Positions 1-64,000 of a stretch of DNA of 64,000 nucleotides are shown here, piece by piece; the first letter of the stretch is position 1, and each line of letters begins with the position of its first letter. Made by a program: the position numbers and the translations under genes. Under the pieces are notes generated by a model. The model saw only the letters and a list, made by a program, of their open reading frames with translations. It did no database searches and was not told the DNA's origin. The DNA is from Eubacteriales bacterium (GTDB lineage Bacteria > Bacillota > Clostridia > Oscillospirales > CAG-382). Where the stretch lies: positions 216-64,215 of the forward strand of contig JAZNWF010000004.1 in NCBI GenBank assembly GCA_045593165.1, in the 5' to 3' direction.

Positions 1-274
1 AACCGACGCAAACTACAACCAGGATCTTATGGATACCTACAATGCACTCGTTGCTAAGTACAATGGTGGCGAAGCAATCTACAACGAAACTATCGAAGTA
101 GACAGCGACTTCTACCTTGGTGTAAACGCAGCACGTGACACCTACTACGTAACCAACGGCGCAGCAGTAGAAGAACCCGTTGAACCCGGCGACGCTTCCA
201 ACATGCTCGTATTCGCGATCCTCGCTCTCGTAGCAGTTGCAGGTTCTGCAGTAGTTGTTAAGACTCGCAAGTAA
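1..274 (+). CDS. C-terminal fragment of a secreted/cell-surface protein; the ORF is open at the left window edge
   Basis: Frame 2 is open from nt 2. The C-terminus is ...VEPGDASN, then a ~20-aa hydrophobic helix, then KTRK, which looks like a C-terminal anchor. A strong terminator follows. Confidence 0.5.
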   Translation, partial: TDANYNQDLMDTYNALVAKYNGGEAIYNETIEVDSDFYLGVNAARDTYYVTNGAAVEEPVEPGDASNMLVFAILALVAVAGSAVVVKTRK

Positions 275-297
275 TTAAAAGATTATAGATCTTCAAA

Positions 298-327
298 GAA
301 AGACGGCTGTTAGCCGTCTTTCTTTTT
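298..327 (+). terminator. Rho-independent terminator
   Basis: Perfect 10-bp stem GAAAGACGGC / GCCGTCTTTC with a 5-nt loop, followed by a T-run. Confidence 0.85.
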
Positions 328-340
328 GCTTCAAGAACTA

Positions 341-369
341 TTGATACTATATTTGTTATATGATATAAT
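341..369 (+). promoter_or_regulatory. Sigma-A type promoter
   Basis: TTGATA (341-346), 17-nt spacer, TATAAT (364-369), with TG upstream of the -10. Confidence 0.55.
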
Positions 370-394
370 ACGAATGAAAGAAGGTGCATACCAT

Positions 395-1045
395 TTGAAA
401 ACAAGATTATGTATTATATCATTTCTCCTGATTTGCCTTTTTTTAGCATCGTGTCAGGAAAATGCGAAAAATGACTCGCCCGATATTCTTGACGTTACCT
501 CTGTCGAGGAATCGTATGACGTTTCTATTGAATCGGAAGCATCAAACGACCGATTCGAAGAAGAAGAAGAAGAAGAAGAAAGCATAGCTAATCCGCAAGC
601 ATATATTGAGGTCATGCGCGAGGGCGAAGCAAATATTATTCCCGTCGAGATAGCAAAAGGTACGGTTGGCAAGTATACTATTGCCTATGATCCCGAATAT
701 TTTGTTTTTTCGTCCGAGGAAAGTGTTGACAGATTCATATACGAAAGCTGGGGCGATAACCCGAGCGTTTATTATAACGTAACGATATGCAATACCGATG
801 CCGAGGCCTTTATATCCGACAAAAAAGCTTCGAACGGCGAGCCTTACTACGAATTTGAAACCTTAATAGGTAACTACAAGGCGAAAGCTATATATTTCGA
901 AAGCGATAACATTTGCTTGCACTATTACGTTATAGACTGTGAAAACGCGGCGTACGTTATCGAAGCACAGTTTGTTACCGAAATGTACGAAGGACTTTAC
1001 GCTATTATGCAGGCTCTTTTTGACACGTTCACAATAACCCAATAA
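395..1045 (+). CDS. Acidic lipoprotein of unknown function
   Basis: A TTG start at 395 lies 7 nt after AGAAGGTG and gives MKTRLCIISFLLICLFLASC, a canonical lipoprotein signal with lipobox LASC. The in-frame ATG at 374 sits at the predicted transcription start with no RBS. The tracked TTG at 326 lies inside the upstream terminator. The protein contains an E8 run. Confidence 0.7.
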   Translation: MKTRLCIISFLLICLFLASCQENAKNDSPDILDVTSVEESYDVSIESEASNDRFEEEEEEEESIANPQAYIEVMREGEANIIPVEIAKGTVGKYTIAYDPEYFVFSSEESVDRFIYESWGDNPSVYYNVTICNTDAEAFISDKKASNGEPYYEFETLIGNYKAKAIYFESDNICLHYYVIDCENAAYVIEAQFVTEMYEGLYAIMQALFDTFTITQ

Positions 1046-1064
1046 GCAAAAAAGAAGAAGACTT

Positions 1065-1098
1065 TGCGAGACTTCTGATAAGGAAGTCTCGCAGTTTT
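1065..1098 (+). terminator. Rho-independent terminator
   Basis: 11-bp stem TGCGAGACTTC / GAAGTCTCGCA followed by GTTTT. Confidence 0.8.
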
Positions 1099-1099
1099 A

Positions 1100-1262
1100 T
1101 TCGCCAAATATATTTGGCGAGTGATATTGCTTCGCAGTGATATGATGCTTCGCATCGTGATATTCGGCTACGCCGAGTTTGGCGAATAAAATAACACTGA
1201 AACCGAAAGGTTTCAATAACACTATTGCTTTGCAATAATATCACTCCGACGAAGTCGGAATA
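1100..1262. repeat. Array of short hairpins separated by GTGATAT / ATAACAC / ATATCAC words
   Basis: Hairpins seen: TCGCCAAATATATTTGGCGA, TGCTTCGCA (twice), CGGCTACGCCG, GAAACCGAAAGGTTTC, ATTGCTTTGCAAT and TCCGACGAAGTCGGA. GTGATAT occurs three times in the 5' half, and its complement-like words ATAACAC (twice) and ATATCAC occur in the 3' half. Confidence 0.5.
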
Positions 1263-1266
1263 AAAC

Positions 1267-1295
1267 TTGAATAATATAGACTGGTATGTTATAAT
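1267..1295 (+). promoter_or_regulatory. Sigma-A promoter with extended -10
   Basis: TTGAAT (1267-1272), 17-nt spacer, TGT-TATAAT (1290-1295). Confidence 0.6.
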
Positions 1296-1392
1296 AAAAT
1301 GGGTTTGGGAATGGCCCAATAAAGCGTTTGTATTTACAGATGCGATGCTGGTTCTTTTGAATCAGTTCGATAAATAAGAAGTTGGTGGAGGC

Positions 1393-1824
1393 ATGGTAGT
1401 GACATTTGGAGAACGCTTATATGAATTGCGCAAAACGAAAAATATATCACAAGAAGAGATGGCGGAATTATTGGATGTGTCCCGACAATCGATTTCGAAG
1501 TGGGAGAACGATAAGGCATACCCAGAGCTGACAAGACTTCTCTTTATGAGTGAATATTTTGATGTCTCTTTGGATTATTTAATTAGGGGAACAGAAGAGA
1601 ATAAAAATAAAGAAGATGCAACAGTAAGCTACAAGGCCAAAAATATGTTATTGGTTTGGAATAACTTTGTATCAAACTTATCAGGCAATCAACGAAAATT
1701 ACTGGTAGCATTATATGTTTTATTGATATGTGTTTGTATTATTGTTATTGTTAGTTTTCTTTATGGAGCAGGATATGCGATAGGAAAATTCATCGGCTAT
1801 ATACAAAATGACCTTAATTTGTAA
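1393..1824 (+). CDS. XRE-family HTH transcriptional regulator with a C-terminal transmembrane helix
   Basis: The N-terminus FGERLYELRKTKNISQEEMAELLDVSRQSISKWENDK is a typical HTH_3 domain. The C-terminus has one hydrophobic helix (LLVALYVLLICVCIIVIVSFLYGAGYAIG). RBS GGTGGAGG lies before the ATG. Confidence 0.85.
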   Translation: MVVTFGERLYELRKTKNISQEEMAELLDVSRQSISKWENDKAYPELTRLLFMSEYFDVSLDYLIRGTEENKNKEDATVSYKAKNMLLVWNNFVSNLSGNQRKLLVALYVLLICVCIIVIVSFLYGAGYAIGKFIGYIQNDLNL

Positions 1825-1925
1825 ATGCAACGGCAAGTTTACACAAGTGCAACCGTGATTTTATGGTGCTATTTGAAAAAAGATGTTACTTTCTATTCGT
1901 AAATTTTATTTAGGAGGTAACATAA

Positions 1926-2090
1926 ATGAGTAAAATTAGTAATATCGTAAATGAAATTAAGGCTTGGGTAAATGCAGGAACAGAAAATGAGATTTTTATT
2001 AGGAGAGTACTAGTTGTTAGTTTAACACTGCTTGCGTTATATAAATTAGGATATGCCGTAGGAGTGTTCTTGGCACATAGTGGTTTGTAA
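1926..2090 (+). CDS. Small membrane protein (54 aa), absent from the ORF track because it is under 60 aa
   Basis: TAGGAGGT RBS lies 6 nt before the ATG at 1926. Product: MSKISNIVNEIKAWVNAGTENEIFIRRVLVVSLTLLALYKLGYAVGVFLAHSGL. Its TM segment resembles the TM tail of the upstream XRE protein. A terminator follows. Confidence 0.6.
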   Translation: MSKISNIVNEIKAWVNAGTENEIFIRRVLVVSLTLLALYKLGYAVGVFLAHSGL

Positions 2091-2156
2091 ACTGATAATT
2101 GGATGCAAAATTTCAGTTTGTCCGTTCGACAAATTCCAATTTATCGAACAGAATAA

Positions 2157-2194
2157 AACAACCCCGACAGACTTAAATATCTGTCGGGGTTTTA
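2157..2194. terminator. Bidirectional rho-independent terminator
   Basis: AACCCCGACAG / CTGTCGGGGTT stem flanked by an A-run and a T-run, lying between convergent genes. Confidence 0.8.
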
Positions 2195-2240
2195 ACATCC
2201 TTATGAGAAGTAGCCATTGCGAAGTCTTCTTCTTTTTTTA

Positions 2241-3278
2241 TTAATCCAAAAGGTAAGCAAGTAAAAGATTCAACGTATTTTCTATACCCTTTATATGAGT
2301 ACGCTCCATACCGTGACTGCAATATACAGCCATACCGAATGCGGCGGCACGCAGATTATTGCCCGCGCGGACAGCGGCATTTGCATCGGTTCCGTAGCGG
2401 TAGAAAATATCTACGTTATAATCACATCCGACCTTTTCGGCAAGTGCAATAAGATGGCTTGTAAGCGTATAATCATACGGCGCGGCATTATCCTTTGCGC
2501 AGATGCTTACGGATTTTTCGTTACCGTCGTAACCAGGGCCGATAAGCCCGATATCGAGCGCGACATATTCCGAAACACACTCGGGCACGTAAGTACCGCC
2601 AAAGCCGATCTCCTCACCGTAAGGAAAAGCGAAAACCGTTTTATATTTAGGCTTTAGATCGTTTTCCTTCATATACTTAAGCGCAGTAAATACACACGCC
2701 ACCGCCGCTTTATCATCGATAAAGCGCGATTTGATATAACCGTTCTCTGTAATTTGACAACGCGGTTCGACCGAAATGAAATCACCGTTACGTATACCGA
2801 GTGCACGAACGTCATCCTTGGATTTTACATCCTCGTCGAGTAAAACGATCATAGTATTTTCATTACGCTCGAGCGTACGGGCATCATCAAAAACGTGCAC
2901 AGAATGTGATTGACAAGCGAAAAGCCCCGTGTATTCCCTGCCGTCACGCGTGTGAACGGTTACCGTTTCGCCCTCCAAATTTGCATAATTCACGCCGCCA
3001 AGCTGACGCACGCGTATAAATCCGTTTGCATCTATCGTACGCACCACCATACCTATCGTATCGGCATGTGCACCGACAAGCACGGTTTTTGAATTATCCT
3101 CGCCGTCGACCGTGATATACGCTGTGCTTTTATTATCATACGTAACCTTTTCACCAAGCATTTCGGCATAGCGTTCTAATACCGGATTCAACTTTACGTA
3201 ATAACCGGTAGGGCTCGGCACATCAATTATTTCCTTAAAGCAGGAGCAGAAAAAATCGTTATCGGTCTTGAATTTCAT
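2241..3278 (-). CDS. M42 family metallopeptidase (glutamyl aminopeptidase / FrvX-like)
   Basis: 345 aa. GAHADTIGMVVRTIDANGFIRVRQLGG and the FPYGEEIGFGG region are typical of the M42 family. Confidence 0.8.
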   Translation of the reverse strand: MKFKTDNDFFCSCFKEIIDVPSPTGYYVKLNPVLERYAEMLGEKVTYDNKSTAYITVDGEDNSKTVLVGAHADTIGMVVRTIDANGFIRVRQLGGVNYANLEGETVTVHTRDGREYTGLFACQSHSVHVFDDARTLERNENTMIVLLDEDVKSKDDVRALGIRNGDFISVEPRCQITENGYIKSRFIDDKAAVACVFTALKYMKENDLKPKYKTVFAFPYGEEIGFGGTYVPECVSEYVALDIGLIGPGYDGNEKSVSICAKDNAAPYDYTLTSHLIALAEKVGCDYNVDIFYRYGTDANAAVRAGNNLRAAAFGMAVYCSHGMERTHIKGIENTLNLLLAYLLD

Positions 3279-4986
3279 TATTTACCTCCGAAAATTTATG
3301 ATATAGGGCATCAGACATCTGTTTAAAGCGAACAGTATCGACCTTTTGAACCCTTCGATCATACGTAAGCAGTCCGTTCGTTTCGTCCTCAACGTCGCTT
3401 ACCTGCGTCAACACGGCTGCACAAAGTCCGTTTTCAATATTAGCCATAATTTCGCCTTCATACAGATCTACAAGTGCTTTTTCGAGCTCCTCACAGCTTT
3501 TGAAAAATCGGTATCCGTAGTTTTTATCCAGATTGAACGAATGTCCCTCGATCTTACAGGAATAGCCGCCGAATTCGGAAAGTACCATAGGTCTGCCCTT
3601 GACCGATTTCAGCCTTACGGGCTTGAAATACACGTGGTCGCTTTCAACGTCGGTTTGCTCGACCTTGAACCAACCCGACGTGGTGTCGTAAATACGTGAT
3701 GGGTCAAGCTTTTTGAGCATTTTATAATAATAAGGTGCGTTGAACTGTCCCCATCCCTCGTTGAAAACAGTGTAATATACTACCGAAGGGTGATTGTACA
3801 AATGCTCGACGATTCCCTTGCAGGTTTCGGTAAAGTGCTTTTTGCGTTTCGCGCTGACGCGATGCGAAATACCCTTTCTGAAAAGCACGGTCGGCAGTGC
3901 CGTATCGACAAGAAAGCTGTAACGTCCGCTGTTTATCATATCCTGCCAAACGAGCATTCCGTGCTTATCGCAATAATAGTAAAATATATCAGGCTCGAGC
4001 TTAATATGCTTACGAAGCATATTAAACCCGCACGCCTTCATTTTTAAAATATCCTCCTCGTATCCGCGCTCGCTCGCGGGGAGAAATATACCGTCACTGT
4101 AATAACCTTGGTCGAGCAATCCGTGCGAAAAAATCGGTTTGCCATTCAGGCAAATCAAAGCAACACCGTTGATTTCCCTTATACTAACAGTACGCAACGC
4201 AAAATAGGAATCGACCCTATCATCACCCGATATCACCGAAAAATCATAAAGCTTGGGGTTATCGGGTGTCCAGCACACACCGTTTTCAACATCTAAACGG
4301 AAGCGACTTCCTTTGAATTTATATTCCCTTCCGTTGAAAAGCAATGTTTTTTGAGGCTTTCCGCCGAAAACCTCGATATCAACTCCGTTTAAATCGGGCG
4401 AGAGCTTGATACCTTGTATATAATCGTCACAAACGCTTTCTATCCAAACGGTCTGCCATATACCGCTTATTTTCGTATACCACATTCCGCCGCGCTTATA
4501 GGTTTGCTTTCCGTAAGGAAGATCGATATCGAGGGGGTCGCGCGCGATAACCCTTAACGTATTCTCGCCAACAGACACGTATTTAGTTATATCAAAGCTG
4601 AAAGGAAGATAGCCGCCAACGTTTTCGCCGACCGATTTTCCGTTTACGTATACGCTTGCATATTGATCGCACGCACCGAAATGCAAAATAACTTTATCCT
4701 TTACAAAACCGTGCGTTAAAGTAAACGTACGCTCGTATATAAGCTCGTCGCATTTATTAACCGGATGGAATATTCCGGATATACGGCTTTCGGGAGGAAA
4801 AGGCACCTTTATGGTTCCTGTATATACCGTTTTACTCTCTTCCCTTACGGAAAAATTCCAATCGCCGTTAAGGCACAGATATGAATCCCTTTTCAGTTGG
4901 GGGCGCGGATATACGGAAAACGGTGTTGCGTTATCGATTAATTCTTTTTCAAAGTCTGTTTGTAAATGCACCAATTTCGATTCCAT
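3259..4986 (-). CDS. Glycoside hydrolase family 2 protein
   Basis: 575 aa. GH2 sugar-binding and TIM-barrel signatures are present (NGKSVGENVGGYLPFSFDIT, FNMLRKHIKLEP, VFNEGWG). It overlaps the downstream M42 gene by 20 nt. Confidence 0.75.
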   Translation of the reverse strand: MESKLVHLQTDFEKELIDNATPFSVYPRPQLKRDSYLCLNGDWNFSVREESKTVYTGTIKVPFPPESRISGIFHPVNKCDELIYERTFTLTHGFVKDKVILHFGACDQYASVYVNGKSVGENVGGYLPFSFDITKYVSVGENTLRVIARDPLDIDLPYGKQTYKRGGMWYTKISGIWQTVWIESVCDDYIQGIKLSPDLNGVDIEVFGGKPQKTLLFNGREYKFKGSRFRLDVENGVCWTPDNPKLYDFSVISGDDRVDSYFALRTVSIREINGVALICLNGKPIFSHGLLDQGYYSDGIFLPASERGYEEDILKMKACGFNMLRKHIKLEPDIFYYYCDKHGMLVWQDMINSGRYSFLVDTALPTVLFRKGISHRVSAKRKKHFTETCKGIVEHLYNHPSVVYYTVFNEGWGQFNAPYYYKMLKKLDPSRIYDTTSGWFKVEQTDVESDHVYFKPVRLKSVKGRPMVLSEFGGYSCKIEGHSFNLDKNYGYRFFKSCEELEKALVDLYEGEIMANIENGLCAAVLTQVSDVEDETNGLLTYDRRVQKVDTVRFKQMSDALYHKFSEVNNEIQDR

Positions 4987-5071
4987 AAAACGCCTCCTTG
5001 ATATTTATTATATTATAAAATACAAATCGTTTTATTGCAAGAAAAATCCGCCCTTTCGAGCGGATTCTTTA

Positions 5072-6340
5072 CTAATCAAGCATTATTTTAACTATTTCCT
5101 CATCGGTGGGCTGCATACCTACTCTGCCGATATGACCGACACAGCTTATCGTTTCGCCCGTATCATCCTGCAATATTCCCGTATTGGATTCATACGCTTT
5201 GCCCTGCATTGCAAGTGCGTGAGCGAACAGCGCCGCATCAAGCGCAGACGATATCTTCGCCGCGCACGACGCCTTTGCTCCATCGCAAATTATGCCCGGA
5301 ATATCCGCAAGAGTATTGTCGATAGTATCCTTTATTTGCTTGAGCGTGCCGCCGAGCATATAGGTTATCGAAGCACCTGCCGCACAAGCCGCCGATACTG
5401 CGCCGCAGAATGCCGAAAGCTTGCCGATATATTCCTTCTGATAAACCGTCATCAAGCTTGAAAAGACAAGCGCACGACGCATGGTTTCCTCGGGAATGCC
5501 CTTTTCCCTTGCGTATACGATGATCGGAACGGTAGAGGTGATGCCCTGATTACCGCTTCCCGAGGTTATAATTACAGGCATATCGCAACCATCCATACGA
5601 GCTTCGGACGCGGCGGACGAATATGAACGTATTTTTGTAAACACGCTGTTTGCATATACCTCAAGAATCGATTTTCCGATACCAACGCCGTAATCGCCCT
5701 TCATTCCGCGCTCGGCAATTGCCATATTACAGCTTATTTGCTTATCGGTAAGCTCGCGTATCTTATCGATTTCCACTTCATTGGCAAAGGCAAGTATATT
5801 TTCAATGCTCAAAGCACTTCTGTCGGCAACCTCGCTTGCCGCCTGTAAGCTCTCGTCAACAAAAAGCATTTCGCCATTTTTGGTAATACGTACGATATTG
5901 ATATGGCTGTAACGCACCTCGACGCTCACGTTATCGTTCCCTGCATACATTTCTATAATAAAATGAAGCGGCACAGAGGATGCAAGATATTCTACCTTAC
6001 AGCGATCTTCCTTTATAAAAGCCTTGGTCTTTGCCAGCCCCTCGGGAGTAACTGCCTCTAAAACCTCCATATCGCGTTTTGCATCGCCCGATATTGCACC
6101 AAGGACACACGCAGGCTCGATACCCGTCATTCCGCCCGAATTGGGAATACGCACACAGCGTACGTTTTTGATCATATTGCCGCTACACTTTGCAAGTATA
6201 TGTTCGGGCTCGCATCCCAGCACGTCACGCGCCTTGGCAGCGGCATAAGCCAACGCGATCGGCTCGGTACAGCCCATAGCGGGAACAAGCTCTTCGCGCA
6301 GAATATCCAAAAACGAGCATTTTATCTTTTCATTCAACAT
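5072..6340 (-). CDS. UPF0597/YhaM-type L-cysteine desulfidase family protein (serine dehydratase alpha-like)
   Basis: 422 aa. The N-terminal motif PAMGCTEPIALAYAAAKA and the GSGNQG region are typical of this family. Confidence 0.7.
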   Translation of the reverse strand: MLNEKIKCSFLDILREELVPAMGCTEPIALAYAAAKARDVLGCEPEHILAKCSGNMIKNVRCVRIPNSGGMTGIEPACVLGAISGDAKRDMEVLEAVTPEGLAKTKAFIKEDRCKVEYLASSVPLHFIIEMYAGNDNVSVEVRYSHINIVRITKNGEMLFVDESLQAASEVADRSALSIENILAFANEVEIDKIRELTDKQISCNMAIAERGMKGDYGVGIGKSILEVYANSVFTKIRSYSSAASEARMDGCDMPVIITSGSGNQGITSTVPIIVYAREKGIPEETMRRALVFSSLMTVYQKEYIGKLSAFCGAVSAACAAGASITYMLGGTLKQIKDTIDNTLADIPGIICDGAKASCAAKISSALDAALFAHALAMQGKAYESNTGILQDDTGETISCVGHIGRVGMQPTDEEIVKIMLD

Positions 6341-6507
6341 AAAACCCCTCCGTAAAAGCGGTTTATCTGTATTTTTTTGTATTATATCACGCTTTTTTTA
6401 TTTTGTAAATGGGGTTTAATGCATCTTGTTTTTTGTATTATTTTAATAAATTTGTTTTTTACGTTTGCATACATTATACAAAATTCAAATTTATTCGGTT
6501 GCTTCCC

Positions 6508-6536
6508 TTGACTTTATCTGCAAAGCGTGCTAATAT
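6508..6536 (+). promoter_or_regulatory. Sigma-A promoter of T-box operon 1
   Basis: TTGACT (6508-6513), 17-nt spacer, TAATAT (6531-6536). Confidence 0.65.
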
Positions 6537-6542
6537 ACTAAA

Positions 6543-6829
6543 GAACTTAAATGCGTTTGAGCAGGAACAAGTAGATTTAGACGGGCCCATACAGAGAGTT
6601 GTCGGTTGGTGCGAGGCAACGGGAAAAGCTATTTTGAATTCATCCTGTGAGCTGTGCACCGAACAAAAGGTTATCTTTTAAGTAAGCTGCAACGGGCGTT
6701 CCCGTAACAGAACAAGAGTGTTATTGCACTCCCCGAGGCCGCAATCGCGAGAAAGCGGTAAATAGAGGTGGTACCACGAGTCTTCTCGTCCTCTGTATTC
6801 TTTTCAGGAATACAGAGGATTTATTTTTT
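6543..6829 (+). promoter_or_regulatory. T-box riboswitch leader, specifier UUC (Phe)
   Basis: Stem I has GA motifs (GAgCAGGA / TCCTGtGA), an AGAGAG bulge and a TGGTGCGAG distal loop. The specifier loop reads GAA-TTC-A (TTC at 6639-6641). The T-box sequence is GAGGTGGTACCACGAG (6765-6780). The terminator is CCTCTGTATTC/GAATACAGAGG plus a T-run (6790-6829). Confidence 0.85.
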
Positions 6830-6859
6830 GTAAATTATTTTAATATAAAGGTGATAAAA

Positions 6860-8167
6860 ATGGAACAAAGGTATTATCAAAAAGAAATTGAGACCATGCC
6901 CGTTGAGGAGATGAAAAAGCTCCAATCCGAAAAGCTGGTACGTCAGGTAAAGCACGTTTATGAAAACGTTCCTTATTACCGTAACCTTATGGATGAAAAG
7001 GGTGTTAAGCCCGAAGATATCAACGGTATTGAGGATCTTCACAAGCTTCCCTTCCTTACCAAAGCCGATCTTCGCGATGCATATCCTTACGGACTTCTCG
7101 CAAAGCCGCTTGACGAATGCGTACGTATTCAGTCTACCTCGGGCACAACCGGACGCCGTGTTGTTGCTTTCTACACACAAAATGACGTAGACCTTTGGGA
7201 AGATTGCTGTGCACGTGCTATCGTTGCTGCCGGCGGAACCAACAAGGACGTATGTCAGGTTGCATACGGCTACGGTCTTTTCACAGGCGGTCCCGGTCTT
7301 AACGGCGGCTCACACCGTGTAGGTTGCTTGACGCTTCCTATGTCTTCGGGTAATACCGAACGTCAGATTCAATTTATGACCGACCTTTCCGCAACTATTC
7401 TTTGCTGTACCCCCTCCTACGCCGCATATATCGGCGAAACCTTGAAGGAAAAGGGCTATAAGCCCGAGGATATTCCCTTGAAGGCAGGTATTTTCGGTGC
7501 AGAGCCATGGACCGAGGAAATGCGCAAAAATATTGAAGAAACCTTGGGTATAAAGGCATACGACATCTACGGTCTTACCGAAACCTCCGGCCCGGGCGTG
7601 TCGTTCGAATGCTGTGAGCAGACCGGTATGCATATCAACGAGGACCACTTCCTTGCGGAAATTATTGATCCCGACACGGGCGAGGTTCTTCCCGAAGGAA
7701 GCAAGGGCGAGCTTGTATTCACCTCGCTCGACAAGGAGGCGTTCCCGCTTTTACGTTACCGCACACGTGATATCTGCGTGCTCTCGCGCAAGAAGTGCTC
7801 CTGCGGACGTACGCTTATTAAAATGGCGAAGCCAATGGGCAGAACCGACGATATGCTTATCATCCGCGGCGTAAACGTGTTCCCGAGCCAGATCGAAACC
7901 GTACTTCTTAACGAAGGATACGAGCCTAATTACCAGATCATCGTAGACAGACAGAACAACAACGACACGTTCGACATTAACGTTGAAATGACAGCAGAAA
8001 AATTCTCGGACAAGGTAACCGAAATTCTTGCTATGGAAAAATCTCTTGCAAACGCGATGAAGACTATGCTCGGCATCAATCCTACCGTTCATCTTGTCGC
8101 ACCCAAGACTATTGCGCGAAGCGAAGGCAAGGCTGTCCGCGTAGTTGACAAGCGCAAATTGGTTTAA
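6860..8167 (+). CDS. paaK: Phenylacetate--CoA ligase family protein (PaaK / F390-synthetase-like adenylate-forming enzyme)
   Basis: ATG at 6860 lies 6 nt after AAGGTG; the tracked start at 6851 is a GTG inside the RBS. Motifs seen: YYRNLMDEKGVKPEDI, LPFLTKADLRDAYP, QSTSGTTGRRVV, YGLTE, MLIIRGVNVFPSQIE. Confidence 0.85.
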   Translation: MEQRYYQKEIETMPVEEMKKLQSEKLVRQVKHVYENVPYYRNLMDEKGVKPEDINGIEDLHKLPFLTKADLRDAYPYGLLAKPLDECVRIQSTSGTTGRRVVAFYTQNDVDLWEDCCARAIVAAGGTNKDVCQVAYGYGLFTGGPGLNGGSHRVGCLTLPMSSGNTERQIQFMTDLSATILCCTPSYAAYIGETLKEKGYKPEDIPLKAGIFGAEPWTEEMRKNIEETLGIKAYDIYGLTETSGPGVSFECCEQTGMHINEDHFLAEIIDPDTGEVLPEGSKGELVFTSLDKEAFPLLRYRTRDICVLSRKKCSCGRTLIKMAKPMGRTDDMLIIRGVNVFPSQIETVLLNEGYEPNYQIIVDRQNNNDTFDINVEMTAEKFSDKVTEILAMEKSLANAMKTMLGINPTVHLVAPKTIARSEGKAVRVVDKRKLV

Positions 8168-8188
8168 TTAAAGAAAGGGGATATCACA

Positions 8189-8620
8189 ATGGCAATTAAA
8201 CAGTTGACCGTATTCGTAGAAAACAAACAGGGCGCGCTCGTTTCGATTACCGACACGCTCGCACAGAACAACGTGAATATCAGAGCCCTCTCGATTGCCG
8301 AAACAAACGATTTCGGTATACTCCGTCTTATTGTAAATGATGAAGCCACCGCTGAAAAGACTCTTGCGGAAAAGGGTTATCTTATAAAGGTGACAGAGGT
8401 AGTCGGTGTTAAGATAGGCGATGCACCCGGCAAGCTTACCGCCGCGCTCGATGTGCTTGACAGATCGGGTATCAATATGGAATATCTTTACGCGTTTATG
8501 GCGCGTACCGAAAAGCACGCATACGTAGTTCTTCGCGTTGAAGACAATGAAATTGCAGAGGCTGCACTCGAAAACGCAGGCTTCCACCTCATTACAGACG
8601 CAGATATCTGCAAGCTTTAA
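8189..8620 (+). CDS. Tandem ACT-domain (amino-acid-binding) protein
   Basis: 143 aa. Two beta-alpha-beta-beta-alpha-beta ACT-like halves are visible (LTVFVENKQGALVSITDTLAQNNVNIRALS and VGVKIGDAPGKLTAALDVLDRSGINMEYLY). It is co-operonic with paaK. Confidence 0.75.
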   Translation: MAIKQLTVFVENKQGALVSITDTLAQNNVNIRALSIAETNDFGILRLIVNDEATAEKTLAEKGYLIKVTEVVGVKIGDAPGKLTAALDVLDRSGINMEYLYAFMARTEKHAYVVLRVEDNEIAEAALENAGFHLITDADICKL

Positions 8621-8637
8621 TTTAATTTAATTAAAAA

Positions 8638-8672
8638 GCATCGGACGTCGATTTGGCATCCGATGCTTTTTT
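8638..8672 (+). terminator. Rho-independent terminator
   Basis: GCATCGGA / TCCGATGC stem followed by TTTTTT. Confidence 0.8.
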
Positions 8673-8698
8673 GATTGCAGATATTTAGCGAAAAAGCC

Positions 8699-8727
8699 TT
8701 GACAAACAAGGCGTATTGTGATAAAAT
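8699..8727 (+). promoter_or_regulatory. Sigma-A promoter of T-box operon 2
   Basis: TTGACA (8699-8704), 17-nt spacer, TAAAAT (8722-8727), with an upstream TGtGa. Confidence 0.65.
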
Positions 8728-8734
8728 TCATCAC

Positions 8735-9016
8735 AATAATAAACGCAGTGATGCGGAATAGTATGCAAAAGCATTCGCCGTACAGAGAGATGCCGTTTGG
8801 TGCGAGGCATTGGGAATTCTTTGCAGAACTCACCGCGGAGCGGCTGCCGTGAAAATCAGACGTAAGGGCAGACGGGAGCTCCCGTAACAGAGTAAAGATG
8901 TTTTTGCATCTAAGGGCATCCGCAACGGATGAAGAAGAGTGGTACCGCGGAAAAGTTAACTTTGTTTTTAACGTTTTCGTCTCTTTGAACCGACAAGGAG
9001 ACGGGAGCGTTTTTTT
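8735..9016 (+). promoter_or_regulatory. T-box riboswitch leader, specifier CUC (Leu)
   Basis: GA motifs GAtGCGG / CCGCgGA; AGTA in the 5' specifier loop; upper helix TGCAAA/TTTGCA; AGAGAG bulge; TGGTGCGAG distal loop. The specifier reads GAA-CTC-A (CTC at 8829-8831). The T-box sequence is AGAGTGGTACCGCGG (8936-8950). A terminator hairpin at 8972-9009 is followed by T7. Confidence 0.85.
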
Positions 9017-9070
9017 GTCGGTTGAACTAAATCTTCTTTGAAAATTTCCGGATCACGAAAGGGTTAGAAA

Positions 9071-10459
9071 ATGAAAAAAATCAACATTTCCGATATCACA
9101 CTCAAAAAGCTTTCGCAGGATCGCAGCTTCTCGCTTCTTTTCCGTGAAAAGACCGCAATCGCAGTATGTGCAGATTCGCTCGGTGCAAACACTGTTGAGC
9201 TTGCACCCGTGAAGAACGCGCGCGAGGATGCTATCATTTGTAAAACGATCTCGCAAAACGTACGCAACGCAACACTAGCTATACCCGTAGGCTTTACTGC
9301 CGACGAGGTTCAGACTGCTTGGGAATGCATAAAGGATGCCAAATCTCCTCGTTTGCAGATAGAGATTCCCGCATCCACCGTTTTGATGGAATACACATAC
9401 CACATCAAATCCGAAAAAATGCTTACGAAAATTGCAGAATTGGTAAAATGTGCAAAATCGTTCTGCGAGGATATCGAATTCTCCGCGCTTGACGCAACGC
9501 GCGCAGACGTTGATTTTCTCGTTGCCGCGGCAAAGGAAGCAGAAAGTAACGGTGCGAGCATTATTACCATTTGCGATGATGCAGGAGTATCTCTCCCGCA
9601 AGATATCGCGAATCTTACCGCAAAGGTAAAGGAAAACGTATCCATACCTGTATACGTTCAGGTATCCGATAAAATCAACATGGCGGTCGCTTCTGCAATT
9701 GCGGCGATCTCCGCAGGTGCAGACGGTATCAAATGCGCTATGGCAGGCAAGGACGTTCTTCTCACCGGCGAGTTGGCTGATGCGCTTAAAGCCTGCAATT
9801 CGCAGATAGGCGCAGAAACCGATTTAAATAACACAAAAATCCATACAAGTATAGAGGATATGCTTTCCAATATCAATCACGAAGCATATGAAAACGAAGC
9901 AACAGTAAGTGAAAAGAAGAGAATGCTTCTCGATGCTGACAGCACAATTGCACAGGTAGCACATGCAACACAGATACTTGGCTACGAATTATCCGATTCC
10001 GATATCGGTAACGTACACAAGGCGCTTATCCAGGTATGTGAAAAGAAGGATACCGTAGGTGCAAAGGAGCTCGAAGCGCTTATTGCAAGCTCGGCTATGC
10101 AAGCTCCCTCTACATATCATCTCGAAAGCTACACTACCAACAGCAGTAATCTTGCAAGCTCTATGTCGCAGGTTACATTGAAATGCAACGGCGAAACCAT
10201 TTGCGGTGTCAGCACGGGCGACGGACCTATTGATTCGGCATTCCGAGCTATTGAACAGTGTATTGGCTTCCATTACGAATTAGACGATTTTCAGGTACAG
10301 TCCGTAACTGAAGGAAAGGAAGCGTTGGGCTCTGCTCTCGTACGCTTGCGTAACAACGGCAAGCTATATTCGGGTAACGGCATTTCGACCGATATTGTTG
10401 CGGCAAGCATAAGAGCATACATAAATGCACTCAACAAGATCGTATTCGAGGAGGCATAA
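9071..10459 (+). CDS. 2-isopropylmalate synthase (LeuA) paralog with degenerate catalytic motifs and an intact LeuA C-terminal regulatory domain
   Basis: It is collinear with LeuA, but DTTLRDGEQ is replaced by DITLKKLSQ, the H-x-H metal motif by QVSDK, and no HESGIHQDG is present. The C-terminus GDGPIDSAFRAIEQCI...GKEALGSALVRLRNNGKLYSGNGISTDIVAASIRAYINALNK matches the LeuA allosteric domain. Confidence 0.7.
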   Translation: MKKINISDITLKKLSQDRSFSLLFREKTAIAVCADSLGANTVELAPVKNAREDAIICKTISQNVRNATLAIPVGFTADEVQTAWECIKDAKSPRLQIEIPASTVLMEYTYHIKSEKMLTKIAELVKCAKSFCEDIEFSALDATRADVDFLVAAAKEAESNGASIITICDDAGVSLPQDIANLTAKVKENVSIPVYVQVSDKINMAVASAIAAISAGADGIKCAMAGKDVLLTGELADALKACNSQIGAETDLNNTKIHTSIEDMLSNINHEAYENEATVSEKKRMLLDADSTIAQVAHATQILGYELSDSDIGNVHKALIQVCEKKDTVGAKELEALIASSAMQAPSTYHLESYTTNSSNLASSMSQVTLKCNGETICGVSTGDGPIDSAFRAIEQCIGFHYELDDFQVQSVTEGKEALGSALVRLRNNGKLYSGNGISTDIVAASIRAYINALNKIVFEEA

Positions 10460-10460
10460 A

Positions 10461-12920
10461 ATGAAAATCGTATTCTCAACAAAAAACGTAAGCAGGTCAT
10501 CCTTTCTCGACACCTGCCGTTATGCGTACGATTACGGTTTTGAAGGCTTCGAAATATACGATGCCATCAAGGAGCGCAGTCAGCATCACGACAGCATTTT
10601 ACGCCGCGACCGTGTTTCAGACGCAAAAAGAAAGCTGATAAACCGCAATCTTTCCGTATCCGCACTCAGCTATCCCTATTCACTTGAACGTAACGACGCG
10701 AATGCGGAAACGATTTTGAAATACGTGGATATGGCGGCAAGCGCGGGCATCGCTTATATTATAGTCCGTATTGAAAATGAAGTTGAATTCGACGTATTAA
10801 AGGAAAAATTAGAGCCTGCAGTCAAGCGTGCAGAAATCTCCGACGTCGGTATACTTTTGGAAACCGTAGGATACCTTTCCGACACGGAAAAGGTAATAGA
10901 AATAATCAACCGCTTTTCTTCTGCCGCAATAGGCGCATCGTGGAACGTACGAGGCACTTATTTCGGCGCAGGTGAAACGGCTGAAACCACCATCAAGGTA
11001 CTCGGCGCATACATAAAATACGTACGCTTGGGCGATATGAAGGACGGCAAGACCGTGCTTATCGGAGAGGGCGAGCTTCCTGTGGAAAAGCTCCTCGGTG
11101 CGCTTTCCTCGCTGAATTTCGACGGATTTATCTGCGCGGCGTGGAACGAGGAAATAAACGACGCAGATATCGTGCTCACCCATTTCACAAATTACATCGC
11201 ATCTTTAAGCCGCGACAAAAAGGAGCACGACCGTTATTATTACAACCGCTCGAGAACCGGCACGTTCGTATGGAAGAAATACGACGTTATCGACGCAACC
11301 TTCTCCGACGTGCTTGACACAATGGTAGAAAACTACCCCGACCAGTACGCCTTCAAATACCCAACGCTTGATTACACGAGAACCTACGAGCAGTTCCGCC
11401 GTGACGTAGACGAATGTGCGGCAGCGCTCATTTCTTTGGGCGTAAAGGCGGGCGACCACGTCGCTGTTTGGGCAACCAACGTACCCGAATGGTATATTAC
11501 CTTCTGGGCAACCACAAAAATCGGTGCAGTTCTGGTAACGGTAAATACCGCATACAAGATTCACGAAATAGAATACCTGTTAAAGCAGTCCGACACTCAT
11601 ACGCTCGTTATGATCGAGTACTGTAAAGACATCAACTACAAGGAAATTATACAAGAGCTCTGCCCCGAGCTTGAAACGCTTACTCCCGGAAAACCGCTTT
11701 ATTCGAAAAACCTTCCCTTCTTGCGCAACGTTGTAACCGTTGGATTTTCGATGAACGGCTGTCTGGATTGGAATCAGATGCTTTCGCGTTCCTCGCTCGT
11801 TCCCCGCGAAGAAGTGCGCAGACGCGCTTCCTTGGTTAAGCCCGATGACGTATGTAATATGCAATATACCTCGGGTACGACAGGCTTCCCCAAGGGTGTT
11901 ATGCTCACTCACCGCAACATAGTAAACAACGGCAAGACAATCGGCGACAGAATGGACCTTTCCACCGCCGACCGTATGATGATACAGGTTCCGATGTTCC
12001 ATTGCTTCGGCATGGTGCTTTCGATGACCTCTATGATGACCCACGGCGGCACGCTTTGCCCTATTCCCTATTTCTCGCCCAAATCATCGCTTGCCTGCGT
12101 AAACGACGAGCACATAACCTGCTTCAACGGCGTTCCTACTATGTTTATCGCGATGTTCAACCACAAGGATTTTGCAAAAACCGACTTCTCGTATATGAGA
12201 ACCGGTATCATGGCAGGCGCAAACTGCCCTGCAGACCTTATGCGCCGTGCGGCAGATGAAATGAAGATGCGCGAGATAATCTCAGTTTACGGACAGACCG
12301 AGGCTTCGCCCGGCTGTACTATGGGCGAGGTAAACGAGGACATTGACCACCGCGTTGAAACGGTAGGCAGCCCCTTCCCCGGTGTTGAATGCAAGGTTAT
12401 CGACCCCGAAACGGGAGAAGAACTTCCCGACGGAGAAAGCGGCGAATTTGTAGCGCGCGGCTTCAATATTATGAAGGGTTATTACAAGATGCCCGAGGCA
12501 ACCGCACAAGCGATCGATGCTGACGGTTGGCTTCACAGCGGTGATATATGCTGTCGCACCCCCGACGGATACTACAAAGTAACCGGCAGATTGAAGGATA
12601 TGATAATCCGCGGCGGCGAAAACCTTTACCCGCGCGAAATCGAAGAGTTTTACCTTACCAACCCTAAGGTACGCGACGTTCAGGTTGTTGGCGTTCCCGA
12701 CGAAAAGTACGGCGAGGAATGCTGTGCGTGGGTAATACTCCACAAGGGCGAAACGGCAGACGAAAACGAAATGAAGGAATTCGGCAATGCGTTTATCGCG
12801 CGTCACAAGGTTCCGAGATATTTCCTTTTCGTCAATGAATTCCCGATGAATGCCGCAGGTAAAATACTCAAATACAAGATGCGTGACGAATCTGTTGAGA
12901 TTTTAGGGCTCAAAAAATAA
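10461..12920 (+). CDS. Fusion protein: xylose-isomerase-like TIM barrel (sugar phosphate isomerase/epimerase fold) plus an AMP-dependent acyl-CoA ligase (FadD/YngI-like)
   Basis: ATG at 10461 follows GAGGAGG; the tracked start at 10425 overlaps the upstream gene. About 270 N-terminal aa look like a TIM barrel (FEGFEIYD, ILLETVG, YVRLGD). The C-terminal part has AMP-binding motifs: MQYTSGTTGFPKGVMLTHRN, YGQTE, GWLHSGD, IIRGGENLYPREIE, AAGKILK. Confidence 0.75.
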   Translation: MKIVFSTKNVSRSSFLDTCRYAYDYGFEGFEIYDAIKERSQHHDSILRRDRVSDAKRKLINRNLSVSALSYPYSLERNDANAETILKYVDMAASAGIAYIIVRIENEVEFDVLKEKLEPAVKRAEISDVGILLETVGYLSDTEKVIEIINRFSSAAIGASWNVRGTYFGAGETAETTIKVLGAYIKYVRLGDMKDGKTVLIGEGELPVEKLLGALSSLNFDGFICAAWNEEINDADIVLTHFTNYIASLSRDKKEHDRYYYNRSRTGTFVWKKYDVIDATFSDVLDTMVENYPDQYAFKYPTLDYTRTYEQFRRDVDECAAALISLGVKAGDHVAVWATNVPEWYITFWATTKIGAVLVTVNTAYKIHEIEYLLKQSDTHTLVMIEYCKDINYKEIIQELCPELETLTPGKPLYSKNLPFLRNVVTVGFSMNGCLDWNQMLSRSSLVPREEVRRRASLVKPDDVCNMQYTSGTTGFPKGVMLTHRNIVNNGKTIGDRMDLSTADRMMIQVPMFHCFGMVLSMTSMMTHGGTLCPIPYFSPKSSLACVNDEHITCFNGVPTMFIAMFNHKDFAKTDFSYMRTGIMAGANCPADLMRRAADEMKMREIISVYGQTEASPGCTMGEVNEDIDHRVETVGSPFPGVECKVIDPETGEELPDGESGEFVARGFNIMKGYYKMPEATAQAIDADGWLHSGDICCRTPDGYYKVTGRLKDMIIRGGENLYPREIEEFYLTNPKVRDVQVVGVPDEKYGEECCAWVILHKGETADENEMKEFGNAFIARHKVPRYFLFVNEFPMNAAGKILKYKMRDESVEILGLKK

Positions 12921-12956
12921 CGAGGATAAAATTCCGCATTTTTTCCGGAAAAACTA

Positions 12957-12985
12957 TTGACAACGCGCTTAAATGAGAGTATAAT
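12957..12985 (+). promoter_or_regulatory. Consensus sigma-A promoter of T-box operon 3
   Basis: TTGACA (12957-12962), 17-nt spacer, TATAAT (12980-12985). Confidence 0.75.
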
Positions 12986-13009
12986 CCCTTACATCGAAAT
13001 TTGAATATC

Positions 13010-13272
13010 ACAAACAACTATGACGAAGACGGTCGGATTGCCAAATCTTCAGAGAGTTGGCGGTTGCTGCGAGCCAACGATGAAGCTTTCCAATGACCCA
13101 TCACTTCCGAGTTGGAGGACCGAAAATTTTATGAGTAGGCTCCTTCCGTAAAGCTGCGTTAAAGCAAGGGCTTGTCAGAGCCTATAAGGTGGCGGAATTT
13201 ATTTCCGCAATTTGAGTGGTACCGCGAGTTGTATGACCCGTCTCAAAGCAAAACTTTGGGACGGGTTTTTTG
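13010..13272 (+). promoter_or_regulatory. T-box riboswitch leader, probable specifier AUC (Ile)
   Basis: GA motifs GAcGAAG / CTTCcGA; AGAGAG bulge; GTTGGC/GCCAAC helix with a GCTGCGA distal loop. ATC-A (13100-13103) sits directly 5' of the basal helix, in the same register as the other two T-boxes. The T-box sequence is TGAGTGGTACCGCGAG (13213-13228). The terminator is ACCCGTC/GACGGGT plus T6 (13236-13272). Confidence 0.75.
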
Positions 13273-13331
13273 TTTTATTCAAATCTGAATTATCCGTATG
13301 GAGCGTACAGAAACGAAAGGAGCAAAACGAC

Positions 13332-15632
13332 ATGGAAATGAATTTGAAAGAGGTAGCAGGCAGAATCAAAGCGCTGCGCGAGGCAAAGGGCTATTCGCAG
13401 GAGGAGCTTGCAAAGCTTACCGGTGTATCGGTTGAGGATTACAAGCTTTTAGAGCAGGGCGAAACCGATTTCAGCTTTACCTTCATCTACAAGTGTGCAA
13501 AGGCGTGCAACGTTGAGGTTGTTGACATTATCGAGGGTACGAGTACTACTCTTACCTCGTTTGCAATTACCCGTAAGGGCGAGGGTCTTGAAATAATTAA
13601 AAAGCAGGCAGGCGTTTATTACAACCTTGCACCTAAATTCAAGGATAAGCTTGCCGAGCCGTTTTTGGTAAAGATGCCCTATATGGCAGAGGAGCAGAAC
13701 GCGCCTATCAAGCTTAATTCGCACAACGGTCAGGAATTTGACGTTATCGTTAAGGGCTCACTCAAGGTCCAGGTCGGCGGACATATTGCCGTTTTGAACG
13801 AGGGTGACTCGATATTCTACAACAGTATCATTCCCCACGGTATGATTGCTGTAAGCGAGGGCGGATGTGAATTCCACGCTGTCGTTTTGAATCCGCAGGA
13901 CGGTGACTACGCCGAATCCTATCCCGAAGCACCGTTCATCGCCGCAAAGACCGCCATCTCCGAAAACACGGTAAAAACCGTTGCAGATAACTTTATCGAA
14001 TCCTCATACGACGAAAACGGCGTATTTAACGGTATCGCCTTCAAGAACGACGACAAATTTAATTTCGCGTTTGACTGTGTAGATGCTATCGCAGAAAAGG
14101 ACCCCGACAAGCTTGCTATGCTTTGGGTTTCCAACGATAAAGCTGAACGCAGATTCACCTTCCGCGATATGAAGCGTTACTCGGCAAAGACAGCCAACTA
14201 TTTTGAATCGCTCGGTATTAAAAAGGGCGACACCGTAATGCTTGTATTGAAGCGTCATTATCAATTCTGGTTCTGTATGCTCGCACTCCACAAGATCGGC
14301 GCGATCGCTATCCCTGCTACCAACCAGCTTGTTGAGCACGACTTTACGTACAGATACAAGGCTGCACAGGTTAAAGCAATCGTATGCACCGCAGATGGCG
14401 AGGTTTCAACCGAGGCAGAAAAGGCTGCAAAGGATTTTCCCGGCATGATCAAGGTTCTCGTTGGCGGCAAAAAGGACGGTTGGAACGACTTTAATCTTGA
14501 AATGGAACGCTTCAGCACTCATTACGAACGCACCGAAGATTCTCCCTGCGGAAATGATCCGATGCTGATGCTTTTCACCTCCGGAACAACCGGTTATCCC
14601 CGCATCGCAACGCATTCCTTCAAGTATGCCTTAGGTCACTACCCCACCGCAAGACATTGGCACAACGTCAATCCCAACGGTCTGCACTTCACCATCTCCG
14701 ATACAGGCTGGGGCAAGGCGCTTTGGGGCAAGCTTTACGGACAATGGCTCTGTGAAGCGGCTACCTTCACCTATGACTTCGACAGATTCCGTTCGGAAGA
14801 TATTCTTCCCCTCTTTAAGCAATATAACATCACTACCTTCTGCGCACCTCCTACAATGTACCGATTCTTTATCAAGGAAGACCTTTCGAAATACGATCTT
14901 TCCTCTATCGAATATGCCACCACTGCAGGCGAAGCGCTCAACCCCGAGGTATTCAATCAGTTCAAAAAGGCTACCGGTCTTACCATTATGGAGGGCTTCG
15001 GTCAGACTGAAACCACGCTTTCTATCGCAAACTTCGTAGGATCTACTCCCAAGATTGGCTCTATGGGTAAGCCCAGTCCCTTGTACGACGTCAAGATCCT
15101 CGATCCCGACGGAAACGAATGTAAGACGGGCGACACGGGTGAGATCTGTATCAGCACCAAGAACGGAACTCCTTGCGGCTTATTTATCGGATATTATCTC
15201 GACGAGGAAAAGACCAACGACGTTTGGCACGACGGTTATTACCACACAGGTGACCAAGCGACTATGGACGAGGACGGATATCTTTGGTACGTTGGACGTA
15301 TCGACGACGTTATCAAATCTTCCGGTTACCGTATCGGCCCGTTCGAGATCGAAAGCGTTATTATGGAGCTTCCCTACGTGCTTGAATGTGCTATCACGCC
15401 CGTTCCCGATGAGATCCGCGGTCAGATCGTTAAAGCGACCATCGTTCTCACCAAGGGCACTGTAGGCACTGACGCACTGAAAAAGGAAATTCAGGAATAC
15501 GTAAAGACACACACCGCACCTTATAAGTATCCCAGAATAGTAGATTTCGTTGACGAGCTTCCCAAGACCATCAGCGGCAAGGTAAGACGTGTCGAGATCC
15601 GCAAAAAAGATTTGGAAAAATCCAACGGTTAA
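13332..15632 (+). CDS. Tripartite fusion: XRE-type HTH plus cupin plus an AMP-forming medium/short-chain acyl-CoA synthetase (ACS/MACS family)
   Basis: ATG at 13332 follows AAGGAG; the tracked start at 13212 lies inside the T-box terminator. HTH_3: LKEVAGRIKALREAKGYSQEELAKLTGVSVEDYKLLEQGE. Cupin: NSHNGQEFDVIVKGSL...GDSIFYNSIIPHGM. ACS core: LFTSGTTGYPRIA, GFGQTE, YHTGD, SSGYRIGPFEIES, ISGKVRR. Confidence 0.8.
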   Translation: MEMNLKEVAGRIKALREAKGYSQEELAKLTGVSVEDYKLLEQGETDFSFTFIYKCAKACNVEVVDIIEGTSTTLTSFAITRKGEGLEIIKKQAGVYYNLAPKFKDKLAEPFLVKMPYMAEEQNAPIKLNSHNGQEFDVIVKGSLKVQVGGHIAVLNEGDSIFYNSIIPHGMIAVSEGGCEFHAVVLNPQDGDYAESYPEAPFIAAKTAISENTVKTVADNFIESSYDENGVFNGIAFKNDDKFNFAFDCVDAIAEKDPDKLAMLWVSNDKAERRFTFRDMKRYSAKTANYFESLGIKKGDTVMLVLKRHYQFWFCMLALHKIGAIAIPATNQLVEHDFTYRYKAAQVKAIVCTADGEVSTEAEKAAKDFPGMIKVLVGGKKDGWNDFNLEMERFSTHYERTEDSPCGNDPMLMLFTSGTTGYPRIATHSFKYALGHYPTARHWHNVNPNGLHFTISDTGWGKALWGKLYGQWLCEAATFTYDFDRFRSEDILPLFKQYNITTFCAPPTMYRFFIKEDLSKYDLSSIEYATTAGEALNPEVFNQFKKATGLTIMEGFGQTETTLSIANFVGSTPKIGSMGKPSPLYDVKILDPDGNECKTGDTGEICISTKNGTPCGLFIGYYLDEEKTNDVWHDGYYHTGDQATMDEDGYLWYVGRIDDVIKSSGYRIGPFEIESVIMELPYVLECAITPVPDEIRGQIVKATIVLTKGTVGTDALKKEIQEYVKTHTAPYKYPRIVDFVDELPKTISGKVRRVEIRKKDLEKSNG

Positions 15633-15634
15633 TA

Positions 15635-15675
15635 AAAAAGCCACGCTTCCCAAACAGGAAGCGTGGTTTGTTTTT
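15635..15675. terminator. Bidirectional rho-independent terminator
   Basis: CCACGCTTCC / GGAAGCGTGG stem flanked by an A-run and a T-run, between convergent genes. Confidence 0.8.
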
Positions 15676-15703
15676 GCTTTATCCGATTTTCTGACGGTTT
15701 GCT

Positions 15704-16924
15704 TTAAAGCGAATATTTACGGAATATCTTTTTACCCTTCTTGAGCTTGATGCCCTCAGCAAGCGCAGCTTCCGAAACGGTCTGACCGACGGAGGTTACC
15801 TTTTCACCGTCGATGCTGATGCCGCCCTGCTCGATAAGACGGCGGGCTTCACCCTTGCTCTTTGCAAGCTCGCCCAACACAAGAAGATCGATAACGCTGA
15901 TATTGCCGTCAACCAAAAGCGAAGCGTCTACAACGGTTGAGGGCATATTTGCGTCGTCGCCCTCGCCGCTGAAGAGTGCACGCGAGGTTGCTTCCGCCTT
16001 CTTTGCCTCTTCCTCGCCGTGAACGAGCTCGGTAAGGCTATACGCGAGTATGGATTTCTTTTCGTTGATGCGCGAACCGTCCCATTTTTCCATTTCGTCG
16101 ATTTCTTCGATAGGAATGAAGGTGAGCATACGGATGCACTTCATAACGTCAGCATCATCAACGTTGCGCCAATACTGATAAAATTCAAAGGGCGAGGTCT
16201 TGTTGGGATCGAGCCATACTGCATTGCCTGCGGTCTTGCCCATTTTCTTGCCCTGCGAGTCGGTAAGGAGGGTTATCGTCATCGCATTAGCGTCCTTGCC
16301 GAGCTTACGTCTTATAAGCTCGGTACCGCCGAGCATATTCGACCACTGGTCGTCGCCGCCAAACTGCAGATTGCAATCGTAGTTCTTGAAAAGATAATAG
16401 AAGTCGTAGGACTGCATTATCATATAGTTGAATTCGAGGAAGGAAAGACCCTTCTCCATTCTTTGCTTGTAGCATTCGGCTCTGAGCATATTGTTTACCG
16501 AGAAGCAGGCACCGACGTCGCGAAGCATATCAACGTAATTGAGGTTCAACAGCCAATCGGCGTTGGTGATCATCATTGCCTTATCTTCACCGAATTCGAT
16601 AAACTTTTCCATCTGCTTTTTGAAGCAATCGGCGTTATGGTCGATATCTTCCTTGGTGAGCATTTTTCTCATATCGCTTCTGCCCGAGGGGTCGCCGATC
16701 ATTGTCGTGCCGCCGCCGATAAGCGCAATAGGCTTGTTGCCCGCCATCTGAAGACGCTTCATAAGAGTGAGCGCCATAAAATGACCTGCGGTAAGGCTGT
16801 CTGCGGTGCAGTCAAAGCCGATATAAAACTTTGCCTTGCCGTTATTGACAAGCTCTCTGATCTCTTCCTCATTGGTTACCTGAGCTATCAGTCCGCGCGC
16901 TTTTAATTCTTCATAAATCTGCAT
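15704..16924 (-). CDS. tyrS: Tyrosine--tRNA ligase
   Basis: 406 aa. The class I HIGH-like motif (TADSLTAGHF), the KMGKT (KMSKS) motif and a C-terminal S4 domain are present. Confidence 0.95.
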   Translation of the reverse strand: MQIYEELKARGLIAQVTNEEEIRELVNNGKAKFYIGFDCTADSLTAGHFMALTLMKRLQMAGNKPIALIGGGTTMIGDPSGRSDMRKMLTKEDIDHNADCFKKQMEKFIEFGEDKAMMITNADWLLNLNYVDMLRDVGACFSVNNMLRAECYKQRMEKGLSFLEFNYMIMQSYDFYYLFKNYDCNLQFGGDDQWSNMLGGTELIRRKLGKDANAMTITLLTDSQGKKMGKTAGNAVWLDPNKTSPFEFYQYWRNVDDADVMKCIRMLTFIPIEEIDEMEKWDGSRINEKKSILAYSLTELVHGEEEAKKAEATSRALFSGEGDDANMPSTVVDASLLVDGNISVIDLLVLGELAKSKGEARRLIEQGGISIDGEKVTSVGQTVSEAALAEGIKLKKGKKIFRKYSL

Positions 16925-16998
16925 TTTTCCGATGCCTCCTATAAAATAAAGCCGAATAGGAAAAACCTTATCGGCGATAACTGTCCTTTGATTTGCAT

Positions 16999-17027
16999 AT
17001 TATATCATATTCGGTCATAAAAATCAA
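16999..17027 (-). promoter_or_regulatory. Sigma-A promoter for tyrS
   Basis: On the minus strand: TTGATT, 17-nt spacer, TATAAT. Confidence 0.55.
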
Positions 17028-17228
17028 TCCTTTTTAAGCATAAGTTAATGCTGCAGATAACGCCATTACAGCAAAAGGACACCTTTTGGCGCACCTGCGA
17101 TAAAGCAGGTGCACCTTCTCTTGCTGTACAGCAAGATATGTGTTATAATAAAAATAAGTCAATAATCTCTGCAAGGACAACTGAGGTATTCGTATGCTAA
17201 AATGTAAGCACAGAAAGGAGATGACTTT

Positions 17229-18431
17229 ATGGAAAACAAAAACTTAATTGACAAAGCCATCGGATTCATACAAAAGAATCCAAAAGACAATCTGTCGCTA
17301 CAGAGTATTGCAGATAACGCAGGATTTTCACTCACCTACTTTGATGCAATCTTCAGACAGCATACGGGATACAGCCCCGTGGAATACTCTCGTATTTACA
17401 AACTCACAAGAAGCGCACTTGAACTTCGCAGAACGCAAAAAAACATACTTGAAATTGCTCTTGACTTCGGCTATGCAAGCCCCGAAAGTTTCACTCGCGC
17501 CTTCAAAAACTTTTACAGTATCACGCCGAGTGAATACCGTGAAAAGTATTCTGGAGAGGCAGTCACTTGGCACGATCTTTCCGGTAAAATTGCAATCAGC
17601 CATTTCAGAAGAAGTTTTCCGGAATTAAAGGTGTCGGATATTGACCTCGCTCTGGACTTTTGCTTTACACATAATCCTCTTAAGTATGCCGAGGATATTG
17701 TAGGAATGACGGTTGCAGAGTCTGAGATCCTTACGCTTGGGAATCCCGAAAATCTTGAGCATTTTGTTTATGTGTCGGATTACAATTCCGTAGAGCCTGC
17801 CGTAATGCTCATCTGCGAAACAGAGGCAGACGCACTGCCTTATTTGAATCTATTCGGCAAACTCACAAATCCGAGATTCTCTGTACGCAGATCGGTTGAT
17901 ACGGAATGGGAGCTCTTTGATGCCGAAGTAGCAAAGTTAGGGCTTACCTGCCGTTACAGATACGATATGATCTATCCCAAAGATACGGTTTCTGTTCCTG
18001 AATATGAAGGTCTGGGAATTCGCTTGCTCACCATAGAAGATATGCCTTTAATAAAAACCTTCAAGCAAAGCGGCGGATGTGCAGAATGCCATGTCAGAGC
18101 AATCCAAATTCACTTTGATGGCAAGGGAAATGTAGGAATGACACCTATGGGGATTTTTGAAAATGAAGAACTGATTTGCCTCGCTATGCCTGATCTTGAT
18201 CAAATCAGAGAACTCAAAAAATATGATATTGGTGCTATTTTTACGATCAATACAACAAGCGAAGAAAAAGCTATCGACTTGATATGGAGATATGCTATTG
18301 ATTACTGTTTGAGAGACAATGCTACCATTGGAAACGCTAACTCAGACGAGGATGACTCACCTCTTGGAGTAGCAGTTTGTGAAAAAGTAGGCCTCGTAAA
18401 AGTTGCTAAAAATTGCGGTTATAGTAAATGA
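17229..18431 (+). CDS. AraC-family regulator with an N-terminal HTH and a C-terminal effector domain of uncertain, possibly GNAT-like, fold
   Basis: The first ~105 aa form a double HTH_18 (LSLQSIADNAGFSLTYFDAIFRQHTGYSPVEY...FGYASPESFTRAFKNFYSITPSEYR). The remaining ~295 aa are unassigned. Confidence 0.75.
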   Translation: MENKNLIDKAIGFIQKNPKDNLSLQSIADNAGFSLTYFDAIFRQHTGYSPVEYSRIYKLTRSALELRRTQKNILEIALDFGYASPESFTRAFKNFYSITPSEYREKYSGEAVTWHDLSGKIAISHFRRSFPELKVSDIDLALDFCFTHNPLKYAEDIVGMTVAESEILTLGNPENLEHFVYVSDYNSVEPAVMLICETEADALPYLNLFGKLTNPRFSVRRSVDTEWELFDAEVAKLGLTCRYRYDMIYPKDTVSVPEYEGLGIRLLTIEDMPLIKTFKQSGGCAECHVRAIQIHFDGKGNVGMTPMGIFENEELICLAMPDLDQIRELKKYDIGAIFTINTTSEEKAIDLIWRYAIDYCLRDNATIGNANSDEDDSPLGVAVCEKVGLVKVAKNCGYSK

Positions 18432-18780
18432 TCCTCGCCCCGCCTCGCGCGGGGCTTCGCTTTTGTGTCCACAAAAGCAGTGCTTGTCAGGAAAAGAAGA
18501 CAGGCTCTCGGAGCATACAAACCAAAGGCTCCCTCCGGGAGGGAGCTCCCGACGGAGTCGGGGGAGGGAGAGCGCGTTACAATTAAATTTATTAAAACTA
18601 AAGTCACGCGGGCTCTTTCCGTCACGCTCCGCGTGCCACCTTCCTCCCGGAGGAAGGCTTTACTATCGCCCGACTGTATGGGAAAGGAGTACGAACAAAT
18701 CGTCCGTACTCCTTTGGTTTTAGGCAGGTAAAACCTGCTTTATGGAAGGCACCCCTTCGGTGTCCTTTTGATTATATTTT
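18432..18780. repeat. GC-rich, hairpin-dense intergenic block between convergent genes
   Basis: At least 8 consecutive stem-loops: CCCCGC..GCGGGG, CTTTTGTG..CACAAAAG, GCTCCCT..AGGGAGC, CCCGAC..GTCGGG, CCTTCCTCC..GGAGGAAGG, GGAGTACG..CGTACTCC, AGCAGGT..ACCTGCT, GGACACC..GGTGCC. Local GC is well above the flanks. Confidence 0.5.
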
Positions 18781-18787
18781 GATGAAA

Positions 18788-19408
18788 TCAGGTATTCTTC
18801 ATTATAACCGATCCAACGCATTCACTTACGTGCTCGCAAGCGTCGGCACAGGATTCAAGGCAATCGAATACCTTACGCCAGGAAACTATTGCAAGAATAT
18901 CGTTGGATTCCTTTGTAAGATCACGCATTGAAGAGAGGTAAAGCTTGTCGCATTCCTCCTCGACGTCATTAAGCTCGATAATAAGCTCGTGTATCTTCTT
19001 GGACTTTTTGAAATTTTCAAACTCTCCCATAAGCGTGCAGAGAAGCTCGCAGGATTTTACGATATTTTTAGCAAACGCAACGGCAGAGGGATATACTGTC
19101 TGAATATTGTATATATAGAACTTCTGCAATATTTCTTCGATTTTATCGGTGACCTCGTCGAGATTATGGCTTAACATATCCAAATCCTCACGGTCGATGG
19201 GAGTTACGAACGCCTTTGCCAATGCTTCTGTCATTTCGTGCTTCTTGTTATCGGCGTTATGCTCGATAGCGTGCATTTCCTCAAGCATAGTCGTGATATT
19301 TTCGGGGTCGTAATTTTCAAGACATTTTACAAGATAGCATGCTGCCTGCTTGGAAAGCTCGGTGCTTGCAGAGAAGTTATCGAAATAGAATTTATCGCCC
19401 TTAGCCAT
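18788..19408 (-). CDS. DUF47 / PhoU-like putative phosphate transport regulator
   Basis: 206 aa, helical and acidic. It lies immediately downstream of the Pit transporter, which is the conserved pairing. Confidence 0.75.
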   Translation of the reverse strand: MAKGDKFYFDNFSASTELSKQAACYLVKCLENYDPENITTMLEEMHAIEHNADNKKHEMTEALAKAFVTPIDREDLDMLSHNLDEVTDKIEEILQKFYIYNIQTVYPSAVAFAKNIVKSCELLCTLMGEFENFKKSKKIHELIIELNDVEEECDKLYLSSMRDLTKESNDILAIVSWRKVFDCLESCADACEHVSECVGSVIMKNT

Positions 19409-19422
19409 TTTTTATTTTCCTT

Positions 19423-20484
19423 TCAAGTAAATATCATCATAAACAGTTTAGTCATCAAGAAGCCCACAAGTCCGCATCCGGGGAAGGTAAGCACCCAAGT
19501 GAATACCATTTCCTTAACCACGCCGAAGTTGATTGCAGAAACCCTCTTCACCGCGCCAACGCCCATAATAGACGTTGTCTTTGCGTGTGTGGTTGATACA
19601 GGCAAGCTGAATACCGAGCAGAACAGAAGCGACAATGCCGCCGCGATATCCGCCGAGAAGCCCTGATATTTTTCGAGCTTAACCATATCCATACCAACTG
19701 ATTTGATTATCTTTTTGCCGCCCATAGCAGTACCGAGTGCCATTACTACCGAGCAGAGAACCATAAGCCACATATATTCGCCTGCGATATCTATATCGGA
19801 GGGCAGGCTTTCACCCTTGGACATATACACGCAAAGCAGGATAACGCCCATAAACTTCTGACCGTCCTGCGCGCCGTGCATAAATGCCATCGATGCCGCA
19901 CCCGCGATCTGCGCACCCTTGAAGAAGGGTTCGGTTTTAGGTCGATTTGCTTTGTAGAATAGAATGGTAACCAATTTACAAACTATCCAACCCAAGCCAA
20001 AGCCGAGTGCAACCGAAATGCCGATACCGTATACGACCTTTATCCATTCGTCGCCGTTTACACCGCCCAAGCTGTTGTGAAGTGCTATGGCACTACCGGT
20101 AAGACCTGCGATCAGCGCGTGGCTTTCGCTGGTGGGAATACCGAACACCCAAGCAAGCGTTGCCCAAAGAACTATAGCAAACAACGCCGCGCTTAACGCG
20201 ATAATGGCTTTATCGGGGTCTGCGCCGAAATCCACCATTTTGGTTATCGTTTCGGCAACGGTAGCGTTGATGAGCGTCATTACGAAAACGCCCAAGAAAT
20301 TGAACACCGCCGCCATAAGTATTGCCGCCTTTGGTGGCATACACCTTGTTACGACACACGTTGCGATAGCATTGGGAGCATCCGTCCAACCGTTTACCAG
20401 AATTACGCCTAACGTCAGCGATACTGCGATAAACAGAAGCGGATTATCCGTCATTTGATTCCAAAATGCTAAAATAGAATCCAT
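19423..20484 (-). CDS. pit: Inorganic phosphate transporter, PiT family
   Basis: 353 aa polytopic membrane protein. The NGWTDAPNAIAT and GAQDGQKFMG motifs are typical of PitA/PHO4. Confidence 0.85.
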   Translation of the reverse strand: MDSILAFWNQMTDNPLLFIAVSLTLGVILVNGWTDAPNAIATCVVTRCMPPKAAILMAAVFNFLGVFVMTLINATVAETITKMVDFGADPDKAIIALSAALFAIVLWATLAWVFGIPTSESHALIAGLTGSAIALHNSLGGVNGDEWIKVVYGIGISVALGFGLGWIVCKLVTILFYKANRPKTEPFFKGAQIAGAASMAFMHGAQDGQKFMGVILLCVYMSKGESLPSDIDIAGEYMWLMVLCSVVMALGTAMGGKKIIKSVGMDMVKLEKYQGFSADIAAALSLLFCSVFSLPVSTTHAKTTSIMGVGAVKRVSAINFGVVKEMVFTWVLTFPGCGLVGFLMTKLFMMIFT

Positions 20485-20644
20485 ACTTTACCGTTCCTTT
20501 TCTGCCGTTGATCGAAAACACGATATTTACAGTTTGTCGCAAGAAGCAAAAAATATGCTCCTTCAATTATTGTATAATATTTTATAAAAATGTCAATACG
20601 CTTATCCCCATAAACATACTTTCTTAATCAAATATTAAATTCTA

Positions 20645-20691
20645 TATAAAAAGCGTTACGGAAAGTGCTGTCGCACCAAGCTCGTAACGCT
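20645..20691. terminator. Terminator downstream of glnA
   Basis: AGCGTTACG / CGTAACGCT stem flanked by A/T runs. Confidence 0.55.
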
Positions 20692-20718
20692 TTTATTGTG
20701 ATTTATGAAGACATCACT

Positions 20719-22140
20719 TTAAAGATTATAATATCTTTCGAATTCGGCAGGATGAGGTATAGAAGCAAGCTGTCTGCATTCGTCACGCTTTGTCTTGATG
20801 AAATTGCGGATAAGCTCCTCGGGGAATACTCCGCCCTCGGTAAGATAAGCAAAATCCTTTTCTAAACAGTCGAGTGCCTCGTCAAGCGACACGGGAAGAC
20901 TCTGAAGCTTTGCCTTTTCCTCTTCGGGCAGGTTATAAAGGTTCATATCGTAGGGACCCCAGCCGTTTGCATGAGGATCGATCTTATTCTTTACACCGTC
21001 AAGCCCTGCCATAAGGATAGCCGCATAGCAGAAATAGGGGTTGCAGGTCGCATCGGGATTACGAAGCTCAAAGCGACGCTTATCGGGGCTCTTTGCATAT
21101 GCGGGAATACGAATAACCGCACTGCGATTGGAGGTTGCATAACCAACGGTTACGGGCGCTTCGAAGCCGGGCACCAAGCGCTTGAAGGAGTTGGTGCTGG
21201 GGTTGGTGATAGCACACAGTGAGCCGATATGCTTCAAAAGACCGCCGATGAAATAATGTGCGGTTTCGCTGAGATGCGAATAGCCGTTATCGTCGGAAAA
21301 TACAGGAACACCGTCCTTGAACAGAAGCATATGGACGTGCATACCGCTGCCTGCCTCACCGTATATGGGCTTTGGCATAAATGTTGCGCTCTTGCCGTAC
21401 TTAAGAGCGGTATTGTGAATGATATACTTTATCATCATCGTAGCGTCAGCCATATGAACGACCTCACCAAGCTGAGGTTCGATTTCGAACTGACCCGAAG
21501 CCGCAACCTCGGGATGATGGTAGTTTATTTCAATGCCTGCCTCTTTCATAAGAAGGCACATTTCACTACGGCATTCATAAGACGTATCGAACGGCTTTGC
21601 GATATGATAGTTCTTCTGCTTCGCAACTACAACACCGTGTCCCTCGTTATCGGAGTTCCAATAGGATTGCTTTGCATCTACGGTAGCACCGATATGCTTG
21701 CCGTCCACGTTCCAGGTAACGTTATCGAAAAGATAAAACTCAAATTCGGGCAATATCTTCATTTCGTCGGCAACGCCGCTGTTCTTCATATATTCTACAG
21801 CCGCTTTGATTATATTGCGGGGATATTGAGCTAAGGGACGGTTTTCGTGAGTATCGATTATCATCGCGTTGCCCGTCATAGAAAGCGTGGGAATATCGCA
21901 GAAGGGGTCGATGACCGCGGTATCGGGATCGGGGATAAAGACCATATCACTTTTTTCAACCACAGCGTAGCCATAGTTTGACGCGTCAAAGCCTATACCG
22001 CTTTTCATCGTATCCTCCGAAAAGTTTTCAGCAGGAATAGTAACGTGACGGTACTGACCGTTTATATCGACCATTTTAAAGTCGACCATTTTAATTCCGT
22101 TTTCTTTGATAAGGTTAAGAACATCGTGAACATTTGCCAT
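20719..22140 (-). CDS. glnA: Glutamine synthetase (type I)
   Basis: Start at MANVHDVLNL (ATG at 22140, RBS AGAGG). GS motifs are present: beta-grasp FKMVDINGQYRHVTIP, EVAASGQFEIE, GSGMHVHMLL, NPSTNSFKRLVPGFEAP. Confidence 0.9.
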   Translation of the reverse strand: MANVHDVLNLIKENGIKMVDFKMVDINGQYRHVTIPAENFSEDTMKSGIGFDASNYGYAVVEKSDMVFIPDPDTAVIDPFCDIPTLSMTGNAMIIDTHENRPLAQYPRNIIKAAVEYMKNSGVADEMKILPEFEFYLFDNVTWNVDGKHIGATVDAKQSYWNSDNEGHGVVVAKQKNYHIAKPFDTSYECRSEMCLLMKEAGIEINYHHPEVAASGQFEIEPQLGEVVHMADATMMIKYIIHNTALKYGKSATFMPKPIYGEAGSGMHVHMLLFKDGVPVFSDDNGYSHLSETAHYFIGGLLKHIGSLCAITNPSTNSFKRLVPGFEAPVTVGYATSNRSAVIRIPAYAKSPDKRRFELRNPDATCNPYFCYAAILMAGLDGVKNKIDPHANGWGPYDMNLYNLPEEEKAKLQSLPVSLDEALDCLEKDFAYLTEGGVFPEELIRNFIKTKRDECRQLASIPHPAEFERYYNL

Positions 22141-22267
22141 AGGCCTATACCTCTTTCGTTCGTTGTTATTAAAAATAATATAGCAAAAACCGTGTTGTCT
22201 TGTCAATATACTGATTAAAACATAATAAAAGCCTCGGTTTCACCGAGGCTTTTATGCATATTCTAAT

Positions 22268-22615
22268 TTAATCGTTTGTGCTTTCTTCGGTTTCCTCAAC
22301 CGCTCTGGCAAGTCCTGCCGCTGCGGATACGGGCATAGAAAATACCATTCCCTGCGCCTTTTGCTGCATACCCATTTTCTTATACAAAGCGTGAAGCACG
22401 TTATCTCGGATATCCTTTTCCACTACAAGCATAAGTATTTCCTTTTCGGCGTGGATGGTAATGCCGAAAAACGCCGCTTCCTTTTCCTTTGCAACGCCAC
22501 GTCCGCTGATAATAGTACCGCCGCGCGCGCCCTGCTCACGTGCTACCTGCATAGCATCCTCCGCGTAGCCCGCGTTTATAATAGCGAAAATTACTTCATA
22601 ATTATTCGTAGCCAT
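22268..22615 (-). CDS. P-II-like family protein
   Basis: 115 aa with a ferredoxin-like beta-alpha-beta repeat pattern (EVIFAIINAGYAEDAMQVAREQGARGGTIISGRG...). It is the last gene of a DUF1538-PII-PII operon. Confidence 0.6.
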   Translation of the reverse strand: MATNNYEVIFAIINAGYAEDAMQVAREQGARGGTIISGRGVAKEKEAAFFGITIHAEKEILMLVVEKDIRDNVLHALYKKMGMQQKAQGMVFSMPVSAAAGLARAVEETEESTND

Positions 22616-22617
22616 AA

Positions 22618-22986
22618 TTAATCCTCCCTGCCCTGCTTGTTATTGCTCAAGAACTGATACATATTTATACTGATAACACTTGAAAGCGGCACGGCTATTG
22701 CTATGCCCTTTCCGTTTCGAATGGTTTCGAATTTGTTCTCAAGACATTTTATGATAGGAGCAACCATATCCTCACGAACCACGCTCAGTATGACCGCCTT
22801 GTGTATGTTAAGGCCGAGCATATCTATTATATCGGAGGTTGCGGTGCCCTTGCCGCCCGTGACCATTTGAAAGTTCACCTCGAACTGACTGAAAATATCA
22901 AGATAGAACTCCGCTTTGGTTCGATCCACTACAGTGATTATAAGCTGCAGCTTCTTTATAGCCGACTCGTTAATTGTGTTTGCCAT
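22618..22986 (-). CDS. P-II-like family protein
   Basis: 122 aa with the same fold pattern (LQLIITVVDRTKAEFYLDIFSQFEVNFQMVTGGKGTA...). A 2-nt gap separates it from the next gene. Confidence 0.6.
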   Translation of the reverse strand: MANTINESAIKKLQLIITVVDRTKAEFYLDIFSQFEVNFQMVTGGKGTATSDIIDMLGLNIHKAVILSVVREDMVAPIIKCLENKFETIRNGKGIAIAVPLSSVISINMYQFLSNNKQGRED

Positions 22987-22997
22987 AGTCTGCCTCC

Positions 22998-24524
22998 TTA
23001 CATAAAATTGATGATATGCTCATCATCTTCAACCTGCAGGATTCGACGCATCGCACGTCTTTCCTTGATCTTATTTGAAACAACCGCCTTGAATCCGAGC
23101 AGCTGGATCGTAATAAGAGGAGCCATAGCAACCAAAGCAACCACACCGAAGCCGTCACGCAGTACCGCACTTTCGCCCTGCAGAGCCGCACATACACCGA
23201 TAGCAAACGGCAGAATGAAGCCCGAGGTCATAGGTCCGCTCGCCACGCCGCCCGAGTCAAACGCGATTGCGGTATAAACAGGCGGAACGAACAACGACAA
23301 CGCCAACGAAATGAAATAGCCCGGGATGATATAGTAAACCAAGGAAAAATCGTATACAATACGTATCACGCTTAACGCGATCGCTACACCTACGCCGGCA
23401 CACAAGCCCAGCATCATCGATTTTTTGCTGACGTAGCCGCCCGTTACATCTTCAACCTGTGCGTTAAGTACGTGGATCGCAGGCTCTGCCATAACGACCA
23501 GAACACCCATAAGGAATCCGAGGCCTATAAGCAAGCCTGTCGGCAAGGACGACAGCTGTGTTCCTATTTTATAACCAATGGGCATATAGCCGACATTAAC
23601 ACCCGTTAAGAATATAACCAATCCGATATAGGTAAAGACAACGCCGACACCTATCTTCATCAGATGTCTTTTTTTAAGCTTAAGGAAAAACACCTGACAA
23701 AGCAGGAAGAAAACGACAATAAGGCCGAGCGCGATAGCAACCTCTTTTGCCACGTGAAGTATATTTTCAAGATACACCTTTACTATATCCGTTTCGACCG
23801 CTCCGTAATTTACCGTATAGTTCAAATCGTTACGGGCAAATATTCCGAGCACCAAGACTGCAAGAATGGGACCTATCGAGCAAAGAGCTACAAGACCGAA
23901 GCTGTTTTCCTGACTGCGACGGTCGCCTAAAACCTTAGAGATACCGACGCCCAGCGCCATAATAAACGGAACGGTTATCGGACCCGTTGTTACACCGCCC
24001 GAATCGAATGCCATAGGAAGCAGGTCAATATTGCCGTTTATCGAAAGCATCAACGCCAAGGCGAACAAAAGCATATAGAACAGCATCAGAATATTGGATA
24101 GGCGGCGTTTGAAGACTATACGCAAAATAGCGATCACCAAAAACGTACCAACGCCAAATCCGACGGTATATATCAAAAGCTTTCCGTTCATAACCGAGCT
24201 TACCTGATTGGCAAGCACCTGCAGATCGGGCTCTGCAACGGTAATAAGCATACCGAGAACGAAGCACACAGCCAAAAGTAATCCGATAGATTTCTGCTTG
24301 GAAAGTCCCGAGCCGACGTGCACGCCCATAGGAGTCATCGCGATATCGGCACCGAGATTAAAGAATCCGATACCGAAAACCAGCAAGATTGCTCCTACCG
24401 TAAAGCTTATCATTTCATATTTATTAAAAGAAAATCCGGGAAGCAGTGCCATCAGATACACCAACAAGGTAATCGGCAATACCGAAACCAACGCTTCTCG
24501 AATCTTCGCAAATAATTCCTTCAA
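22998..24524 (-). CDS. DUF1538-type polytopic membrane protein (internally duplicated)
   Basis: 508 aa in two homologous halves, each with the motif AFDSGGV(T/A)(T/S)GP(I/M)T. There are about 12 TM helices. Confidence 0.65.
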   Translation of the reverse strand: MKELFAKIREALVSVLPITLLVYLMALLPGFSFNKYEMISFTVGAILLVFGIGFFNLGADIAMTPMGVHVGSGLSKQKSIGLLLAVCFVLGMLITVAEPDLQVLANQVSSVMNGKLLIYTVGFGVGTFLVIAILRIVFKRRLSNILMLFYMLLFALALMLSINGNIDLLPMAFDSGGVTTGPITVPFIMALGVGISKVLGDRRSQENSFGLVALCSIGPILAVLVLGIFARNDLNYTVNYGAVETDIVKVYLENILHVAKEVAIALGLIVVFFLLCQVFFLKLKKRHLMKIGVGVVFTYIGLVIFLTGVNVGYMPIGYKIGTQLSSLPTGLLIGLGFLMGVLVVMAEPAIHVLNAQVEDVTGGYVSKKSMMLGLCAGVGVAIALSVIRIVYDFSLVYYIIPGYFISLALSLFVPPVYTAIAFDSGGVASGPMTSGFILPFAIGVCAALQGESAVLRDGFGVVALVAMAPLITIQLLGFKAVVSNKIKERRAMRRILQVEDDEHIINFM

Positions 24525-24761
24525 TCCGCTTCACCGCCTGAAATAATCATACTACAACCATACAATTTAATGTATTTATGTGTACTGTTTTATTATAGCA
24601 TAAACCTATCACCCAAACAAGAAATATTTGCCTTGTTAACAATAAATTTACCGAGCCTTATCTTTTGAAAAATTGTGAGTTTTTACTAATAACGGTTGGA
24701 TCGAAACAGAAAAAACGCCCTTTCGGACGCTTTCTGTTTTAGTATATCTGCGATCAGTATA

Positions 24762-24790
24762 GAAAAAAGACACGGTGCGTGTCTTTTTAC
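24762..24790. terminator. Terminator downstream of ireB
   Basis: AGACACG / CGTGTCT stem flanked by A6 and T5. Confidence 0.7.
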
Positions 24791-24832
24791 ATTCGTCGTG
24801 AAAAATTCCTTATTCTACTGTTTGGTATACGA

Positions 24833-25048
24833 TTAATTGTCTGCCTTGAAATATACTTCAAGAATGCGATAGCTTATTTCTTCGACATCAAGCTTCGCAA
24901 TTAAATCGCGGGCATTGTTGTGAGGTGTTATGTAAGTGGGGTCATTTGTGAAAATATATCCCAATATCTGCGAAATAGGATTATATCCCTTTTCGGATAA
25001 TGCATCATATACGATTTTTAGAGTTTCATCGATGCTCAGATTATTCAT
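24833..25048 (-). CDS. ireB: IreB-family regulatory phosphoprotein (UPF0297/DUF965)
   Basis: 71 aa starting at MNNLSIDETLKIVYDALSEKGYNPISQILGYIFTNDPTYITPHNNARDLI, with RBS AGAGGA and promoter TTGAAA-17-TATACT just upstream. The longer tracked ORF (to 25339) crosses that promoter. Confidence 0.8.
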   Translation of the reverse strand: MNNLSIDETLKIVYDALSEKGYNPISQILGYIFTNDPTYITPHNNARDLIAKLDVEEISYRILEVYFKADN

Positions 25049-25154
25049 ATCCTCTGTTTTTGAAATAGACACGAGAAAGTGCTCCTTTGATTTGTATTTT
25101 AGTTTGTTCAGTATAACACATGGTTCGGTTCTTTTCAATAAAAATAAAATGATT

Positions 25155-25207
25155 CGCTCATCGGAATTATAACCGAATGTGGCAAGTCGACGCTTACCAC
25201 GAAAGCC
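25155..25207 (-). repeat. Copy A of a ~52-nt hairpin element
   Basis: Minus strand: GGCTTTCGTGGTAAGCGTCGACTTGCCACATTCGGTTATAATTCCGATGAGCG. About 80% identical to copy B at 26062-26113, in the same orientation. Confidence 0.6.
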
Positions 25208-25242
25208 AAGAAAACTCACCTTTGAGCGATTCATTCTAGAAT

Positions 25243-25713
25243 TTAACATAAAGAATAAACAGAGACTGCGAGAATAAATATTCCTATTGCAAGCAATGCT
25301 AATTCCGATAAGTGAACGCGACGAGCAAGTTTGATACAAGTGGGATTCTTTGCAGAAATATAAATGTCATATTTATCGCCCTCTTTATAATGCTTTAAGA
25401 CATATTTTTGAGACAATGATTCCCAACATGCTTGTCTATAGGATTTTCCCTGATAACTGTAAATAAAAATCGGAGAACTATGGAGATGACCCTTGAACTG
25501 ATAAAAACCATAATCAATCATTGTTGCAGATACCTTAATCTTACAACGATAAGTGATAATCATAATAGATATTGCTTCGTAACAAAAATAACTACCTACC
25601 GCAAATCCAATCACACTTTCTTTATATTGCGGCAAATGGTTTTCGAGAACAATTATAGCCACAACCGATAAAATCACCAATACCACAATAAAAATCAATC
25701 TATACTTCTTCAC
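25243..25713 (-). CDS. Membrane protein, DUF3592-like
   Basis: 156 aa with two N-terminal TM helices, one C-terminal TM helix and a central beta-rich domain (YSYQGKSYRQ...GDKYDIYISAKNP). Confidence 0.5.
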   Translation of the reverse strand: MKKYRLIFIVVLVILSVVAIIVLENHLPQYKESVIGFAVGSYFCYEAISIMIITYRCKIKVSATMIDYGFYQFKGHLHSSPIFIYSYQGKSYRQACWESLSQKYVLKHYKEGDKYDIYISAKNPTCIKLARRVHLSELALLAIGIFILAVSVYSLC

Positions 25714-25885
25714 TACTATGCCACCTTTCAGCTAAATAAACTGAAATATAATACATAAAATTATAGCACCTATGCATTTATAAATCAATAGCATGTCACC
25801 CAAGGACTCATAACCCTACGGTCGCAGGCGCAACAACACACAGCGCAACCAAAGCAAAAAGGACACCTTTTGGTGTCCTTTGCTT

Positions 25886-25927
25886 TGGTTGCGGAGACAG
25901 GATTCGAACCTGCGACCTCCGGGTTAT
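25886..25927 (-). repeat. Orphan copy of the 3' 42 nt of tRNA-fMet (att-like direct repeat)
   Basis: 41 of 42 nt identical to 26150-26191. It keeps CCC at tRNA positions 39-41, where the full gene has CAC. Confidence 0.8.
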
Positions 25928-26061
25928 CGCTTCGCGCCGCCTTGCGGTGCCCGAAAAAATCTATCGTTCGCGTGGCTCACTTGCTTTTTTCGACCGCTGC
26001 GGGAAACACAGCTCGCTGTATCATCCGCAGGATGCGCGAGCTGTGTTTCCCCAACGAGCCA

Positions 26062-26113
26062 CGCTCGTCGGACTCGTAGCCGAACGTGGCAAGCCGACGC
26101 TTGCCACGAAACC
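26062..26113 (-). repeat. Copy B of the ~52-nt hairpin element
   Basis: Minus strand: GGTTTCGTGGCAAGCGTCGGCTTGCCACGTTCGGCTACGAGTCCGACGAGCG. The 8-bp stem GTGGCAAG/CTTGCCAC has a C-G pair where copy A has U-G. Confidence 0.6.
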
Positions 26114-26149
26114 AAAAAGAAAAACCGTCCTTTTGGACGGTTTTCTTTT

Positions 26150-26225
26150 TGGTTGCGGAGACAGGATTCGAACCTGCGACCTCCGTGTTATGAGCCCGAC
26201 GAGCTACCAACTGCTCTACCCCGCG
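26150..26225 (-). tRNA. Initiator tRNA-Met (CAU)
   Basis: Minus strand: CGCGGGGTAGAGCAGTTGGTAGCTCGTCGGGCTCATAACACGGAGGTCGCAGGTTCGAATCCTGTCTCCGCAACCA. It has the C1xA72 mismatch, an encoded CCA and anticodon CAT. G30 faces A40, breaking one of the three G-C pairs. Confidence 0.9.
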
Positions 26226-26262
26226 ATATTGATTTATATTAACATAAACGTTACTTTTAAAA

Positions 26263-26351
26263 TGGTGCCGGAAACCGGGCTTGAACCGGTACGAGGGGTG
26301 AACCTCACTGGATTTTAAGTCCAGGGCGTCTGCCAATTCCGCCACTCCGGC
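26263..26351 (-). tRNA. tRNA-Leu (UAA), class II with a long variable arm
   Basis: Minus strand: GCCGGAGTGGCGGAATTGGCAGACGCCCTGGACTTAAAATCCAG...GGTTCAAGCCCGGTTTCCGGCACCA. The anticodon loop is CTTAAAA. Confidence 0.9.
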
Positions 26352-26434
26352 GTAGTCCGCTCGATTATATTACCACAAACATTTCACCGTGTCAACCCTA
26401 TTTTTGAAATTCTGTTACTAAATTTTTATCCCCG

Positions 26435-26463
26435 TTGACAGTTTACGCTTATTGAAGTATAAT
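26435..26463 (+). promoter_or_regulatory. Consensus sigma-A promoter
   Basis: TTGACA, 17-nt spacer, TATAAT. Confidence 0.7.
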
Positions 26464-26492
26464 TATTACAACATTATTTTTGGAGGTCGATT

Positions 26493-27356
26493 ATGAAATC
26501 CAAGGTTTATTTTACAAAATCTCTCGATCCGCAAAAGGTTATCGAGCTTTACGATCTCGTAGGCAAAGAATTAAACGGCAACGTTGCCATTAAGCTTCAC
26601 TCGGGCGAGCCCGGCAACCAAAACTTTTTAGGTCCCGATTTCTGGGCGCCCATTATAAACAAGGTTGACGGTACAGCCGTTGAATGCAACACCGCATACG
26701 CGGGTGCACGCAACACCACCGACGCGCATTTGAAAACGCTTGAAAAGCACGGCTGGAGCACTCATTTCAAATTCGATCTGCTCGATGCCGAGGGCGACGA
26801 TTTGGTGCTTGATATTGAAAACGGCAAGCGCATCAACAAAAACTACGTCGGCAAGAATTTAAAAAATTACGATTCGATGCTTGTTCTTTCTCACTTCAAG
26901 GGTCACCCGATGGGCGGCTACGGCGGAGCTTTGAAGCAATTGTCTATCGGTATTGCATCGTCATACGGCAAAGCATACATTCACGGTGCAGGCGAGCCCG
27001 AAAAGATATGGTCCGCTGACCACGATTCCTTCCTTGAATCGATGGCTGACGCGGCAAAATCTATCGTTGAATTCTTCGACGGCAACATCGTTTATATCAA
27101 CGTTATGAAAAACATGTCGGTAGACTGCGACTGCTGTGCCGTTGCAGAAGACCCGAAGATAGCGGACATCGGTATGCTTGCCTCGACCGACCCCGTTGCT
27201 ATTGACAAGGCTTGTCTTGACCTTGTATATGCAAGCGAGGACGAGGGCAAATCGCACCTTATCGAACGCATTGAATCGCGCAACGGCGCGCTTACGATAA
27301 CAGCATCCGAAGCACTGGGAATCGGCTCGACAGCTTACGAGCTTATTGAAATATAA
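26493..27356 (+). CDS. DUF362 domain protein (putative Fe-S binding)
   Basis: 287 aa with the N-terminus KVYFTK...AIKLHSGEPGN and a Cys cluster VDCDCC. Confidence 0.6.
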   Translation: MKSKVYFTKSLDPQKVIELYDLVGKELNGNVAIKLHSGEPGNQNFLGPDFWAPIINKVDGTAVECNTAYAGARNTTDAHLKTLEKHGWSTHFKFDLLDAEGDDLVLDIENGKRINKNYVGKNLKNYDSMLVLSHFKGHPMGGYGGALKQLSIGIASSYGKAYIHGAGEPEKIWSADHDSFLESMADAAKSIVEFFDGNIVYINVMKNMSVDCDCCAVAEDPKIADIGMLASTDPVAIDKACLDLVYASEDEGKSHLIERIESRNGALTITASEALGIGSTAYELIEI

Positions 27357-27357
27357 T

Positions 27358-27391
27358 CAAAAACGGACTTCGTACGAAGTCCGTTTTTTTA
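27358..27391. terminator. Bidirectional rho-independent terminator
   Basis: ACGGACTTCG / CGAAGTCCGT stem flanked by A-runs and T-runs. Confidence 0.85.
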
Positions 27392-27398
27392 TTTCATC

Positions 27399-28934
27399 TT
27401 ACGTTTTATGGCTTTTATACTTTTGCACTATCTCGTCCAATTTACGCTGGGTCATATTTTTAACCGATTCATATTCGGACGTAAAGGAGCCCTGCGGCTT
27501 CTTCATCATACCGCAAACGGTCTTATACATTTCGAGATTGAATATTTCTGCCAAATCACAGGAGCGTCCCGCGAAAATAATATCGAGCATACGCATCGAA
27601 TCGTCATCGCGCGATATCTGATATTGGAGAGTCTGCTCATAATAAACGGGATTCAGCTTTTTATGCGACACAGCGGAAAGTGCTTCGATAAAATATCCCG
27701 CAAGTTCCAGATCCTCCTCGGAAACGTAGGTAGGAATAACGATACAGTTTGTTGACCAGCATCCGATTCGCGACACGTAATTTTCCTGCAGATCGTCGTA
27801 TAGCGGCACGGGAAGAACACCGAAATCACTTTCCATATCGCGAATAAGTTCCAAATTCATTATTGATTCCATTAAGAACAGCAATCTGTCTGCCTTGAAC
27901 TCGGGCACAATAACGTCGCTTACGGGAACTCTGCTTACATTGAAGTAATCATTTGCGGAAATAAATCCGCTTTGCGGGGATTTAAAGTACTCCTGTGCAT
28001 CATTGATGACCGAGATCGCTCTTTGGTTATATACCGACAAGACGGGATAGCCGTCCTTATCGACCTCGACTATATTTTCGGCAGAGCCCGAAAGCATAAC
28101 CGCGATCGCGCTGTCCTGACCGGCAAGACCGTTTACGTCGCCGACGTCGCAGCGATTATTCTCATTGGTATCCTGATAGACCGTTTTTGCCATTTCGTAC
28201 ATACGGTCCTGGGTCCACGCTTTTTCATCAACCATTTCATAAAGCGATTTATAACCGTAATTTTCGGCAAGACCGTAGGATTCCGCCATTTTTTTGTTAA
28301 ATGCTACAAAAAGAGTTGCTTCCTTGCTTACGGTGCCTATATCGCTGATAGCAAAATAGCATTTTCCGCCGATGGTTACGTCGTTATTGAACTCTTGACA
28401 CCACCACTCGCGAGAAAGGTCGATATTCGGAACTCCGTTTAAATCGTATAAAAGATTCTCCATCGAGAGCATACTTCCCTCGATAGAGCAGGGCATAGCG
28501 AACAGATAGTCGCCCGTACCGCTCATAGCGTCCTTTTGTATCTGCGAGAACATTGCTCCGCCATAGCGAGAGGAGGTATATATCACCTCTTCTTCGACCT
28601 TTACTCCCAATTCCGCCTCGACCAATCGGGTACATTCCGCCGCCGTATTGATAACAGACGGTGCCTTTTCGGAACTATACATCGAATTGTTTTCGGGTTG
28701 GATCTGGAAGGTATTTATACTTTGTGCGGTGGCGGTTGTAAGTACACGAACCGTTCTTCCTTCGTAATCTATTTCCTCGGGAATATCGAGTCCGAAAAAT
28801 CTGCCCTCATCTATGCTTTCATCATCAACAGAATCGACAACCGACGAGGTATTTACCGTATCCTCTGCACAGCCCGACATCAAAGTAAGAACAAACACCA
28901 AAACAAGAGCAAGCGAAAAAATACGTTTTTTCAT
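27399..28934 (-). CDS. ABC transporter extracellular solute-binding lipoprotein (large carbohydrate-type SBP)
   Basis: Signal MKKRIFSLALVLVFVLTLMSGC with lipobox. 511 aa. No cognate permease or ATPase gene is adjacent. Confidence 0.65.
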   Translation of the reverse strand: MKKRIFSLALVLVFVLTLMSGCAEDTVNTSSVVDSVDDESIDEGRFFGLDIPEEIDYEGRTVRVLTTATAQSINTFQIQPENNSMYSSEKAPSVINTAAECTRLVEAELGVKVEEEVIYTSSRYGGAMFSQIQKDAMSGTGDYLFAMPCSIEGSMLSMENLLYDLNGVPNIDLSREWWCQEFNNDVTIGGKCYFAISDIGTVSKEATLFVAFNKKMAESYGLAENYGYKSLYEMVDEKAWTQDRMYEMAKTVYQDTNENNRCDVGDVNGLAGQDSAIAVMLSGSAENIVEVDKDGYPVLSVYNQRAISVINDAQEYFKSPQSGFISANDYFNVSRVPVSDVIVPEFKADRLLFLMESIMNLELIRDMESDFGVLPVPLYDDLQENYVSRIGCWSTNCIVIPTYVSEEDLELAGYFIEALSAVSHKKLNPVYYEQTLQYQISRDDDSMRMLDIIFAGRSCDLAEIFNLEMYKTVCGMMKKPQGSFTSEYESVKNMTQRKLDEIVQKYKSHKT

Positions 28935-28946
28935 AAAGTCACTCCT

Positions 28947-29492
28947 TTAATTCAGCATCAAGCGGTTTTTCTTTAATACGTTAACTATTACGGGAATCGC
29001 GATAAGCTGAAGAATTATTCCGGGAATACTTGCCAAAACAGTTTTTGTCCAGATAAGCGCAAATCCGATTTCGCCGTTTGCCATACCTGCAAAGATAAGT
29101 ATAAACATAACAGCGCCCCAAACAAGTCTGCCCGCAACCATAGCGGTAATAAGAGTTACGTAATACATAAAGATATTCTTATTCAATTTCTTATACAAAA
29201 GACCTGCGATAAAGGCGTATGCGGCAAGCTCGAAAGCCATAGCGACCGCACTCGGCATAAGCTCGGGCATCCCGAACATCATAGAGCGAAGCAACGGTGC
29301 GGAGACACCCACCGCCATTCCCCAATAAGGACCGCAGATAAAGCCGCACAATATTACGGGAAGATGCATAGGGCACAACGCCGCGCCGAAGGGCTTGATC
29401 TGTGCAGTCAGAAACGGCAACAGTATCGCAAGCGCGAGAAACATCGCCGAATATAATAATCGCGCAAGCTTTGCATTCGTTTTTTTAGCCAT
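28947..29492 (-). CDS. ECF transporter S component, substrate unknown
   Basis: 181 aa with ~6 TM helices. The N-terminal region LARLLYSAMFLALAILLPF...MHLPVILCGFICGPYWG is typical of ECF S units. Confidence 0.6.
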   Translation of the reverse strand: MAKKTNAKLARLLYSAMFLALAILLPFLTAQIKPFGAALCPMHLPVILCGFICGPYWGMAVGVSAPLLRSMMFGMPELMPSAVAMAFELAAYAFIAGLLYKKLNKNIFMYYVTLITAMVAGRLVWGAVMFILIFAGMANGEIGFALIWTKTVLASIPGIILQLIAIPVIVNVLKKNRLMLN

Positions 29493-29634
29493 AAAACCAC
29501 CGCTTTCTTACAATCTCTGATATATTTCAGTATATCATTCAAGCGACTATATTTCAAGTCCTTTTATTGTATTTGGCTATTGACAGTTTAATTGTATTGT
29601 ATACAATTAAATCATTAGACAAAAGAGGTATCAA

Positions 29635-30129
29635 ATGAGCATAAGACTTGCAAACACAAACGATATAACACGAATAGAAGCGATATTTTTCTGCGCAAAG
29701 CAGTTTATGCGCGAAAACGGAAACAAGCATCAATGGTCGGGCACATATCCCGAGAGGGAGATCATCGAGCGCGATATTTCCACAAAGAGCTGTTACGTAT
29801 ACGAGCTCGATAACCAAATCGTCGGCGTATTTTCGCTTTTTGACGGTCCCGACCCAACGTACGAAAAAATATATGACGGCGAATGGCCGAACGATAACGA
29901 TTACGCAGTTATACACCGCATAGCACTTACCGTTCACGGTAAAGGGATAGCGGAGGAATGCTACGAATTCGGACTGAAGCGCAAGGGTGTGCTTCGCATC
30001 GACACCCACCGCGACAACATACCTATGCAAAGGTCGCTTGAAAAGAACGGTTTTACACGATGCGGCATAATATATCTCGCTTCGGGCGACGAAAGAATCG
30101 CATTTTGTAAGATTGCGGAAAATCATTGA
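29635..30129 (+). CDS. GNAT family N-acetyltransferase
   Basis: 164 aa. An acetyl-CoA binding region (IHRIALTVHGKGIAEE) and the C-terminal LEKNGFTRCG are present. Confidence 0.75.
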   Translation: MSIRLANTNDITRIEAIFFCAKQFMRENGNKHQWSGTYPEREIIERDISTKSCYVYELDNQIVGVFSLFDGPDPTYEKIYDGEWPNDNDYAVIHRIALTVHGKGIAEECYEFGLKRKGVLRIDTHRDNIPMQRSLEKNGFTRCGIIYLASGDERIAFCKIAENH

Positions 30130-30183
30130 AAACACGGCAGAAAAATGCTATAATATTCAAAGTCTATTTATACGGAGAATCCT

Positions 30184-31959
30184 ATGCTTTTCGGCAAACA
30201 CATTAACAAGTATTATTTAAAATATCTGCATTGGCTTCTGTTGGGCGTTTGCTCGCTGATTCTTGTTGACTATATGCAGTTGGTAGTACCCGAGCTGTAC
30301 CGTACGGTAATAAACGGCATTAACAACGGCACGGCAATAAAGGACGGCGTAACCGTACCGTTTGATATGAATTATCTTCTCGACGAGGTGTGCCGTCCGC
30401 TGATTTTCGTTATTATAGCGATGATATTCGGACGCTTCCTTTGGAGGATCTGCTTCTTCGGCTCGGGAATACGCATTGAAACGGCTTTGCGCAACAGAAT
30501 GTTTGACCGTTGCAGAGAACTGAGCCAGCATTATTACCAGCATAACAAGGTCGGAAACCTGATGAGCCTGTTCACCAACGATCTGGAAACGGTTCAGGAT
30601 TGCTTCGGTATGGGCATAATGATGTTTTTCGACGCATTGCTTTTAGGTGTTCTTGCGTTGAATAAAATGTTCAGTATGGACACAACGCTTACTCTGCTTT
30701 CGATGATACCAATGGTCATATTGCTCGTCGGCGGTATGATATTGGGAAAATACATGACGATGAAGTGGGAAACACGTCAAGCGGCGTTCTCTTCCCTTTC
30801 GGATTTTTCGCAGGAAAGCTTTGCCGGCATAGCCGTCATCAAAGCGTTCGTTAAGGAAGCAAAGGAGCTTTTGGCGTTCCGCAAGCTGAACAAGGACAAC
30901 GAGGACGCAAATATTGAATACACAAAGCTTTCGGTAAAGCTGAATATTTCGGTCACACTGCTTGTTGAATCGGTGATATGCGTTATACTCGGCTACGGCG
31001 GATACCTGGTATACAACGGCACGTTTGACGCCGGACAGTTGGTTGAATTCATAGGCTATTTCAACGCTATCGTTTGGCCTATAATGGCAGTTTCGCAGCT
31101 TATTGAAATGCATTCGCGCGGAAAGGCTTCGCTTAACCGTATAAGCGAGCTTTTGGATGCAGTGCCCGAGATAACCGACCGAGAGGATGTAATCGCTCCC
31201 GAAAAGATCGACGGTAAAATCGAATTCAAAAACCTTACGTTCAGATATCCAAGCGGCGAATACGACGTTTTAAGCAACGCATCGTTTACCATTGAAGCGG
31301 GCGAAAACGTAGGTATCGTCGGAAGAACGGGTTCGGGTAAAACCACTATCGCCGACCTTATATTGCGTACCTACAACGTACCCGACGGCACGATATTTAT
31401 CGACGGATACGATATAAATTCTATATCCATAAAATCGCTTCGCGACAACGCGGCGTACGTACCGCAGGATAATTTCCTATTCAGCACCACGATTTCGGAT
31501 AATATCGCGTTTGCATCCGATAACAATGCACCAAACGAAATTGAAGCCGCCGCAAAGCTTTCGGACGTACACAGCAACATCGTTGAATTCACCGAGGGTT
31601 ATGAAACCGTGCTCGGTGAGCGCGGCGTTACCGTTTCGGGCGGACAAAAGCAGCGTATATCTATTGCGAGAGCATTGATGAAAAAGGCTTCGATACTGAT
31701 TCTTGACGATTCGGTATCCGCAGTCGACGTGAAAACCGAAAAGGTCATTCTCGACAATCTCAAAAGCACACGCAAGGGGCTTACGACAATACTGATCGCG
31801 CACAGAATAACCACTATCGAAAATATGGACAAGATCATATTTATTGACGACGGCAAGATAATCGATATCGGAACTCATACCGAGCTTTACGAAAGAAACG
31901 GTGAATATCACAATATGGTAGAGCTTCAGCGTATGAACGATATCGAAGCGGCGATGTAG
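30184..31959 (+). CDS. ABC exporter, fused permease/ATPase (heterodimer subunit 1)
   Basis: A 6-TM domain plus an NBD with Walker A GRTGSGKTT, signature VSGGQKQR and Walker B ILILDD. Confidence 0.85.
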   Translation: MLFGKHINKYYLKYLHWLLLGVCSLILVDYMQLVVPELYRTVINGINNGTAIKDGVTVPFDMNYLLDEVCRPLIFVIIAMIFGRFLWRICFFGSGIRIETALRNRMFDRCRELSQHYYQHNKVGNLMSLFTNDLETVQDCFGMGIMMFFDALLLGVLALNKMFSMDTTLTLLSMIPMVILLVGGMILGKYMTMKWETRQAAFSSLSDFSQESFAGIAVIKAFVKEAKELLAFRKLNKDNEDANIEYTKLSVKLNISVTLLVESVICVILGYGGYLVYNGTFDAGQLVEFIGYFNAIVWPIMAVSQLIEMHSRGKASLNRISELLDAVPEITDREDVIAPEKIDGKIEFKNLTFRYPSGEYDVLSNASFTIEAGENVGIVGRTGSGKTTIADLILRTYNVPDGTIFIDGYDINSISIKSLRDNAAYVPQDNFLFSTTISDNIAFASDNNAPNEIEAAAKLSDVHSNIVEFTEGYETVLGERGVTVSGGQKQRISIARALMKKASILILDDSVSAVDVKTEKVILDNLKSTRKGLTTILIAHRITTIENMDKIIFIDDGKIIDIGTHTELYERNGEYHNMVELQRMNDIEAAM

Positions 31960-31971
31960 GAGGTATTTGAT

Positions 31972-33861
31972 ATGTATGAATTTTATCCTCTTTTAGCCGT
32001 CGGCGCGGTTATCGGCATTATGTCGGTAATCTTCATCTGCGCGTATTTTTCGATAAAGGACCGCAAGGAAGCCATCGGTTTCGACAGAAATATGAAGGAT
32101 TCCGAAATAATAACGCGGTTGATGCAATACGCCAAGCCCCACGCAAAAAGCTTTGTTTTCGTATTGATAATTATGCTGTTTTCGATTTCCTACGATATTA
32201 TCGCGCCTACGTTGGTCGGCAATATCGAGGAAATGATAAAGAAGGATTTTGAATACAGCAAGCTTTTGATATACGTCGCAATTTACGCGAGTATACTTAT
32301 TATTTCGCTTATCTGCACCTACGTTCAGGCAATCGTTTTGCAAAAAACGGGTCAAAAGATACTTTCCGCTCTGCGCGAGGATCTGTTCTCGCACATCGAA
32401 AGCCTTTCGCATTCCCAGCTTCACACTATGCCCGTCGGAAAGCTCGTTACACGCGTTACCAACGATACCAACGCGATATCGATGCTGTTTACGAATATTC
32501 TCGTAAACCTTATCAAGAACGTTTTTGTTATATTCGGTGTTATCGGCGCGATGCTTCTGCTTAACTACGGATTAACGCTTATGGTGCTTTGCTTTGCGCC
32601 GTTTATCGTTCTGTTCACGGTTATTTTCCGTAAATTCTCGCGCAAGGCATACCGAGAGGTAAAGGACGGAACTACCGATATAAACACCTTTCTTTCGGAA
32701 AATCTTTCGGGCATGAAGATAATTCAGATCTTCAACCGCGAAGATCGCAAGATGCAGGAGTTCAACGAAAAGAACGACAAGCTTAAATCCGCAAAATACC
32801 GACAGATGTTCGTGTTCGGCATATTTCGCCCGATGGTATATATGCTGTATATCACGTCGGTGCTCTGCCTGCTTTATTTAGGCGCTCGCGGATACATTAA
32901 CAACGTGGAATTTTTGGGACAGACGGTTACGAGCGGTGTTATAGTTTCGTTTTATATGTATATAACGAAATTCTTCAACCCTATCCAAAGCCTTGCGGAG
33001 CAATTCAACTGGCTTCAATCGGCGTTTGCGTCTGCCGAAAAGATATTCACGGTGTTTGATATCAAGCCCGAAATAGTAGATTCGGACGACACCATAGAAT
33101 TGGAAAACGTTGAGGGCAATATCGAGTTCCGCAACGTATGGTTTGCCTACAACGAGGGCGAATGGGTATTAAAGGACGTTTCATTTAAGGTAAAAGCGGG
33201 CGAAACGGTAGCGTTTTGCGGCTCGACCGGATCGGGAAAAACGACCATCCTTTCGCTTATCTGCCGCAATTACGATATTCAACGCGGCGAAATATTTATT
33301 GACGGTATTGAAATACGTAAAATAAAGATTGCTTCCCTGCGCAAGCATTTCGGACAAATGCTTCAGGACGTATTTCTGTTTTCGGGCACTATACGCTCGA
33401 ACATTTTGCTCCGCGAAGAAGGCATTGACGATAACGAGGTAATGGAGGCGTGCCGATACGTAAACGCCGACAAGCTTATCGACAAGCTCCCTAAAGGACT
33501 TGACGAAGAGGTTATGGAGCGCGGAAGCAACTTTTCCGCAGGACAAAGACAGCTGTTATCGTTTGCAAGAACCATTATTCACAAGCCAGAAATAATGATT
33601 CTCGACGAAGCGACGGCAAACATAGACACCGAAACCGAGGTGCTTATTCAGGACAGCCTCGAAAAGCTTATGAGCATCGGCACCTTGCTTATCGTCGCAC
33701 ACAGACTGTCAACCATACGCCACGCGGACAATATAATCTACCTTTCCCACGGTGAAATAGTCGAGCAGGGCTCGCATACCGAGCTTTTGGAAAAGAAGGG
33801 CAGATATTACGAGCTTTACAAGCTCCAGCAGGACAAGGCTTTACTGAAATCACAAAAATAA
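31972..33861 (+). CDS. ABC exporter, fused permease/ATPase (heterodimer subunit 2)
   Basis: Walker A GSTGSGKTT, signature FSAGQRQL, Walker B IMILDEATA. Confidence 0.85.
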   Translation: MYEFYPLLAVGAVIGIMSVIFICAYFSIKDRKEAIGFDRNMKDSEIITRLMQYAKPHAKSFVFVLIIMLFSISYDIIAPTLVGNIEEMIKKDFEYSKLLIYVAIYASILIISLICTYVQAIVLQKTGQKILSALREDLFSHIESLSHSQLHTMPVGKLVTRVTNDTNAISMLFTNILVNLIKNVFVIFGVIGAMLLLNYGLTLMVLCFAPFIVLFTVIFRKFSRKAYREVKDGTTDINTFLSENLSGMKIIQIFNREDRKMQEFNEKNDKLKSAKYRQMFVFGIFRPMVYMLYITSVLCLLYLGARGYINNVEFLGQTVTSGVIVSFYMYITKFFNPIQSLAEQFNWLQSAFASAEKIFTVFDIKPEIVDSDDTIELENVEGNIEFRNVWFAYNEGEWVLKDVSFKVKAGETVAFCGSTGSGKTTILSLICRNYDIQRGEIFIDGIEIRKIKIASLRKHFGQMLQDVFLFSGTIRSNILLREEGIDDNEVMEACRYVNADKLIDKLPKGLDEEVMERGSNFSAGQRQLLSFARTIIHKPEIMILDEATANIDTETEVLIQDSLEKLMSIGTLLIVAHRLSTIRHADNIIYLSHGEIVEQGSHTELLEKKGRYYELYKLQQDKALLKSQK

Positions 33862-33878
33862 TTTGAGGAGGGCAAAGG

Positions 33879-35024
33879 ATGCAAGATACGACAAAACTGA
33901 TGATGAAGCTTATAATTTCAAATTTCGGGATCGATATTACTCTTCCGAGCAGCATCGACGAAAGCGAATTAAAGCAGCTTTATGCCCTCTCGACAAAGCA
34001 CGACCTCGCGCATATTGTTGCAAGCGCACTTGAAAAGCATGATCTTTTGAACGTTGAGGGCGCAAAAAAGGCGTTTTCAAAGCAAAAGATGATTGCCGTT
34101 TACCGCAGAGCGCAGCTTGATTTTGAAGAACAGCGCTTGTATGCGGTATTGGAAAACGCAGGCATCGACTTTTTGCCTTTAAAGGGTGCTGTGGTAAAGT
34201 CGCTTTATCCCGAAAATTGGATGCGGACAAGCTGTGATATAGATATTCTCGTGAGGGAGGATAACCTTGACTCCGCTGTTTCCGCAATAAAAAACGAATT
34301 GGGATATACAGACAAGGGCAGACATTTCCACGAGCATTCGTTATTGTCGAAAAGCAACGTTCATCTTGAGCTTCACTTTAATATTACCGAAAATATCGAA
34401 ACCCTCGATAAACTTCTTGAACGCGTTTGGGAATATGCTCGTCCTATATCCGACGGATCTCGCAGGCACCTGCTTACAAACGAATATTTTATTTTCCACA
34501 ACGTCGCACATATGCAATATCATTTTGTTGCGGGCGGATGCGGTATAAGACCGTTTATCGACCTTTGGCTGATGCTGAATCAGCTTGATTACGATAAAAA
34601 TGCGCTTCAAATGCTTTTGAATGAAAGCAAAAGCGAGGAATTTTATGCAAATCTTTTGAAGCTTATAAACGTGTGGTTTGAAAACGGCAGTCACACCGAG
34701 CTCACCGAAAAAATGGAGGAATACATTTTAACGGGCGGTGTCTTCGGCTCGCGCGTGAACCGTGCGGCTGTCGACCGCGAGCACAAGGGCAGCAAGTCGA
34801 CCTATATTATTTCGCGTATATTTATGCCGAAAAAGGAATTGGAATCGATTTACCCCAATCTTAAAAAACGTCCATATCTTCTTCCCTTTTATGAAATCAA
34901 GCGTTGGTTCAGACTGCTCGGCAAAAAGGGCAGAAGCAATATGAAGGCCGAAATTATCGCAAATAAGCAGTTGGGCGAAGCTCAAAACGGTGTTCCAGAA
35001 ATGTTAAAGGAGTTGGGGCTGTGA
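33879..35024 (+). CDS. Uncharacterised nucleotidyltransferase-family protein (NTP_transf_5-like)
   Basis: 381 aa. The LKGAVVKSLYPENWMRTSCDIDILV motif fits the family. It is co-directional with the ABC pair. Confidence 0.5.
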   Translation: MQDTTKLMMKLIISNFGIDITLPSSIDESELKQLYALSTKHDLAHIVASALEKHDLLNVEGAKKAFSKQKMIAVYRRAQLDFEEQRLYAVLENAGIDFLPLKGAVVKSLYPENWMRTSCDIDILVREDNLDSAVSAIKNELGYTDKGRHFHEHSLLSKSNVHLELHFNITENIETLDKLLERVWEYARPISDGSRRHLLTNEYFIFHNVAHMQYHFVAGGCGIRPFIDLWLMLNQLDYDKNALQMLLNESKSEEFYANLLKLINVWFENGSHTELTEKMEEYILTGGVFGSRVNRAAVDREHKGSKSTYIISRIFMPKKELESIYPNLKKRPYLLPFYEIKRWFRLLGKKGRSNMKAEIIANKQLGEAQNGVPEMLKELGL

Positions 35025-35503
35025 TAACACATCCTATTCCCCCGTTATTCGATAAAAATTCGAAAATACTGATCTTAGGCAGCTTCCCTTCCGTAAAATC
35101 ACGCGAGGCGATGTTCTTTTACGGTCATCCGCAAAACCGTTTCTGGAGGGTACTTTCATCGGTTTTGAACCATCCGTTGCCTCAAAGCGTTGACGAGAAA
35201 AAGGCCATGCTTGCCCGTTACGGCATCGCGCTTTGGGACGTTATCGCCCAATGCGAAATAACGGGCAGTGCAGATACCTCGATAACCGAAGAAAAGGTAA
35301 ACGATATTTCGATAATTCTTAATAACGCCGACATAAAGGCGATATTTACCAACGGAAAAAAGGCGCATTCGCTTTACGAATCGAGAATTTATCCCGTAAC
35401 GAATATAAAATCGATTTATCTCCCCTCAACAAGCCCTGCGAATGCCGTTTGGTCGCTCGATAAGCTTGTTGAAAGCTGGAAAGTGATAAAGGAATATATT
35501 TAA
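35021..35503 (+). CDS. Uracil-DNA glycosylase superfamily protein (DNA-deoxyinosine glycosylase-like)
   Basis: GTG start overlaps the upstream stop by 4 nt. Motifs: LILGSFPSVKSRE...FYGHPQNRFW and LPSTSPAN. Confidence 0.65.
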   Translation: MITHPIPPLFDKNSKILILGSFPSVKSREAMFFYGHPQNRFWRVLSSVLNHPLPQSVDEKKAMLARYGIALWDVIAQCEITGSADTSITEEKVNDISIILNNADIKAIFTNGKKAHSLYESRIYPVTNIKSIYLPSTSPANAVWSLDKLVESWKVIKEYI

Positions 35504-35538
35504 AAATATTCCTTGCAAAAAAGACGAAAGGAACAACT

Positions 35539-35823
35539 ATGAACAAGCATTGTCCTCATTGCGGCGGAAACATCAGTTTGGCAAGAAGGCTGTTATCTTT
35601 AGAGGGCCATTATGCTAAAGAATGTCCGCACTGTAAAAAGAAGATCAAATTGAAGATACTCGGTATTTTCCCAACGTCAATATGTGTTGCATTGGTTGCT
35701 TGTATTTATTTTTGCAAAATCGATTGGATCAGAATCGTCTGTGCAATTGCCTTGATTGCTTTTTTGCTGTTTGAGAGCGCACATACTCCTATAATCTCGG
35801 GAGAAGACGAGGAAGAAGAATGA
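35539..35823 (+). CDS. Zinc-ribbon membrane protein
   Basis: CPHCGG...CPHCKK, then two TM helices and an acidic tail GEDEEEE. Confidence 0.5.
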   Translation: MNKHCPHCGGNISLARRLLSLEGHYAKECPHCKKKIKLKILGIFPTSICVALVACIYFCKIDWIRIVCAIALIAFLLFESAHTPIISGEDEEEE

Positions 35824-35877
35824 TGTTATCTTTGGGTTTGTTAAATAGCAGGAATTAATAAAACGAAAGTTATGAAC

Positions 35878-35909
35878 AAAAAAGCGGACAAAAATTGTCC
35901 GCTTTTTTA
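35878..35909 (+). terminator. Rho-independent terminator
   Basis: GCGGACA / TGTCCGC stem followed by T6. Confidence 0.8.
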
Positions 35910-35954
35910 TTTTGCGAATATAATGAAAATGATCATTATAAAAAGGGTGATATT

Positions 35955-38273
35955 ATGCCGACAGGCAAGCTTATTGTTGTATTACGAACGGCATCGGGTG
36001 CGTTGCCGATAAACAACGGCTCGATAACCGTTTCCGACGAGCGCGGAAACGCGGTCTTTTACGAATTCCTTACCGCCGCAAGCAGCGGTATAAGCAAGGT
36101 TGCAACATTGGAAACTCCGCCGAAAAGCATATCGCTTGACAGCGACGAGGGCACCGCACGCCCATATTCGCTTTACACAGTGGATATTCGCGCAGAGGGC
36201 TCGTACCGAATGGAAATAACGGGGGTGCAGATGTTTGAGGACACGACCACGCAACTGCCGATAGAGCTTATACCTTTGCCCGAAAACATATCATCGCCCG
36301 ACGACGCTGACATTATAATCATACGTATTCCCGAGCACGTATTACGCTCCACACCGCCGCAAAGCGACGAAAATGCGATTGCCATACCTGCGGTAAATAT
36401 TGCCACGGGTGTTTACATTCCCGAAACGATAACGGTGCATTTAGGCACACCCGACGAGGGAGCGCCGAACGTAACGTTACCCTTTATAGACTACATAAAA
36501 AACGTAGCAAGCAGTGAAATATACCCTACCTGGCCCGAGGAATCGCTTCGCGCAAACATCATCGCGCAGATTTCGCTATCGTTAAACCGCATCTACACCG
36601 AGTGGTACAGAAGCAGAGGATATTCATTTGATATAACAAACTCCACCGCATTTGACCAAGCATTCGTTTACGGGCGAAACGTATTCGAGGAAATGAGTGT
36701 TATCGTTGACGAGATATTCAACAACTACCTTGTACGCCCGAACAGCATCGAGCCGCTTTTTGCATCGTACTGCAACGGAACCACTACAACTTGCGCGGGG
36801 CTTTCTCAATGGGGCACGGTATCGCTTGCAGAGGGCGGTCAAAGCAGTGAGGACATATTGGGATTTTATTACGGCAACGTAATTATTACCGAAACCGATG
36901 ACATTCGTACTCCCGAGGAATCGTATCCTGGCGAGCCCTTATCCAACGGCGACGAGGGCGAAGACGTGCGCATTCTTCAGGAGCAATTGAACCGAATCGC
37001 GATAAATTTTCCTCAGCTTCCGTTAACAGAGGTTACTGGAGTATACGGAGAAAGCACGGTGAATGCCGTCAGCGAGTTTCAACGTCTTTTCGTATTGCCC
37101 GTAACGGGTGTGACCGACAGGGCGACGTGGTACAGAGTTTCGCAGATATATTCCTCGGTAAAGCGGCTTGCGGAAATAACAAGCGAGGGACAGCGTGCAA
37201 CCTACAACCAACAGCTATACCCCGGCTCACCCATAAGCCGTAATTCACGCGGGTCGGAGGTGCAGGAGATTCAATTTTACCTGCAACGGATAAGCAGATT
37301 CAATCCCTTGGTGGAATCACCCGAGTTGGACGGTATTTACGGCAGAGATACCGAGAGGGCGGTTATATCTTTTCAAAACGCTTACGGGCTTACTCCCGAC
37401 GGCGTTATAGACGAAGCGGATTGGAACAGACTTGTTGAGGTGTACAACGGCACCTTGGATAACGTCGAAGAGCCCTCAAACCAGATCACTTCCGTGCCCT
37501 ACCCCGGATACGTGCTATCGCCCGGTGCAAGAGGCGAATATCCGAGATATATCCAGCAAATATTAAATGTTATAAACAACGTATTTATACCCATAAAGGA
37601 GCTTGACGAGGACGGAATATTCGGAACCGCCACACAACAATCGGTCAACTCGTTTGCCGCTATATTCGGATATCCCCAAAACGGAACGGTCGACGAAGCC
37701 TTATGGAACAAAATGAACCAAATCTACCGGGTCGTTGCCGCAGAATGTATTTTCCTGCAGGGCAACGCGGAGGGGACTCGAGATTATGCGGGAACAATGC
37801 TTTCGATAGGAAGCATAGGCGAAAACGTAAGCTACGTTCAGCGGCTTATAAACGAGATATACACCGCCATTCCCTACGTAGGCTCGCTCGACGTTGACGG
37901 CAGATACGGCACAAACACTGCGGCAAGCGTATCGGCATTACAGAGGGTATTCGGGCTTACCGAGACCGGTGCCGTCGACGAAAGCACGTGGTTGCTTATA
38001 AATTACATTTACACGGCGATAGTAAACGGATGTCTGCCGCGAGGCACAAATGCCGTGACCGCAAGTGCAAATATTCTGCCAAGATTACCGCAAAGCATAT
38101 CCGAGCTAAAGGAAATAATGCGCAATAACGGAATAGAGGTCGGCACGGGACCTATGTTCGGATTGAAAAGCAGAAGCGCTTTGGCAAAATGGCAGTCGGC
38201 GCAAGGACTCATCCCATCGGGAGCTCCCGATGCGGAAACGCTTGAAAAACTGCTTAAAAACCGCTTGAAATAA
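35955..38273 (+). CDS. Peptidoglycan-binding protein with about 5 PG_binding_1 repeats (possible cortex/cell-wall hydrolase)
   Basis: ATG at 35955 follows AAGGGTGA. The repeated pattern G..G.DV..LQ..LN.I.......L..DGI(Y/F)G..T..AV..FQ..FGL...G.VD..TW occurs about 5 times. Confidence 0.65.
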   Translation: MPTGKLIVVLRTASGALPINNGSITVSDERGNAVFYEFLTAASSGISKVATLETPPKSISLDSDEGTARPYSLYTVDIRAEGSYRMEITGVQMFEDTTTQLPIELIPLPENISSPDDADIIIIRIPEHVLRSTPPQSDENAIAIPAVNIATGVYIPETITVHLGTPDEGAPNVTLPFIDYIKNVASSEIYPTWPEESLRANIIAQISLSLNRIYTEWYRSRGYSFDITNSTAFDQAFVYGRNVFEEMSVIVDEIFNNYLVRPNSIEPLFASYCNGTTTTCAGLSQWGTVSLAEGGQSSEDILGFYYGNVIITETDDIRTPEESYPGEPLSNGDEGEDVRILQEQLNRIAINFPQLPLTEVTGVYGESTVNAVSEFQRLFVLPVTGVTDRATWYRVSQIYSSVKRLAEITSEGQRATYNQQLYPGSPISRNSRGSEVQEIQFYLQRISRFNPLVESPELDGIYGRDTERAVISFQNAYGLTPDGVIDEADWNRLVEVYNGTLDNVEEPSNQITSVPYPGYVLSPGARGEYPRYIQQILNVINNVFIPIKELDEDGIFGTATQQSVNSFAAIFGYPQNGTVDEALWNKMNQIYRVVAAECIFLQGNAEGTRDYAGTMLSIGSIGENVSYVQRLINEIYTAIPYVGSLDVDGRYGTNTAASVSALQRVFGLTETGAVDESTWLLINYIYTAIVNGCLPRGTNAVTASANILPRLPQSISELKEIMRNNGIEVGTGPMFGLKSRSALAKWQSAQGLIPSGAPDAETLEKLLKNRLK

Positions 38274-38367
38274 AAGAAAATACATTAATTTTTAACACGC
38301 TATTATTGACATTGGCAACGTGAAAGAGTATACTTATTCAATAGCATAAAAATATAATGGAGGACGT

Positions 38368-39165
38368 ATGGAAAAAGACCGCGACGTTAAAAAAGACGCC
38401 GAGATCATAAACAAACACGAATCCCATAAAAAGCTAACCTTAAAACGCAAGCGTATTATCGCTATCGTTTCTGTTATAATAGCCGTCGCCGTAATGCTTT
38501 GGTTAGGATTTTTCCTGACGAAAGCGTTGATGTTTTCCGTCGATACCGACGGCGGAGTAAGAACCGCGGCGAAGAACTTCAGGGACCTGATAAACAGCTA
38601 CGGAAATGCAGGTATTCTGGTTGCATTCGCAATACAGGTGCTTCAGGTAGTTGTTTCGCCCATTCCCGGCGAGGTCATTGAGCTGGGTATGGGAATGTGC
38701 TTCAATTGGTGGGCAGGCGCATTGATATGTCTGCTCGGAGGAGCACTTGCGGCGGCAGTAATAATGCTGTTTGTGAAGAAATTCGGCATAAAGCTGGTAG
38801 AGCTTTTCGTTTCGGCAGAAAAGATAAACGAGCTGAAGTTCATCAACAACGAAAAAAAGCTGAAAACCACCGTCTTACTCTTATATCTCATTCCCGGAAC
38901 ACCTAAAGACCCGTTGATTTTCTTCTTCGGACTTACAAAAATAAGCGTTTGGGACTTTGTGTGGATATCGACTCTTGCAAGAATACCCTCAATAATCACC
39001 TCTACTATTGCGGGCGAGCAGGCGACAAAGGAAAATTTCTGGACAACGGCGATAATTTTGGTTATCACGGGAATTCTCGCGTTGATAGGAATGTTCTTCT
39101 ACAAAAAAATCGTTTCACAAAGACAAAGCAAAAAAGAAAAGCAAACTACTGAAAACAAAGGATAA
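38368..39165 (+). CDS. TVP38/TMEM64 (DedA-related) family membrane protein
   Basis: VVSPIPGEVIELGMG motif with multiple TM helices. Confidence 0.7.
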   Translation: MEKDRDVKKDAEIINKHESHKKLTLKRKRIIAIVSVIIAVAVMLWLGFFLTKALMFSVDTDGGVRTAAKNFRDLINSYGNAGILVAFAIQVLQVVVSPIPGEVIELGMGMCFNWWAGALICLLGGALAAAVIMLFVKKFGIKLVELFVSAEKINELKFINNEKKLKTTVLLLYLIPGTPKDPLIFFFGLTKISVWDFVWISTLARIPSIITSTIAGEQATKENFWTTAIILVITGILALIGMFFYKKIVSQRQSKKEKQTTENKG

Positions 39166-39169
39166 AACA

Positions 39170-40174
39170 ATGGCTGTTACCGTACCCGCGGGCTATTCTC
39201 CCGTACTTAACATACGTCAGACAGAGGTCGCTATAAAAAAGGTCAAGGACTTCTTTGAGCGCGACATCGCTATACAATTAAACCTTACCCGTGTATCCGC
39301 TCCGCTTTTCGTGGATTCGGACAGCGGTCTTAACGATAACCTGAACGGTGTCGAGCGTCCTGTTGCGTTTGATATCCGCGGTATGTCGGGCAACAACGAA
39401 ATCGTTCAATCGCTTGCAAAATGGAAGCGTATGGCGCTTGCTCAATACGGCTTTGAACCGGGCGAGGGGCTGTATACCGATATGAATGCTATCCGCCGCG
39501 ATGAGGACACCGACAACATACATTCGGTTTTCGTTGACCAGTGGGACTGGGAAAAGGTTATAACCGCCGACCAGAGATGCGTAGAAACCTTAAAGCGCGC
39601 GGTCAAGCAGATATACGCTTCGCTTCGTCACACCGAAACCTATATCGCGGAGGATTATGCCTTTGTCGGCAAATTCTTGCCCGAAAGAATAACCTTTATC
39701 ACTGCACAGGAGCTTGAAGACGAATATCCCGAGCTTACGCCCAAGGAACGCGAATACGCCGCAGTAAAGAAGCACGGTGCTGTATTCCTGATGCAGATCG
39801 GCGGAAAATTGAAATCCGGCAACAAGCACGATGGCCGTGCTCCCGACTACGACGATTGGTCGTTAAATGGCGATATTATAGTTTACTACCCCGTTTTAGA
39901 TATCGCGCTTGAGTTATCCTCTATGGGTATCCGCGTAGATGCCGAAACGCTTAAAAAGCAGTTGTCCGAATCGGGATGCGAGGACAGAGCGTCGCTTCCC
40001 TTCCACAAGGCATTGCTCGAAAGCAAGCTGCCGCTTACCATGGGCGGAGGTATAGGACAGTCGAGAATGTGTATGTTCTTCTTGAGAAAAGCACACATCG
40101 GCGAAGTGCAGTCTTCACGCTGGACCGAAGAGGATATGGAGATCTGTAAGGCAAACGATATACATTTATTATAA
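39170..40174 (+). CDS. asnA: Aspartate--ammonia ligase
   Basis: 334 aa. TEVAIKKVKDFFE, LTRVSAPLFV, VQSLAKWKR and GGGIGQSRMCMFFL are AsnA hallmarks. Confidence 0.9.
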   Translation: MAVTVPAGYSPVLNIRQTEVAIKKVKDFFERDIAIQLNLTRVSAPLFVDSDSGLNDNLNGVERPVAFDIRGMSGNNEIVQSLAKWKRMALAQYGFEPGEGLYTDMNAIRRDEDTDNIHSVFVDQWDWEKVITADQRCVETLKRAVKQIYASLRHTETYIAEDYAFVGKFLPERITFITAQELEDEYPELTPKEREYAAVKKHGAVFLMQIGGKLKSGNKHDGRAPDYDDWSLNGDIIVYYPVLDIALELSSMGIRVDAETLKKQLSESGCEDRASLPFHKALLESKLPLTMGGGIGQSRMCMFFLRKAHIGEVQSSRWTEEDMEICKANDIHLL

Positions 40175-40217
40175 TTAACATTGCAAAGCCCTAGCACAAG
40201 GACTTTTGCACATTAAT

Positions 40218-41156
40218 ATGCTTATGAAAATCCACAGCAATACAAGCCAAGCAATCGGAAAAACCCCTTTGATAAAGCTTGGCAACATCGAAAAGGAATA
40301 CTGCTTATCGGCAAAACTGCTTGCAAAGGCAGAAATGTTCAACCTTACGGGTTCAGCCAAGGACAGAGCGGCAAAATATATGATTGACGATGCCATTGAA
40401 AAGGGCATAATTTCTGCGGGTGCAACGATTATCGAACCCACAAGCGGAAACACGGGAATCGGATTGGCGGCTTATGCGGTGCCAAAGGGCTTTACGGTGA
40501 AGATCGTTATGCCCGACACGATGTCGCAAGAACGAATTGAGCTTATTAGGGCTTACGGCGCAGAGGTTATTCTTACCGACGGTAAGCTGGGTATGGCAGG
40601 TGCTGTTTCCGAGGCTGAAAGACTGCATAAAAGCATCGAGAACAGCTTTATCCCCGACCAATTCAAAAATCCGTCGAATGTCAAGGCGCATTATGAAACT
40701 ACCGGCCCCGAAATATGGCACGACACCGACGGAAGCGTTGATATCCTCGTTGCAGGAGTCGGCACGGGCGGCACAATTACGGGTGCGGGCAGATTTTTAA
40801 AAGAAAATAACCCCAACGTAAAAATTGTTGCTATTGAACCGAAACGCTCGCCCGTCCTTTCGGGCGGAAACGCGGCAAGCCACGGATTACAAGGTATAGG
40901 AGCTAATTTTATACCCTATATTTTAGACACAAGCCTTATAGACGAAATTATCGGTGTTGCCGAAGAGGATGCCTTTGAAACCTGCAGAGCACTGGTGAAA
41001 TCAGAAGGAATTTTGGCGGGTATTTCCTCGGGTGCGGCGCTTTTTGCGGCAATTGAGCTTGCCAAAAAGGAAGAAAACAAGGATAAAAGCATCGTTGTTA
41101 TACTGCCCGATAGCGGAAGCAGATATTTATCGACGGGAATATTTGAGGATAAATAG
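40218..41156 (+). CDS. cysK: Cysteine synthase A (O-acetylserine sulfhydrylase)
   Basis: IGKTPLIKL, NLTGSAKDRAA (PLP lysine), EPTSGNTGIGLA and GVGTGGTITG are present. The start is ambiguous between TTG 40206, ATG 40218 and ATG 40224. Confidence 0.9.
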   Translation: MLMKIHSNTSQAIGKTPLIKLGNIEKEYCLSAKLLAKAEMFNLTGSAKDRAAKYMIDDAIEKGIISAGATIIEPTSGNTGIGLAAYAVPKGFTVKIVMPDTMSQERIELIRAYGAEVILTDGKLGMAGAVSEAERLHKSIENSFIPDQFKNPSNVKAHYETTGPEIWHDTDGSVDILVAGVGTGGTITGAGRFLKENNPNVKIVAIEPKRSPVLSGGNAASHGLQGIGANFIPYILDTSLIDEIIGVAEEDAFETCRALVKSEGILAGISSGAALFAAIELAKKEENKDKSIVVILPDSGSRYLSTGIFEDK

Positions 41157-41158
41157 AT

Positions 41159-41992
41159 ATGGATTACAAAAGAATTTTAACGATTCAAGATATATCGTGC
41201 TTCGGTCAATGCTCATTGACGGTTGCATTACCTATACTTTCGGCTTGCGGAGTTGAAACGGTAATTATCCCCTCCGCAGTTCTTTCCACGCACACTAACA
41301 AATTCACGGGTTTTACCTTCCGTGACCTTACCGACGATATCCCCTCGATCGCGGCACATTGGAAAAAGGAAGGTATTGATTTTGATGCTATATACACAGG
41401 ATATCTCGGAAGCGTACGTCAAATAGATATGGTAACCGATATATTCAATACCCTCTCGCGTAAGAATTGCGTAAAGATCGTCGATCCGGCTATGGCAGAC
41501 AACGGCAAGCTATATTACGGGTTTGACGATACGTACGCCGCCGCGATGACAAAGCTTTGCGCAGAAGCGGATATCGTATTACCCAACATTACCGAGGCTT
41601 GCTTTATGACAGGTCACGAATACAAGGAAAAATACGATGAGAATTACGTATATTCAGTACTTGAATCACTTGAAAAAGCAGGAATGAAGGACATCGTTCT
41701 TACGGGTATAAGCTACGACGACGAAACCACGGGAGTTATCGTAAAAACGGGCGATGATATTCAATATTACACCCACAAAAAGCTTCCCGTAGGAAGTCAC
41801 GGAACCGGCGACGTGTTTGCAAGCGCATTTTCGGGTGCTCTGCTTCGCGGAAAGACCGAGTTTGATTCAGCAAGAGTTGCGGCGAACTACACGTTGCGTT
41901 GCATCGAAAATACAGTCGGCGACGAAAGCCACAAATACGGTGTCAAGTTTGAAACCGCTATCCCTTATCTTTTAGACGAGCTGAATAAATAA
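41159..41992 (+). CDS. pdxK: Pyridoxal/pyridoxamine kinase
   Basis: 277 aa. ILTIQDISCFGQCSLTVALPILSACG, YTGYLGS and GTGDVFASAF are present (ribokinase-fold PdxK/PdxY). Confidence 0.85.
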   Translation: MDYKRILTIQDISCFGQCSLTVALPILSACGVETVIIPSAVLSTHTNKFTGFTFRDLTDDIPSIAAHWKKEGIDFDAIYTGYLGSVRQIDMVTDIFNTLSRKNCVKIVDPAMADNGKLYYGFDDTYAAAMTKLCAEADIVLPNITEACFMTGHEYKEKYDENYVYSVLESLEKAGMKDIVLTGISYDDETTGVIVKTGDDIQYYTHKKLPVGSHGTGDVFASAFSGALLRGKTEFDSARVAANYTLRCIENTVGDESHKYGVKFETAIPYLLDELNK

Positions 41993-42027
41993 CAAAAATA
42001 AACCAAGCTGTGTATTTGCAACTTGGT

Positions 42028-42654
42028 TTATTTGCTTTTTATTATGTATTCGAACATATCGAATTTCTTGATGCCGAATTTTTTTAACAGTTCAACGCTT
42101 TTTATACGGTTTTCCTCGTTATTATACCCTTTTATCAACGGTATTCTTGCGGTTATACGTTCGGGCTTGATATGTGACACGAGATATTTCAGATTTTCAA
42201 GCACTATATCGTTGCTTTTCCCCGTATAGCTTTTATATATCGCCTCGTCGGTATCCTTGATATCCACAAAAAAGTGGTCTACCACGCTTGCCGCTATCTC
42301 TACAGATTCGCGCGAAACGTTAAGGCTGGTTTCGGCACATATCCGCCATCTGTCGCCGCATATCGTTCGGAATTCGGAAATAAATTCGGGATAAAGCAAC
42401 GGTTCTCCGCCTCCGAAGGTGACTCCTCCGTTTGTTGCAACAAAATAAAGATCGTCGATCTTAACACGCTCGTAAAGCTCCTGCGGTGTAAGCTTAATAA
42501 CCTTGGTTGTATCCGAAAAGGAATGCGGATTGATACAGTATTTGCACCTCAACGGGCAACCGAAAAAACCGCATAGCGTTGTCACACCGTCCCCGTCGGT
42601 TTGTATCCTATGCCGTGATATTGAAATGAACGGCGTTTTATGTACTTCCGCCAT
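42028..42654 (-). CDS. Radical SAM protein, glycyl-radical-activase-like
   Basis: CPLRCKYCINP (CxxxCxxC) and GGVTFGGGEPLL. 208 aa. No glycyl-radical enzyme is adjacent. Confidence 0.7.
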   Translation of the reverse strand: MAEVHKTPFISISRHRIQTDGDGVTTLCGFFGCPLRCKYCINPHSFSDTTKVIKLTPQELYERVKIDDLYFVATNGGVTFGGGEPLLYPEFISEFRTICGDRWRICAETSLNVSRESVEIAASVVDHFFVDIKDTDEAIYKSYTGKSNDIVLENLKYLVSHIKPERITARIPLIKGYNNEENRIKSVELLKKFGIKKFDMFEYIIKSK

Positions 42655-42655
42655 A

Positions 42656-43207
42656 TCAATACGCGATATCGCCCATAAGCTCTGCTTCGGTTTCCTCGGG
42701 AGGAGGTATCATACCCGCTATCATCTCATCGGATTCCTCGGGCAGCTCGCCAATTTCAAGCTCACTTTCGTCAGTTACGGGAATATCTCCGGTTATATCG
42801 TCAACATATTCCGACGGCGTACCCATAAGTTCATCAGAGGTTTCAACCGCATCGCTGCTTTCGTGGTCAACAGCTTCTCCCATAGTTTCAACAACCTCGC
42901 TGCTTTCGGGGAGAGCTATATCTCCCATGAATTCACGATTACTCAAATGCGTTTCCGTATCGGGTGTACAGCCTGCTGCACCCAAGGTTATCGTTGCGGC
43001 AAGACCTGCTACAGTTACCTTATAGCCAAGGCTTCTTCTGCGTTCAAGCTCCTTTTCCAGATAGCGCACCTCAGCTTCGCATTTAGGACATGTACCCAAG
43101 CAATCGCCCTTGTATTTGCACTCGGTAGTTACATACGTAATATCATTTTCCTCGGCAATACGGCGGCGTATGTCCTTTAATATTTTGCATCGGTTTTTAC
43201 CTTTCAT
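42656..43207 (-). CDS. Membrane-anchored protein with an N-terminal Cys-rich domain and an acidic extracellular tail
   Basis: C-x22-C-x5-C-x3-C-x2-C (CKIL...ECKYKGDCLGTCPKCEAE), a coiled segment, one TM helix (VTVAGLAATITLGAAGC), then a D/E-rich tail. Its stop is 1 nt from the radical SAM start. Confidence 0.5.
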   Translation of the reverse strand: MKGKNRCKILKDIRRRIAEENDITYVTTECKYKGDCLGTCPKCEAEVRYLEKELERRRSLGYKVTVAGLAATITLGAAGCTPDTETHLSNREFMGDIALPESSEVVETMGEAVDHESSDAVETSDELMGTPSEYVDDITGDIPVTDESELEIGELPEESDEMIAGMIPPPEETEAELMGDIAY

Positions 43208-43284
43208 AATCGATCATCCTTTCGTTATAATACCCTTTCACTAAATAATACCCGGTACAGTAAGATTCGGTTGCAAAAATGGTA

Positions 43285-44415
43285 TTAATTCTCGTGCAAT
43301 ATGTCGCGTATGGCAGGCAGACCCTGATTGGTAAAAAATTCAGATGCTTCCGACAAGTCGATGGCAGGTACATAAAATTCGCCCAAAAATCCCGATGTTC
43401 CGCTATCGCGGATATGGAAGCTGTAAACGGGAATGTGGTAATACGGTCCGAATGCATCACAATGGAAAACGTACTCAAACTCACAGCCCTCTATAAGATG
43501 CGTGTCCTTTGTATCGAAATTCAATATTGAAAACGGCTCGACGATGAATTCGCCGTTCAAAAGACGCCTGTACGCTTCATCATAATCGATGCAATCGAAT
43601 TCAAACGTTAGCCCCGAATATTCAAACACCGATTTTCTTATAAGCTTACCGTCATAAAACGTATAATGAATTTTGTGATGAGCAGCAGAAAAAGTTTCGG
43701 CTTCGATCGTATCGGCAGGAGTGTAAAGCGTATAGTCAGTATATACTCCGTTATATTCTTCTGCGTAATAATATGCGATATTATCAATATCCAAGCCCGC
43801 AGCTTCTATAAACGTTTGGTCAAGCGCTATCAGTTCTTCGATCTCCATTTCCGAAGTAAGCTCTGATTCTTCGGTCCTGTATTCGATTTCTATGCTATTG
43901 TATCCGATGCTTATGCTTTCGTAATCAATTTGAGGATATATATAATAGTCGTAATTATATTCCCAATCCTGCTCGGTAACGTCCATATTCATAGCACTGA
44001 AAAATGCCTTTGCTTTATTATTAAGCATTTCAAAATACTCATCAGTAGCTTCGAAGTTATATCCTGCGTGATTTTGCGGATATAAATCATACATAACCTT
44101 CGCTTTTTCGGGCGAAATATCAAGCGCGTTGAATTGATCGGGAATAATTAATTTTTCAGGCTCCCGCTCCGGTTTTGACTCCTCGGGCTGTTCGGGCTGT
44201 TCGGGAATTTCGATATTATTATCGGAAAGAAAATCCTCGAAATTCCATGAATACTCATCCGATATATCACTTTCGTTTTTCTCGATGCCCTCGGATAAGT
44301 TATTATCTGAAATCGCCTTACTTTCGTCGTTACTTACGTTCTCGGTCGCAGTTTCCTCAGCACAAGCCGCAAGCAAAAGAATCAGTGCGACAATTAATAC
44401 AAAAATTCGTTTCAT
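43285..44415 (-). CDS. Acidic lipoprotein of unknown function
   Basis: Signal MKRIFVLIVALILLLAAC (lipobox LAAC). 376 aa, very D/E/Y-rich, with a PEQPEQPEESKPEREPE linker. Confidence 0.6.
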   Translation of the reverse strand: MKRIFVLIVALILLLAACAEETATENVSNDESKAISDNNLSEGIEKNESDISDEYSWNFEDFLSDNNIEIPEQPEQPEESKPEREPEKLIIPDQFNALDISPEKAKVMYDLYPQNHAGYNFEATDEYFEMLNNKAKAFFSAMNMDVTEQDWEYNYDYYIYPQIDYESISIGYNSIEIEYRTEESELTSEMEIEELIALDQTFIEAAGLDIDNIAYYYAEEYNGVYTDYTLYTPADTIEAETFSAAHHKIHYTFYDGKLIRKSVFEYSGLTFEFDCIDYDEAYRRLLNGEFIVEPFSILNFDTKDTHLIEGCEFEYVFHCDAFGPYYHIPVYSFHIRDSGTSGFLGEFYVPAIDLSEASEFFTNQGLPAIRDILHEN

Positions 44416-44541
44416 AAGTGAGCCTCCTCTTTTTAACGGTTACACTTATATAGACGACAGAAACAATGATTTTGTCACATTTTTTTGGAAAAAGTTTATA
44501 AAAAAACACCTGCGGAGGTTCCGCAGGTGCTATAAGCAATT

Positions 44542-45477
44542 TTATGCCTTGCCGTTGCAGCCGAGTACGTTAACGAGCTTGTGCTTAACAAGTTCCTTGA
44601 TGTTAGCACGAGCAGGGCTGAGGTACTGTCTGGGGTCGAAGTGTTCGGGGCTCTGTGCGAAGTGTTCGCGGATAGCAGCGGTCATTGCAAGACGGAGGTC
44701 GGAGTCGATGTTGATCTTACATACTGCCATGGAAGCTGCCTTGCGGAGCATATCTTCGGGAATACCGATAGCGTCGGGCATTCTGCCGCCGTTTGCGTTG
44801 ATGATATCAACGTACTTGGGAATTACAGAGGATGCGCCGTGGAGAACGATCGGGAAGCCGGGAAGTCTCTTTTCAACCTCTTCGAGAATATCGAAGCGGA
44901 GCTGGGGCTTCTGGCCGGGCTTGAACTTGTATGCGCCGTGAGAAGTACCGATTGCGATTGCGAGAGAGTCAACGCCGGTCTTTTCAACGAATTCCTGAAC
45001 CTGATCGGGATCGGTGTAGGAAGCGTCCTTTTCGGAAACGTTTACTGCGTCTTCGATACCTGCGAGTCTGCCAAGTTCGCCTTCAACAGATACGCCGTGA
45101 GCGTGTGCATATTCAACTACCTGACGGGTAAGAGCGATGTTGTCTTCGAAGGAGTGGTGAGAACCGTCGATCATAACGGAGGTGAAGCCGCCGTCGATGC
45201 AGGACTTACAAAGCTCGAAGGTGTCGCCGTGGTCAAGGTGAAGAGCGATAGGAAGACCGGTTTCCTGAATAGCTGCTTCAACGAGCTTTACGAGATAAGT
45301 GTGGTTAGCATATTTTCTTGCGCCCGAAGAAACCTGAAGAATAAGGGGTGCGTTTTCTTCTTTTGCAGCTTCGGTAATACCCTGGATGATTTCCATGTTG
45401 TTAACATTGAAAGCACCGATAGCGTAACCGCCCTTATAGGCTTTTTCGAACATTTCTTTTGTTGATACGAGAGGCAT
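44542..45477 (-). CDS. fba: Class II fructose-1,6-bisphosphate aldolase
   Basis: 311 aa. YAIGAFNVNN, LHLDHG, MIDGS and GTSHGAYKF are present. Confidence 0.95.
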   Translation of the reverse strand: MPLVSTKEMFEKAYKGGYAIGAFNVNNMEIIQGITEAAKEENAPLILQVSSGARKYANHTYLVKLVEAAIQETGLPIALHLDHGDTFELCKSCIDGGFTSVMIDGSHHSFEDNIALTRQVVEYAHAHGVSVEGELGRLAGIEDAVNVSEKDASYTDPDQVQEFVEKTGVDSLAIAIGTSHGAYKFKPGQKPQLRFDILEEVEKRLPGFPIVLHGASSVIPKYVDIINANGGRMPDAIGIPEDMLRKAASMAVCKINIDSDLRLAMTAAIREHFAQSPEHFDPRQYLSPARANIKELVKHKLVNVLGCNGKA

Positions 45478-45624
45478 TTTGAAATCTCCTTTTATACATT
45501 ATTCTTATGCATATTTGTGCATATACAGTTTAGCTTTTTTATATCTAATTGTCAATATTATTTTAAAAATAAATCATTTTTTTCGCTTACTCGATTATAT
45601 TTTAACAAAAATCGACCGAAAACA

Positions 45625-45657
45625 ACAAAAAAGGAACGGAAAACCGTTCCTTTTTGA
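45625..45657 (-). terminator. Rho-independent terminator of the 890-aa gene
   Basis: AAGGAACGG / CCGTTCCTT stem followed by a T-run on the minus strand. Confidence 0.8.
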
Positions 45658-45660
45658 TTT

Positions 45661-48333
45661 TTATTTAATCGTATATGTGCCTACGCAAGCGCGTTTTATC
45701 ATTATATAGTCAACGACATTGACCCTATCCTTTCCGCTTAAAAGCGCCGCCTTTAAATAGTTGCCCGAAAGCGTATAAGTGCCGAGAAAATGACGTTTTA
45801 CGTAAATATAATCGTAGCTTGACACCTTGCCGTCGCCGTCAACGTCGCCCTTTACGATCACAGTCGCCTTTACCGAGGACACGCCGTTTTCGGTCACATA
45901 TACCTTACATCCCGTACCGACAAGGTCCGCAGACGAAAGCTTATTTCCCGCACCGTCGGTTACGTATACCGTTCCCGTAAAGCCTTTTAACAATTCCTCT
46001 ACTGTGGTTTTGGCATATACGCCGTTCAAAATACCGTTCGATATGGAAAGATTTGAATTCGTTATACCAAACGCAGGCTCGGGCTCAACGTCATCGGGAA
46101 ATGCAGGCGCGTTTTCTGCCTTCAGCTTACCCGAAACCGTTACGTAATCTGCCGAGCAATAGCCGCTTGATGAATCGTATTCGGCATTATACCAGCCGTT
46201 TGATGCTTCTCCCACGATAGTAATTTCCGTATCTTTGGGAATCGTAACGATCTTATTTCCGCTTGTAGATGCACTATCACGAAGATTAAGGTTGGACGTT
46301 GTTGTGCCAGAATAAAGCAGCTTGATATATTGTGCCGACGAATATCCGTAAATAAAATTACCGTCTTTATCCGTACCGCTTACCTTATACCAACCGTTTT
46401 CAGCTTCACCGTAGATATATATCTGCGCTCCCAACGCGAACTGTCCGACGGACGTATAGCTTGAGCCGGCACCCTCGCGGACGTAAAGCGCAGAGGTCGT
46501 TCTGCCGTAATAAACGTCACCCGTTGCAACGGAAGTGCCCGGATTTGTAGTAGTGCCCGATGATTGCGAGTCAAGCAAAGCATATCCGTGCACCGCCACG
46601 AGATCGCCTGGGGTGACCAAGCCTACAACATAGCTCCAATCGCCGATTTTATTTATAACCGCATAATCCGTGCCCTCAGCAAGAGTGCGATAGGTAACAG
46701 ACGTTGTATCCGCTTCCGCATAAACCGTAACGTTTTCGGGCGCCGTACCGTACGTAACCGAAAAGCTATCGGGGATTATACGTATATATGAAGAGTTTAC
46801 ATATCCCGTTATTACCGTTCCCGAGGCGTTTGCGCCACTTACGTGATACCAATTCCCTATCGGTTCACCCATGACGGTAACCTTTGAAAGAAACGGGAGT
46901 GTTCCTGCACGATCCGAGGAATTTGACGCTTCCTTGCGCACCGTCAGTGATTCATATCCCGAAACGAGCCCCGAATATATGCGCTGTGACGATGCCACGG
47001 TAACCTCGATTTCACGTTCCGTGCCGCCTGCGGCTCTCGCCGTAATAACCGCGTTGCCTTTTGATTTCGCGGTGATCACACCCGATTGATCAACCGTTGC
47101 GACAGTTTCATCGCTGCTCAACCAAGAAAGATCGGTATCTACCGCATCGGCAGGCGAAATTGCGGTGAGAACCTCATATTTATCCCCTACCGCAAGCGTT
47201 ATGTTATCCTTAACGACCGCTATGGACGTAACGTTACGTTTATTGAGATAGATATTGGAAGCAACGGAATATCCGCTTACAAGAACGCCGTCGCTGTTAT
47301 ATCCCGTTACTTTATAGAACATATTACCGTTGGAATCGGTATATACGGTGTTATCAGTGACCTTGACCGCAGTACCGCGGTATATCTTACCGTTATTGCC
47401 CGCAGTCGCGGAGGGTGAGGTACGCACGTAAACATCACTGTCGATAACCGTTGCATTACAGTCAACGTAAACGATGCAGCAGGCTTCTCTGTCGTTTGCG
47501 AGGGTTGCGGATATAAGAGTCATACCGTGCGCATGCGCAGTTATGTTACCGTTATTATCTACGGTCGCAACAGACGGATTTGCGCTCGACCAGCTGATTT
47601 CGGACGGTGCTTTATCGGACGGATAGAACGAAAGCGCGACCTGATGCGTATCACCTATTTCCAAAAGAACGCGTTCCTCGTCCGCAACGGGAGCAACGAT
47701 TCCGTCGGAATCGGGAGTGAGGTCGTCATAATAGGTCATTCCGTACTGCTCGATAAGCGCTATTACGGTTTCGGCATAGCCGTTATCATCGCAATAGCCC
47801 GCATCGACAATTGCGTGTGCGGCAACAGAATAATCCTTTTCGCCCAATACTGCGGCATATTTCGACTCGTTAATAAAAAGCGAGCTATGGGTATACACGC
47901 TTTCAGCCCAGCTTGCATGTGCACGCCAAGCGGACGTGGTATTCACGTGGCTTTGACCCGATGAAAGCAGATAATCGGCATAGGAATTATACAGAATAGA
48001 GTTTTTTTGGTCGTATACCATCCCCGACCAGGTGCTGTATGCCTTTATACCGAACAGATTTCTGCCGCCTACGGGAAGCGAATAGCGTCCCCAGCCGCCC
48101 TCGTAAATACCTTGTGAAAGGGTTATAGAGGCAAGCACGTCGGTTTTGTAGTAATCCGCCCTTGCAAGAGAGCCGATAACACGGAAGAAATACTGCTGTA
48201 CCGTATTCAGCTTTTTAAAGTCGGTAGTTTCGGTTGGAACCGTATCATCGGCAAAAGCCGACAACGGCAGTGCAAATGCAGATAAAAGCATCACACATAC
48301 CATCACAACCGATATGTATCTGCAAAGTCTCAA
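45661..48333 (-). CDS. Secreted multidomain peptidoglycan hydrolase: N-acetylglucosaminidase plus 2 Big_2 plus multiple SH3b domains plus a C-terminal dockerin
   Basis: Signal peptide ...ALPLSAFA. Glucosaminidase region: LSQGIYEGGWGRYSLPVGGRNLFGIK. Big_2: SWSSANPSVATVDNNGNITA and SWLSSDETVATVDQSGVITA. Repeated SH3-like segment: WYKVSG...GYV.S.YI. C-terminal dockerin: GDVDGDGKVSSYDYIYVKRHFLG followed by a degenerate second repeat. Confidence 0.8.
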   Translation of the reverse strand: MRLCRYISVVMVCVMLLSAFALPLSAFADDTVPTETTDFKKLNTVQQYFFRVIGSLARADYYKTDVLASITLSQGIYEGGWGRYSLPVGGRNLFGIKAYSTWSGMVYDQKNSILYNSYADYLLSSGQSHVNTTSAWRAHASWAESVYTHSSLFINESKYAAVLGEKDYSVAAHAIVDAGYCDDNGYAETVIALIEQYGMTYYDDLTPDSDGIVAPVADEERVLLEIGDTHQVALSFYPSDKAPSEISWSSANPSVATVDNNGNITAHAHGMTLISATLANDREACCIVYVDCNATVIDSDVYVRTSPSATAGNNGKIYRGTAVKVTDNTVYTDSNGNMFYKVTGYNSDGVLVSGYSVASNIYLNKRNVTSIAVVKDNITLAVGDKYEVLTAISPADAVDTDLSWLSSDETVATVDQSGVITAKSKGNAVITARAAGGTEREIEVTVASSQRIYSGLVSGYESLTVRKEASNSSDRAGTLPFLSKVTVMGEPIGNWYHVSGANASGTVITGYVNSSYIRIIPDSFSVTYGTAPENVTVYAEADTTSVTYRTLAEGTDYAVINKIGDWSYVVGLVTPGDLVAVHGYALLDSQSSGTTTNPGTSVATGDVYYGRTTSALYVREGAGSSYTSVGQFALGAQIYIYGEAENGWYKVSGTDKDGNFIYGYSSAQYIKLLYSGTTTSNLNLRDSASTSGNKIVTIPKDTEITIVGEASNGWYNAEYDSSSGYCSADYVTVSGKLKAENAPAFPDDVEPEPAFGITNSNLSISNGILNGVYAKTTVEELLKGFTGTVYVTDGAGNKLSSADLVGTGCKVYVTENGVSSVKATVIVKGDVDGDGKVSSYDYIYVKRHFLGTYTLSGNYLKAALLSGKDRVNVVDYIMIKRACVGTYTIK

Positions 48334-48460
48334 GCAATAAGACCCCTTTCGTCAAAGTTATACATTGTTATGATAACACAAAACCTTAATTATGTCAACG
48401 GAAACAGCCTTTATAAGCAACAAAAAACGCTTTCGACAAAGCATCGAAAGCGTTATGTTC

Positions 48461-49531
48461 TTATTGCAAGCCCTCTTTGAGCTTTTCGGCGCGGTCTGCA
48501 CTGATTAGCGCATCGATCATATCGTCAAGTTTGCCGTTTAAAAAGCTTTCGAGAGAATGTATTGTATATCCGATTCTGTGATCGGTGATCCTGCCCTGCG
48601 GATAATTATACGTACGGATGCGTTCGCTTCTGTCACCCGTGCCGACCTGCGAGCGACGCTCGCTTGCAACAGCCTGCTCCTTTTGGCTGTTATAATAATC
48701 GGCAAGGCGGCTCTTCATAATTTTAAGCGCCTTTTCCTTGTTCTTTATCTGCGAACGCTCGTCCTGACAGTCAACCGTCATACCCGTAGGTATATGAATG
48801 ATTCTTACCGCAGATTCAGTTTTATTTACGTGCTGACCGCCTGCGCCTGCGGAGCGGTGACGGGTTATTTCAAGCTCGTCCATATTAAGCTCGAAATCCA
48901 CGTCCTCGACCTCGGGAAGCACGGCAACGGTAGCGGTTGAGGTCTGGATCCTGCCCTGTGCCTCGGTTTCGGGAACACGCTGAACACGGTGAACGCCGCT
49001 TTCACACTTGAAGCGCGAATATGCGTTTTCGCCCTCGACCATAAACGATACTTCCTTGAAGCCGCCGAGCTCGGTTTCGTTTGCGCTTAAAAGCTCGACC
49101 TTAAAGCCCGACGATTCGGCGTACATCGTATACATACGGTAAAGAACCGCCGCAAAGAGCGATGCTTCTTCACCGCCTGCGCCGCCGCGGATCTCGATGA
49201 TAACGTTTTTATCGTCGTTGGGGTCCTTGGGAAGAAGTAAGATTTTCAGCTCGTCAAGAAGCGGAGCGAGCTTTGAGCGAGCTTCATCCTTTTGCTCCTC
49301 GGCAAGTGCACGAAGCTCAGGATCGTCTTCTATCGAAAGAATCTCGTCCGCATCGGCAATATCGGTTTCCGCCGCCTTATACTCGCGGTATTTTTCTACT
49401 ATCGGAACGAGATTTTTATACTCCTTCATAAATTTCTTATAGCCCTCAAGGTCATTCATCACCTCGGGTGAGGAGAGTGCTTCCTCTATTTCCAGATATC
49501 TTTTTTCAATTTGTGCAAGCTTTGTAAGCAT
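48461..49531 (-). CDS. prfA: Peptide chain release factor 1
   Basis: Start at MLTKLAQIEKRY (ATG at 49531, RBS GGAGGT). The GGQ motif (SAGAGGQHVNKTESAVR) and the PET-type recognition loop (RVPETE) are present. Confidence 0.95.
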   Translation of the reverse strand: MLTKLAQIEKRYLEIEEALSSPEVMNDLEGYKKFMKEYKNLVPIVEKYREYKAAETDIADADEILSIEDDPELRALAEEQKDEARSKLAPLLDELKILLLPKDPNDDKNVIIEIRGGAGGEEASLFAAVLYRMYTMYAESSGFKVELLSANETELGGFKEVSFMVEGENAYSRFKCESGVHRVQRVPETEAQGRIQTSTATVAVLPEVEDVDFELNMDELEITRHRSAGAGGQHVNKTESAVRIIHIPTGMTVDCQDERSQIKNKEKALKIMKSRLADYYNSQKEQAVASERRSQVGTGDRSERIRTYNYPQGRITDHRIGYTIHSLESFLNGKLDDMIDALISADRAEKLKEGLQ

Positions 49532-49591
49532 AGTTTTACCTCCGACGGTATATAAATTCATCAAGGAATTTAAGTTTAAGGAGCGATTGTT

Positions 49592-50524
49592 ATGAAACAG
49601 CAGGATTACTGTTATGAGGGGAAAAGGTTGAAGACCGAACGCAACAGACACTATACCCAAAACGCCGACACTCTTTTTGAAGCTATGGAACAGGGCTTGA
49701 TACTTGAGGGGGTAAGCTATCTTTGCGATTCCGACAGACATCTTCATATTAAAATAGGAGAGATCGACGGTATTATCCCGCGCAACGAGTGTGTTTACAC
49801 GGCAAAGGGGCTACCCGAAAAGGATATCGCAATAATTTCACGCGTAGGAAAGCCCGTATGCTTTAAGGTTATCGGCATCGAACGGAATGAATTCGGCGAG
49901 CCGAAGGTCATTTGCTCACGCAGAGATGCGCAACGCGACTGCATGCGCGAAAAAATCGAAGCATTATGCACGGGAGACGTTATCGAAGCGAGGATAACAA
50001 GGTTAGACCCGTTTGGTGCTTTTTGTGATATCGGTTGCGGTATAATTTCGCTTTTGCCGATTGACTGCATGTCGGTTTCACGAATTTCTCACCCGCGCGA
50101 CAGATTCCGCAACGGTCAAGTAATCAAGGCCGTTGTAAAGAACACCGCCGACGAATTCGGAAGAATAACACTTACGCACCGAGAGTTGCTCGGCACGTGG
50201 GAGGAAAACGCGGCAAAATTCACCTCGGGGCAAACCGCCGCAGGAATCGTACGTTCGATCGAGGATTACGGTGTATTCATAGAGCTCGCGCCCAATCTTG
50301 CGGGACTTGCAGAATGCCGTGACGACATAGAGGTCGGTCAGAGCGCGGCAGTATTCATAAAAAACATTATACCCGACAGAATGAAGGTCAAGCTCGCGAT
50401 AATCGATTGCAGTGATCGCGAATCACCGATTCCCGATTACGAATATCCCGATATCGAGCACATCGACCATTGGAAGTATTCTCCCGACAGCTGTGACAAG
50501 ATAATAGAGAGCGTTTTCGATTAA
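49592..50524 (+). CDS. S1 RNA-binding domain protein (about 3 S1 repeats)
   Basis: GDVIEARITRLDPFGAFCDIG and AAGIVRSIEDYGVFIELAPNLAGL are S1 OB-fold signatures. Confidence 0.7.
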   Translation: MKQQDYCYEGKRLKTERNRHYTQNADTLFEAMEQGLILEGVSYLCDSDRHLHIKIGEIDGIIPRNECVYTAKGLPEKDIAIISRVGKPVCFKVIGIERNEFGEPKVICSRRDAQRDCMREKIEALCTGDVIEARITRLDPFGAFCDIGCGIISLLPIDCMSVSRISHPRDRFRNGQVIKAVVKNTADEFGRITLTHRELLGTWEENAAKFTSGQTAAGIVRSIEDYGVFIELAPNLAGLAECRDDIEVGQSAAVFIKNIIPDRMKVKLAIIDCSDRESPIPDYEYPDIEHIDHWKYSPDSCDKIIESVFD

Positions 50525-51783
50525 TACATAAAATCAAAATCGATATCGTAAATAGAAACGGTGTCGCCTTCCTGAATACCCGCATCCTCGAGCGCTTGAA
50601 TAACGCCCTTGTCGCGCAGAACTCTTTGGAAGAACTGAAGCGATTCGTAATCGTCGAAATTAACGTCGTTGCAAAGTCTGATAAGCCATTCGCCCGTCAC
50701 CTCGTAAATACCGTCAACAACGTTTACCTGAACAGACGTATCGTTTTCGATAGGAATTTCGACGTATTCTTCCTCGTAATACGTCATAGGAGGAAGAGTT
50801 GCAAGTTTTTGGGATACCGCCTTCATCAAATCGGCAACACCCTCGTCCAATCCGCCTGCGATAAGGAATAGCTCGCATTCGTTTTCCTCGGCGTATTTCT
50901 TTATACGCTCAAGGTGCTCTTCGGAATAGCCGAGGTCGATTTTATTACCGACCAATATTTGCGGCCTCGAGGCAAGCTCGGGGCTGTATTTTTCTAATTC
51001 CGCATTGATTTTCAAGATATCCTCAAGCGGATCTTCTCTTTCGGATGCCGAAATATCGAATACGTGGAGTATAAGACGGCAGCGGTCAATATGGCGAAGA
51101 AAATCGTGTCCCAAGCCCAATCCGTCGGATGCGCCCTCGATAAGACCGGGAATATCCGCCATTACGAAGCTTTTTTCATATACGGTAACAACACCCAAAT
51201 TGGGTGCAAGCGTGGTGAAATGATAGTTCGCAATTTTGGGACGTGCCGACGAAACCTCGGAAAGAAGAGTGGATTTACCAACGTTGGGAAATCCGACCAA
51301 TCCGACATCCGCAAGCATTTTAAGCTCGAGAGTTATATTCTTTTCCGCGCCCTTGGTTCCGCTTTTGGCAAAGCGGGGAACCTGACGGGTAGGCGTTGCA
51401 AAATGCGAGTTACCCCAACCGCCCTTGCCGCCTCTGGCAGCAATATAGGGCAAACCGTCGGACATATCGTGTATAACGAGTCCGCTGTCGGGATCACGCA
51501 AAATAGTTCCGCGAGGTACGGGTATTTCAAGATCGACGCCGCCCTTGCCGTGACATCTTTTGCCTATTCCGTCGCCTCCGTTGGGAGCAACAAATTTGCG
51601 GCGGTATTTGAAGTTGAGCAGGGTGTTTTCACCCTCGGCTACAACGAAAACAATGTTTCCGCCTCTGCCGCCGTCGCCTCCGTCCGGACCGCCCTTGGCA
51701 ACGTATTTTTCGCGTCGGAAGGAAACAGCTCCGTTTCCGCCGTCGCCTGCCTTGATATAAATTGTAACTTTATCGATAAACAT
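50521..51783 (-). CDS. obg: GTPase ObgE/CgtA
   Basis: Glycine-rich N-terminus: FIDKVTIYIKAGDGGNGAVSFRREKYVAKGGPDGGDGGRGG. G-domain: GFPNVGKSTLL, DIPGLIEGA, NKID. Confidence 0.95.
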   Translation of the reverse strand: MFIDKVTIYIKAGDGGNGAVSFRREKYVAKGGPDGGDGGRGGNIVFVVAEGENTLLNFKYRRKFVAPNGGDGIGKRCHGKGGVDLEIPVPRGTILRDPDSGLVIHDMSDGLPYIAARGGKGGWGNSHFATPTRQVPRFAKSGTKGAEKNITLELKMLADVGLVGFPNVGKSTLLSEVSSARPKIANYHFTTLAPNLGVVTVYEKSFVMADIPGLIEGASDGLGLGHDFLRHIDRCRLILHVFDISASEREDPLEDILKINAELEKYSPELASRPQILVGNKIDLGYSEEHLERIKKYAEENECELFLIAGGLDEGVADLMKAVSQKLATLPPMTYYEEEYVEIPIENDTSVQVNVVDGIYEVTGEWLIRLCNDVNFDDYESLQFFQRVLRDKGVIQALEDAGIQEGDTVSIYDIDFDFMY

Positions 51784-51856
51784 TTAGAAACCTCCGTTTC
51801 ATGATGTTTTGTTTTCAAAATTGTTTTTAACCGAAAGTCGGTGTGAAGCTTACAGC

Positions 51857-52092
51857 GTTTTCGCTATGCGCCGTATCAAACCTATTTTGACGAGTTCGAG
51901 GCGGATGCAGAGGGAAAAAACGGATTTCGATGCTGTAGCAGCCTACTGCGAGAAATTCGGTTTTTCGCTATGCGCCGTATCAAACCTTTTTGACGAGTTT
52001 GAGGCGGATGCAGAGTGGAAAAACGGATTTCGATGCTGTAGCAACCTACTGCGAGAAATTCGGTTTTTCGCTATGCGCCGTATCAAACCGTC
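51857..52092. repeat. Tandem repeat of 103-104 bp, about 2.25 copies
   Basis: Unit TTTTCGCTATGCGCCGTATCAAACC..TTTGACGAGTT.GAGGCGGATGCAGAG.GGAAAAACGGATTTCGATGCTGTAGCA.CCTACTGCGAGAAATTCGG. Copies at 51857-51960 and 51961-52063 are about 95% identical, and a partial third copy runs from 52064. Confidence 0.85.
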
Positions 52093-52099
52093 AAAACCG

Positions 52100-52152
52100 T
52101 CAAATAAAAAAATAAAGAGTAGTCGGGGACAAATCATTCCCGACTGCTCTTT
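52100..52152 (-). terminator. Rho-independent terminator of the rplU-prp-rpmA operon
   Basis: On the minus strand, GAGCAGTCGGG..CCCGACTACTC stem followed by TTTATTTTTTTATTT. Confidence 0.75.
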
Positions 52153-52165
52153 ATCTTAATAGCAA

Positions 52166-52453
52166 CTAATCTGCGTTTACAGCGTATACGCTGACTTTCT
52201 TTCTGCCGCCTGCCATCGGTTCGAACTTAACAGTACCGTCGATGAGAGCGAAGAGGGTGTCATCGGAGCCGCGGCCAACATTGTTGCCGGGATGAATCTT
52301 GGTGCCTCTCTGACGCATAAGGATGTTGCCGGCAGTTACGAACTGACCGTCCTGTCTCTTAACGCCAAGACGCTTGGATTCACTGTCACGACCGTTCTTG
52401 GTAGAACCAACACCTTTTTTATGTGCAAAGAACTGAATAGACAATCTAAGCAT
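52166..52453 (-). CDS. rpmA: 50S ribosomal protein L27 with the Prp-cleaved N-terminal extension
   Basis: [32 protein letters not shown]. Confidence 0.95.
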
Positions 52454-52477
52454 GGGATTGTGCTCCTTTCGGTAAAA

Positions 52478-52792
52478 TTATTTTACGACTACCGAAATGT
52501 TTTTCGGAAAATCGTTTTCGAGTGCCTTTAATTCTCTTAAAAGACCCGAAATGATCAAATGTGCGCGTTCATCGCTGTTATTCACGCTGAAATCGATAAC
52601 GGCGTTTTCTTCCTCTGTTATTACAGAAGCCAAAACTCCGAAATCCTCGGTAACGGTATTAACGGTAAGCATCACCATCGAGCTGACGGCTGCACATACT
52701 ATATCGCTTCCCTGTTCGGAATAACCCGAATGTCCGCTGACACGGAAATTAACAAATTTGCCGTTCTTTTTAGTGAACGAAGCTTTAATCAT
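52478..52792 (-). CDS. prp: Ribosomal-processing cysteine protease Prp
   Basis: GHSGY...DIVCAAVS catalytic His/Cys pattern, located between rplU and rpmA. Confidence 0.9.
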   Translation of the reverse strand: MIKASFTKKNGKFVNFRVSGHSGYSEQGSDIVCAAVSSMVMLTVNTVTEDFGVLASVITEEENAVIDFSVNNSDERAHLIISGLLRELKALENDFPKNISVVVK

Positions 52793-52795
52793 CTC

Positions 52796-53104
52796 TTATT
52801 TAGAGATGCTGAGGATCTGAAGCTTGGTATAGGGCTGTCTGTGGCCGATGTGCTTCTTGGAATCCTTCTTGGGCTTGTATCTGATTACATGAATCTTTTT
52901 GCCCTTGCCGTTTTTAACGACGTTTGCGGTAACGGTTGCATCAACGGTAGGAGTACCTGCAACGAAACCATTGTCATCGGAATAAGCAAGAACCTTTTCG
53001 AAGGTGTAGGTTTCGCCTTCTTCGATACCGAGCTTTTCAACAAAGATGATATCGCCTTCGCTAACCTTGTACTGCTTTCCGCCTGTTTCCACGATTGCAA
53101 ACAT
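52796..53104 (-). CDS. rplU: 50S ribosomal protein L21
   Basis: [18 protein letters not shown]... Confidence 0.95.
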
Positions 53105-53223
53105 TTGTAAGCACCAATTCCTTTCTTAAGACTCGCTGCGATAGAGGTGCGCTTTGACGCGTCTTCACAAAACCCCATACATGCGGCAAATGAGAGTGTA
53201 ACACAAATAATCCCCGTTGTCAA
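53105..53223 (-). promoter_or_regulatory. rplU promoter plus a ~85-nt 5' leader (candidate L21 leader)
   Basis: On the minus strand: TTGACA (53218-53223), 17-nt spacer, TGT-TACACT (53195-53200), then a GC-rich leader. The L21-leader assignment rests on position only. Confidence 0.4.
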
Positions 53224-53296
53224 TAGGTTTTTCAATGTTTTTCAACTGTTTTTCGCAAATTTCAAGGCGGTACAAAGCTGCACCGCCTTAATATAA

Positions 53297-54073
53297 TTAT
53301 ACGTTCGCATATGATTTGTTTTTAAGCCTTAAATTATCTGCGATCATCGCTATAAATTCGGAATTCGTGGGTTTGCCGCGGGAATTTTGAACGGTATAGC
53401 CGAAGAACGAATTCAGCACGTCAAGATCTCCCCTATCCCAAGCAACCTCAATTGCGTGGCGTATTGCACGCTCAACTCGCGAGCTTGTCGTGCCATACTG
53501 CTTGGCAACCGACGGATACAATATCTTTGTAACAGAGTTTATGTAATCGGTATTGTTTATCGTCATTATTATCGCGGTACGAAGATACTGATAGCCCTTG
53601 ATATGCGCGGGAACGCCTATCTGATGTATTATCTTTGTGACCTGCGCCTCCAAATCTGCTTCATCGCGGTTGGGAACGGTTGCACCGCCGCGGCGTCTTC
53701 CCTTATCTGCAAGACGCTTTACTCGGTCACCCAACGTCGTGAAGTCGATCGGCTTAAGCATACAATAAGTCGCGCCGGCTTCACAGCATTCACGGAATTG
53801 ATCGTCACTCGCATAAGCGGTAACCATTATAAACGCAGGAAAATCATCGGGTATTTGCTTCTTTGCGCTTCGTATAAGCCCTACTCCATCTATCTTTCCG
53901 AGAAAAATATCCGAAATGACTATATTCGGCTTATGCCTGACTATCTTCTGAAAGGCCTCATGCCCATCAGATGCTTCCGCGACAACTTCTATATCCATCC
54001 TTCTTAAGCTTTGGACACATTGATTTCTGAATTCGGCGTTGCTATCCGCCACTAATACCTTCGGCTTTTCCAT
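53297..54073 (-). CDS. spo0A: Sporulation master regulator Spo0A
   Basis: A receiver domain plus the Spo0A-specific C-terminal domain ([17 protein letters not shown]...[32 protein letters not shown]). Confidence 0.95.
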
Positions 54074-54266
54074 AAATTTGTTGCTCCTTAAATGTTTATT
54101 TTCTGTGAAGATATTTTATCACAAAAAAGAACGAACAAGCAATAGATTTTGTCCAAAAATCCTTGATTTGCAAGGACTTTCGTCCGTCACGATTCGTCAA
54201 AAAAGATTCACTTTTCACACGAAAACAGGTCATTTGCGGTATTTCGATGAAAAATTTGTAATTTTT

Positions 54267-54300
54267 TGTCGTTTTTTGTCGAATGACTCATTTTGTCGAA
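54267..54300 (+). promoter_or_regulatory. Cluster of Spo0A-box (TGNCGAA) motifs upstream of spo0A
   Basis: Perfect TGTCGAA at 54277-54283 and 54294-54300. A near-match TGTCGTT lies at 54267-54273. Confidence 0.55.
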
Positions 54301-54618
54301 ATATTATCACAAATACACCGTTTTGTCAACAAAAAACGAATTTACACGATGCTTAATCATCTAAGCTTCTCGACGATTTTCAATTCACAAAAACCGTGTT
54401 TTGTTAACAGGTTGTTCATATTTCCGGCGTTTGTTGTCACTTTTTACCAAACGAGAGGCATTTTACACAAAAATAACGCTTTTTCTTTGTTGTATTTTTG
54501 CAAAAACACTTGCAATCGATATTTTTTTGATATAAAATTATAGAAAGGTAATAATTTTTTGCCTTATACGTAACGTTGATAAAATGATTCACCAACATAT
54601 AACTAAGGAGAAGTTCAA

Positions 54619-55704
54619 ATGAGTAACAAACTTTTTCAGGGATTGATCTATCAAATGCGCGAGGCTGTTGACCGCGAAATCGGCATTATTGACGACAAGG
54701 GTGTCGTTATCGCCTGCAGTCAGCTTACCAAGATAGGCAGTATGCATCAGGAAATCCTCGACGAGCTTTCGTACAGCTACGAAACGCTTGTTATCGGCGA
54801 TTACACCTACCGTCCTATCGGCTCTCACGCAAGAATCGAGTATATCGTATTCGTAAGCGGCAACGATGATATCGCAAGAAGCACCTCTGCTTTGCTTTCG
54901 GTTTCGTTCTCCAATATTAAAACGCTTTACGACGAAAAGTACGATAAGGCTAACTTTATTAAGAATATCATCCTTGATAATATTCTCCCCGGTGATATCT
55001 ATATCAAGTCCAAGGAGCTTCGCTTTGACAGCGAGGTAAACCGTGTTGCTATTCTTATCAGATTTGCAAACTCGGGCGAGATCATTCCCTACGACGTTAT
55101 CCAGAATATGTTCCCCGATAAAGCACACGACTACGTTATCAACGTTGGCGAGTCGGATATCGTTCTCGTTAAGGAACTCAAATCGGCAACCGATCCCAAA
55201 GTACTCGAAACCATCGCAAAGAGCATCGTCGACACCGTTCAGTCGGAATTTTATCTCAAGGTACATATCGGTATCGGTTCTGTCGTCAACAACGTAAAGG
55301 AGCTTGCGCGTTCTTATAAGGATGCACAGGTTGCGCTCGAGGTCGGCAAGGTATTCGACACCGAAAAGAACGTTATCAATTACGAAAGCCTCGGTATTGG
55401 CAGACTTATCTATCAGCTTCCCACCACGCTTTGTGAAATGTTCCTTCAGGAAGTTTTCAAGCGCGGCTCTCTCGAAAGTCTTGACAGAGAAACTCTTCAG
55501 ACCATTCACGCGTTCTTTGACAACAACCTCAACGTATCCGAAACCTCAAGAAAGCTGTTCGTGCACCGCAACACGTTGGTATACCGTCTTGAAAAGATCA
55601 AGAAGCTTACCGGCTTGGATCTTCGCGAGTTCGAGCACGCTATCACATTCAAGGTTGCGCTTATGGTCAAGAAGTATCTCATAAGCAAGCCTTCCATTTA
55701 TTAA
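54619..55704 (+). CDS. PucR/CdaR-family transcriptional regulator
   Basis: C-terminal PucR HTH: NLNVSETSRKLFVHRNTLVYRLEKIKKLTGLDLREFE. Confidence 0.8.
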   Translation: MSNKLFQGLIYQMREAVDREIGIIDDKGVVIACSQLTKIGSMHQEILDELSYSYETLVIGDYTYRPIGSHARIEYIVFVSGNDDIARSTSALLSVSFSNIKTLYDEKYDKANFIKNIILDNILPGDIYIKSKELRFDSEVNRVAILIRFANSGEIIPYDVIQNMFPDKAHDYVINVGESDIVLVKELKSATDPKVLETIAKSIVDTVQSEFYLKVHIGIGSVVNNVKELARSYKDAQVALEVGKVFDTEKNVINYESLGIGRLIYQLPTTLCEMFLQEVFKRGSLESLDRETLQTIHAFFDNNLNVSETSRKLFVHRNTLVYRLEKIKKLTGLDLREFEHAITFKVALMVKKYLISKPSIY

Positions 55705-55716
55705 TAGTGAATCAAT

Positions 55717-56451
55717 ATGAAAGAAAACAAAAAGCTCGCATTTGAAGAAATAAACGATTCAAACGAGTCAATAATCAGCTTTCAGAACGTTTCAATGACC
55801 TATGATAACGTATCAACGGCGTTAAACGACGTTTCGCTCGACATAAACAAGGGTGAATTCGTATTCATCGTCGGTGCAAACGGCGCAGGCAAGACCACTC
55901 TTACCAAGCTATTGATATGCGAGGAGCGTATTTCATCGGGCAGACTGACCGTGAACGGATTTGCGCTGCACAAAATACGCTCGTGGAGAATCCCCAAGCT
56001 CCGCAGAACCATGGGTATGGTGTTCCAGGATTTTAAGCTGTTTGACAATATGACGGTATACGAAAACGTTGCCTTTGCGATGCGAGTAGTAGGCGCAAAG
56101 CCGTCGTTAATAAAAAAACGCGTTCCCATCTTTCTTGATATGGTGGGAGTCAGCCACAAAAGCGATTCCTTCCCGACCGAGCTTTCGGGCGGTGAAAAGC
56201 AGCGTGTGGCATTTGCGCGCGCTATTGTAAATAACCCCGATATAGTTATCGCGGACGAGCCTACGGGTAACATCGACACTGAAATGACCGAGGGTATTAT
56301 GGAGCTTCTTCTGAAGATCAACAAGCTCGGAAAAACCGTAATCGTTATTACCCACGACAGCAATATTGTGCAAAGCTACAGCAAACGCGTAATAAAGCTC
56401 GAAAACGGCACAGTCGTTTCTGATAAGATAGGAGGCGACTTTAACGAATGA
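55717..56451 (+). CDS. ftsE: Cell division ATP-binding protein FtsE
   Basis: Walker A GANGAGKTT, signature LSGGEKQR, Walker B VIADEPTGN. It overlaps ftsX by 4 nt. Confidence 0.9.
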   Translation: MKENKKLAFEEINDSNESIISFQNVSMTYDNVSTALNDVSLDINKGEFVFIVGANGAGKTTLTKLLICEERISSGRLTVNGFALHKIRSWRIPKLRRTMGMVFQDFKLFDNMTVYENVAFAMRVVGAKPSLIKKRVPIFLDMVGVSHKSDSFPTELSGGEKQRVAFARAIVNNPDIVIADEPTGNIDTEMTEGIMELLLKINKLGKTVIVITHDSNIVQSYSKRVIKLENGTVVSDKIGGDFNE

Positions 56452-57530
56452 AACCGAGTGTATTTTTATACAACATAGGGCAAGGCTTCAAGGGTGTTTT
56501 CCGTAACCGGGTTATGACCACCGCCTCGATTCTCGTGCTTATCGCATGTATGATATTGGTAGGTACGTTTTATCTTGTTATCGATACCATCGACCGCAAC
56601 TTCAATGCCATCGACAATTTAAACGTTATTGAAGTGATGTGCAAGAAGGACTTCAGCGAGGGCGAGATCATAGAAATCGGTGAAAAGCTCGCAGACATCT
56701 GCAACGATTCACCCGTTGTTCAATGGACACACGACAAGTGGCCCGAAGACGCACGCGTTCCCAAGGTTGACGAAAGCATCCCCGAATCCAACAACTTCTT
56801 CTACGTTTCCCCCGATGAGCATCTGAAGATGATGGAGGAGCAGTACGGAGATATTATCTCCTCAATTATTACTAACAGCGAGGAGCACGGCAACCACGAG
56901 GGTGAGCACGACAATATCACCACCTCGTTTGCAGACAACCCTTTGCGCGGCAGCTACCGCATAAGATTCGTTAACTTCTCGAACTTCGACGAGGTACAAA
57001 AGGTAAAAACCGCTATCGATGCAATAACCTACACCGATTCGAGCGGTGCACAGATAGACGCGGTTGCTACCGAGGACATAAAGGACCATTTAGAGCTTTA
57101 CAACAACGTAATGAGCATTAAAAACACTCTTTATATTGCAGGGCTTTGGCTAATGGCAATATTCCTGCTTATCTCGTTGTTCGTTATTATGAACACGATC
57201 AAGCTCGGCGTTTATGCACGCAGACACGAAATTACCTTTATGCGCTTATGCGGCGCAACAAAGAGCTTTATACGTATGCCCTTTATCGTGGAGGGTGTTA
57301 TCATCGGCATCCTTTCGGCAGCCATTTCGTTCGGCATTGAATTTTACCTTTACGAATATCTGCTCAAGGATATCATTTCTTCGGCAACCGGTACGACAGG
57401 CGGAAGCGGTATAATATCCGCGCCCTTCTCGGAATACGCGTTATTCGTTGGTGCGGGATTCCTTGCAATAGGTCTTTTCGCCGGCATTATTTCTTCGAGC
57501 ATTTCTTTGAAGAAGTACCTCAAGGCATAA
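56448..57530 (+). CDS. ftsX: Cell division permease-like protein FtsX, with an enlarged extracellular domain
   Basis: N-terminal TM helix, an extracellular domain of about 190 aa, then a 3-TM C-terminal FtsX domain (RRHEITFMRLCGATKSFIRMPF). Confidence 0.85.
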   Translation: MKPSVFLYNIGQGFKGVFRNRVMTTASILVLIACMILVGTFYLVIDTIDRNFNAIDNLNVIEVMCKKDFSEGEIIEIGEKLADICNDSPVVQWTHDKWPEDARVPKVDESIPESNNFFYVSPDEHLKMMEEQYGDIISSIITNSEEHGNHEGEHDNITTSFADNPLRGSYRIRFVNFSNFDEVQKVKTAIDAITYTDSSGAQIDAVATEDIKDHLELYNNVMSIKNTLYIAGLWLMAIFLLISLFVIMNTIKLGVYARRHEITFMRLCGATKSFIRMPFIVEGVIIGILSAAISFGIEFYLYEYLLKDIISSATGTTGGSGIISAPFSEYALFVGAGFLAIGLFAGIISSSISLKKYLKA

Positions 57531-57543
57531 AGGAGCATAATTA

Positions 57544-58776
57544 ATGTTTCGCAAACTAAAAAAGACGCTATTTTTATTGCTCTCGGTATGCATAGTATTC
57601 AGCGCGACAGCAATAAGCACCTCATATGAAACCGTTGAGGCTCGTTCGATAATCGAAATCGAAAACGAGCTAAAGGAATATAAGAATCTTCTTTCGAAAT
57701 TGCAGTCGGAATTAGCAGACATCACTGCAAACATCGCCGATCTCGAGGGCAAATCCGGACAGACTGCCGAGCTTATGGCACAATATCAGGCAGAGATCGA
57801 TTTGCTCGAAAGTGAAATCTCGATAAACAGCGCAATCATGGAATCCTACGATATAAAGCGCGCCGAGGTTCTCACCGAAATGGCGATAGTTCAAGAGGAT
57901 TACGAATACCGCGTATCGATGTATAAAAATCTGATGCAGTTCATATATGAAAACAGCCAAACCAATGCATTTGCATTACTGTTTTCATCGGAAAACTTCT
58001 CGGATTATCTTACACAACGCGACAATTTCAACGACATAATGGCGGCCGCGAGCGTACTTATCAAGGATATTGAGGTTTCGCTTGCGGATTTGGAAACGCT
58101 TGACGCCGAGCTTGCGGAAACGCAGGAAAAATACAGCGAATACGTAAAGGAGCTCAACCGTTCGCAATCCGAGCTTCAAACGAAAATAGAAGAATTCAAG
58201 ACGATTGCAGGCGAATTGAACCTCAACGTAGAAGAGCTCTCCGAGGAATACAAAAACAAAAATGCAACCGTAAAAGAGATCAAGGAGAAGATCGCCGCGC
58301 TCGAAAAAGAACGCAAGGCGTATTACGACAACAGCGCGCCGTTTTTATGGCCCGTTGAAAGCGGTTGGCGTATAACCAGCCGTTTCGGTTGGCGCGGTAA
58401 CCCGTTCGGCGGTTCTTCCTCCGAATATCATAAGGGCATTGACTTTGCCGCACCGCGCGGAACTCCTATTCGCGCGGTACGCGACGGCGTAGTAACACGC
58501 GCGTCCTACAACGGCGGATACGGTGAATGTATAATCATATATCACGGTGACGGTCTTTCCACCCTTTATGCACACTGCGACAACACCTCGAAAACCAAGC
58601 CGGTTTACGAGGTTAAGGTTGGCGACAGCGTAAAGCGCGGACAGATAATAGCTTACGTCGGAACAACAGGCAGATCCACAGGCTATCACCTCCATTTCGG
58701 CGTTATTGATACCAATACATATTCATCGCTTTCGGGTAACTACGTGAATCCCGAAAAATATCTCCCCAAGGGATAA
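57544..58776 (+). CDS. Coiled-coil M23 peptidase (EnvC/PcsB-like FtsEX-associated murein hydrolase or activator)
   Basis: A long coiled coil followed by the M23 motifs HKGIDFAAPRGTPIRA and GRSTGYHLHF. Confidence 0.85.
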   Translation: MFRKLKKTLFLLLSVCIVFSATAISTSYETVEARSIIEIENELKEYKNLLSKLQSELADITANIADLEGKSGQTAELMAQYQAEIDLLESEISINSAIMESYDIKRAEVLTEMAIVQEDYEYRVSMYKNLMQFIYENSQTNAFALLFSSENFSDYLTQRDNFNDIMAAASVLIKDIEVSLADLETLDAELAETQEKYSEYVKELNRSQSELQTKIEEFKTIAGELNLNVEELSEEYKNKNATVKEIKEKIAALEKERKAYYDNSAPFLWPVESGWRITSRFGWRGNPFGGSSSEYHKGIDFAAPRGTPIRAVRDGVVTRASYNGGYGECIIIYHGDGLSTLYAHCDNTSKTKPVYEVKVGDSVKRGQIIAYVGTTGRSTGYHLHFGVIDTNTYSSLSGNYVNPEKYLPKG

Positions 58777-58798
58777 GTATCATTAAAGAAGGATCTTA

Positions 58799-60049
58799 AT
58801 GTTCAAAAAGAAAATCACACCGTTTGCTTGCATAATCATATCACTCATAGTATGTGCAACCACCTTCGTAGGCGTTTATTCACATATGACGATAGTCAAC
58901 AAGGCAGAAGACAGCGCAGAGCGAATAGAAGACGCATCATACGGTAAATACAGCACGCTTAACGAGCTCGACGGCGACGAGGCAACGCGATACAACAAAT
59001 TGGCTTTGTTGCTTACGTTGATCGAGCAACGCTATATCAGAGAATACGATAAGGACGATCTTTGGGATAACGTATACCGTTCGTTGCTCATATCGATAGG
59101 TGACGATTACTCGCAATATCTGACTGCGGAGGAATATAACGCGCTTATAGATTCCGGAAACGGCAATTTCGTAGGCATAGGCGTTCACGCTACGCACGAT
59201 ACGGATACCGGTGGTGTATACGTATTCGGAGCAATCAAGGATTCACCCGCGGAAAAAGCCGGAATCACCGAAGGCGACGTAATTATCGCCGTTGGCGATA
59301 CTAAAATAACCGCGGATAATTATTACGAGGCGCTTGATATGGTACGCGGCGAAGCGGGCACAACCGTTCAGCTTACCGTACAGCGCGGCGAAAGCACCTT
59401 TGATATTACGGTCGAACGCGAAAATGTCGCAAGCGAAAATGTGCTTTATAAAAAATTAGATAACGATATCGGATATATGCGAATCCTTTCGTTTTCCGAC
59501 GAAACCGTTTCCGAGGAATTTGAAGCAAAGATAAAATCGGCACTTGACGAGGGATGCAAAAGCTTCATCTTCGACGTACGGCACAACGGCGGCGGATATT
59601 TAGACGAGATCGAAGCGATTCTCGATCTGCTGCTTCCCGAAGGCCCGATAATAAATATCGTCGACAAGGACGGAAACACCACGACGCATTATTCGGACGA
59701 AGGCTGTATAGACCTGCCTATGACCGTGCTGTGTAACGAAGGCACAGCGTCGGCGGCAGAACTGTTCACGGCCGCTCTGCGCGATTACGAAATGGCAACT
59801 ATAATCGGCAAAACCACGTTTGGAAAAGGAACGATGCAATCCACTACTCCTCTTTCTGACGGAAGTGCATTAAAGCTATCGTACGCATATTACAATCCGC
59901 CCAAAAACGTAAGCTATGACAAGCTCGGAATAACCCCCGATTACGACATCGACCTTGATGAAAAATGGGCAAGCCGCTTTTTTAAGATGCCTATGAATGA
60001 GGACGCGCATCTTTTAAAGGCTATCGAGATACTGAATTCGGCAAAATAA
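58799..60049 (+). CDS. S41 family C-terminal processing peptidase with a PDZ domain
   Basis: PDZ region (SPAEKAGITEGDVIIAVGD); FDVRHNGGGY; catalytic region GTASAAELF...GKTTFGKG. Confidence 0.85.
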   Translation: MFKKKITPFACIIISLIVCATTFVGVYSHMTIVNKAEDSAERIEDASYGKYSTLNELDGDEATRYNKLALLLTLIEQRYIREYDKDDLWDNVYRSLLISIGDDYSQYLTAEEYNALIDSGNGNFVGIGVHATHDTDTGGVYVFGAIKDSPAEKAGITEGDVIIAVGDTKITADNYYEALDMVRGEAGTTVQLTVQRGESTFDITVERENVASENVLYKKLDNDIGYMRILSFSDETVSEEFEAKIKSALDEGCKSFIFDVRHNGGGYLDEIEAILDLLLPEGPIINIVDKDGNTTTHYSDEGCIDLPMTVLCNEGTASAAELFTAALRDYEMATIIGKTTFGKGTMQSTTPLSDGSALKLSYAYYNPPKNVSYDKLGITPDYDIDLDEKWASRFFKMPMNEDAHLLKAIEILNSAK

Positions 60050-60101
60050 ACGCCGTTCAATAAGTAAAATATTATCACATATAAAAGGGAGAAAAAACAA
60101 A

Positions 60102-60575
60102 ATGGCAAAGCAGATCATTGTTTCCCACGAGGGACTCAAAAAGCTTCAGCAGGAGCTTGAGCATCTTAAAACAGTTAAACGTAAGGAAGTTGCACAGGCT
60201 ATTCAGAAGGCTCGCGCATACGGCGACCTTTCGGAAAACAGCGAATACGATGAAGCTAAAAACGAGCAGGCAGAAATCGAAGGCAAGATCGCGCACTTAG
60301 AAGAAACTCTTGAAAACGCTATTGTTCTCGACGACGCAGAGCTCGGCACCGACAAGGTAAGCGTAGGTAACAAGGTTACCGTTCATAACATCGACGAAGG
60401 CGAAGAAACCGAATACAAGATCGTTTCCACCACCGAAGCAGATCCCATTCAGTTCCTTATCAGCGACGACAGCCCTCTCGGCAAGGCTCTTATCGGCCAG
60501 CGCAAGGGCGACAGCATCAACGTTGAAACTCCTATGGGCGTAGTTAAGTACACCATCACCAATATTTCCAAATAA
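60102..60575 (+). CDS. greA: Transcription elongation factor GreA
   Basis: ARAYGDLSENSEYDEAKNEQA motif; 157 aa. Confidence 0.95.
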   Translation: MAKQIIVSHEGLKKLQQELEHLKTVKRKEVAQAIQKARAYGDLSENSEYDEAKNEQAEIEGKIAHLEETLENAIVLDDAELGTDKVSVGNKVTVHNIDEGEETEYKIVSTTEADPIQFLISDDSPLGKALIGQRKGDSINVETPMGVVKYTITNISK

Positions 60576-60602
60576 CCGTTATATAATTAAAGGTAGAAAA
60601 AC

Positions 60603-62105
60603 ATGAGCGAAGAAATCAAGAACACTTCCGCACAGCCGGAGGTTAATTTAGGCGACCTTCTCGCAGTGCGCCGTCAAAAGCTTGACGATCTGCGCGCAGA
60701 CGGCAAGGACCCGTTTGTTATTACTAAATACGACGTTACTCATCACAGCGACGAGATCAAAAACAACTACGACGAGCTCGAGGGCAAGGAGGTTTCTATT
60801 GCCGGCAGACTAATGTCGAAGCGTATTATGGGTAAGGCATCATTCTGCCACGTTCAGGACCTGCCCGGCATGATACAGATATACGTAGCACGCGATAGCA
60901 TAGGCGTTGATGAATACGCAGGCTTCAAGAAGTTCGATATCGGTGATATCGTTGGCTTCGTGGGCACGGTTTTCAAAACGAAAACAGGCGAAATTTCGGT
61001 TCACGCAACTGCAGTAACTCTTCTTTCGAAGAGCTTGCAGATACTGCCCGAAAAGTTCCACGGTCTTACCAATACCGACCTCCGCTACCGCCAGAGATAC
61101 GTTGACCTTATTATGAATGCCGAAACCAAGGACACTATGATAAAGCGTTCGAAGATAATCAGCTCTATCCGTCGCTTCCTTGATGCGCAGGGCTTCCTTG
61201 AAGTTGAAACCCCTATGCTTGTTTCCAATGCAGGCGGCGCGGCGGCAAGACCCTTTGAAACCCATTTCAACGCGCTTAACGAGGATCTTAAATTAAGAAT
61301 CTCGCTCGAGCTTTATCTGAAGCGTCTTATTGTTGGCGGATTGGAACGCGTTTATGAAATCGGCAGAGTTTTCAGAAACGAAGGTCTTGATACGCGTCAC
61401 AACCCCGAGTTCACGTTGATGGAGCTTTATCAGGCGTATACCGATTATCACGGTATGATGGATCTTACCGAAAATATGTACCGCCACGTTGCTATGGACG
61501 TGCTCGGCACCACGAAAATCGTTTACAACGGTGTAGAGATGGACCTCGGCAAGCCGTTCGAGCGTATTACAATGGTAGATGCCGTTAAGAAGTATTCTGG
61601 AGTTGACTTTAATGAGATCAACACTCTCGAGGAAGCACGCGCTATTGCAAAGGAAAAGGGAATCGAATACGAAGCTCGTCATAAGAAGGGCGATATCCTT
61701 AACCTCTTCTTCGAAGAGTTCGTTGAAGAGCATCTTATCCAGCCCACCTTCGTTATGGACCACCCCGTTGAAATTTCTCCGCTTACCAAGCGCAAGCCCG
61801 AAAATCCCGATTACGTCGAACGCTTTGTGTTCTTTATGAACGGCTGGGAAATGGCAAACGCGTATTCTGAGCTTAACGACCCGATCGACCAGCGCGAGCG
61901 CTTTGCGGCTCAGGAGGAACAGTTTGCGGCAGGCGACGAAGAAGCCAACCACACTGACGAGGACTTCCTTAACGCTCTCGAAATAGGTATGCCTCCCACA
62001 GGCGGCATTGGCTACGGCATTGACAGAATGTGTATGCTTCTTACCGACTCGCAGGCAATTCGTGACGTATTGCTATTCCCCACGATGAAAAGTTTGGATA
62101 AATAA
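60603..62105 (+). CDS. lysS: Lysine--tRNA ligase (class II)
   Basis: 500 aa with an OB anticodon-binding domain and class II motifs ([16 protein letters not shown]). Confidence 0.95.
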
Positions 62106-62117
62106 ACGGAGACCTAT

Positions 62118-62306
62118 ATGCAAAAGAAACTTTATAAATCAAGCACGGACAAAAAAATCGACGGTGTATGTGCAGGCATTGCCGAATATGCAGGAATGGA
62201 CCCCACAGTAATTCGTCTTTTGTGGATTCTTGGGACAGTTTTTGTAGGTGCAGGCATATTAGCATATATAGTTGCGGCAATCGTTATGCCACGTAAGCCC
62301 GATTGA
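62118..62306 (+). CDS. PspC domain-containing membrane protein
   Basis: KLYKSSTDKKIDGVCAGIAEYAGMDPTVIRLLW followed by a TM helix. Confidence 0.8.
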   Translation: MQKKLYKSSTDKKIDGVCAGIAEYAGMDPTVIRLLWILGTVFVGAGILAYIVAAIVMPRKPD

Positions 62307-62395
62307 ATAACGACTATACGTCACGTATCATATTGCTATAATTCTTCGGAAAGAGTTACTTTTACAAATTTCATACTGATCAAAAGGTGCGGTTT

Positions 62396-63205
62396 ATGAG
62401 TAATTATATGGGTATTCCTAAGAAAATACATTACTGTTGGTTTGGTAGAAACCCCAAATCAGAGTTAATAGAAAAATGTATCCAATCTTGGCGTGACCGT
62501 TGCCCCGATTACGAAATCATCGAATGGAACGAATCCAATTGTCAGCTAAACGATAATTTATTCATTAAGCAAGCTTATGAAAGCAAAAAATGGGCTTTTG
62601 TATCCGATGTAATAAGATTAAAGGTTCTTTACGAACACGGCGGTTTTTATTTGGATACCGACGTCGAAATTTTAGCGAATAATCCTTTTGAGCAATATAG
62701 AAAATACAAAAACGTCCTTGTTTTTGAAAGTGAAATAAGAATTGCTACTGGATTGTTTTGTGGCGCCCAAAAAAGCTCTGCCGTTATGAAAGCATTGTTA
62801 TCTTCTTATGAAGACTTAGCCTTCAAAGGCGACAGGACGCAAATTAACGTAATTGTTAATCTGCCTGTTATCCAACGCGCTTTCCCTTCTCTCTGTTGGA
62901 GCAACGCAAACCAAGTTATCGAAGACACATACTTTATGAGTTCCAAGGAATATTCTCCGAAAATGTATCATTACGGAGTACATTCGTGGTTAGATGATAA
63001 GGTAGAATACAAGCCGGTCAAAAAGAACAAAGTTAAAAGAATTATTCAAAATCCGAAGGTATTTAATTTTTTGATAAAAAGCAAATTCGGGCGCAAAATA
63101 CTCCCGTGTTATGAATTCGTATGTTACGACTTGATAGATATGGGACCGATGTATTTTATAAAGCTTAACTGCAAAAAAATCAAAAGAAAATTCCAATCCA
63201 AATAA
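62396..63205 (+). CDS. Glycosyltransferase (GT32 / Gly_transf_sug-like, DXD type)
   Basis: ATG at 62396 lies 6 nt after AAGGTG. IPKKIHYCWFG, ASDVIRLKVLYEHGGFYLDTDVE. Confidence 0.7.
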   Translation: MSNYMGIPKKIHYCWFGRNPKSELIEKCIQSWRDRCPDYEIIEWNESNCQLNDNLFIKQAYESKKWAFVSDVIRLKVLYEHGGFYLDTDVEILANNPFEQYRKYKNVLVFESEIRIATGLFCGAQKSSAVMKALLSSYEDLAFKGDRTQINVIVNLPVIQRAFPSLCWSNANQVIEDTYFMSSKEYSPKMYHYGVHSWLDDKVEYKPVKKNKVKRIIQNPKVFNFLIKSKFGRKILPCYEFVCYDLIDMGPMYFIKLNCKKIKRKFQSK

Positions 63206-63214
63206 AAGTACTTA

Positions 63215-63245
63215 AAAAACCGCTTTGCATAAGCGGTTTTTATTT
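63215..63245 (+). terminator. Rho-independent terminator
   Basis: ACCGCTT / AAGCGGT stem followed by TTTTTATTT. Confidence 0.75.
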
Positions 63246-63534
63246 GCAATATTATTCTCATCACAAAAACAAGAACATTTCGAAATAAGCAAGCACTTAA
63301 TCCAAAGAAACTCATTGTTGTTTCGGGTTTGAGTGCTTTTTTGTTGATGGTTTTAAAAAACACATATTGTAGTTTGTTGCACAATTAAATCTTTTTGACA
63401 TATTCGACAATGTTTTTTTTGTTGATAAAATAAATTTGTGCATTTTCACATTTATCTATTGCAAAATCCTATAGGGTGTGATATAGTGAACTCATAGTTT
63501 TGAAAAATTAGCCAATTCGAAGGGAGAAAGAGAA

Positions 63535-64000
63535 ATGAGAAATTTCAAAAAAATGTTATCATTAGTAATAACATTATTGCTGTTGGTCAGCATATTCCCC
63601 GTGGGCCACATCACCACAACTGCAGCAGGAGAAACCGCTGCAAATCTTACTTATGCAAACGGCTGGGACTGGAGTGATAGCTTATGCTACCAGAACCAGA
63701 TTTTCGTTTATGCATCCTCCGGCTCGTCTGCTACCCCTGCAAGCATTCACGGCCAAGGCGTTGGCTTTTTGGCTTGGCAGAACGGCATCGTTTTTGAATA
63801 TAACGAAACGAACGATACTTGGACGGTTATTATTGCCGACTTTGAAGCCGACGGTGTAAACGCGGCTGAATCTGCAACTTTGGGAAGCGACAGATTTGCT
63901 GTTATCTTCCATAATGAAGCTTCTGTTGGTCAGCAAGACAGCTACAACTATCTTATTAATAATGTAGTGTTAGGCGCCGAATTCATTCTTAACGGAAGCA
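63535..64000 (+). CDS. Secreted protein, N-terminal fragment; the ORF is open at the right window edge and is not in the ORF track
   Basis: RBS AGGGAGAAAG, ATG at 63535, signal peptide MRNFKKMLSLVITLLLLVSIFPVGHITTTAAG. The frame has no stop to nt 64000. Confidence 0.65.
   Translation, partial: MRNFKKMLSLVITLLLLVSIFPVGHITTTAAGETAANLTYANGWDWSDSLCYQNQIFVYASSGSSATPASIHGQGVGFLAWQNGIVFEYNETNDTWTVIIADFEADGVNAAESATLGSDRFAVIFHNEASVGQQDSYNYLINNVVLGAEFILNGS

Follow-up and report, generated by a model that had tools for sequence, protein, structure and literature searches.

A Leu T-box operon of gut Clostridia encodes a xylose-isomerase-like barrel fused to a candidate isovalerate-CoA ligase

The stretch of 64,000 nucleotides that we analysed (hereafter the window) carries on its forward strand an operon of two genes headed by a T-box leader. 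The promoter, as read from the sequence, is sigma-70-like (TTGACA, then a TG-extended GATAAAAT, positions 8699–8728). It is followed by a leader (8739–8987, forward strand) that matches the Rfam model RF00230 with 127.8 bits for a cut-off of 93, has the Leu codon CUC as its specifier (8829–8831) and contains the conserved T-box sequence GTGGTACCGCGG (8939–8950), and then by a terminator hairpin and a U-run (about 8990–9015). The score, the specifier and the hairpin confirm the Leu T-box that an earlier, sequence-only reading of this DNA had placed over the operon. The leader directly precedes a gene resembling leuA (9071–10459, forward strand), and not the gene under study; both genes form one operon. 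The product of the LeuA-like gene, here called pLeuA, is a paralogue of LeuA of 462 amino acids in which the RDGxQ and HxH motifs are lost and about 30 residues are deleted after the barrel, and in which the LeuA_dimer regulatory domain is retained. This copy is catalytically dead, in agreement with the earlier reading.

The longest frame of the second gene spans 10425–12920 on the forward strand. We take as its start the ATG at 10461, which lies 6 nucleotides past a GGAGG Shine–Dalgarno sequence (10450–10454) and 1 nucleotide past the TAA of the preceding gene; the resulting protein has 819 residues, with no internal stop, and the gene ends with a TAA at 12918–12920. Another promoter and an Ile T-box (13011–13248) come after it, as does a neighbouring ligase gene (13332–15632) whose best match is the model for MbcS.

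The 819-residue protein consists of a xylose-isomerase-like (β/α)8 barrel, or TIM barrel (residues 1–250, 10461–11210), and a complete acyl-CoA ligase of the ANL type. The assignment of the barrel relies on Pfam (AP_endonuc_2, PF01261, residues 20–229, 53–56 bits for a cut-off of 31.1), on an AF2 model and on Foldseek. A linker (residues 251–287, 11211–11321), whose residues 251–257 have low confidence in the structure model, leads into the ligase with a conserved YYNRxxTGxxVWKK stretch. The N-terminal domain of the ligase (AMP-binding, PF00501, residues 288–675, 11322–12485) scores 321.4 bits for a cut-off of 29.9, and its C-terminal domain (AMP-binding_C, PF13193, residues 726–801, 12636–12863) 56.9 bits for a cut-off of 24.5. 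These two scores above the gathering cut-offs and a complete set of core motifs place the protein among the ANL enzymes: A3 is TSGTTGFPKG (residues 470–479, 11868–11897), A5 is YGQTE (610–614, 12288–12302), A7 is GWLHSGD (689–695, 12525–12545, just past the Pfam envelope), the A8 hinge is TGRLKD (708–713) and the A10 lysine is K801. The stretch GGENLYPREIE (718–728, 12612–12644), which starts just ahead of the C-terminal domain, is present too, so that none of the four ligase motifs quoted earlier is missing.

The fusion occurs in more than 120 independent clusters (defined at 90% identity) of sequences from NCBI, ENA, JGI and Logan; the best 120 clusters listed are 88–93% identical to the query, are all 817–829 residues long and have the same three domains. 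In species-representative genomes of its own clade, 596 stretches were confirmed by tblastn. We kept 80 of them, 68–91% identical; the whole frame of 815–824 residues is present in 77, the other three being cut by the end of a contig or locus. Of 401 genomes belonging to the order, at least 112 have a fusion-type open frame that is no shorter than 780 residues, and the fusion was also found in about 18 sampled genomes from other classes of the phylum. In six further genomes the halves are adjacent genes, the ligase preceding the TIM barrel, which is the reverse of the fused order.

The architecture is thus common in gut Clostridia and is no artefact. We found no stop or frameshift between the halves; the frame is uninterrupted in the window and recurs whole in hundreds of independent assemblies, with a conserved linker, and the fusion is a genuine single protein, as had been read. 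The possibility that assembly or gene calling joined two neighbouring genes was rejected, since the open frame recurs in the cluster, tblastn and order-wide genome sets; we found no support for it, the separate halves of other genomes standing in the opposite order, and its probability is negligible. The fusion had also been described as unusual. It is not rare, being among the commonest forms of the ligase in the order and present in other classes, but it does lack an assigned function: the literature that we searched contains no description of a TIM–ligase fusion or of T-box-controlled acyl-CoA ligases, and no function for the architecture. CoA ligases are not mentioned in a survey of T-boxes published in 2008 (PMC2494555). 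Among the public sequencing runs listed as matches there is no RNA run, and the best DNA run shares just 0.21 of the words.

In the tree, the fusions linked to pLeuA form one clade (support 100/99). The ligase half of the window is 96% identical to that of a genome from another family; a recent horizontal transfer was considered to explain this value, and was rejected because synonymous sites are saturated. Apart from pLeuA, no conserved neighbour is general among the fusion loci compared. Stand-alone TIM genes are found beside guaB, which looks like plain synteny.

The TIM domain is modelled with high confidence (pLDDT 92), and its (β/α)8 fold, in line with the Pfam score, is closest to that of UlaE (3cqj) in Foldseek (TM 0.77, E 4.6e-14). 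The best NCBIfam matches of TIM halves are fructoselysine 3-epimerase, hydroxypyruvate isomerase and 5-keto-L-gluconate epimerase, all far under their cut-offs, so that no family can be assigned. When solved structures were searched by sequence for the TIM half, just a chance-level match to TatD (E 0.12) appeared, and a feature search of the ESM Atlas gave nothing beyond generic clusters called "sugar phosphate isomerase/epimerase", which scored below 0.9.

The sequence-only reading had proposed that the TIM half performs a second catalytic step. The state of its metal site argues against this proposal. At the ends of strands 4 to 7, where the canonical E-D-H-E tetrad is expected, the window has E134, N162, R189 and A227: only the first Glu is left, and three of the four metal ligands are replaced (D162N, H189R, E227A). 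H165 and R168, the positions that touch the substrate in solved epimerases with this fold, are gone too; the former metal-site region now comprises E134, N162, R164, R189, D192 and A227. Outside the pLeuA clade, on the contrary, E134, D162, H165, R168, H189, D192 and E227 are kept in all 13 sampled fusions without pLeuA and in all 14 sampled stand-alone TIM proteins. The loss maps to one clade, and so counts as a single evolutionary event.

Within this clade, N162, R164 and R189 are present without exception in the close clusters (121 of 121) and remain nearly invariant in sequences of as little as 68% identity, position 227 is free to vary (A, S, D, L, M, E or N), and conservation in the domain peaks at residues 151–200, around the old active site. 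Synonymous sites are saturated (pS 0.75–0.87), and pN is 0.14–0.20 in the TIM half and 0.04–0.06 in the ligase half. The TIM half evolves about 3.5 times faster than the ligase; its pN is nevertheless far below the saturated pS, and it is therefore constrained, that is, under purifying selection. A lost metal site, together with an invariant, remodelled pocket under selection, leads us to read the TIM half of the window as probably a remodelled, non-catalytic module with a structural or ligand-binding role. Equally, the two arginines that are invariant in the former active site could belong to a new catalytic or ligand site that needs no metal.

Regarding the ligase half, its nearest family is that of NF009233 (PRK12583, fatty-acid CoA ligase), its best NCBIfam match, which it aligns with over profile positions 16–556 of 558 with a score of 666.2 bits, below the curated cut-off of 832. 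In acetyl-CoA synthetase (Acs), a Trp at the residue before QTE limits the enzyme to acetate; the corresponding residue is a Gly here. All 14 T-box leaders aligned ahead of fused or split TIM/ligase genes, which span many families, have a Leu specifier (13 CUC, 1 CUG). No match to the T-box pattern was found ahead of four plain fusions of the window's own genus (L031 to L034), and cmscan, run on L034 alone, found none. This link to leucine across families, and the presence of a 2-oxoacid:ferredoxin oxidoreductase (OFOR) and a class IV, branched-chain aminotransferase in some loci, make isovalerate-CoA ligase a good candidate, as had been suggested: the gene most likely encodes a short or branched-chain acyl-CoA ligase, with isovalerate as its putative substrate.

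pLeuA lies directly upstream of the fusion in 78 of 78 loci of the window's clade. A LeuA above the TIGR00973 cut-off is found in 0 of 101 genomes that bear pLeuA, versus 115 of 300 others, a count made on related genomes of which many are incomplete MAGs (the window's own genome is 73.6% complete). The LeuA and pLeuA states alternate even inside the window's genus, and in two genomes that are 98–99% complete (G037 and G373), neither LeuA nor a LeuC-sized gene was found. The earlier idea that the TIM half is a scaffold for pLeuA fits these co-occurrence data, and it may possibly be so; a complex prediction for the window's TIM domain alone with pLeuA gave a score of 0.00, which weighs neither way on binding.

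The gene order at three other loci is informative about the pathway. In L049, pLeuA and the fusion are followed by a PFOR-type oxidoreductase of 1181 residues. In L046 and L047, a T-box precedes an MbcS-like ligase, the alpha, beta and gamma subunits of an OFOR and a class IV aminotransferase, and then come a Leu T-box, pLeuA and the fusion. The window's genome encodes an OFOR alpha subunit that is 63% identical to that of L046, and also IorAB and one class IV aminotransferase.

The explanation that we favour, with a confidence only a little better than even, is that the fusion is an isovalerate-CoA ligase that serves leucine synthesis under the control of the Leu T-box, and that its TIM half is non-catalytic. 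Uncharged tRNA-Leu would stabilise the antiterminator of the CUC leader, and pLeuA and the fusion would be transcribed only then. The ligase would convert isovalerate into isovaleryl-CoA, which the 2-oxoacid:ferredoxin oxidoreductase would reductively carboxylate to 4-methyl-2-oxopentanoate, and transamination of the latter would give leucine; this route would replace the isopropylmalate pathway that is missing in the window's lineage. Allison and Bryant are said to have described the reductive carboxylation of isovaleryl-CoA toward leucine as the classical rumen route. The barrel is an ancient and obligate companion of the ligase, either fused to it or encoded by the gene beside it. Most lineages seem to have kept it as an active metalloenzyme. 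In the lineage of the window, where the metal site and the residues that contact the substrate are gone, an invariant pocket (E134, N162, R164, R189 and D192) persists under purifying selection; there the barrel would be a structural or ligand-binding module of the ligase, on which the leucine-sensing, dead LeuA may dock or act allosterically. The architecture and its spread, the link to the T-box, the state of the metal site, the selection on the domain and the co-occurrence patterns are observed here, and isovalerate as substrate, the direction in which the pathway runs and whatever the TIM half does are inferred. The oxidoreductase and the aminotransferase are reversible, and would also agree with a breakdown of leucine or with the provision of primers for lipids.

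A bolder version of this explanation, which we find conceivable and rather doubtful, is that two unrelated pseudoenzyme TIM barrels, the TIM half and pLeuA, make up a leucine-sensing allosteric module that gates the isovalerate-CoA ligase, the relatives with an intact site performing an undescribed step tied to the ligase. If this were true, the salvage route to leucine would have gained a feedback control like that which LeuA exerts on the de novo route.

It may also be that the TIM half has remained catalytic, with E134, N162, R164, R189 and D192 forming a metal-independent site for a second step of the same pathway, for example one in which a keto-acid or acyl-CoA intermediate is tautomerised or isomerised. 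Purifying selection on the domain, its strongest conservation in residues 151–200, substituted site residues that are invariant instead of drifting, and relatives that invariably accompany the ligase and seem to be active metalloenzymes all speak for this possibility. We consider it unlikely in view of the loss of three metal ligands, H165 and R168, of the free variation at the fourth ligand position and of the faster evolution of the TIM half; besides, the conversion of isovalerate into leucine requires no isomerisation. Another possibility concerns the fate of the product: isovaleryl-CoA or another branched acyl-CoA could prime the synthesis of branched-chain fatty acids, induction by the T-box serving to spare leucine. 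There is a precedent in MbcS from S. aureus, which supplies lipid primers (PMC10026030), the adjoining ligase (13332–15632) best matches the MbcS model, and the reversibility of the oxidoreductase and the aminotransferase would permit it. However, the genes of these two enzymes in L046 and L047 lie directly downstream of the ligase gene that is preceded by a T-box, in the same direction, and if they are co-transcribed with it, a catabolic pathway switched on in times of amino-acid shortage would consume the amino acid wastefully. The exclusion between the pLeuA operon and genuine LeuA fits a replaced leucine biosynthesis, and a leucine-binding regulatory domain is still kept beside the ligase, so that a function in lipid synthesis appears quite improbable to us.

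The ligase could, last, activate another leucine-related acid, which the TIM enzyme of the intact forms would prepare or convert; isobutyrate (leading to 2-oxoisovalerate for the isopropylmalate route) and 2-hydroxyisocaproate are candidates. It is a fact that intact TIM fusions co-occur with LeuA (leuA, cimA, a T-box and the fusion stand in a row in G009 and G091), and that TIM catalysis appears to be lost exactly where the isopropylmalate route is absent. On the other hand, the ligase halves of the intact and window types are 64–73% identical, so that no switch of substrate need be invoked, a ligase under a Val-type or Ile-type T-box is already there for other branched acids, and no dehydrogenase is conserved beside the gene. 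We judge this reading very improbable, and retain isovalerate as the candidate substrate.

That rumen and gut anaerobes turn fermentation acids into leucine, isoleucine, valine and phenylalanine has been known since the 1960s. In the literature that we searched, the clostridial genes that activate such acids, and the control of these genes, are not established. For the leucine branch, the fusion offers a candidate that is both widespread and linked to a tRNA-sensing switch. The pLeuA-linked fusion is found in genomes without genuine LeuA, and it would therefore explain how predicted leucine auxotrophs live on the isovalerate of their neighbours, which would concern many uncultured gut species. 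The TIM half, which is intact in some lineages, split off in others, and stripped of its metal site yet conserved alongside a dead LeuA, is a clear example from nature of a domain that turns from an enzyme into something else. Hundreds of database entries that are now just called "AMP-binding protein" could receive a more specific name.

Parts of this system resemble known proteins. pLeuA derives from 2-isopropylmalate synthase, LeuA, whose leucine-binding regulatory domain it keeps; unlike LeuA it is catalytically dead, and it is encoded separately from the fusion. The TIM half shares its (β/α)8 fold (TM 0.70–0.77) with UlaE (3CQJ), L-ribulose 3-epimerase (8YEB), AsbF (3DX5) and IolI (1I60), at 12–19% identity and with no NCBIfam equivalog near its cut-off; it retains just the first Glu of their E-D-H-E tetrad. 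The fusion of such a barrel with an unrelated enzyme of acid metabolism has a precedent in PDB 5HMQ (ranks 37 and 42 among the Foldseek matches of the TIM half), in which the partner is 4-hydroxyphenylpyruvate dioxygenase; the partner domain and the barrel context are different there, and there is no relation to a T-box. The solved chains nearest to the ligase half are 8WEU and 8WEV (fatty-acyl-CoA/feruloyl-CoA synthetase; E 1.6e-77 for 8WEU, over residues 196–544 of the ligase part), FadD13 (3R44) and malonyl-CoA synthetase (4FUQ). The medium- and short-chain ligases of the PRK12583 group (NF009233) have in common with it the two-domain ANL fold and all core motifs, but neither they nor these solved enzymes have an N-terminal TIM barrel, and control by a T-box is not known for any of them. 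The proposed chemistry, the ATP-dependent activation of branched C4–C5 acids, is that of MbcS from S. aureus (PMC10026030) and of the MacsMa type from Methanosarcina, a group to which the product of the neighbouring gene (13332–15632) belongs. These enzymes have no TIM barrel and are about 25% identical to the ligase half of the fusion, and MbcS feeds lipid synthesis, whereas we propose that the fusion serves the synthesis of an amino acid.

An open frame runs from 10425 to 12920, and the ATG at 10461, with the upstream gene's stop codon 1 nt ahead and a GGAGG 6 nt ahead, gives a protein of 819 residues. It contains three Pfam domains, AP_endonuc_2 (residues 20–229), AMP-binding (288–675) and AMP-binding_C (726–801), and the ligase half has all four motifs named in the sequence-only reading, plus the A10 lysine, K801. 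The AlphaFold2 model of the full chain has a mean pLDDT of 86, and its sole weak part between barrel and ligase is the short stretch 251–257. The frame, the domains and the motifs bear out the proposal that a TIM barrel and a complete AMP-binding ligase are joined in one ORF.

The same reading took this fusion to be unusual, which a survey of domain architectures contradicts. The best 120 protein clusters of a word-indexed search are 88–93% identical to the fusion, 817–829 aa long and have the same three domains; they are drawn from four data sources and belong to MAGs of Ruminococcaceae, Oscillospiraceae or Clostridia, and the databases name them merely "AMP-binding protein" or "AMP-dependent synthetase". 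At least 596 relatives were confirmed in species-representative genomes; the 80 that were kept are 68–91% identical and come from gut and rumen MAGs named Oscillospiraceae, Acutalibacteraceae, Christensenellaceae, Ructibacterium and similar. In the window's order, the barrel profile matches in 331 of 401 genomes, and at least 112 of the 150 matches listed lie in an open frame of at least 780 aa; the window's genome and five of the same genus have one such fusion each (6/6 checked). In a sample of the phylum, strong barrel matches occur in 48 of 401 genomes, with about 18 fusions outside the order in at least 10 families. Since the architecture is common across independent genomes, an artefact of assembly or gene calling is excluded. 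A literature search found no paper that describes the barrel–ligase fusion or gives a function to the architecture.

The coupling of the barrel to the ligase predates the fusion. In five of 14 loci where the barrel (about 270 aa) is a gene of its own, it directly follows an orthologous ligase gene of 551–566 aa, an order that is the reverse of the fused one; in a sixth pair (locus L054) one gene lies in between. A Leu T-box precedes the split pair in L054 and L057, while L058 has the T-box sequence motif but no cmscan match at threshold. Split and fused forms are sister clades on the ligase tree, each with full support. That the barrel is kept beside the same ligase in two arrangements marks it as a functional partner and not a chance neighbour. 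A gene for an Amidohydro_2 protein (PF04909, 268–319 aa) is a recurrent immediate downstream neighbour of the fusion or the split pair (L045:5347–6153, L046:11941–12753, L058:8633–9592), and lies a few genes from the fusion in L031 and L034.

The window contains three tandem T-box leaders, each ahead of an acyl-CoA ligase operon. The leader at 8739–8987 (specifier CUC, Leu) controls the genes for pLeuA, a catalytically dead LeuA paralogue (9071–10459), and the fusion. In a set of 20 fusion loci that represent 17 families, a conserved T-box sequence lies directly upstream in 14, and all 14 leaders that were aligned, including those of the window and of two split operons, have a Leu specifier (13 CUC, 1 CUG). 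In the window's own genus, the T-box pattern was found in none of four plain fusions (those without pLeuA), and cmscan found none in L034, the one scanned. The leader at 6547–6796 (UUC, Phe) controls a PaaK-type phenylacetate-CoA ligase and a tandem-ACT protein (6547–8620 with the leader), and these two genes, again with a Phe T-box, also lie near the fusion in genomes G037 (L035) and G143 (L050). The third leader (13011–13248; AUC, Ile) precedes an HTH_3–Cupin_2–MbcS-like ligase fusion (13011–15632 with the leader); its equivalent, L046:695–3292, has an apparent GUA (Val) specifier, so that different genomes may sense different amino acids with it. Only one further T-box was detected in the genome, which is 73.6% complete; it precedes a 405-aa PLP-dependent (PALP) enzyme on contig C5 (L065:3157–4746). 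A homologous PALP gene lies right after the fusion in L047 (12107–13336), and another, L048:7140–8444, is under an apparent T-box of its own (pattern match only, none by cmscan). No T-box was found ahead of any aminoacyl-tRNA synthetase, and tyrS (15704–16924) is without one. A Gut-1 sRNA match (58.6 bits, cut-off 50) was seen at 1092–1168, with a further copy in L041.

pLeuA has lost RDGxQ and HxH and misses about 30 residues after the barrel, and it keeps a highly conserved LeuA_dimer domain; these features are common to the seven orthologues aligned. In the order, 101 of 401 genomes have it, spread over 17 families, and it adjoins the barrel match wherever both coordinates are listed (more than 40 compared). 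Of the 78 loci of the window's clade with enough upstream sequence, 77 have it 5–69 nt before the fusion and one has it 294 nt before. A LeuA over the TIGR00973 cut-off occurs in 0 of the 101 pLeuA genomes versus 115 of the 300 others, counts that overstate independence because the genomes are related and many are incomplete MAGs. The exclusion nevertheless recurs in several families. The two states alternate even inside the window's genus, where the window's genome and G037 combine pLeuA with the absence of LeuA and seven congeners show the opposite, a LeuA-type enzyme without pLeuA. No LeuC-sized gene was found in G037 and G373, which are 98–99% complete. In G091, a single strand carries in succession a genuine LeuA that passes the cut-off, a CimA-like synthase, a Leu T-box and a plain fusion (L043:5917–12252), and its congener G143 has the dead-LeuA operon in place of this row; the G091 order may be the ancestral neighbourhood from which the dead LeuA arose.

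The nearest family of the ligase half is the PRK12583 group of medium- and short-chain fatty-acid CoA ligases, with a score of 666 bits that falls below the curated cut-off of 832. Acetyl-CoA synthetase has a Trp that limits the acyl chain; the fusion has Gly at that position. In L049, pLeuA and the fusion are followed by a 1181-aa PFOR-type oxidoreductase. In L046 and L047, the cluster consists of a T-box, an MbcS-like ligase, a CbiA-like P-loop protein, the alpha, beta and gamma subunits of a 2-oxoacid:ferredoxin oxidoreductase (OFOR) and a class IV aminotransferase, and then the Leu T-box, pLeuA and the fusion. The window's genome codes for a three-subunit OFOR (alpha subunit 63% identical to that of L046), IorAB adjoining a second PaaK, and one class IV aminotransferase. 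Ligation, reductive carboxylation and transamination make up the classical route by which rumen bacteria convert branched-chain fatty acids into amino acids, and control with uncharged tRNA as the inducer is consistent with the anabolic direction. The earlier suggestion of an isovalerate-CoA ligase thus gains support from conserved Leu T-box regulation and gene context, and we consider it rather likely that the ligase half has this function in a leucine salvage route, which would replace the isopropylmalate pathway in the window's lineage.

Enzymes of the xylose-isomerase-like fold bind their metal through Glu, Asp, His and Glu, which stand at the ends of strands 4 to 7. E134, D162, H165, R168, H189, D192 and E227 are all kept in 13 fusions without pLeuA and in 14 stand-alone barrels. 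On the ligase tree, the pLeuA-linked fusions group as a single clade (support 100/99), whose early branches (L045–L047) have lost H164, H165 and R168; L046 also has D162S and E227V, and L049 has E134K and D162H. The window's subclade has E134, N162, R164, G165, F168, R189, D192 and A227. Residues E134, N162, R164, R189 and D192 are invariant in 121 close clusters and near-invariant in the 80 species genomes, down to 68% identity; position 227 alone varies (A, S, D, L, M, E, N), and residues 151–200 are the best-conserved part of the barrel. Judging from this conservation, the replacements are not drift. A comparison of the window, G037 and G143 shows saturation at synonymous sites (pS 0.75–0.87) and non-synonymous change of 0.14–0.20 in the barrel and 0.04–0.06 in the ligase, which indicates that the barrel is still needed, under looser constraint. 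Between genomes of two different families (fusions at 10461–12920 and L050:9371–11830), the ligase half is 96% identical in protein sequence; with synonymous sites saturated, a recent transfer is disfavoured and unusually strong constraint is indicated. Species of the window's genus carry the other, plain fusion type, with 27% identity in the barrel.

The sequence-only reading offered the TIM half as a second catalytic step. The replaced metal-site residues speak against this for the window's protein, whose barrel is probably without the ancestral chemistry, and we lean towards a non-catalytic barrel; a catalytic step is still plausible for the relatives that keep the site. The non-catalytic barrel may maintain the fold or the oligomeric state of the ligase, may use the two arginines to bind a ligand, or may dock the leucine-sensing pLeuA. 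Docking would fit the coincidence of pLeuA gain and site loss, a single event on the tree. It is just where the isopropylmalate route is missing that the barrel's chemistry is dispensable, a possible clue to the job of the intact barrel in the many other lineages. A GFO/IDH/MocA oxidoreductase gene (about 354 aa) is a direct neighbour of the fusion in L031–L033, with divergent orientation in L031 and L032, and is separated from it by a few genes in L044; no T-box was found in L031–L033, a hint that the intact barrel is put to another use in these loci.

The fusion belongs to a known enzyme class, as a common variant that is so far uncharacterised. Modelled by itself, the barrel reaches a pLDDT of 92, and Foldseek identifies the predicted structure as a normal xylose-isomerase-like barrel: UlaE (3cqj) comes first, with a TM-score of 0.77, then L-ribulose 3-epimerase and AsbF, all three at 12–19% sequence identity.

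Follow-up and report, generated by a model that had tools for sequence, protein, structure and literature searches.

A T-box-controlled acyl-CoA synthetase with a fused HTH-cupin module, a likely isoleucine-salvage enzyme of gut Clostridia

What does an acyl-CoA synthetase do with a helix-turn-helix (HTH) and a cupin domain at its N-terminus, and why does such a gene lie behind an isoleucine T-box? The question is raised by one gene in the window, the whole stretch of 64,000 nucleotides analysed here, for which a preliminary description had suggested a BirA-like enzyme and regulator in a single polypeptide. Many fibre-degrading gut and rumen bacteria require branched-chain volatile fatty acids, and physiological evidence has long led to the acceptance that these acids are reductively carboxylated to valine, isoleucine and leucine. 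The genes that activate the acids for this salvage are, to our knowledge, not generally assigned in genome annotation. Judged from its sequence, the gene is most likely the enzyme that gut Clostridia turn on when isoleucine is short, so as to make isoleucine from 2-methylbutyrate. The gene and the parts of its product are given below.

13316..13322, forward strand: ribosome-binding site AAAGGAG (sequence; kept in the leader alignment of relatives)
13332..15632, forward strand: coding sequence of the 766-aa HTH-cupin-acyl-CoA synthetase (ORF list, Pfam, homologue clusters)
13344..13535, forward strand: XRE-type helix-turn-helix, aa 5-68 (Pfam HTH_3; AF2 model)
13617..13895, forward strand: cupin beta-barrel, aa 96-188, with H131, E135 and H169 (Pfam Cupin_2; pLDDT above 90 in AF2)
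13896..13976, forward strand: poorly conserved linker, aa 189-215, the gene-fusion site (pLDDT below 50; identity comparison)
13977..15629, forward strand: MACS/MbcS-type AMP-forming acyl-CoA synthetase, aa 216-766 (Pfam, PDB profile and NCBIfam comparison)

The listed open reading frame spans 13212..15632 (+). Its real start is the ATG at 13332, with AAAGGAG at 13316-13322 ahead of it; the upstream TTG at 13212 falls within the T-box. As first described, HTH, cupin and synthetase share one ORF: four Pfam domains exceed their curated cut-offs in the 766-aa product, in the claimed order, namely HTH_3 (aa 12-64, 43.7 bits for a cut-off of 23, E 2.8e-11), Cupin_2 (aa 127-184, 37.2 bits for 27.2, E 2.4e-9), AMP-binding (aa 252-621, 200.1 bits, E 6.4e-59) and AMP-binding_C (aa 672-750, 76.2 bits, E 3.7e-21). 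The four-domain architecture recurs in all of the best 120 homologue clusters. In 62 of 80 loci from GTDB species representatives the ORF runs unbroken for 745 aa or more, most of the others being cut by contig ends, and about 60 species-level genomes have the single fused ORF of 745-769 aa in common. A frameshift, the doubt raised at the outset, or a mis-assembly behind the fusion was rejected, as this same ORF is retained in about 60 species. The neighbours of the fused gene vary among related loci, with no conserved context. The gene is probably a monocistronic unit answering isoleucine starvation.

The proposed membership of the MACS family is upheld by the ligase part, which is 56% identical to Macs of M. 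acetivorans (MacsMa, 3ETC) over 521 aligned residues (677 bits) and finds its best NCBIfam match in MbcS. This match reaches 451.7 bits against an equivalog cut-off of 850, and by that measure the ligase is a relative and not an equivalog. It carries the P-loop FTSGTTGYPR (aa 415-424) and the A10 motif PKTISGK with the catalytic K750; across 63 fused proteins none of the catalytic motifs varies. Further, G557 in EGFGQTE occupies the place of the acetate-gating Trp of acetyl-CoA synthetases, and an alternative pocket Trp is present, W443, which aligns with the Trp of AKYWQN in 3ETC. A Gly for the gating Trp (Trp414/416 of Acs) together with an alternative pocket Trp is the MACS rule (PMC10455477). 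Since G557 replaces the gating residue, specificity for acetate alone, which would have undone the original proposal, is unlikely. MacsMa prefers 2-methylbutyrate as substrate (PMC10455477), and MbcS prefers iC4 and aC5 acids (PMC13584741). The C-terminal 550 aa would activate 2-methylbutyrate to 2-methylbutyryl-CoA; we infer this preference from the homologues, from the Ile specifier of the T-box and from a G461A difference in the Val-type paralogues considered below.

A T-box permits transcription past its terminator only with uncharged cognate tRNA. The promoter and leader of the gene comprise the following features.

12936..12957, forward strand: A/T-tract region, UP-element-like, upstream of the -35 box (T-run/A-run pattern kept in relatives)
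12958..12986, forward strand: sigma-70-type promoter TTGACA-17 nt-TATAAT (sequence; comparison of related loci)
12996..13017, forward strand: AAATTTGAATATCACAAACAAC, 5' arm of a long-range RNA helix, lying at the transcript start just before T-box stem I
13011..13248, forward strand: T-box leader (Rfam RF00230)
13237..13276, forward strand: intrinsic T-box terminator, stem CCCGTCTCAAAG/CTTTGGGACGGG plus U tract (sequence; kept in the alignment of relatives)
13265..13285, forward strand: GTTTTTTGTTTTATTCAAAT, 3' arm of that RNA helix, taking in the terminator U tract (alignment, pairing test)

The reading of an Ile (AUC) T-box ahead of the gene proved sound: the leader scores 106.8 bits against the RF00230 gathering score of 93 (E 1.4e-22), its specifier at 13100-13102 is AUC, and the T-box sequence AGTGGTACCGCG lies at 13215-13226. 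Relatives keep the AUC specifier, AGUGGUACCGCG (13215-13226) and the terminator (13237-13276) alike. The T-box motif is found upstream of 78 of 78 related genes; no related locus whose upstream DNA is long enough lacks a T-box. In nearly all related loci TTGACA is equally placed, as is a box resembling TATAAT. The leaders of relatives that have no T-box matched no known RNA family, and the searchable library yielded no literature linking T-boxes with CoA ligases. The window holds two further pairs of this kind, a Phe T-box before a phenylacetate-CoA ligase and a Leu T-box before a second ligase.

Among related loci the specifiers are only Ile (ATC, about 79 loci) or Val (about 20), and in L067, L142, L143, L153 and L166 the two types stand in tandem, an Ile T-box with its gene beside a Val T-box with its gene. 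The Val-type proteins form one clade, in which residue 461, which we take to be an acyl-pocket position, is Ala in place of the Gly of the Ile type. Downstream in Val-type loci lie POR_N/PFOR_II genes (2-oxoacid:ferredoxin oxidoreductase subunit) or Aminotran_4 genes (branched-chain aminotransferase); within the 64-kb window no 2-oxoacid:ferredoxin oxidoreductase was found. Together, the specifiers and the Val-locus neighbours point to the salvage of isoleucine or valine from branched fermentation acids, and a reductive carboxylation route is known from rumen organisms (PMC2812497). The earlier suggestion of 2-methylbutyrate as the substrate, itself inferred, is strengthened by the T-box at 78 of 78 loci, by the G461A change of the Val paralogues and by the oxidoreductase and aminotransferase neighbours.

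In the mechanism that we propose, a strong constitutive promoter would drive the T-box leader with its AUC specifier, and uncharged tRNA-Ile, as expected from knowledge of the family, would let transcription continue into the gene. The ligase part would convert 2-methylbutyrate to 2-methylbutyryl-CoA, a 2-oxoacid:ferredoxin oxidoreductase would carboxylate this reductively, and a branched-chain aminotransferase would turn the resulting 2-oxo acid into isoleucine. The latter two enzymes would be encoded elsewhere in this genome, whereas in other genomes they lie beside the Val-type paralogues. It could be argued instead that the ligase provides branched acyl-CoA to prime membrane fatty acids, as MbcS does in S. 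aureus, or serves catabolism, and that the T-box merely couples it to branched-chain supply. MbcS is indeed the best curated family, and through it exogenous acids feed the synthesis of branched-chain fatty acids (PMC10026030, PMC11167679). However, induction by uncharged tRNA-Ile or tRNA-Val suits amino-acid supply, the oxidoreductase and aminotransferase neighbours fit synthesis, and the Phe and Leu T-box-ligase pairs of the same window likewise count against priming, which we consider improbable. Taken jointly, the reading of enzyme, T-box and salvage pathway is one in which we have high confidence.

The N-terminal module is a different matter. The idea with which the locus was first presented, a BirA-like or 'trigger' enzyme, would have an HTH dimer bind an operator at its own promoter or at others (oxidoreductase, aminotransferase, de novo ilv), its DNA affinity set by the cupin or by the acyl-adenylate that the ligase makes, so that control of transcription at the protein level would be added to that by tRNA. 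The HTH_3 match is significant, and many split loci, in which the module and the ligase are separate genes, have no T-box and need some other control. A search of the promoters adjoining the gene, with exact arms required, turned up no palindrome conserved among the fused promoters, with or without a T-box, or among 29 T-box-less split promoters, in which dyads were not enriched above shuffled controls. A weak TTTG-N7-CAAA dyad within 12999-13014 is in favour of a repressor. The palindrome TTTTTCC/GGAAAAA at 12940-12953 lies in the A/T-tract region; as candidate operators the A/T tracts before the -35 box were set aside, for they fit the UP-element pattern and this CCGG palindrome is not kept in relatives. 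Nor do the ligase promoters of the window share a palindrome: among the three T-box promoters only that of the Leu T-box has one (8714-8738), for which no second close copy occurs in the window and which the orthologous promoter in L172 lacks.

One further candidate, the conserved ATTTGAATATCACAAA beside the -10 box, was rejected as an operator, and a near-copy of it lies inverted after the terminator. With 37 related loci aligned, the 5' strand at 12996-13017 is nearly invariant, and between it and 13265-13285 94% of cells were paired, with compensatory changes at four pairs, against 42-64% in slid controls. The compensatory changes are seen in L011, L026, L068 and L080, and we therefore read ATTTGAATATCACAAA as a strand of an RNA helix. 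This sole conserved promoter-proximal element behaves like one strand of an RNA helix, co-varying with a partner 270 nt downstream, which speaks against a repressor.

The module itself gives mixed signals. In the AF2 model the HTH shows five helices, with VSVEDYKLLE (aa 32-41) as the recognition helix. Its net charge is -3 here and -3 to -5 across the family (117 standalone and 63 fused members), the recognition helix being acidic too, which argues against DNA binding when set beside the charges of +1, -1 and +4 of three HTH domains from the PDB profile alignment. Between divergent fused pairs, identity is 53% in the HTH and 59% in the cupin but 15% in the linker, and on this comparison the HTH-cupin module is under purifying selection, a point that a DNA-binding role can also claim. 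The exposed base-contacting positions of the recognition helix differ between lineages. Standalone relatives of about 185 aa are found in thousands of genomes, and in nearly all split loci the next gene downstream is a MACS gene; the N-terminal 190 aa are the fused form of this upstream partner, which was once a gene of its own. The XRE-cupin proteins characterised so far all repress neighbouring genes locally, binding DNA palindromes as dimers (PMC7901475), and the split form has a regulator-first operon layout. Overall, there is no BirA homology (Pfam on the product returns HTH_3, Cupin_2 and AMP-binding, with no biotin-protein-ligase or winged-HTH domain), and with the acidic HTH, the lack of a conserved palindrome at the promoters adjoining the gene and the element near +1 accounted for as an RNA helix strand, the BirA-like enzyme-repressor did not hold up well; we regard it as possible and rather unlikely.

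We favour a ligand-sensing accessory module over such a repressor. The N-terminal XRE-fold and cupin, with a His-Glu-His metal site, would bind a small anionic ligand, and the ligand-bound module would modulate the attached ligase at the protein level, by feedback or by substrate gating. Since the cupins of the Ile and Val types differ solely by F136C, neither the amino acid nor the acid is an obvious ligand. Against a protein-level role stand the DNA-binding habit of characterised XRE-cupin proteins and the gene layout of the split form (PMC7901475), the variable exposed positions of the recognition helix, as diverging operators would predict, and the fact that MacsMa and MbcS function without such a module; our confidence in it falls a little short of even. 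The full-length AF2 model, with a pLDDT of 59.7 from a shallow alignment, is too poor to read contacts between module and ligase, and the searchable library held nothing relevant on HTH-cupin modules with acyl-CoA synthetases.

A third reading makes the cupin catalytic, an HppE-like mononuclear metal centre performing a chemical step on the acid or CoA ester, ahead of ligation or following it, with the HTH serving structure or oligomerisation only. The closest PDB matches in sequence and structure are HppE/Psf4, HEPD, MPnS and PhpD: an HppE-like profile aligns over aa 32-173 (E 1.6e-7 across both domains), and the best Foldseek matches of the module are HppE, HEPD and MPnS (E 7e-15). H131, E135 and H169 are invariant in the family and align with the H, E and H of HppE, the iron ligands of that enzyme; the invariant R81 aligns with an Arg of Psf4, and the degenerate paralogue P0158 keeps the cupin triad though its ligase motifs are lost. 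Yet the TM-scores are only about 0.5, the conversion of a branched acid to its CoA ester needs no extra chemistry, and HppE-type reactions need oxygen or peroxide, whereas the hosts are strict anaerobes. Moreover, neither the window nor related loci contain phosphonate genes, and the module is common to the Ile and Val types, yet only 2-methylbutyrate is chiral. This reading appears to us very unlikely, slightly more so than fatty-acid priming.

An isoleucine-starvation ligase with a ligand-sensing, ligase-modulating module is the best explanation of the whole, and we judge it as probable as its opposite. A bolder and more doubtful proposal is a two-layer device, made only when tRNA-Ile is uncharged, whose XRE-cupin part would read the acid, 2-oxo acid, CoA ester or metal and then either bind DNA, as a BirA-like trigger enzyme switching between salvage and de novo branched-chain synthesis, or gate the ligase allosterically. 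If true, allosteric gating would be the first demonstrated case of direct control of an adenylate-forming enzyme by an XRE-cupin module, and the two-layer logic would extend to thousands of split HTH-cupin/ligase operons. The HTH-cupin partner of this ligase family, a separate gene in thousands of genomes and part of the enzyme here, is an uncharacterised accessory; working out what it does, whether by binding DNA or the enzyme, would establish a new type of regulatory module for acyl-CoA synthetases. It is also of practical value that the amino acid of each ligase paralogue, Ile or Val, can be read from its T-box specifier, alongside the Gly/Ala switch at 461, and that Phe and Leu T-boxes likewise label two further ligases in the window. 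Genes can thereby be matched to substrates, directly and testably, in hundreds of uncultured Oscillospirales genomes where these proteins are annotated only as 'AMP-binding protein'.

Finally, it is useful to set the gene beside known systems. Like BirA, NadR and PutA, it joins catalysis to a putative DNA-binding domain in a single chain, and like BirA it forms an adenylate; however, an XRE HTH faces a winged helix and an ANL ligase a biotin-protein ligase, with no relation in sequence or fold, and on this comparison the resemblance to BirA is one of logic and not of descent. The XRE-cupin factors PuuR, PauR, PsdR and ErfA have the same HTH_3 and Cupin_2 architecture (for PuuR a weak model match runs over both domains), and the standalone relatives here, of about 185 aa, adjoin a metabolic gene. 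The module differs from these factors in its fusion to an enzyme, in its acidic HTH with Glu/Asp in the recognition helix, in that the partner gene always lies downstream on the same strand and in that no palindromic operator was detected at the gene-adjoining promoters. HppE, HEPD and MPnS share the two-domain HTH-like and cupin fold with an aligned His-Glu-His triad, at about 21% identity and a TM-score of about 0.5, and show that such a fold need not bind DNA; their role, in contrast, is in oxygen- or peroxide-dependent phosphonate chemistry, for which there is no context here.

Like other T-box-regulated amino-acid supply genes, this one has a canonical specifier, T-box sequence and terminator, and plausibly makes more of the cognate amino acid available; here, however, the T-box governs an acid-CoA ligase that belongs to a salvage route, and the leader is enclosed by an extra 5'/3' helix. 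MacsMa and S. aureus MbcS are the same ANL-superfamily ligase, with Gly for the gating Trp, the pocket Trp and all catalytic motifs, and both are known for 2-methylbutyrate, MbcS also for isobutyrate (PMC10455477, PMC13584741). The protein described here differs from both in its N-terminal HTH-cupin module. The papers on the two relatives make no mention of a T-box (the term has no hit in PMC13584741). The proposed role of the present enzyme is amino-acid salvage, as against fatty-acid priming for MbcS.

An open frame at 13212..15632 (+) was returned by the ORF finder, but its first 120 bases overlap the T-box leader, and the real start is therefore the ATG at 13332, nine bases past AAAGGAG (13316-13322), in exact agreement with the coordinates 13332-15632 of the preliminary description. 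Four Pfam families, each above its curated cut-off, lie on the 766-aa product, so that HTH, cupin and acyl-CoA synthetase do share one ORF:

aa 12-64, HTH_3 (E 2.8e-11)
aa 127-184, Cupin_2 (E 2.4e-9)
aa 252-621, AMP-binding (E 6.4e-59)
aa 672-750, AMP-binding_C (E 3.7e-21)

All 120 top-ranking homologue clusters (86-92% identity) share this architecture, and a scan of GTDB species representatives gave 80 loci matching across the fusion junction, 62 with an unbroken reading frame of 745 aa or more and most of the remainder cut by contig ends. An assembly artefact, or the undetected frameshift between HTH-cupin and enzyme that had been considered earlier, is thereby ruled out. The phylogenetic map of the fusion proposed at that stage now covers several Clostridia groups, the carriers being, by record title, Oscillospiraceae, Acutalibacteraceae, Ruminococcus, Christensenellaceae and unclassified Clostridia, and the source is in most cases the gut of a ruminant or other animal. 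Other genes of the window encode Spo0A and a dockerin protein.

The origin of the N-terminal module can be traced to separate genes. A HMMER scan of 1.8 billion cluster representatives with aa 1-240 recovered fused relatives down to 38% identity and, from about E 1e-30, many standalone HTH-cupin proteins of ~185 aa, whose profile matches more than 5,000 clusters. In three look-ups and nearly all of ~45 metagenome split loci, the standalone gene stands directly upstream, on the same strand, of a ~550-aa MACS-type ligase gene; these ligases are 49-63% identical to the window ligase half, and a T-box is present at some split operons (such as L087) and absent from many. A neighbour-joining tree of the module places the split forms at the base and the fused forms in essentially one clade, with about four changes between the split and fused states, of which some are contig artefacts. 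Given this partner layout and tree, the window protein arose by fusion of the two genes of a widespread module. Divergent pairs within the fused clade share 53% identity in the HTH, 59% in the cupin and 66-83% in the ligase, as against 15% in the linker, so the module is under selection and the joint is a free linker; linker pLDDT is below 50 in AF2 models. A vestigial module is unlikely in view of this conservation. In two close relatives, L171 (12415-13854) and L172 (12401-13813), the fused ligase gene is followed by one for a protein of 470-479 aa whose Lactamase_B matches are weak and ACT matches faint, where the window holds the convergent tyrS (15704-16924).

The ligase half (aa 240-761) matches the M. 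acetivorans medium-chain acyl-CoA synthetase 3ETC with 677 bits and 56% identity over 521 aligned positions, followed by 4-hydroxybutyrate-CoA ligase and human ACSM2A, with acetyl-CoA synthetases scoring much lower; the top NCBIfam model is MbcS (452 bits, under the equivalog cut-off of 850), and the MACS-family membership assigned earlier is confirmed. The preferred substrate of MacsMa is 2-methylbutyrate, and Gly takes the place of the acetate-gating Trp of acetyl-CoA synthetases in this enzyme (PMC10455477); MbcS prefers isobutyrate and 2-methylbutyrate (PMC13584741; PMC10026030). The window protein carries G557, in EGFGQTE, at the gating position and keeps the alternative pocket Trp (W443), and its P-loop and catalytic Lys, K750, recur without change in 63 fused proteins. 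Because of this kinship and these residues an acetate-only enzyme, which would have undercut the preliminary description, is unlikely.

According to Rfam the window contains three T-boxes, with the following features around them:

6547-6796, Phe (UUC) T-box preceding a PaaK-type ligase gene
6851-8167, PaaK-type phenylacetate-CoA ligase (TIGR02155, 529 bits)
8189-8620, ACT-pair protein after this ligase
8739-8987, Leu (CUC) T-box preceding a LeuA-like gene and a second ligase
9071-10459, LeuA-like gene behind the Leu T-box
10425-12920, 831-aa fusion of a xylose-isomerase-like TIM barrel and a FadD-type ligase, overlapping the LeuA-like gene by 35 nt
12958-12986 (+), promoter TTGACA-17-TATAAT preceding the third T-box
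12996-13017 with 13265-13285 (+), long-range RNA helix of roughly 20 bp enclosing the entire third T-box, conserved and co-varying in relatives
13011-13248 (+), T-box (106.8 bits), whose specifier position reads AUC, the Ile codon assigned earlier
13237-13276 (+), terminator after this T-box

The T-box sequence AGTGGTACCGCG lies 80-230 nt ahead of the start codon in all 78 related loci with enough upstream DNA, and Rfam confirms the T-box in divergent ones. Reading the specifier by position gives Ile (AUC) for ~79 loci and Val (GUA or GUC) for ~20, and the Val-type proteins form one clade within the fused clade. Tandem fused genes, an Ile (AUC) T-box first and a Val (GUA) T-box second, occur in L067, L142, L143, L153 and L166. 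The two types are told apart without overlap at no more than four residues, just one of them in the ligase, where Ile-type G461, in the DTGW-G/A-K segment, is Ala in the Val type. We take this position to align with the acetate-pocket Val in the GWVT segment of acetyl-CoA synthetase, in which case a side chain larger by one carbon would fit a substrate smaller by one carbon. Downstream of Val-type genes, on the same strand, lies a 2-oxoacid:ferredoxin oxidoreductase alpha subunit (L053) or a class IV aminotransferase (L064). Eight loci have downstream a 287-aa protein whose CbiA/MinD-type P-loop match is weak, and in L053/L056 (6274-8394) it sits between the Val-type fused gene and the alpha subunit.

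The 6547-8620 unit looks like the phenylalanine counterpart of the salvage logic proposed for this family; in L171 the same PaaK and ACT pair adjoins DAHP synthase. Since L084 (7371-9872) has separate AP_endonuc_2 and ligase genes, the 831-aa protein is a second accessory-domain/ligase fusion in this genome, and L172 14072-18104 is the counterpart region of the Leu T-box unit (8739-12920). Together, the specifiers, Val clade, tandem pairs, G461/Ala switch, neighbouring oxidoreductase and aminotransferase, and Phe and Leu T-box ligases support amino-acid salvage from fermentation acids. Such a route, from acid to acyl-CoA with reductive carboxylation to the 2-oxo acid and transamination to follow, is a long-standing inference in rumen organisms (PMC2812497). 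Isoleucine starvation would thus very probably induce a ligase that converts 2-methylbutyrate to its CoA ester, for reductive carboxylation to the 2-oxo acid and transamination to isoleucine. The preferences of MacsMa and MbcS, the AUC loci and residue 461 all point to the match between 2-methylbutyrate and the Ile specifier suggested earlier.

Across aligned promoters of ~40 close relatives, AAATTTGAATATCACAAA at the transcript start is the sole conserved non-promoter element; an inverted near-copy lies just past the terminator. As an operator it was rejected, since 94% of cells over 37 loci are complementary between the two strands (slid controls 42-64%), compensatory changes occur in four pairs, and both strands change together in the divergent loci L011, L026, L068 and L080, as expected of an RNA helix closing the T-box. 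The first transcript bases pair with the terminator U tract and bases beyond, and mRNA stability or termination efficiency are possible roles. A/T tracts upstream of the -35 fit an UP element. Elsewhere in the window lie a Gut-1 sRNA match (1092-1168, 58.6 bits) and, on the minus strand, tRNA-Met(CAT) and tRNA-Leu(TAA) genes (26150-26351).

Eight fused loci (L126, L129, L131, L133, L134, L136, L138 and L148) are without a T-box in the ~250 nt before the fused gene. They share a conserved extended -10 promoter, a 5' box, GTAAGC, with complementarity to the GCTTGC found at the start codon, and a hairpin that varies and has a U run; these leaders have no Rfam match. No conserved palindrome was found in their promoters, and no enriched dyad in 29 T-box-less split promoters. 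The BirA-like repressor of the preliminary description would accord with the sound HTH_3 match, with recognition-helix positions that are exposed and differ among lineages, and with characterised XRE-cupin proteins, which repress locally and attach to palindromic sites as dimers (PMC7901475), but it is made rather unlikely by these promoters, by the RNA nature of AAATTTGAATATCACAAA and the UP-like tracts, and by the HTH itself. This domain is acidic throughout, with Glu/Asp at recognition-helix positions 35 and 36, a net charge (aa 5-68) whose median is -3 for the 117 standalone-plus-window sequences and -5 for the 63 fused proteins, and a core at -3 to -4; three comparison HTH domains from PDB profile matches carry +1, -1 and +4. 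A 12+12 palindrome, TATTGTGATAAA / TTCATCACAATA (8714-8738), overlies the -10 box of the promoter for the Leu T-box and looks like a candidate operator; it is absent from the orthologous L172 promoter.

Among solved structures, those closest to the two-domain module both by profile and by fold (AF2 pLDDT 86.5; Foldseek E 7e-15, TM about 0.5) are HppE/Psf4, then 1Y9Q, then HEPD, MPnS and PhpD, all enzymes except 1Y9Q, which also speaks against a repressor. Excepting 1Y9Q, we know of no DNA binding by their HTH-like domains. The invariant residues H131, E135 and H169 fall on HppE's His-Glu-His in the alignment, and R81, likewise invariant, falls on an Arg of Psf4, which again counts against DNA binding; a catalytic cupin is considered very improbable. 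Further against a repressor, in P0158, a possible pseudo-enzyme, the P-loop is degenerate (LQSYSYGMAK), the catalytic Lys is missing (PKDANGV) and Pfam finds no HTH, yet the cupin triad is retained. This paralogue is found in L170 (2111-7978), in the order Ile T-box, normal fused gene (769 aa), P0158 and class I/II aminotransferase. Our favoured reading, put tentatively at a little under an even chance, is that the HTH-cupin would bind a small anionic ligand in a metal-dependent manner and modulate the attached ligase at the protein level.

A limited literature search found no description of acid-CoA ligases under T-box control with paralogues specific for Ile and Val, of the conserved HTH-cupin/ligase partnership and its fusion, or of a helix enclosing a T-box. 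Overall, the window leader is a canonical T-box leader, and the ligase belongs to the MACS/MbcS group within the ANL superfamily. In architecture the module is like XRE-cupin regulators, in fold it is like HppE, and with BirA it has nothing in common except the logic.

What the first reader, a model, noticed from the sequence alone, without database searches (positions are those of the whole stretch)
20719..24524. DUF1538 membrane protein plus two divergent PII-like proteins immediately upstream of glnA
The operon order on the minus strand is DUF1538 (internally duplicated, each half carrying AFDSGGV(T/A)(T/S)GP), then PII-like 1, then PII-like 2. A terminator and the glnA promoter follow. PII-family proteins typically gate transporters, as GlnK does for AmtB and SbtB for SbtA. 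The adjacent uncharacterised polytopic protein is therefore a candidate transporter or channel regulated by a hetero-PII pair. The location next to glutamine synthetase hints at a nitrogen-related substrate. No amtB or glnB/K is visible in the window.
Basis: partly seen in the sequence, partly recalled or inferred. Interest (0 to 1): 0.55.

Follow-up and report, generated by a model that had tools for sequence, protein, structure and literature searches.

The report
DUF1538 transporter with paired PII-like regulators
This is a self-contained three-gene operon for a little-studied membrane transporter (related to a known sodium/proton exchanger) and two small PII-type sensor proteins that almost always travel with it; its position next to the glutamine synthetase gene is a coincidence of this genome, not a sign of a nitrogen role.

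Summary
On the minus strand lie a 508-aa fused double-DUF1538 membrane protein, a 122-aa and a 115-aa PII-like protein, then a terminator and a separate promoter for glnA.

The transporter-PII pairing is real and very strong. PII-like genes lie directly downstream of DUF1538 in 79 of 80 loci sampled across the phylum, in 80 of 80 closest relatives, in 9 of 9 Bacteroidota loci and on two alphaproteobacterial plasmids. Across 401 genomes the two families co-occur in 140, against 4 and 1 with only one of them.

The nitrogen reading fails. No glutamine synthetase gene lies near the module in any of 160 related loci, and glnA has its own promoter.

The family is not wholly uncharacterised: UmpAB of Halomonas is a published Na+(Li+,K+)/H+ antiporter. 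Charge bias shows two oppositely oriented 7-helix halves. The predicted fold has no clear solved relative.

Most likely this is a cation/proton exchanger gated by dedicated PII-like proteins that sense an unknown ligand. I found no paper describing the pairing. This scan has already reported the same module in at least 14 other genomes.

The parts
24592..24620 (-). Candidate promoter of the operon: TTGTTT, 17 nt, then an extended -10 (TGCTATAAT)
   Evidence: Read by eye. It lies after the two hairpin/T-run terminators that follow the upstream IreB gene. The consensus scan did not list it because the -35 hexamer matches only 3 of 6. This is an inference.
22998..24524 (-). Fused double-DUF1538 membrane protein (508 aa). 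The N half is UmpA-like and the C half UmpB-like. It is predicted to have 7+7 transmembrane helices with the halves in opposite orientation.
   Evidence: Pfam PF07556 at E 1e-127 in 2 stretches. NCBIfam UmpA 147 bits and UmpB 116 bits, both far below cut-off. AlphaFold pLDDT 90, pTM 0.87. K+R bias over 40 homologues. Halves 30% identical, E 2.6e-25.
22618..22986 (-). PII-like protein 1 (122 aa), the more divergent partner
   Evidence: No Pfam hit. hhalign against the PII-like 2 family gives 98.9%. The AlphaFold model matches GlnK1, CPII and PII folds. 7095 database clusters match it, and those listed are mostly unnamed.
22268..22615 (-). PII-like protein 2 (115 aa), a recognisable but atypical P-II family member
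   Evidence: Pfam P-II 28.2 bits against a 25-bit cut-off. Its profile hits solved PII chains (9p1x_H at 8e-7; GlnK/GlnB near 1e-3). It keeps G32, G33, T34, R39, K58 and G89, but lacks equivalents of K90, R101 and R103.
22225..22255 (-). Intrinsic terminator that ends the three-gene operon
   Evidence: 14-pair stem, 3-nt loop and a T-rich tail.
22177..22206 (-). Separate promoter of the neighbouring glnA gene (not part of the module)
   Evidence: TTGACA-18-TATATT, 11 of 12, with TG. glnA (TIGR00653, 527 bits) most likely starts at 22140.

Best explanation
The three genes form a self-contained operon for a regulated ion transporter.

The membrane protein is a single-chain version of the UmpA/UmpB pair. 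It has two homologous 7-helix halves inserted in opposite directions. Each half supplies a broken helix with the FDSGGV(T/A)(T/S)GP motif and an AEP(D/A) motif, which are the likely ion-binding core. It most likely exchanges a monovalent cation (Na+, K+ or Li+) for protons.

The two PII-like proteins are paralogues dedicated to this transporter. Most likely they assemble into a PII-type oligomer on its cytoplasmic face. They would then open or block it through their conserved T-loops according to a small-molecule signal, probably an adenine nucleotide or a second messenger, as GlnK does for AmtB and SbtB for SbtA.

The neighbouring glnA gene is an independent transcription unit and has no functional tie to the module.

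Shown here: the gene structure, the homologies, the near-obligatory linkage and co-occurrence, the opposite charge bias of the halves, and the non-conservation of glnA linkage. Inferred: physical binding, gating, the ligand and the substrate.
For: - Linkage: PII-like genes lie directly downstream on the same strand in 79 of 80 phylum-wide loci and in 80 of 80 closest relatives (77 with both PII genes, 3 cut by a contig end). The same holds in 9 of 9 Bacteroidota loci and on Chelativorans and Methylocystis plasmids. The single unlinked case keeps a tandem PII gene elsewhere in its genome.
- Co-occurrence in the same 401 genomes: 140 have both families, 4 have DUF1538 only (weak, partial or contig-end matches) and 1 has the PII type only.
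- No other conserved neighbour: the largest other gene cluster is an ABC ATPase in 18 of 160 loci.
- The partner comes as one PII domain, two genes, a tandem fusion or a triple fusion. This fits an oligomeric PII body.
- T-loop residues are among the few invariant positions: G47 and T48 (invariant) and L57 and G58 (at least 90%) in protein 1; R39, G40 and F50 (at least 90%) in protein 2.
- Transporter nature: UmpAB has published Na+(Li+,K+)/H+ antiport activity (PMC5484666). E98, E347 and D423 are invariant, D174 nearly so, and R135 is invariant.
- Topology: K+R bias is opposite in the two halves, both in 40 fused proteins and in 29 split pairs.
- glnA: 0 of 160 loci carry a GS gene, and a terminator plus promoter lie between the operon and glnA.
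Against: - No experiment or complex model shows that the PII-like proteins bind the transporter. The structure tool predicts single chains only.
- UmpAB showed antiport activity in E. coli without any PII partner, so the partner is not needed for basal activity.
- The window protein scores far below the UmpA/UmpB equivalog cut-offs (147 against 490 bits and 116 against 500), so the substrate may differ.
- The UmpAB assignment rests on one complementation and vesicle study.
- PII-like 2 lacks equivalents of K90, R101 and R103 and has Gly in place of Q39. These are the canonical ATP/2-oxoglutarate contacts, so the ligand cannot be read from the sequence.
- No riboswitch or other ligand clue lies upstream, in the window or in 15 relatives.
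- No DUF1538-PII fusion protein was seen among the best 150 representatives or the best 120 longer homologues.
Confidence: 0.55

Rival explanations
1. One reading: a transporter or channel for a nitrogen compound (ammonium, glutamine or another amino acid), gated by a hetero-PII pair and functionally tied to the adjacent glutamine synthetase.
For: The module sits 130 bp upstream of glnA on the same strand. The assembled 74% of the genome has no AmtB and no other P-II family match, so these would be the cell's only PII-type proteins.
Against: A GS homologue is absent from all 160 related loci, including relatives 72-88% identical. There is no synteny of the flanks. A terminator and a near-consensus promoter separate the units. 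PII-like 2 lacks the canonical 2-oxoglutarate/ATP contacts. The one characterised family member moves alkali cations.
Confidence: 0.06
2. Same architecture but a different substrate. The DUF1538 protein of this clade would carry something other than Na+/K+/Li+ against H+, for example bicarbonate or another anion, a divalent metal or a small metabolite, with the PII-like proteins sensing the matching metabolic signal (as with SbtA/SbtB or the CPII-associated transporters).
For: The match to the UmpA/UmpB equivalog models is far below cut-off. CPII, which binds ADP/AMP and bicarbonate, is among the best fold matches of PII-like 1. The transporter fold has no clear solved relative that would fix a substrate class. 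P-type metal ATPases appear near 8 of 160 loci.
Against: The motif-bearing core (AEP, FDSGGV..GP, invariant acidic residues) is shared across the whole family, including the UmpA/UmpB models, which argues for a common ion-coupling chemistry. No neighbour is recurrent enough to point to another substrate. No riboswitch was found.
Confidence: 0.2
3. The PII-like proteins are not gates of the transporter. Either the membrane protein acts as a membrane anchor or sensor that sequesters them so that they control other cytoplasmic targets (as AmtB-bound GlnK controls DraG), or they are structural or assembly subunits with no ligand sensing.
For: UmpAB worked without a PII partner in E. coli. The canonical effector-binding residues are partly missing. 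One genome keeps the PII gene unlinked.
Against: The PII type is found almost only in genomes that carry DUF1538 (140 of 141). No third conserved partner gene exists. This fits a closed two-component system better than a relay to other targets. The conserved glycine-rich loops and K58 suggest that a ligand site persists.
Confidence: 0.14

Closest known systems
UmpAB, the two-component Na+(Li+,K+)/H+ antiporter of Halomonas zhaodongensis (DUF1538, PF07556; NCBIfam NF041627/NF041628; PMC5484666)
   Same: Same Pfam family. The N half aligns to UmpA over nearly its full length and the C half to UmpB. Both have two homologous 7-helix units that work as a pair.
   Different: Here the two units are fused into one chain. 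Scores are far below the equivalog cut-offs (147 against 490 and 116 against 500 bits), so it is a distant paralogue or orthologue of unknown substrate. The UmpAB paper never mentions P-II (0 occurrences), and its cloned fragment ended at umpB. I could not check whether Halomonas carries a PII gene downstream.
GlnK-AmtB (PII protein plugging the ammonium channel)
   Same: A small PII-fold protein encoded beside, and dedicated to, a membrane transport protein. The T-loop is conserved.
   Different: The membrane partner is a different family. No Ammonium_transp domain is found in the genome. The canonical ATP/2-oxoglutarate contacts K90, R101, R103 and Q39 are not kept. There are two different PII paralogues instead of one homotrimer.
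SbtB-SbtA (PII-like protein locking the Na+/bicarbonate symporter; binds adenine nucleotides, cAMP and c-di-AMP)
   Same: A PII-like regulator of an ion-coupled secondary transporter built from inverted repeats, responding to nucleotides rather than to nitrogen status. This is the best functional analogy.
   Different: There is essentially no sequence relationship (SbtB E about 0.9 to the PII-like 2 profile). The DUF1538 model shows no clear structural match to any solved transporter.
NifI1/NifI2 (a heteromeric pair of PII paralogues regulating nitrogenase; from my own knowledge of Dodsworth and Leigh 2006, which appears in a reference list seen)
   Same: A precedent for two different PII paralogues, encoded side by side, acting together as one hetero-oligomer.
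   Different: The target there is a soluble enzyme, not a membrane protein. No nitrogenase genes were seen among the neighbours examined.
CPII (carboxysome-associated PII-like protein binding ADP/AMP and bicarbonate, PDB 5d4n/5d4o)
   Same: Among the best fold matches of PII-like 1. It is a PII-like protein that has left nitrogen signalling.
   Different: Different gene context, and a fold-level resemblance only (16-20% identity).

Membership tests
DUF1538 (Pfam PF07556) | Match to the family profile above the gathering score | tested here: met
   424 bits against a 22.6-bit cut-off, two full-length stretches.
UmpA/UmpB Na,Li,K/H+ antiporter equivalogs (NCBIfam NF041627, NF041628) | Score at or above the curated equivalog cut-off | tested here: not met
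   147.4 against 490 bits and 116.2 against 500 bits. It is homologous, but not an equivalog.
UmpA/UmpB Na,Li,K/H+ antiporter equivalogs (NCBIfam NF041627, NF041628) | Cation/proton antiport activity | not testable with these tools
   Needs vesicle or complementation assays.
P-II family (Pfam PF00543) | Match to the profile above the gathering score (PII-like 2) | tested here: met
   28.2 bits against 25. The family profile hits solved PII chains at 8e-7 to 1e-3.
P-II family (Pfam PF00543) | Match to the profile above the gathering score (PII-like 1) | tested here: not met
   No Pfam hit. Membership of the wider PII superfamily rests on hhalign at 98.9% to the PII-like 2 family and on fold matches to GlnK1, CPII and PII.
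Canonical GlnB/GlnK | ATP/2-oxoglutarate site residues (Q39, K58, G87-K90, R101, R103 in E. coli numbering) | tested here: not met
   PII-like 2 keeps K58, G89 and R39 (equivalent to R38). It has GQGIAF in place of GDGKIF, no C-terminal arginines, and Gly at the Q39 position. In the PII-like 1 alignment, only a basic residue at the K58 position and GKG in the B-loop region remain recognisable.
GlnK-AmtB system | Adjacent or co-resident ammonium transporter (PF00909) | tested here: not met
   No PF00909 match in the 73.6%-complete genome. The controls matched in 14 of 14 genomes.
SbtA-SbtB system | Sequence or fold relationship of the membrane protein to SbtA and of the PII-like protein to SbtB | tested here: inconclusive
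   SbtB scores E 0.9 to the PII-like 2 profile. No SbtA chain appears among the fold matches, but the whole 508-residue model was searched, not single domains.
Antiparallel (inverted-repeat) two-unit transporters | Homologous units with opposite positive-inside bias | tested here: met
   Fused proteins (n=40). In half 1 the N-terminus and loops 2-3, 4-5 and 6-7 carry 3.0, 2.1, 2.3 and 2.3 K+R, against 0.1 in each of the alternate loops. In half 2, loop 1-2 carries 4.0 and the C-terminus 4.3. The 29 split pairs show the same pattern. This is a prediction from sequence, not a structure.

The most novel reading that the evidence does not exclude
DUF1538 proteins are a widespread class of secondary ion transporters with a 7+7 inverted-repeat fold that has no solved relative. 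Their activity would be controlled by an obligatory, family-specific branch of the PII superfamily, present as one, two or three domains per chain, that senses a signal unrelated to nitrogen (energy charge or a cyclic nucleotide). That would make this a third major PII-transporter partnership beside GlnK-AmtB and SbtB-SbtA, and the first with a heteromeric PII body docking on an asymmetric, antiparallel transporter face.
Probability: 0.4. Interest if true: 0.7.

Novelty: new variant of a known kind. Interest (0 to 1): 0.5.

Why it matters
PII proteins are among the most widespread signal processors in biology, yet only a few of their membrane targets are understood. The DUF1538-PII module is present in about a third of the genomes sampled in this phylum (144 of 401). 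It also occurs in Bacteroidota and in Proteobacteria, and the PII branch alone counts some 3500 sequence clusters at 50% identity.

I found no paper that mentions the pairing: all 6 papers naming DUF1538 and all 10 naming UmpAB are silent on P-II. Working it out would add a new regulated ion-transport system, probably relevant to salt, pH or energy homeostasis in gut anaerobes. It would also add a new transporter fold and a new ligand-response type in the PII superfamily.

For genome annotation the practical points are two. 'P-II family nitrogen regulator' is a misleading name for these genes. And adjacency to glnA here should not be read as a nitrogen function.

Tried and rejected
- Rfam: the gathering scan of the whole window and the E-value scan of 22100-24900 found no riboswitch or leader for the operon. 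In 15 related loci the only riboswitch was a c-di-AMP element about 3.5 kb downstream of one module, so unrelated.
- Fold searches of the DUF1538 model: Foldseek against the PDB gave a best E of 0.025 with TM below 0.2. VIA-align against 48,161 chains gave a best Z of 7.2, on helical bundles within the noise range. This does not prove a new fold.
- Sequence search of DUF1538 against PDB chains: no hit.
- ESM Atlas search excluding PF07556: no usable hit.
- Search for DUF1538-PII fusion proteins: none among the best 120 longer homologues or the best 150 representatives. Only tandem and triple PII chains appeared.
Only two alphaproteobacterial plasmids could be checked, and both have the PII gene.
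- Identity of PDB 9p1x, the best sequence match of PII-like 2: a literature search for the code gave only noise, so I make no claim about it.
- Search for other conserved neighbours that might hint at the substrate: none.
- Literature searches for PII-like with antiporter, and for PII superfamily with genomic context, found nothing on this pairing.
Full report
**What is in the window.** On the minus strand, after two hairpin/T-run terminators that follow an IreB-family gene, lies a three-gene cluster.
- A 508-aa membrane protein at 22998-24524, with a TTG start behind GGCGGTGA.
- A 122-aa protein at 22618-22986, starting 11 nt after the first gene's stop and behind GGAGG.
- A 115-aa protein at 22268-22615, starting 2 nt after the second gene's stop.

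A 14-pair hairpin with a T-rich tail (22255-22225) follows. After it comes a near-consensus promoter, TTGACA-18-TATATT with TG, at 22206-22177. glnA then follows (TIGR00653, 527 bits). Its real start is most likely the ATG at 22140, not the TTG at 22206. The finding therefore spans two transcription units. Rfam finds no structured RNA in or before the operon.

**The membrane protein.** It matches DUF1538 (PF07556) at E 1e-127 in two full-length stretches. NCBIfam aligns its N half to UmpA and its C half to UmpB, the subunits of the Halomonas Na+(Li+,K+)/H+ antiporter. The scores (147 and 116 bits) are far below the equivalog cut-offs of 490 and 500.

The halves are 30% identical (E 2.6e-25). 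An alignment of 40 fused homologues (A1) shows invariant E98-P99 and E347-P348 (the AEP motifs). D423 and G425 are invariant and D174 nearly so (the FDSGGV..GP motifs). R135 is also invariant. Buried acidic residues at matching positions in both halves fit an ion-coupled carrier.

The AlphaFold model is confident (pLDDT 90, pTM 0.87). It shows the motif regions as breaks between short helices.

Counting lysine plus arginine per loop over the 40 proteins gives opposite patterns in the two halves.
- Half 1: the positive segments are the N-terminus and loops 2-3, 4-5 and 6-7 (3.0, 2.1, 2.3 and 2.3, against 0.1 in each alternate loop).
- Half 2: the positive segments are loop 1-2 (4.0) and the C-terminus (4.3).

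The same opposite bias holds for 29 split gene pairs. The protein is thus most likely a 7+7-helix inverted repeat, and the split forms are antiparallel heterodimers.

No solved structure resembles the model convincingly (Foldseek best E 0.025 with TM below 0.2; VIA-align best Z 7.2). Because only the whole 508-residue model was searched, this is not proof of a new fold.

**The two small proteins.**
- PII-like 2 passes the Pfam P-II threshold narrowly (28.2 against 25 bits). Its family profile (A3) hits solved PII chains.
- PII-like 1 has no Pfam hit. Its family profile (A2) matches A3 by hhalign at 98.9% (E 1e-17). Its model has the PII beta-alpha-beta-beta-alpha-beta fold, with GlnK1, CPII and PII as the best matches.

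Both families have strongly conserved T-loop regions (G47 and T48 invariant, L57 and G58 at least 90% conserved, in protein 1; R39, G40 and F50 at least 90% conserved in protein 2). Both keep a basic residue at the K58 position. PII-like 2 has GQGIAF where canonical PII has GDGKIF, and it lacks the C-terminal arginines. They are therefore PII-superfamily proteins whose effector cannot be assumed to be ATP plus 2-oxoglutarate.

**Is the linkage real?** I fetched about 12-14 kb around 80 DUF1538 loci, one from each of 80 of the 144 positive genomes among 401 sampled in the phylum.
- In 79 of them, PII-like genes lie directly downstream on the same strand.
- The exception (L081) has a convergent murB-like gene there, but keeps a tandem PII gene on another contig.
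- The 80 closest relatives in the species-genome collection are 49-88% identical and come from Faecousia, Oscillospiraceae, Christensenellales-type and other gut MAGs. All have DUF1538 followed by PII-like 1. 77 also have PII-like 2, and the other 3 are cut by a contig end.
- In Bacteroidota the family is rare (9 of 301 genomes), but 9 of 9 loci have the partner.
- Two alphaproteobacterial plasmids carry DUF1538, DUF1538 and P-II in a row.

In the same 401 genomes, 144 have DUF1538 and 141 have the PII-like 2 type at E no greater than 1e-12. 140 have both. The 4 with DUF1538 only have weak, partial or contig-end matches, and the single genome with the PII type only is 79% complete. Related genomes are not independent, so I give no P-value, but the pattern is that of an obligatory pair. 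No other gene recurs beside the module.

**Forms of the partner.** Among the 80 phylum-wide loci the partner takes several forms.
- About 14 loci have a single PII domain. All of these go with split DUF1538 genes, apart from one fused-gene locus cut by a contig end.
- 9 have two separate P2-type PII genes and 7 have the window's arrangement of PII-like 1 followed by PII-like 2.
- 49 have a tandem fusion of 215-270 aa.

Where there are two domains, the first is always the more divergent. Two Bacteroidota genomes have three PII domains in one 380-aa chain. The 50%-identity representative library also holds triple forms of 304-357 aa. A triple chain suggests one PII-type trimer per transporter unit. 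How a two-type pair fills a trimer is open. No DUF1538-PII fusion was seen.

**The glnA question.** A glutamine synthetase homologue was sought in all 160 related loci at E up to 1 and found in none. 124 loci have at least 1.6 kb downstream and 133 at least 1.6 kb upstream. None of the window's other flanking genes (PHO4, PhoU-like, IreB, DUF362 and others) is syntenic either. Together with the terminator and the separate promoter, this shows that the adjacency is incidental.

The assembled genome (73.6% complete) has no AmtB and no other P-II match. That is worth noting, but it does not create a nitrogen link.

**Mechanism proposed.** The module is a cation/proton exchanger of the UmpAB type whose cytoplasmic face is occupied by a dedicated PII-like oligomer. 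Ligand-dependent T-loop movements would open or block transport. The closest working analogy is SbtB-SbtA, and NifI1/NifI2 is the precedent for a hetero-PII pair. My rough confidences are:
- the genes form one functional unit: about 0.85;
- the PII-like proteins physically gate the transporter: about 0.6;
- the substrate is Na+, K+ or Li+ against H+: about 0.4.

**Literature and earlier notes.** All 6 papers naming DUF1538 and all 10 naming UmpAB say nothing about P-II. Searches for PII-like with antiporter or with genomic context found nothing on this pairing. The library lacks most subscription journals.

This scan has already reported the same module in at least 14 other genomes, with the same conclusion. 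Some of those notes describe a CBS-pair protein as a further partner in other phyla. One (e1-4387501) notes GS genes nearby in another genome, which I could not examine.

**Limits.**
- No multimer prediction was available.
- The Halomonas umpAB neighbourhood could not be checked.

Noticed in passing
window 20719-22206: The glnA ORF as listed (495 aa, TTG start) is over-extended. The TIGR00653 alignment starts at residue 28, and an ATG at 22140 lies behind AAAGAGG and downstream of the TTGACA-18-TATATT promoter, giving about 473 aa.
   Followed up: partly
window 18788-20484: Directly downstream of glnA on the same strand lie a PHO4/PitA-type phosphate transporter (353 aa) and a PhoU_div (DUF47) protein (206 aa), a known transporter-regulator pairing.
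   Followed up: no
whole genome G000: The 73.6%-complete assembly has no ammonium transporter (PF00909) and no P-II family match other than PII-like 2 of this operon. The organism may lack the classical GlnK-AmtB system.
   Followed up: partly
window 24833-25339: The IreB-family ORF (168 aa) matches the 78-position IreB model only at residues 94-164, so the listed ORF is probably over-extended at its 5' end. Two hairpin/T-run terminators follow it at about 24700-24800.
   Followed up: no
L212:2247-3389 and L213:2247-3389: Two Bacteroidota genomes encode a 380-aa protein with three PII-like domains in one chain, directly after a 626-aa fused DUF1538 gene: a covalent pseudo-trimer.
   Followed up: partly
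L140 (Candidatus Scatosoma MAG): The module appears twice as a perfect-looking inverted pair (D-P1-P2 then P2-P1-D on the other strand, with identical ORF lengths and 78 nt between). This could be a real inverted duplication or a palindromic assembly artefact.
   Followed up: no
L070, L073, L084: Some genomes carry two complete DUF1538-PII modules in tandem on one strand, 114-193 nt apart.
   Followed up: no
L173/L202 (Bacteroidales MAG, G403): The DUF1538 reading frame is open for about 1600 codons upstream. This may be an ORF-extension artefact or an N-terminal fusion to another protein.
   Followed up: no
one search hit list: Named tandem-PII relatives come notably often from halophilic or alkaliphilic Bacillaceae (Halobacillus, Salinibacillus, Virgibacillus, Halalkalibacter, Anaerobacillus alkaliphilus). 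This would fit a Na+/H+ role, but it is only an impression from a list ranked by score.
   Followed up: no
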